Source: an uncultured archaeon (GTDB lineage Archaea > Asgardarchaeota > Lokiarchaeia > Sigyniarchaeales > SOKP01). From it: a DNA stretch of 14,345 bases. The stretch spans positions 1 to 14,345 of the forward strand of contig CAZBPC010000087.1 of NCBI GenBank assembly GCA_964493715.1, given 5' to 3'. A program made the translations under genes and the position numbers. Shown here in pieces: positions 1-14,345 of the stretch. Positions within the stretch are counted from its first letter, which is position 1. The number at the start of each line of letters is the position of its first letter. The notes beneath the pieces are model-generated. The model did no database searches. It saw only the letters and a program-made list of their open reading frames with translations, and was not told the origin of the DNA.

Positions 1-78
1 ATATGTTTTTTTGAATCAGATACTCACCTTTTTATTCATTTCTTTTAAAACGTGAGTATCTGATTCAAAAAAACATAT
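1..78. repeat. Perfect 27-bp inverted repeat (1-27 / 52-78, 24-nt spacer) at the window edge; probable fold-back/template-switch artefact
   Basis: 1-27 ATATGTTTTTTTGAATCAGATACTCAC is the exact reverse complement of 52-78 GTGAGTATCTGATTCAAAAAAACATAT. The outer arm supplies the TGA that ends the vWA ORF. Confidence 0.9.
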
Positions 79-2175
79 AGCTAATTCATCCTTTCTCAAT
101 CCGTATACCAACATTGTCGCACATATTGTCATATAAGCCAATTTTTCTCCAGACATCGAACCACTAATATCTAATTCAAAACATGCTGATCTCATCCCTT
201 TAGCAGTTTCAAACACGTAAAAATCATCATATTCGATATGATCTAATTCTTTCCCTTTTTCTAGTAAATTATAGATTGTCTCCTCTAAATCAATATTTTC
301 AAAATCATCACCAATTGTGTATGGTCTGACTATATTTATGGGTATGGGTCCAGTGTTAGCACTCCCTAACCTAGCTCTTGAATAATAGATTCCTAAATCA
401 ATTAACATCTTTTTAGCTAATTCCTTAATTTTCGCTTTAGGGCCACTTGATAATTTACCTCGATGGATAAACCATTGCTTCAGTAGATTTTCTCCACTTC
501 CCGCCGATAAACAAGAAATCATTTTTTCTTGCCCTTCTTTTCCACCAACTTGATTAGAGGCTTTTACTGCTTCGTTTAAGTCGAAATGTCCGAGTGCACC
601 AAGAGCATCCCGATTGTTACTTGCTAGAGCACTACTCATTAATTCTTTTAATCTATCAGGATTTAGTTGATCCTGAATTTGGTTCATTAAATTTGAAATT
701 CTTTGGAAATCTGCTTTATTTTTCTCGATCATTTTTTTTAAAAGTTGATAATTAGGTTCAATGAGTTCATGGATTTCTTCTTCAAGCATATTCAACTTTT
801 CCCCAGCTTTTCTAATATCGTCTGAATTAGGGTTTAATCCAAGTTTTCTTAAGAATTCTGTAGCATTTCTTAATTGTTCTGCATATTCACACTCTTCTAG
901 TGTTTTTTTAACGAGATCAGGAATAGCTTGGTTGATTTTTTGACTGCAATGTGGATTTGCACAACTATTCATTAATTGTTGAAGTTGATGTGTTAATGAT
1001 TTCAAAGCTTCAAATTTAATATTTTGGTTTAAAGCATCGTTTACCTCGGATTCTAAAGCTTGATTAAAAAGAGAATTCCAAGCTTTATTCGTAAACGGAT
1101 TTTTTGCTAGTGTTTCTAAGGAAAGGTTAACCGGTGAGTTACCTTGTTGTTCTTGAAATTTATTTAGAAGCTTTGATCTAATATCAGTTCCAAAATACTG
1201 ATCTAAGGAATTAGCGAGATTAAAATTGTGTTCAAAAGACCCATTTTTTAATGAATTATTAAGAATTTCATTTAAGTCAACTTGAGGAGAATTTCCTAAT
1301 GTCTTAGCAGCATTAAATAATTGATCTAAATTTTCTATTTGATTTTGAAGTTGATTTTTCATATTCTCCAATTGATTTTTTATATTAACTTCTTTTGAAG
1401 CACTATCCATGAATTTCATTGTTTGCAATAGGTCGTCAAGTTTTCCTGAATTAAGTAATTTGTTCAAGTCATCAGTCACATCTTCCCCTTTTAATGCCTT
1501 ACTCGTGATTTTTTCCCATTCTCGCAAAGAATTTTGTTGGATTAGATCTTCTAATCCTAAATTTACTGCTGCTTCTATGTCTTCTGGATCTAAGGAGTTA
1601 ATCTTTTGATTTAACCGTTTCCGCGCTTCTTCAATAAGTTTTTCTAAGGAGGAAATTTCTTCCTTATATATCTCAGAATCATCATTCAGAAATTGAAGTG
1701 CTGATTTATAAGGTTCTTCTTCCCTATTTTGATTTAATTCATTCATAAAATCTTCTAGTTCTTGAATAGCGTCTGAATCAATTGAACTAGACAATTCAAT
1801 CTCGTCTATCATCTCTTGAATTTGATCTAATTCTGATTGAATATCTTGATCCAATTTTTCTTGATTTTTCTTTTCTCTTGATTCTAGATCACTATCAAAG
1901 AAGGAATCAATCATGTTCTTTTTGTAATTAGGAAATAAAATCTCAAACGCTAGATCTTTTGCTAACTCTTGGTTATCTGGAAATGATGTGACCATGCTGA
2001 TTTCAATATAATCATTTGGTGTAATAATCCCATTTCGATAATACCGCGATAGAATTAATTTTGGAATAGAAAGAACTTGGCGTGAAGATGGTATTTGGAC
2101 TATATCTGGATGTTTTCTCATTTTTCTAATGAAATCAACGGCAAATTCACAAGGATTTTCAGGGAAGACACCCAT
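16..2175 (-). CDS. vWA-domain protein (CoxE/ChlD-like MoxR partner) with a long helical N-terminal region; C-terminally truncated
   Basis: 719-aa ORF. MIDAS motif DISGSMS lies only ~50 aa from the end, preceded by RPYTIGDD..IDLEETI, typical of MoxR-associated vWA proteins. It is directly downstream of the MoxR ATPase, with SD AGGAGGT upstream. The vWA domain is incomplete because the stop lies in the terminal inverted repeat. Confidence 0.8.
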   Translation of the reverse strand: MGVFPENPCEFAVDFIRKMRKHPDIVQIPSSRQVLSIPKLILSRYYRNGIITPNDYIEISMVTSFPDNQELAKDLAFEILFPNYKKNMIDSFFDSDLESREKKNQEKLDQDIQSELDQIQEMIDEIELSSSIDSDAIQELEDFMNELNQNREEEPYKSALQFLNDDSEIYKEEISSLEKLIEEARKRLNQKINSLDPEDIEAAVNLGLEDLIQQNSLREWEKITSKALKGEDVTDDLNKLLNSGKLDDLLQTMKFMDSASKEVNIKNQLENMKNQLQNQIENLDQLFNAAKTLGNSPQVDLNEILNNSLKNGSFEHNFNLANSLDQYFGTDIRSKLLNKFQEQQGNSPVNLSLETLAKNPFTNKAWNSLFNQALESEVNDALNQNIKFEALKSLTHQLQQLMNSCANPHCSQKINQAIPDLVKKTLEECEYAEQLRNATEFLRKLGLNPNSDDIRKAGEKLNMLEEEIHELIEPNYQLLKKMIEKNKADFQRISNLMNQIQDQLNPDRLKELMSSALASNNRDALGALGHFDLNEAVKASNQVGGKEGQEKMISCLSAGSGENLLKQWFIHRGKLSSGPKAKIKELAKKMLIDLGIYYSRARLGSANTGPIPINIVRPYTIGDDFENIDLEETIYNLLEKGKELDHIEYDDFYVFETAKGMRSACFELDISGSMSGEKLAYMTICATMLVYGLRKDELAICFFESDTHVLKEMNKKVSI

Positions 2176-2183
2176 TAAAAGTT

Positions 2184-2190
2184 ACCTCCT
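2184..2190 (-). promoter_or_regulatory. Shine-Dalgarno site AGGAGGT for the vWA gene, overlapping the MoxR stop codon (translational coupling)
   Basis: Minus strand reads TAGGAGGTAACTTTTAATG: the MoxR TAG stop, the SD, then the ATG at 2175. Confidence 0.7.
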
Positions 2191-3130
2191 ATGCACCTAA
2201 GGTTTTATGTATGATATTTTCAATGATATTCTCAGCTTTAACACCTGGTTTCGGTTTAATGCTCCCTAAAAGTACATTTCTGCTAATATCAGAAAGGTAT
2301 TCGTAAATACTTTTTTTCTCTTTAATTTCACCACTTTTTTCTAAAGAGCGTTTCCTAGCTAATAATTTTGTCATGGCAATACCTGCTCTAATGGAAGCGG
2401 GAATCTCGATATCAATTTTATTTCTTCGAGTTTCATTAATGATTGAATAAATTAGTTCTAATTCAGATTCTTCTACGGTAAAATGCTCCGGTAAGTTAAT
2501 TCTAATTATATCCAATTCAGTTGCTTTTTCAGGATATGTCAATTTGATCCAAACCTTAATCCTATCTTTTAAAGCTTCTGAAAGTCTATGAGTTCCGGAA
2601 AGTTCTTCAGGATTCATAGCAGAGATAAAAAAGAAATCCTCATCAGCTTTAATCCTTCCTAAATGAGGTATTCCTATCGAAGATTCTTCTAATGGCTCCA
2701 AAAGCGTATTTTGAGAATATTCTGTTGCTCTATTAATTTCATTGGCTAAAAAAGTACCTCCTTCTAGCATCGCACTTAATAAGGGTCCTGAATTAAATGC
2801 TTCTAAAGTAAAACCTTTCTTTAATGTAATTGCTGGATCAAAGCTCCCGATAAAATGTGATGGTTTAATGGACTCATCCATAGTCAACCAATAAAATGAT
2901 TTATTTTTATTTTCTTTTGCTCTCAGACTTGCAAAATATCTACATAGGATTGTTTTTCCCACTCCTGGAGGGCCAACTAAGGCAGGAAATAGTCCTGTTG
3001 ACTCAGCATCTCGCAATAATTCCAAAGCTTTTCCATATTGACCTGTAAGGACAATATCGATATTTTCTTCAGTAATATCTTTAATGAGATGTTTATTGAA
3101 TAATTCTTCAAATCTCTCTTTACTTGACAT
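2189..3130 (-). CDS. MoxR/CoxD-like AAA+ ATPase
   Basis: Walker A GPPGVGKT, Walker B-like FLANEINRA, sensor I SAMNP, arginine-finger region LSEALKDR and a lid with ASIRAGI. GAGGT SD upstream; paired with the vWA gene. Confidence 0.9.
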   Translation of the reverse strand: MSSKERFEELFNKHLIKDITEENIDIVLTGQYGKALELLRDAESTGLFPALVGPPGVGKTILCRYFASLRAKENKNKSFYWLTMDESIKPSHFIGSFDPAITLKKGFTLEAFNSGPLLSAMLEGGTFLANEINRATEYSQNTLLEPLEESSIGIPHLGRIKADEDFFFISAMNPEELSGTHRLSEALKDRIKVWIKLTYPEKATELDIIRINLPEHFTVEESELELIYSIINETRRNKIDIEIPASIRAGIAMTKLLARKRSLEKSGEIKEKKSIYEYLSDISRNVLLGSIKPKPGVKAENIIENIIHKTLGA

Positions 3131-3248
3131 TTTTCAAACCTCATTTAGAATTTATGTTTCTATGAAATAATACTATTAATAATAAAAATTTGATAATTTA
3201 AAACTTTAAACTTAATAAAATAAAGGTACTATATCTTATTAAGAAAGG

Positions 3249-4070
3249 ATGCTGATGATAAACCCTTATTTTAAAGCAAAAGATTTTGTATTATTCCATG
3301 GAGATGCTATTGAAATCTTAAATCAATTTGATGATGAATATTTTGATTTGATCTTCGCAGATCCTCCCTATTTTCTGTCTAACGATGGTATCACCTGCCA
3401 GTCAGGAAAGATGGTGTCAGTGAATAAGGGAAAATGGGATAAATCACAAGGTTTTGAAGAAGATGTGAAATTCATTGATAATTGGTTGAAAGCTTGTAAA
3501 AGGGTTTTAAAAAAAGATGGAAGCATTTGGATCTCAGGAACTTTACATATAATTTACAAGATCGGTTATTTACTGGAGCAAAATGGCTATGAGATTATAA
3601 ATGATGTTATATGGTATAAACCTAATGCTCCTCCAAATCTATCATGTAAGTATTTTACACATAGTCATGAAATCGTTTTATGGGCAAGAAAATCAAATGA
3701 TTCAAATCATACGTTCAATTATAAGAAAATGAAAATGTGGAATAATCCTAAAGATAAATTAAAGAACACAAATAAGCAGATGAGGAGTGTTTGGGCAATC
3801 CCATTGCTCTCAAAATCTGAAAAAGAACATGGAAAACATCCTACCCAGAAACCCTTGGAATTATTAAATCGAATTATATCAGCATCATCAAATGAAAATG
3901 ATCTAGTTTTAGATCCTTTTGTTGGATCAGGATCAACTGGCATAGTCTGTAAAGCTCTCGGAAGAAGATTTATAGGAATTGATAATAATAAAGATTATCT
4001 TGATTTAGCTATCAAAAGATTTAATGATAAGAAAACTGCATCAATACTATTTTCTGCACGTTCTGAGTGA
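3249..4070 (+). CDS. Beta-class N6-adenine DNA methyltransferase, DpnA (M2.DpnII)-like, probably GATC-specific; orphan
   Basis: Catalytic DPPY near the N-terminus, HPTQKP, and SAM-binding DPFVGSGST near the C-terminus (beta order). The segment DPPYFLSNDGITCQSGKMVSVNKGKWD resembles DpnA-family enzymes. Specificity is inferred. Confidence 0.88.
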   Translation: MLMINPYFKAKDFVLFHGDAIEILNQFDDEYFDLIFADPPYFLSNDGITCQSGKMVSVNKGKWDKSQGFEEDVKFIDNWLKACKRVLKKDGSIWISGTLHIIYKIGYLLEQNGYEIINDVIWYKPNAPPNLSCKYFTHSHEIVLWARKSNDSNHTFNYKKMKMWNNPKDKLKNTNKQMRSVWAIPLLSKSEKEHGKHPTQKPLELLNRIISASSNENDLVLDPFVGSGSTGIVCKALGRRFIGIDNNKDYLDLAIKRFNDKKTASILFSARSE

Positions 4071-4087
4071 ATTTTGATATAATACTC

Positions 4088-4101
4088 AAAATTTTTATAA
4101 G
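4088..4101 (+). promoter_or_regulatory. Candidate archaeal BRE/TATA box upstream of the glycyl radical enzyme gene
   Basis: AAAATTTTTATAAG in the intergenic region, about 65 nt before the ATG at 4167. The AT-rich background weakens the call. Confidence 0.35.
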
Positions 4102-4166
4102 CAGTAATACTATAATTTCGTTAACCTATTTATCACTCTCAAATAAAAACTACTCCGTGATTTACC

Positions 4167-6545
4167 ATGCAGTTAGAGGCAATTACCTTTTCCGATTATG
4201 AAGAACGTATTGAAAAAATGAGAATTAAAATTATCAATCAACCACATGAAATCTGTGTGGAAAGAGCGAAACTATTTACTGAATCTTATCAAAAAACGAG
4301 GGGAGAACCATCCTCCTTGAGATTTGCGAAAGCAATGAGTTATTTCTTGAAAAACATGTCAATTAAGATATGGGATGATGAATTTCTTGTCGGTACTCGA
4401 ACAACTAAGTTAGTTGGAACACCATTATATCCCGAAGTGAGAATAGACACGCTTGAATTGGATCTTGAGCTATATAATACTCGTGAAGTCCAAAGTTTCA
4501 TACTTTCAGAGGATGATAAAAAATTATTGAGAGATGTGATTATCCCATACTGGAAAAATGAGGAAGAGACTGTAAAATCAAGATTTAATTCTTATTTAAG
4601 TCCTGAATTAACTGAACTCATGCTCAATCTACTATATGTTGTCGATACTCATATTACGAATGGAGTAGGTCATTTCTTTCCAGGACATCCAAATGTATTG
4701 GAAGGAGGATTTGATGGTTTACTTTCAAAAACAAAACAAAAAATGGAAGATTTCAAGGATGATAAAGATAAATTAGCATTTCTAAACACGGTTATTATTA
4801 TCTTAGAGGGAGTTAAACATTATATCTTAAGGTTTTCAGATCTAGCTAAAAAAATGGCATTAGAAGAATCGAATACAAAAAGAAGGGCAGAACTCTCTGA
4901 GATCTCAGAAATTTGCCGTAATATATCAAGTAAGCCCCCAAAAAACTTTAAAGAAGCTCTTCAATTGATATTATTCTCCCATATTATTGCAGGACTAGAA
5001 GATGGAGGGTTTGCTATAAGTTTAGGAAGATTGGATCAAGTATTGTATCCCTACTATCTTAATGACATCAGTAAAGGGATTATGAAACGAGAAGAGGCTA
5101 AATTTTTCATAGAATGTTTTTATCTTAAATTAATCACGTTATGGAATTATGTCTTACATAAAGGCATTATTGCTGCTGAAGGACCCCCAATTGCCTCTAA
5201 TTTAACTATTGGGGGAATTGACGCATATGGGAATGATTTGACCAACGAGTTATCTTACATCTTCTTAGAAGCATATCAAAAACTGAAAACCGTACAACCA
5301 ACTTTCTCCGTGCGAGTGAGTCTAAACACTCCTAATGAATTGATTGTAAAAACTGGTGAAGCTATAAAGGAAGGCGCTAGCATTGCCTTATTTAATGACG
5401 AAGTCATGATTCCTGGATTACAAGCTCTTGGATATTCTTTAGAGGATGCCCGAGAATATGCACCTATTGGTTGCGTGGAACCTTCGCATCCTTGTAAGAC
5501 ATTTGGGTGTACAAATGCAACTGAATTAAATATAGTGAAATGTTTAGAACTCACCTTGAACAATGGAGCCGACATGTTCACCAGAAAAAAGTATGGGATC
5601 GAAAATTCTAAACCAATAACGTCTTATGAAGATTTGTGGAATGAATTTATTTTACAACTCAAACATTTCATAAATCCCCTGGTTGAAACTATGAATTACC
5701 TCGATCAAGCAATAGCAGAATTAAATCCACAACCCTTTTTATCTGCAACAATAGATGATTGTGTGGAGCGTGGATTAGATATAACGAGAGGAGGTGCTTA
5801 TTACGACTTTACCACCACCCAATTAATTGGATTAGCTACGGTGGGAGATAGTCTTGCGGTTATAAAAAAGATGGTTTTCGAGGAAAAACTCCTTTCCTAT
5901 GAAGAGATGGTGAACATGCTTATAAAGAACTATCGAGGAACATATCAAGGAAAGAAGGGAGAAACGTGGCGAGAAACATTTATCAATAAAGTACCTAAAT
6001 TTGGTAATGATGATGATTATGTTGATTCTATCGTGAGAGATGTAGTACGTGCTTTTTGTGAGGAACTAATAAAACATAAAAATTTCCGGGGGGGTCTCTA
6101 CAATCCTGGTTTTTATACCACATCATTTCATATTGCTTTTGGTGTATTTACCGCAGCCTCAGCAGATGGTAGAAAATCCAGGGATGTTTTATCCAATGGA
6201 GTTGGTCCAACAAATGGTAGAGATAAAAATGGACCAACAGCCATATTAAATTCCGTGATGAAGCTAAACAACGAGCTAATGACGAATGGAAATTCCGTGA
6301 TTTTATCTTTTCATCCAAATTCGTTAAACACTAATACTTTTTTGCCATTAATTAGAACCTATTTCAAAAAAGAGGGAGGATATCACGTTCAATTTAACGT
6401 CGTTGGTAAAGAAATCCTGTGCGATGCTCAAAAGACTCCTGATCAATATCGTGGTTTAGTCGTGAGAATTGCGGGGTATTCTGTATTATTTACTGAATTA
6501 TCAAAAACAGCTCAAGATGATATCATCGCTCGAACGCAATATTAA
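4167..6545 (+). CDS. Glycyl radical enzyme (PflD/glycerol dehydratase/eliminase-like clade), substrate unknown
   Basis: 792 aa. Cys loop PIGCVEP (Cys codon 5472-5474), Gly loop VRIAGYS (Gly codon 6474-6476), plus SLGRLDQ, PKFGND, ASADGR and HVQFNVV motifs. It has a single Cys, unlike the CC pair of true PFL. Confidence 0.93.
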   Translation: MQLEAITFSDYEERIEKMRIKIINQPHEICVERAKLFTESYQKTRGEPSSLRFAKAMSYFLKNMSIKIWDDEFLVGTRTTKLVGTPLYPEVRIDTLELDLELYNTREVQSFILSEDDKKLLRDVIIPYWKNEEETVKSRFNSYLSPELTELMLNLLYVVDTHITNGVGHFFPGHPNVLEGGFDGLLSKTKQKMEDFKDDKDKLAFLNTVIIILEGVKHYILRFSDLAKKMALEESNTKRRAELSEISEICRNISSKPPKNFKEALQLILFSHIIAGLEDGGFAISLGRLDQVLYPYYLNDISKGIMKREEAKFFIECFYLKLITLWNYVLHKGIIAAEGPPIASNLTIGGIDAYGNDLTNELSYIFLEAYQKLKTVQPTFSVRVSLNTPNELIVKTGEAIKEGASIALFNDEVMIPGLQALGYSLEDAREYAPIGCVEPSHPCKTFGCTNATELNIVKCLELTLNNGADMFTRKKYGIENSKPITSYEDLWNEFILQLKHFINPLVETMNYLDQAIAELNPQPFLSATIDDCVERGLDITRGGAYYDFTTTQLIGLATVGDSLAVIKKMVFEEKLLSYEEMVNMLIKNYRGTYQGKKGETWRETFINKVPKFGNDDDYVDSIVRDVVRAFCEELIKHKNFRGGLYNPGFYTTSFHIAFGVFTAASADGRKSRDVLSNGVGPTNGRDKNGPTAILNSVMKLNNELMTNGNSVILSFHPNSLNTNTFLPLIRTYFKKEGGYHVQFNVVGKEILCDAQKTPDQYRGLVVRIAGYSVLFTELSKTAQDDIIARTQY

Positions 6546-6648
6546 ATGATTTTAGTTATATTAAAACATAAAAATTATTAGGCACTAACTTTTTTATTTC
6601 CTAGTATTTGAATCATAAAAATGGGCCTGTAGACTAGTCGCAGATCGC

Positions 6649-6677
6649 AAATAATGTTGTCTCAACATGTTGGTAAA
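6649..6677 (+). other. tRNA intron 1 (29 nt, position 27/28)
   Basis: Removal restores C27-G43. Internal hairpin ATGTTG-tct-CAACAT. BHB-like junction: central helix GATC/GGTA (3 of 4 pairs) with bulges GC|A and AA|T. Confidence 0.75.
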
Positions 6678-6708
6678 TTGGTTCGCAATCAAGAGGCCGC
6701 GGGTTCAA

Positions 6709-6739
6709 TAAGTTTAATCAATTCGGTTATGCTGGATAC
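6709..6739 (+). other. tRNA intron 2 (30 nt, T-loop; 6709-6738 or 6710-6739)
   Basis: Removal gives TTCAACT or TTCAATT between GCGGG and CCCGC. Internal hairpin AGT-t-TAATC-aattc-GGTTA-t-GCT; central helix GTTC/GGAT (relaxed BHB/BHL). Confidence 0.75.
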
Positions 6740-6815
6740 TCCCGCCAGGTCCACCAACAATTCTTTTTAAATTTTTAAAAATGTTTTATTATTGTATCTG
6801 ATAAGTCTATATTGA

Positions 6816-7541
6816 ATGATAATGTCCAAGAAAAAATTATACATCCTTATTCCAGCATACAATGAGGAAAAGTCAATCACTTCTGTTATTAGTAGTATTC
6901 CAATGTATTCAAACGTGCAGAAATTTGTCATTGTCATTGATGATGGAAGCACCGATAATACGATCGTGAAAGCAAAAAACGCTGGAGCAACTGTTTTAGC
7001 TAATAAGCAAAATTTAGGATTAGGAGCTACTTTCAAGAAAGGTTTAAAGAATGCTATTAAAAATAATGCAGATATTATCGTGATATTAGATGGTGATGGT
7101 CAATATAAATCGACTCATTTATCAGAACTCGTATTCCCCTTGATAAATAATAACGTGGATATGATCATTGGTAATAGATATTATTATGGTTATCGTTCAA
7201 GCATCCTAAAAGAAGTAGTAAATAAAGTTATATCAATATTTATAAGCCGAATATTATTAGGATCTGAAATATTATATGACGTTCAATCCTCGTACAGAGG
7301 GTTTAATAGAAAATTAGCATTATTTTTATTAAAGGAATTGAAAGGTAGTTACAATTATTCTCAAGAGATGTTCATGCTTGCTTACATCAATAAATTCAAA
7401 ATTAAACAAGTACCAGTTGAATGCTTTAAAAGATTGAATGGATCATCGAGATTAATAAGAAATCCATTTATCCATATCTTTAAAATAATCAAAATCAGTT
7501 TAATTACCTATTTTCAACAAAAATATATGAAGGAATTTTAA
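6816..7541 (+). CDS. GT2 family glycosyltransferase (DPM1/polyprenol-phosphate glycosyltransferase-like)
   Basis: Motifs IPAYNEE, VIDDGSTD, NLGLG, DGDGQY and DVQSSYR. The start may be the ATG at 6816 or 6822. Confidence 0.9.
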   Translation: MIMSKKKLYILIPAYNEEKSITSVISSIPMYSNVQKFVIVIDDGSTDNTIVKAKNAGATVLANKQNLGLGATFKKGLKNAIKNNADIIVILDGDGQYKSTHLSELVFPLINNNVDMIIGNRYYYGYRSSILKEVVNKVISIFISRILLGSEILYDVQSSYRGFNRKLALFLLKELKGSYNYSQEMFMLAYINKFKIKQVPVECFKRLNGSSRLIRNPFIHIFKIIKISLITYFQQKYMKEF

Positions 7542-8320
7542 TTAGAGGGTTCTTCAGACATTTGGCCCGATGGATCTACCCCTAATTGTTGTATCATGAC
7601 TTTCTTTAATTCTGTAATGTTTTTTGGTAATCCAAACATTTCGGAGTATTTGTCAGTTGTAGTCAATTCAAAAGATCTCCCCTTCTTGACCGCATTAATA
7701 AATTCATTATCAATTAAGTACTTAATGTGTTCATAAGCTCCGCTTCCCCGTATCTTTATAACGACTGATTTTAAGATGGGCTGTTTTAATGCGATTATTG
7801 TTAATGTTCGTAAGTAACGCTCAGCAATTGCTCCCCCCTTTACAAATTTAGCAATACTTTCCGTGTATTCTGGTCTAAGTTGCATTTGATATCGTTCTCC
7901 TACTTGAGCAATAATTAGTGCAGTAATACGCTCTAGATATTCCATGGCTAATTCATTAACTAAAGTTTCCGTCAATTTTTTAGGGATTTCTAACTTCGTA
8001 GCTAATTCTTCAATATCTAATGGACGACCAGCGGCATAGAGAGCACCTTCAATTAAATTCTTTTGAATATCCCTAATTTCCAATTCTTTTTCTTTTTCTA
8101 TTAATTTTGTATCACTATCGTTCTCAGGAATCATCGAGTCAGGCTCTTCAACTTTCTCGATAACGGGTAATGCTTCCTCGCCGTTTAACTTATCAACATC
8201 TTCTTTAATTTCTTCACTATCTTCATTAGTATTGTCTGTTTCTTTTTCCTCTCTCTCTTCAGGAATTATTTGTTCCTCTTCTTCCAGATTTCTTTCTTCT
8301 TCAGAATCGTTCATGAACAT
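7538..8320 (-). CDS. scpB: Segregation and condensation protein B (kite, tandem winged helix) with an acidic N-terminal extension
   Basis: LIEGALYAAGRPL, YQMQL, LRTLTIIALKQPI, IRGSGAYEHIKYL and TTDKYSEMFGL match the ScpB pattern. It lies immediately downstream of scpA. Confidence 0.92.
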   Translation of the reverse strand: MFMNDSEEERNLEEEEQIIPEEREEKETDNTNEDSEEIKEDVDKLNGEEALPVIEKVEEPDSMIPENDSDTKLIEKEKELEIRDIQKNLIEGALYAAGRPLDIEELATKLEIPKKLTETLVNELAMEYLERITALIIAQVGERYQMQLRPEYTESIAKFVKGGAIAERYLRTLTIIALKQPILKSVVIKIRGSGAYEHIKYLIDNEFINAVKKGRSFELTTTDKYSEMFGLPKNITELKKVMIQQLGVDPSGQMSEEPSN

Positions 8321-8340
8321 TAACTCAGTTTTCTTATTCG

Positions 8341-9345
8341 TTATTTCTTTAAGCCAATTGCAAAATCTTCAAAATCTTCATTTTGTGATAAAGTTAATTT
8401 ATTGCCTGTTGATAGGAACATTAAAGCCAAAAAAAGTCTGACAAATGCAAATCTTCGGCCAATCTCGCTCTCTTCCTCATCAATAATAATCTTCGCGATC
8501 TCATAAAAAGAAGTTTCTTTTTGGTCAAATTCTACTTTCGCCTTTATTCTATTAAACCAAGATTCATGTAATTCTTCTACAGAATGTTCCCTTCCAGTTA
8601 TATGTTTCAGGAGTTCCTTGGGTAATTGAGCTTTTGAACGTACCAAGAGCTTGTTTTGTTTTAATTCTTCACGACGCATGCGTCTCCTTTTTAACTTCTC
8701 TTTATTTTGCATGGTCTCAATGATGGCAGATCTCATTGCATCAAACAATTCCTCCTTTGTAGAAATTAACATTTTTGGCTGAATGGGTTGGGGTAATGTC
8801 TTAGGTATGGATCTTCCATGTTTTTCACGGAATAATTCAAGCTCTTCTTTCTTTTGTATATCCTCTTCTTCTCTTATTATACTTGATATTTTATAATGAT
8901 GTAAAAGCGCAGAAGTTTTTAGCGCAATCCCAGATATCTTGTAATTAATCAGATCTTCTGATAACATGTTACTAAAAAATTTATCTACTAATGCTGATAA
9001 ATCATAAAACGCAACGTTAGAGTCTTTCGCTAACTCAGGATCCAGAAGGCTTGAAAAGGGCGGTTTTTGCCAAAATTTTAGTTCTAATTTATCCTTTTGA
9101 GATAAAGCGGGATCATATTCCTCACCAGCAATCAATTCTTCTTCCAATTCTTCATCAGGAATCGCATCATGAGTTCTGTCAACAAACTCGGGGTGATTCG
9201 CTATTGGTTCCAAGATCTTAATAAGATCAGCTTTCTTCGATTTCGTGGGTATCTTTATGTTATTTTTAGTAGCAAATTCTCTCAGTTGCTTAACATTCCA
9301 TTCACTAAAATTATAAATCGTTTTAGTTTCTTCTGGTTCTGGGAT
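8341..9345 (-). CDS. scpA: Kleisin ScpA with an N-terminal HeH/Rho_N/SAP-like domain; proposed start ATC at 9345 (the ORF track starts at TTG 9213)
   Basis: Kleisin N-domain DLSALVDKFF..INYKISGIALKTSALLHHYK and C-terminal winged helix FVRLFLALMFL..KLTLSQNEDFEDF. The frame stays open 44 codons upstream of 9213, back to TAA at 9348-9346, with SD AAGGTG (9358-9353) 7 nt before the ATC. Confidence 0.82.
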   Translation of the reverse strand: MPEPEETKTIYNFSEWNVKQLREFATKNNIKIPTKSKKADLIKILEPIANHPEFVDRTHDAIPDEELEEELIAGEEYDPALSQKDKLELKFWQKPPFSSLLDPELAKDSNVAFYDLSALVDKFFSNMLSEDLINYKISGIALKTSALLHHYKISSIIREEEDIQKKEELELFREKHGRSIPKTLPQPIQPKMLISTKEELFDAMRSAIIETMQNKEKLKRRRMRREELKQNKLLVRSKAQLPKELLKHITGREHSVEELHESWFNRIKAKVEFDQKETSFYEIAKIIIDEEESEIGRRFAFVRLFLALMFLSTGNKLTLSQNEDFEDFAIGLKK

Positions 9346-9767
9346 TTATGAACACCTTTATTAATTGAAAATATTATGATTAATACTAGCTTTTATATCA
9401 ATCAATTAAATTATCAAATTTTAAACTTTTTGCCTATGAGCATTAAATTAGTAAAGTTTTCTAAAATTATAGATTAAAATCACCAAAAATCTATTTCGTA
9501 CAAATATCAATTCGAAATCAAATGTTCTTTTTAATATCTGCAAGATTTCAATTTAAACTTTAACTATTTTTGACAAAAAATCACAGATCTGCCACTAATT
9601 TAATCTTTAAAAATTAATGGTGATGTTCAGAATTAAATTCAAAATATAGATAATTTCTAATTTAATATTAGAACACGGCTCGTTAATGATTAAACCCATA
9701 CTTGATAGTTTTAAAAATGCTGAAATGAAAACTATCTTAACAAATTAAGATCATAAAAAGGAATAAT

Positions 9768-9962
9768 TTGACAATGAAAAATCGATGTCCAAGATGTAGG
9801 GGATCTAAAATTTTAGATTATAATTTTTATATTAGATGTATAGATTGTAATTTAGATTTTAATAAGAGGGACGTAAATAATTTCGATGAGGAAGATGTTC
9901 TGGCACTATCAGAAAAACAAGGAATCTTTAGGGTGTTGCAGGAACAATTCAATGAAAAATGA
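9768..9962 (+). CDS. Small C4 Zn-ribbon protein (copy A)
   Basis: CPRC-x13-CIDC followed by an acidic helical tail (DEEDVLALSEKQG). SD AAGGA before the TTG; clear paralog at 13533-13730. Confidence 0.8.
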   Translation: MTMKNRCPRCRGSKILDYNFYIRCIDCNLDFNKRDVNNFDEEDVLALSEKQGIFRVLQEQFNEK

Positions 9963-9976
9963 ACATGTTTTATTTT

Positions 9977-10011
9977 CCACGACCCTTGTTCATTTTACTT
10001 TTGGGTCGTGG
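9977..10011. repeat. GC-rich 9-bp inverted repeat CCACGACCC-N17-GGGTCGTGG at a gene convergence point; possible terminator hairpin or binding site
   Basis: Arms at 9977-9985 and 10003-10011, followed on the + strand by TTTTCATTTTCTTTATTTT. Confidence 0.5.
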
Positions 10012-13000
10012 TTTTCATTTTCTTTATTTTCTGAGTCCCATCGATTAGGTTAATTAGAAGTAGATAATCGTTAATATTCAAATCTTCAAATAGCAAATCA
10101 ATATGCTGTACAAAATTACTAATTATACATTTATGTAATTTTATTTTGATGAATAATCCCTCATCAAATCGATTAACACCTTCTTGTCCCGAGATCTTAT
10201 AAGCACCTTCGATTTCATAAATAAATCCATAATTGAAAAAACTGAAAATTCTTTTCAATTTTATTAAATCTTTCTTTTTGATATTTGGTATGATAAAATA
10301 AATAGAATCTCTAAATCCTGCATTTTTTACAGAGATATATGGTATTATCAACGCCCTACCAATTAAATCTTTGATTATTTCGATTGTTTTTATCTTTTTA
10401 GTCAATAAAAAGGATTTTATGTCAATGGGTTCCAAATCATAGATTTTTAAAAGAGTTCTATATTCTTTAGAGTCTATACTATAAAAATGAGAACTATTAT
10501 TGTTATAGAGATCATAATTATGTATCCTATGATCGGAATTTAAATCTTGGTCCGAAAGAACTTTCTTGATATGGCGTTTAAAGAAATCTTCATTATAATC
10601 CCATCCGCTATCTGTGATATTTGCTTGAAAATCAAATAAAAAACTCACTGTTTTTACTTGAAAGCTACAAAATTCTTGAATCTCCTCCATTTCAGCTATT
10701 TCCAAATAAATATCATTACATGACTCTAAATTTTGGAGATAGCTTAATAGGAAATGAGGGTTATTCTCAATACTACTTGAATATTTTAACCTGAGAAATG
10801 ATTTGTTAAATTTTACTATGAGCTTTTCCATGTTCAAATTTGAGTTTTTGAAATATATAAAATTTAGAGTTAATTTAAAGGAGTGGAAAATTGGAATAAA
10901 ATAGAGATGATTAACATAGTTCGAAAAGAATTCCTTATTTTTAGTGGCTTTATACTCGGAATCATCAGGTAAGAATTCTATTCAGATCTTTATGAAAATT
11001 CATTAATTCCTCAAATGATTTTAAATCTATTTTATTACTTTTTTTTTGATTTTTACTATTTACAAAATTCGTTATTTTTGAAAAATCATCAATTTCAGAA
11101 AACAAATATCCGTCAATTTGATAATTATTTCTCAAAGATCTTTTATTTATTTCTCCTAAAGTCTTCTGTACATATAAAAAGTATTGTTTAAACAAATCAG
11201 GAGTATAAAAAAATTGCTCTTTTTCAAAGTCATAGAAACTTTTACTAGTAAATGCGATTGTCATGCCAGTCCATATGTAAAATCTCGCTTTAATCAAGCT
11301 ATCGTGAAAAAGTGTATAAAAATATGAAAGAAGTGCTTTCTTTTCTTTATTACTTAGATAAGGTACTGAAAGTTCAACCAAGAGATATTTCTTTTCATTA
11401 TAAAAGTCCTTAGTTTCAAGGATTATAGTTCTTGGAAAAAAAAATTTAAATTCTCCTAATTTCAATCGCGTTTCTTTTGACTCGATTAAATTAATTTCCA
11501 AAAATTGATGAACATATTTATCAGCAGTAATAGTATTTATAACAATTGGTTTTATTAGTTGAGGTTTATAAGATAAGTATTTTCTAATTTTCTCGTCTAC
11601 CAAGTTTCCAGTCACTCTATATAGTTTAAATTTTTCATAATCTGCTTTGAGTTTCTTCTCTTTAGATTCAAAAAGTGATTCTAATATTTCTTCTTTTAAA
11701 ATAACACTTTTAATAGCGTTTAGATCAAATATTTTCAGATTATAAAAAGAATTAAATAATTTTGTAAACTTAATGAAATCATTTTTAGATTGTAAATATA
11801 TTTCTTTTGCCCTAAAAAAAAAGGGGATTAATTCTTGAATAACATTTCTTTCAATATACTTTAGTTTTAGTATTTTTTTTTCAAATAAATCAAACTCATT
11901 AATTTTTTTTTTGAATTCCTCTTTAAATTTCGAAAAAGAGCGTATCTCCACATTCCTTTTGATAAACGATTCAACAATTTCAATTGCTTTATTATAATTC
12001 TCGATTTTTTTCTTGATGTAAAAAAAACCATCTTTTCTATTCTTTTCTATGATTTGGAACAATCTATTTTTTAAATTTGTAGATGAATGGAATAATTGCA
12101 AAGTTTCTTTCAGTTCTTTAATTATTGCTCGTTGAGTAATTATATCATTTAGTAGATCTGATTTGAGCGCTCTTAGTGTTTTAGCTCTTTTTTCGAAACC
12201 AAAACTAAAATAAGAAAAGGATCTTAATCGATCAAAAATTAAAAAATCAAGAAGTTCCAATTTCCTTTCTGTTAATACATTACCATAATTAGTCTCAAAT
12301 TTTATTTCATAATCTTTTTTGTATTTTTGAGCCTTTACATCAATAAATTTTCGATTGCGAATTGAATCTCTAAAATAGTTCAGGTTTATAAGGTGTTCCC
12401 CATGACAGATGTCTAAACAACTGAAATCAGTAATATAATTCGTACTCTTTAATTTTTGGAGTAATGTTAAAAAATCACTTAGATAATATTTTGGTAAAAC
12501 CATATAACCATAAATACTTAAACCAAATCCATCATAGTAATATTTTGGAGTATTAAAAAATGGTAATCCTTTGAGTGATTCAATTATTTTTTCTTTGTTT
12601 AATGAGTGGTTAAACTCCATAAATAATGAAATTACAAGCAAATTGATGGCCTTATATTCTAATTGGTATGATGGAGCAATCATACTATGATGATGAATCC
12701 AATTTAATTGTTTTTCGAATTTTCTTAGTGAAAGGGATGTGATTAAAAGCTTTTTTTCTTTAAAATCTTGGAATAATTCCTTAAAAATATGGATGTTCTC
12801 AAATATCTGCTGATTATAAAAAATGAATATCAAGCATCTTAATGTTTCAACCATCTCTTCATTGCTTTCTGGTTTGAACTCAAATTCAAGAATTTTATAG
12901 AGAAAGATATTAATTATACGGGAATGATTTTCAAATTTTGTTTTTTGTAAATAATTAAAAAAGAATTTCACAATATTCAATGAATCATCTAATTGAGACA

Positions 13001-13483
13001 TCTGAAAAAACTTCTCTAATCGATCGTAAGAGATTAAATAATTGAATCCTGTCACTATAGAATGATATTGCTTAAGATTACCCCTTATTAACTTTCTCCA
13101 ATCATGTTGATTTTTAAAGTGTGATAAATAAGTTATAATAATTTGATTTATAATGAGCTGTATGGATTCACTCTTTTCGATTTCTCTTGGAATAAATAGG
13201 TTAAATAATTCTCTTAATACTATGAATGGAACGAATTTTCTGTACTCTTTATCGAGAATAATTTTTACTTTTCCATCTTCAATTTTTCGATTCACCCCTA
13301 TGCTAAAGGTTTCATTAAGATCAGATTTTCTAATTTCATCAAAATAAATTCAATTTTGTTATATTTTGGGTGCAACTCGATAAGATTTTTTAACTCTTCT
13401 AATATTAATTCAATTTTTTTATTGAATTCCTCACTATTATGGATAAAGTCCCCCAAAATCTCGAATTTTTTTAAATCTATCAT
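9995..13483 (-). pseudogene. Single ~1160-aa hypothetical protein gene split by two 1-nt frameshifts (the 68-, 776- and 280-aa ORFs are fragments); pseudogene, recoded gene or assembly error
   Basis: ATG at 13483 with SD AGGAG. A shift near 13341-13350 continues ..KIEFI into DEIRKSDLNETFSIG-VNRK. A shift near 10968-10982 continues ..NRILT into DDSEYKATKNKEFFSNYVNHLYFIPIFHSFKLTLNFIYFKNSN-LNMEK, which fills the apparent 127-nt intergenic gap with no stop. Confidence 0.75.
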
Positions 13484-13532
13484 CTCAATATCTCCTTTTT
13501 TCACAAAAAAGAAATCTTAAATTTGAATTTCC

Positions 13533-13730
13533 TTAATTATTAACCGATTTATCAAGTAAAACCCTTAAGATTCCTTGTTTTTCGGATATTGCTAAAATAT
13601 TTTCCTCATCAAACTTATCAAAATCACTTTTATCAAAGTCTAGACCACAATAAACACAACTTATCACCTTATTATAATCCATAATTTCACCCCTCATACA
13701 CCTAGGACACCTATAATTCTTTTCATTCAA
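13533..13730 (-). CDS. Small C4 Zn-ribbon protein (copy B)
   Basis: CPRC-x13-CVYC with a DEENILAISEKQG tail. SD AAGGT before the TTG; 32/52 identical residues to copy A by manual ungapped alignment. Confidence 0.8.
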   Translation of the reverse strand: MNEKNYRCPRCMRGEIMDYNKVISCVYCGLDFDKSDFDKFDEENILAISEKQGILRVLLDKSVNN

Positions 13731-13966
13731 TAAAACTACCTTTATTGCATTAATTCCTTGAATTTAAAGGAATCTTTTTGATCTATTTCCTTTGATTTTA
13801 TAATTCCTAATTATTTTCAATTATTTTTAAAGAAAAAGAAGAAAATAAAAATATTTCTGTACAATTGAGCTTGTTGAAATGTGAGATTCTCACAAAATTT
13901 TTTAACTATTTAATATTTATTTAGCATAATTTTCTGTTTTAAGCAAAATAAATCTTAGTAGACCTC

Positions 13967-14040
13967 GGGAGAGTGGCTTAGCCTGGTATAGCGCACGGCT
14001 GATAACCGTGAGGTCGGGGGTTCGAAGCCCCCCTTTCCCA
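13967..14040 (+). tRNA. tRNA-Ile(GAT), intronless, CCA not encoded
   Basis: Acceptor GGGAGAG/CTTTCCC plus A73, D-arm GCT..GG..AGC, anticodon arm CACGG-CT-GAT-AA-CCGTG, T-arm GGGGG-TTCGAAG-CCCCC. Candidate TATA TTTTAAG at 13937-13943. Confidence 0.96.
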
Positions 14041-14136
14041 TTTATTACTTTATACCACTCTTCATGACAAAAAAATAAAATCCATTTATCTATTATTAGA
14101 TATTATAAAGTTCAATCAACCAATTAATCCAGAAAA

Positions 14137-14345
14137 ATGAAAGTTGTAATATTTTCAGGGACGCCCGGCACAGGAAAGACCGTAATCACGAGGAAAGTAT
14201 CGGAAAAAATTGGTGCTAAAGTAATTTCATTAAGTGAATTTGCCGTGAAGAATAATTTAATTCTCTCGTTTGATTCTAAGAGAGATACCTATGTGATTGA
14301 TGAGGATAAAATTGTTCCTGAAATCATAAATTTAATCGAAAAGAG
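14137..14345 (+). CDS. Adenylate kinase, AK6/Fap7 (archaeal/eukaryotic) family; 5' portion only, runs off the window
   Basis: Not in the ORF track. Translates as MKVVIFSGTPGTGKTVITRKVSEKIGAKVISLSEFAVKNNLILSFDSKRDTYVIDEDKI; the GTPGTGKT P-loop and D..RD..VID.D pattern are typical of AK6. Confidence 0.85.
   Translation, partial: MKVVIFSGTPGTGKTVITRKVSEKIGAKVISLSEFAVKNNLILSFDSKRDTYVIDEDKIVPEIINLIEK

Follow-up and report, generated by a model that had tools for sequence, protein, structure and literature searches.

The mechanism by which an SMC complex grips one stretch of DNA and at the same time reels in a second is still an open question. In eukaryotic condensin, the kleisin-HAWK "safety belt" is a DNA anchor. 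This kleisin-HAWK anchor has no known counterpart in the kite-type SMC complexes of prokaryotes, and no eukaryotic kleisin is known to have an N-terminal HeH or SAP domain. Our literature search retrieved no paper describing a HeH-bearing kleisin, nor one describing ATT, ATA or ATC (ATH) starts in Lokiarchaeia; in PMC3053371 a kleisin appears only in the title of a reference. The non-Nse4 kleisins of Asgard and TACK archaea have been placed as the likely sister of the condensin and cohesin kleisins (10.1101/2024.01.07.573240), and the terms "HeH", "N-terminal" and "domain architecture" do not occur in the main text of that work.

Here, we analyzed a stretch of 14,345 nucleotides (hereafter the window) from a Lokiarchaeial (Promethearchaeia) archaeon that contains a kleisin gene on the minus strand (Table 1). 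We consider it probable that this gene encodes a kleisin of 334 aa belonging to a condensin-type SMC-ScpAB complex, with an ATC start, a HeH domain that would be a putative DNA tether, an acidic linker and the kleisin core.

Table 1. Features of the kleisin locus, in positions of the window
Feature	Positions	Strand	Evidence
In-frame TAA, upstream bound of the kleisin frame	9346..9348	-	translation
Shine-Dalgarno-like GGTG, 7 nt upstream of ATC	9353..9356	-	sequence, same-genus loci
Proposed initiation codon ATC	9343..9345	-	first codon after TAA; aligns with ATG of orthologs (P0004, L011)
Unannotated 45-codon extension (residues 1-45), ending with the first canonical start, TTG 9213-9211	9211..9345	-	translation
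Predicted HeH domain, residues 11-49 (helix 18-27, loop 28-37, helix 38-49)	9199..9315	-	Pfam, AF2, VIA-align
Acidic linker, residues 50-86, with conserved HPEFVDR and ELIAGEE..DP motifs	9088..9198	-	alignment A1, AF2
Kleisin (ScpA-like) core, residues 87-334	8344..9087	-	hhalign
C-terminal winged helix, residues 255-334	8344..8583	-	AF2 pLDDT 73-81, VIA-align
scpB (kite subunit), 20 nt downstream of the kleisin stop	7538..8320	-	Pfam SMC_ScpB 2.2e-33, residues 89-240

The kleisin frame is open for 334 codons (9345-8344, in the translation of 8341-9402), and the TTG-started ORF called by the gene finder covers 290 aa of this product. This TTG is preceded by 44 open codons, among which a frame scan found no ATG, GTG or TTG. 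The earlier note on this DNA had observed that the scpA frame reaches 44 codons beyond the called start, and our translation reproduces exactly the 45 residues that it quoted. At a GC content of 31.3%, we calculate that a run of 44 codons without a stop would arise at a given position with a probability of about 3%; openness of the frame alone is therefore weak evidence, and it is conservation that settles the extension as real. A search of 133 genomes from the same GTDB family gave 108 kleisin matches, of which 95 include the extension when rows beginning at query residue 14 or before are counted. All 19 same-genus loci that are long enough likewise keep an open, alignable frame across the extension. 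Conservation in orthologs, on which the earlier note had made its proposal depend, is thus present. The dN/dS of the 45 codons is 0.28 to 0.35 against the two closest relatives and has a median of 0.18 over the pairs with usable dS (46 of 153); overall it is about 0.15 to 0.35, the codon-level signature of purifying selection on the extension. The linker that follows is N-terminal to the region alignable with ScpA, has low pLDDT in the AF2 model and contains seven invariant residues in alignment A1 (F54, D56, R57, E68, E70, A73 and D78).

As for the start codon, AGGTG is found at the same offset (6 to 7 nt) in 17 of 18 same-genus loci, the remaining one (L011) having AGGAG. The codon at the conserved offset of these 18 loci is ATT in eight, ATC in three, ATA in one, ATG in one, GTT in four and GTA in one, and no canonical start lies ahead of the HeH domain in 13 of 19 same-genus loci. 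The genomes G022 and G001 share the ATC of the window. GTT and GTA are not known as start codons; four of the five relatives with GTT or GTA at this offset have ATC one codon earlier, while L012 has only an ATA at +1. Genome-wide, there are 20 long ORFs in which ATT, ATA or ATC stands at GGTG+5..8 and more than 20 codons pass without a canonical start. The same screen returned 29 ATG, six GTG, six TTG and nine cases for all 55 other codons together, and no ATH starts were obtained with the control motifs CACC and TGGG. Judging from these counts, the ATH starts of this genome depend on the Shine-Dalgarno motif. In at least six such ORFs (V-ATPase D, an AAA_5 ATPase, TrmB, two Ras-like GTPases and POR alpha), the Pfam domain begins at profile position 1 or 2, upstream of every canonical start. 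ATT, ATC and ATA are also among the starts of NCBI table 11. Translation of the kleisin most likely starts at the ATC rather than at the TTG of the gene callers, and this unusual codon would be the reason why the HeH domain has remained unannotated.

Two other explanations of the start region were rejected. A sequencing error turning ATG into ATC is ruled out since G022 and G001 also have ATC; in addition, 9343-9356 is spanned by contigs from two strains of run X4 and from runs X5 and X6, and among the differences listed for them none falls on the ATC (9343-9345) or the GGTG. The use of the GTG within GGTG as start, followed by a +1 frameshift, is contradicted by L020 and L022, which read GTG and then TAA, and no slippery site is common to the remaining loci. 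A search with Aragorn, introns allowed, detected 27 tRNAs in the genome, with no tRNA-Met among them. In metatranscriptome run X24, a single contig of 265 nt (8621-8885, with four differences) falls within the kleisin core, and could come from DNA carry-over; the RNA contigs of this run do not cover the HeH region or the start, and such contigs cannot reveal 5' ends.

The extension could also be an untranslated remnant, decaying after the loss of an ATG, with the protein starting at the TTG. This is what the run of codons devoid of canonical starts, the short public gene calls for the clade (290 to 291 aa in P0001-P0003) and the broken smc-scpA linkage of this sub-clade might suggest. However, we find it very improbable: the frame is intact, with the low dN/dS given above against G022 and G001, both with ATC; GGTG is kept at the conserved offset; ATH starts are demonstrably in use elsewhere in the genome; and the second X4 strain, with 13 differences in 9139-9357, retains the frame, the ATC and the GGTG. 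The public calls cut the HeH domain off because these archaea use ATT, ATA and ATC starts. They likewise truncate core proteins at the N-terminus, V-ATPase D and several GTPases among them, so that such features escape comparative work on Asgard proteins that builds on these calls.

The AF2 model of the isolated domain has a pLDDT of 78 overall and of 83 to 88 over residues 11-50, and the same two helices and loop are recovered in the full-length AF2 model. In VIA-align, the highest-ranking match of the domain is to the C-terminal region of T4 endonuclease VII, which is not a named SAP domain. The best SAP match is that of SLX4 (7bu5; Z 5.7, rmsd 1.9, 45 of 49 residues), and further matches are the SAP domain of an hnRNP-U-like protein (Z 5.5), the Rho N-domain (4.9), the PIAS1 SAP (4.7), the LEM domains of emerin and LAP2 (4.5 to 4.6) and the Tho1 SAP (4.3), all in the Z range of 4 to 6 where, as the tool warns, a match can reflect a common arrangement. 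With the domain model, Foldseek retrieved no HeH domain at E ≤ 0.001, its best E value being 1.5. A search of PDB sequences with the HeH profile gave partial R2D2 matches covering half a domain (E 0.002) and the Tho1 SAP (E 1.2), neither of them informative. The domain of the window thus has, in the AF2 model and the structural matches and with a weak Foldseek signal, the helix-extended loop-helix architecture within about 35 to 45 residues, and the HeH-like fold that the earlier note had read from the residue pattern is indeed predicted.

The profile searches that the same note proposed gave a divided answer. The window copy stays under the Pfam cut-offs for HeH (25.8 bits against 28.9), Rho_N (22.8 against 24.9) and Ish1 (22.0 against 26.6), and its match to the SAP profile is likewise sub-threshold, but orthologs are above threshold. 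Two orthologs with a double HeH (P0091 and P0100) exceed the curated cut-offs for HeH (38.9 and 38.3 bits) and SAP (36.4 and 34.7 bits), and both pass that of Ish1; P0091 also passes Rho_N, as does P0121 (25.1 bits). Among the members of a 21-member alignment, 18 match Rho_N, 15 Ish1, 13 HeH and six SAP at E ≤ 0.01. These four Pfam families belong to a single clan. Residues L21, P33 and K38 are invariant in the domain alignment, and residues 11-45 are net basic (8 Lys/Arg versus 3 Asp/Glu). The assignment of the extension as a predicted helix-extended loop-helix domain of the HeH/SAP/Rho-N type holds on the model and the profiles taken together.

The extension is fused to a true kleisin. An hhalign comparison of alignment A2 with an alignment of 13 PF02616-positive proteins gave a probability of 99.8% (E 1.6e-29) over 227 columns covering residues 87-334, and 13 of the 22 A2 profile matches scanned match PF02616, while six match Rad21_Rec8 (E ≤ 0.001). 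Pfam SMC_ScpA (PF02616) itself has no match at E ≤ 0.1 to this kleisin or anywhere in the genome; none of nine close family representatives matches it, and the match of ortholog L061 is weak and under the cut-off (E 0.0018). The PF02616 model is too narrow for this clade. For the winged helix, the top three VIA-align matches among 48,161 chains are the C-terminal winged helix of ScpA (4i99_C; Z 10.1, rmsd 2.0, 70 aligned), the Scc1 C-terminal domain (1w1w_E; Z 10.0) and 6qpq_D (Z 9.4). Foldseek with the kleisin model gave the same top matches at E 0.06 and none at E ≤ 0.001, and the full-length profile retrieved only Scc1-C (6qpw_B, E 0.19) from PDB sequences. The protein therefore combines homology in the N- and C-terminal domains, a winged helix of the SMC-head type and a genomic association with smc and scpB, the features of the kleisin superfamily. 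The claim that canonical ScpA lacks the HeH domain is borne out in two ways: the alignment to ScpA-positive proteins begins only at residue 87, and distant kleisins of 220 to 290 aa align from their first 3 to 23 residues.

The neighboring scpB scores 97.8 bits with TIGR00281, above its cut-off, and its product is extended at the N-terminus by an acidic stretch of about 85 aa. Across 30 loci, scpB lies downstream of the kleisin in 28, and the 3' end of a long smc directly upstream in 21. There is no smc gene within the window, in agreement with the earlier observation that none is adjacent; the smc of this genome is an unusually long frame of 1482 codons on a separate contig (C11). A second, SMC5/6-like operon of the genome has in the kleisin position an ORF of 216 aa without N-terminal add-on.

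The HeH domain is gained, doubled and replaced between genera. Some kleisins of 400 to 410 aa have two HeH copies, whereas in other lineages a different module takes this position: (HhH)2 in genus g17 (HHH_5, 8.6e-14, 52 bits), a CPYC...H.C zinc-finger-like motif with basic residues in genus g12 and in P0122, and Lys-rich tails in the other families of the order. In every examined lineage of the order, the kleisin has a predicted N-terminal add-on of a DNA-binding type. HeH-type domains are also found on at least five open frames of the genome, at the N- or C-terminal end, the other carriers being Topo VI-B, a 432-aa protein with an ABC_transp_aux-like match and two proteins of unknown family. 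By its distribution over these sequences, the domain is a general add-on and not specific to condensin or SMC mechanics.

In the proposed product, the net basic HeH/SAP/Rho-N-type domain (about 40 residues) would be followed by the acidic and probably flexible linker (about 37 residues) and then by the kleisin, with a helical N-domain that would bind the SMC neck, a central ScpB-binding region and a C-terminal winged helix binding the SMC head. The HeH domain would bind nucleic acid, most likely dsDNA, without sequence specificity, and as a flexible tether it would strengthen the hold of the complex on the chromosome near the SMC neck and head, the site of DNA clamping and of the kleisin N-gate. 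We infer this built-in DNA tether mainly because, in sister lineages, the same position is occupied by other add-ons that bind DNA non-specifically.

The HeH class also includes RNA binders (Rho) and protein binders (LEM-BAF, MANF/CDNF-BiP), and both appear in our structural match lists. The domain might thus be a protein- or RNA-binding module that couples the SMC complex to another machine. Rho_N is the family with most matches in the alignment (18 of 21), complexes of CDNF/MANF with BiP and of the emerin LEM with BAF are among the structural matches, and the presence of the domain on Topo VI-B and further proteins would be consistent with a docking partner common to them. However, we found no candidate for such a partner, the domain has a net basic charge, and its replacements in sister lineages, (HhH)2 and Lys-rich tails, are classic non-specific binders of duplex DNA and not docking modules; we think such a protein- or RNA-binding module unlikely. 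Less likely still would be a nucleoid-localization tag carried by many unrelated proteins with no specific role in the SMC cycle, to which the number of carriers, the use of either protein end and the turnover between genera might point. This would be a weaker form of the DNA tether that does not contradict it, but the occurrence of an N-terminal add-on on the kleisin in every examined lineage of the order, set beside its absence from the 216-aa ORF of the SMC5/6-like operon, suggests selection for an add-on specific to the SMC-ScpAB-type complex. Going beyond a DNA tether, the interchangeable add-on could anchor a loop-extruding Asgard condensin to DNA, as a second, "safety belt"-like DNA contact by the neck gate and an early step of kleisin elongation toward eukaryotic condensin and cohesin; this is a tentative idea that we hold to be rather improbable.

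A condensin-type kleisin of the archaea nearest to eukaryotes bears a dedicated, probably flexibly linked module of a DNA-binding type, exchanged at one site for at least four other predicted DNA-binding solutions. With this natural domain-swap series, the contribution of a DNA contact on the kleisin can be tested directly.

Compared with canonical ScpA (Pyrococcus, Bacillus subtilis; 4i99, 5xg3, 5h66; PF02616), the Asgard kleisin shares full-length homology over the core, the winged helix and, in relatives, the smc-scpA-scpB gene order, but it has 86 extra N-terminal residues (HeH and acidic linker), no direct PF02616 match and an unusually long partner SMC. With respect to the eukaryotic alpha- and gamma-kleisins Scc1/Rad21 and Brn1/CAP-H (1w1w, 6qpq, 6yuf, 6qj2), its winged helix is as close to them as to ScpA-C, although it pairs with a ScpB-type kite and not with HAWK subunits. 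MukF, the kleisin of MukBEF, also has an additional N-terminal domain before the helices that bind the SMC neck, described as a dimerization domain (PMC5812716); this domain is not a HeH, and MukF is no close relative of the Asgard kleisin. The described HeH, SAP, LEM and Rho_N domains (PF12949, PF02037, PF10281, PF07498; 7bu5, 1h1j, 1a62, 2odc) have the same two helices and extended loop of about 10 residues, with profile matches and structural Z scores of 4.3 to 5.7; unlike them, the window copy is under the Pfam cut-offs, and its host is a kleisin, for which we found no description of this domain. Finally, the start resembles those of infC and pcnB, AUU-initiated genes of E. coli, in that a near-cognate Ile codon behind a Shine-Dalgarno motif would be the sole start, but the host is an archaeon, the habit appears genome-wide (about 20 strict cases) and no autoregulatory role is known.

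The kleisin gene had been called as a 290-aa ORF with a TTG start. The earlier note held that its frame continues upstream of this codon, and the frame is indeed open back to a TAA stop, with no ATG, GTG or TTG among the 44 codons ahead of the TTG; the 45-residue sequence proposed there is the exact translation of the extension. The first codon after the TAA is an ATC, preceded at 7 nt by GGTG. scpB begins 20 nt downstream of the kleisin stop, and its product carries a strongly acidic N-terminal extension of ~85 residues, the Pfam domain spanning residues 89-240 only.

Features of the kleisin locus and related genes. Plain positions are those of the window; C-numbers are contigs of the same genome, L-numbers are loci and G-numbers are genomes of relatives; ATH, ATT/ATA/ATC.
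Feature	Position	Strand	Evidence
Kleisin ORF as called, 290 aa	TTG 9213 to stop 8341-8343	-	ORF call
In-frame TAA bounding the kleisin frame upstream	9348-9346	-	translation
Extension, 45 residues	9345-9211	-	translation
ATC, first codon after the TAA	9345-9343	-	sequence
GGTG, 7 nt upstream of the ATC	9356-9353	-	sequence
scpB	7538-8320	-	Pfam SMC_ScpB 2.2e-33; TIGR00281 above cut-off
Long SMC, 1482-codon frame	C11:31016-35461 (L065)		
Second SMC, ~1140 aa	C48:11541-12734 (L003:259-1452)		weak hinge match
Topo VI-B transducer domain with HeH-bearing tail	C63 (L073:1-1995)		Topo-VIb_trans 1.4e-29; HeH profile (A3) 7.9e-5
Three further HeH-bearing proteins	C5:88055-89059; C6:35767-37062; C4 (L067:736-1677)		
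HeH-replacing kleisin orthologs, sister genera g17 and g12	L062 (G059); L064 (G058); L061 (G045)		
Example ATH-start ORFs	C5:43062-43691; C16:36089-37363; C16:1252-1929; C39:21877-22437; C14:11502-12296; C9:30884-32110		

The extension is real coding sequence and is conserved in orthologs, a point on which the earlier note had staked its proposal. The frame is open and alignable through it in all 19 loci of the same GTDB genus that reach that far. Within the GTDB family, a kleisin match (E<=1e-20) was obtained in 108 of 133 genomes; in 95 of these matches, spread over 8 of 13 genera, the alignment takes in the extension, with a start no later than query residue 14, and most of the others are cut off by contig ends. 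The homologs are Lokiarchaeial (labelled Promethearchaeota or Lokiarchaeota archaeon); many are 330-340 aa long with full query coverage, and their Met aligns with the ATC codon of the window. For the 45 codons, dN/dS comes to 0.35 and 0.28 in comparison with the two nearest relatives and has a median of 0.18 across those pairs that gave a usable dS (46 of 153); for the kleisin core it is 0.03-0.07. In contigs of three further runs, a second strain has 13 differences within 9139-9357; no difference is listed at the ATC or the GGTG in the start-region contigs of these runs, second strain included.

The core (residues 87-334) is a true kleisin. The Pfam SMC_ScpA model matched neither this protein nor anything else in the genome, and a profile of the kleisin family retrieved only 103 proteins at E<=0.001 from 1.84 billion representatives. 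A scan of 22 more distant matches (220-312 aa) found PF02616 in 13 and, in addition, Rad21_Rec8 in 6; hhalign of the family profile against the alignment of the 13 PF02616-positive proteins covered window residues 87-334 with 99.8% probability (E 1.6e-29). The top structural matches of the C-terminal winged helix (255-334) are the ScpA C-domain (4i99_C; Z 10.1, rmsd 2.0, 70/70 residues) and Scc1-C (1w1w_E; Z 10.0). In the distant kleisins the alignment already begins at residues 3-23, leaving 86 N-terminal residues of the window's protein outside the canonical kleisin, in keeping with the claim that canonical ScpA lacks this domain.

A HeH-like fold, also proposed earlier, is predicted for the extension. 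The window copy matches several Pfam families below threshold: HeH (25.8 bits, cut-off 28.9), Rho_N (22.8, cut-off 24.9), Ish1 and SAP. Among 21 aligned copies, 18 match Rho_N, 15 Ish1, 13 HeH and 6 SAP at E<=0.01, and orthologs with a tandem pair score above the curated HeH, SAP and Ish1 cut-offs. AlphaFold2 run on the domain alignment (pLDDT 78) places helices at 18-27 and 38-49 around an extended loop (28-37), an arrangement repeated in the full-length model. Compared with 48,161 PDB representatives, the domain model has mostly SAP, LEM and Rho-N domains among its best matches. The C-terminal part of T4 endonuclease VII ranks first (Z 6.0), ahead of the SAP or SAP-like domains of SLX4 (Z 5.7, rmsd 1.9, 45/49 residues), an hnRNP-U-like protein (5.5), CDNF (5.3), PIAS1 (4.7), Tho1 (4.3) and Ku70 (3.6), the Rho N-domain (4.9) and the LEM domains of emerin and LAP2 (4.5-4.6). 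Since the absolute Z values are low, which is to be expected for a domain of ~40 residues, and the Foldseek E-values are poor, our assignment of a probable HeH-type fold leans on profiles and structure together. Residues 11-45 are net basic (8 Lys/Arg vs 3 Asp/Glu), and an acidic linker with the conserved motifs HPEFVDR and ELIAGEE..DP follows.

HeH segments of the same type also occur elsewhere in this genome: in Topo VI-B (1108 open codons), inside the long tail behind the transducer domain; at the C-terminus of a 432-aa protein with an ABC_transp_aux/GIFT-like match and of a 335-aa protein of unassigned family; and near the N-terminus of a 314-aa protein, likewise unassigned (Rho_N 29 bits, above cut-off). 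Hence the domain is a mobile add-on and no invention specific to SMC. Some kleisins of the family have two HeH copies. In genus g17 an (HhH)2 domain (HHH_5 52 bits, cut-off 27) stands in place of HeH ahead of the acidic ELIAG linker, while genus g12 and the homologous protein P0122 have a zinc-finger-like CPYC...H.C motif with basic residues; both replacements occupy the same position, before the linker. Kleisins of the other families of the order bear long Lys-rich tails. Non-specific DNA binding is the probable common trait of these add-ons, and we therefore read HeH as a putative DNA tether, which would hang by a flexible link from the N-terminus of the kleisin, near the neck and head of SMC.

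The most likely start of the kleisin, judging from sequence, is ATC 9345, which would account for the lack of annotation of the extension. No canonical start lies ahead of HeH in 13 of 19 loci. In 18 same-genus loci, GGTG (AGGAG in one) precedes the aligned codon by 6-7 nt; this codon is ATT in 8, GTT in 4, ATC in 3, and ATA, ATG and GTA in one each, and an ATC lies one codon earlier in 4 of the 5 GTT/GTA loci. We scanned the genome for codons 5-8 nt after GGTG or a control motif, near the 5' end of a frame, with at least 150 codons downstream and no canonical start within the next 20.

Codons found behind GGTG and three control motifs in the genome-wide scan.
Codon	GGTG	CACC	TGGG	GGGT
ATT/ATA/ATC	20	0	0	1
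ATG	29	0	3	8
GTG	6	0	0	0
TTG	6	0	2	1
All 55 other codons	9	7	3	2

At least 6 of the 19 other candidates encode the beginning of a Pfam domain (profile position 1-2) before any canonical start is reached; they are V-ATPase subunit D, an AAA_5 ATPase, TrmB, two Ras-like GTPases (P-loops included) and POR alpha. ATH codons thus appear to act as starts behind GGTG in ~20 long ORFs, and initiation at them behind a Shine-Dalgarno motif would be habitual in this organism. We found no description of ATH starts in Lokiarchaeia in the literature. A 280-aa ORF of the window (9995-10981, -), called from TTG 10837 and without Pfam or NCBIfam match, has 48 more open codons upstream that lack a canonical start; the first of them is an ATA immediately behind a TGA and may be another such start.

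The genome (3.68 Mb, 160 contigs) codes for two SMC proteins and one Rad50-like protein. The long SMC, ~300 residues longer than usual and without a Pfam SMC_hinge match at E<=0.001, is the predicted partner of the kleisin. In 21 of 30 related loci, the sequence coding for its C-terminus immediately precedes the kleisin; the normal order is therefore smc-kleisin-scpB. This linkage is broken here and in four relatives (G022, G001, G023 and G012), and in the window's genome smc is followed by a convergent gene whose 455-aa product has many Cys pairs. The neighbouring genes at window 2189-7541 have no link to SMC and encode a MoxR-like AAA_5 ATPase, an N6/N4 DNA methylase, a pyruvate formate-lyase-like glycyl-radical enzyme and a family-2 glycosyltransferase. 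Aragorn places tRNA-Ile (GAT) at 13967-14040 (+) and also finds a tRNA-SeC in the genome.

Behind the second SMC come two ORFs (216 and 177 aa), neither with a Pfam match and the former without an N-terminal add-on; the pair may encode the Nse4-like kleisin and the kite of an SMC5/6-like complex. A HeH-bearing kleisin was not found described in the literature searched, the main text of 10.1101/2024.01.07.573240 included. Kleisins as such are known, and what seems new from the sequence is one carrying a modular N-terminal domain of DNA-binding type. Two SMC complexes per genome have been described for Asgard and TACK archaea, and the second SMC with its two ORFs fits this pattern (10.1101/2024.01.07.573240).
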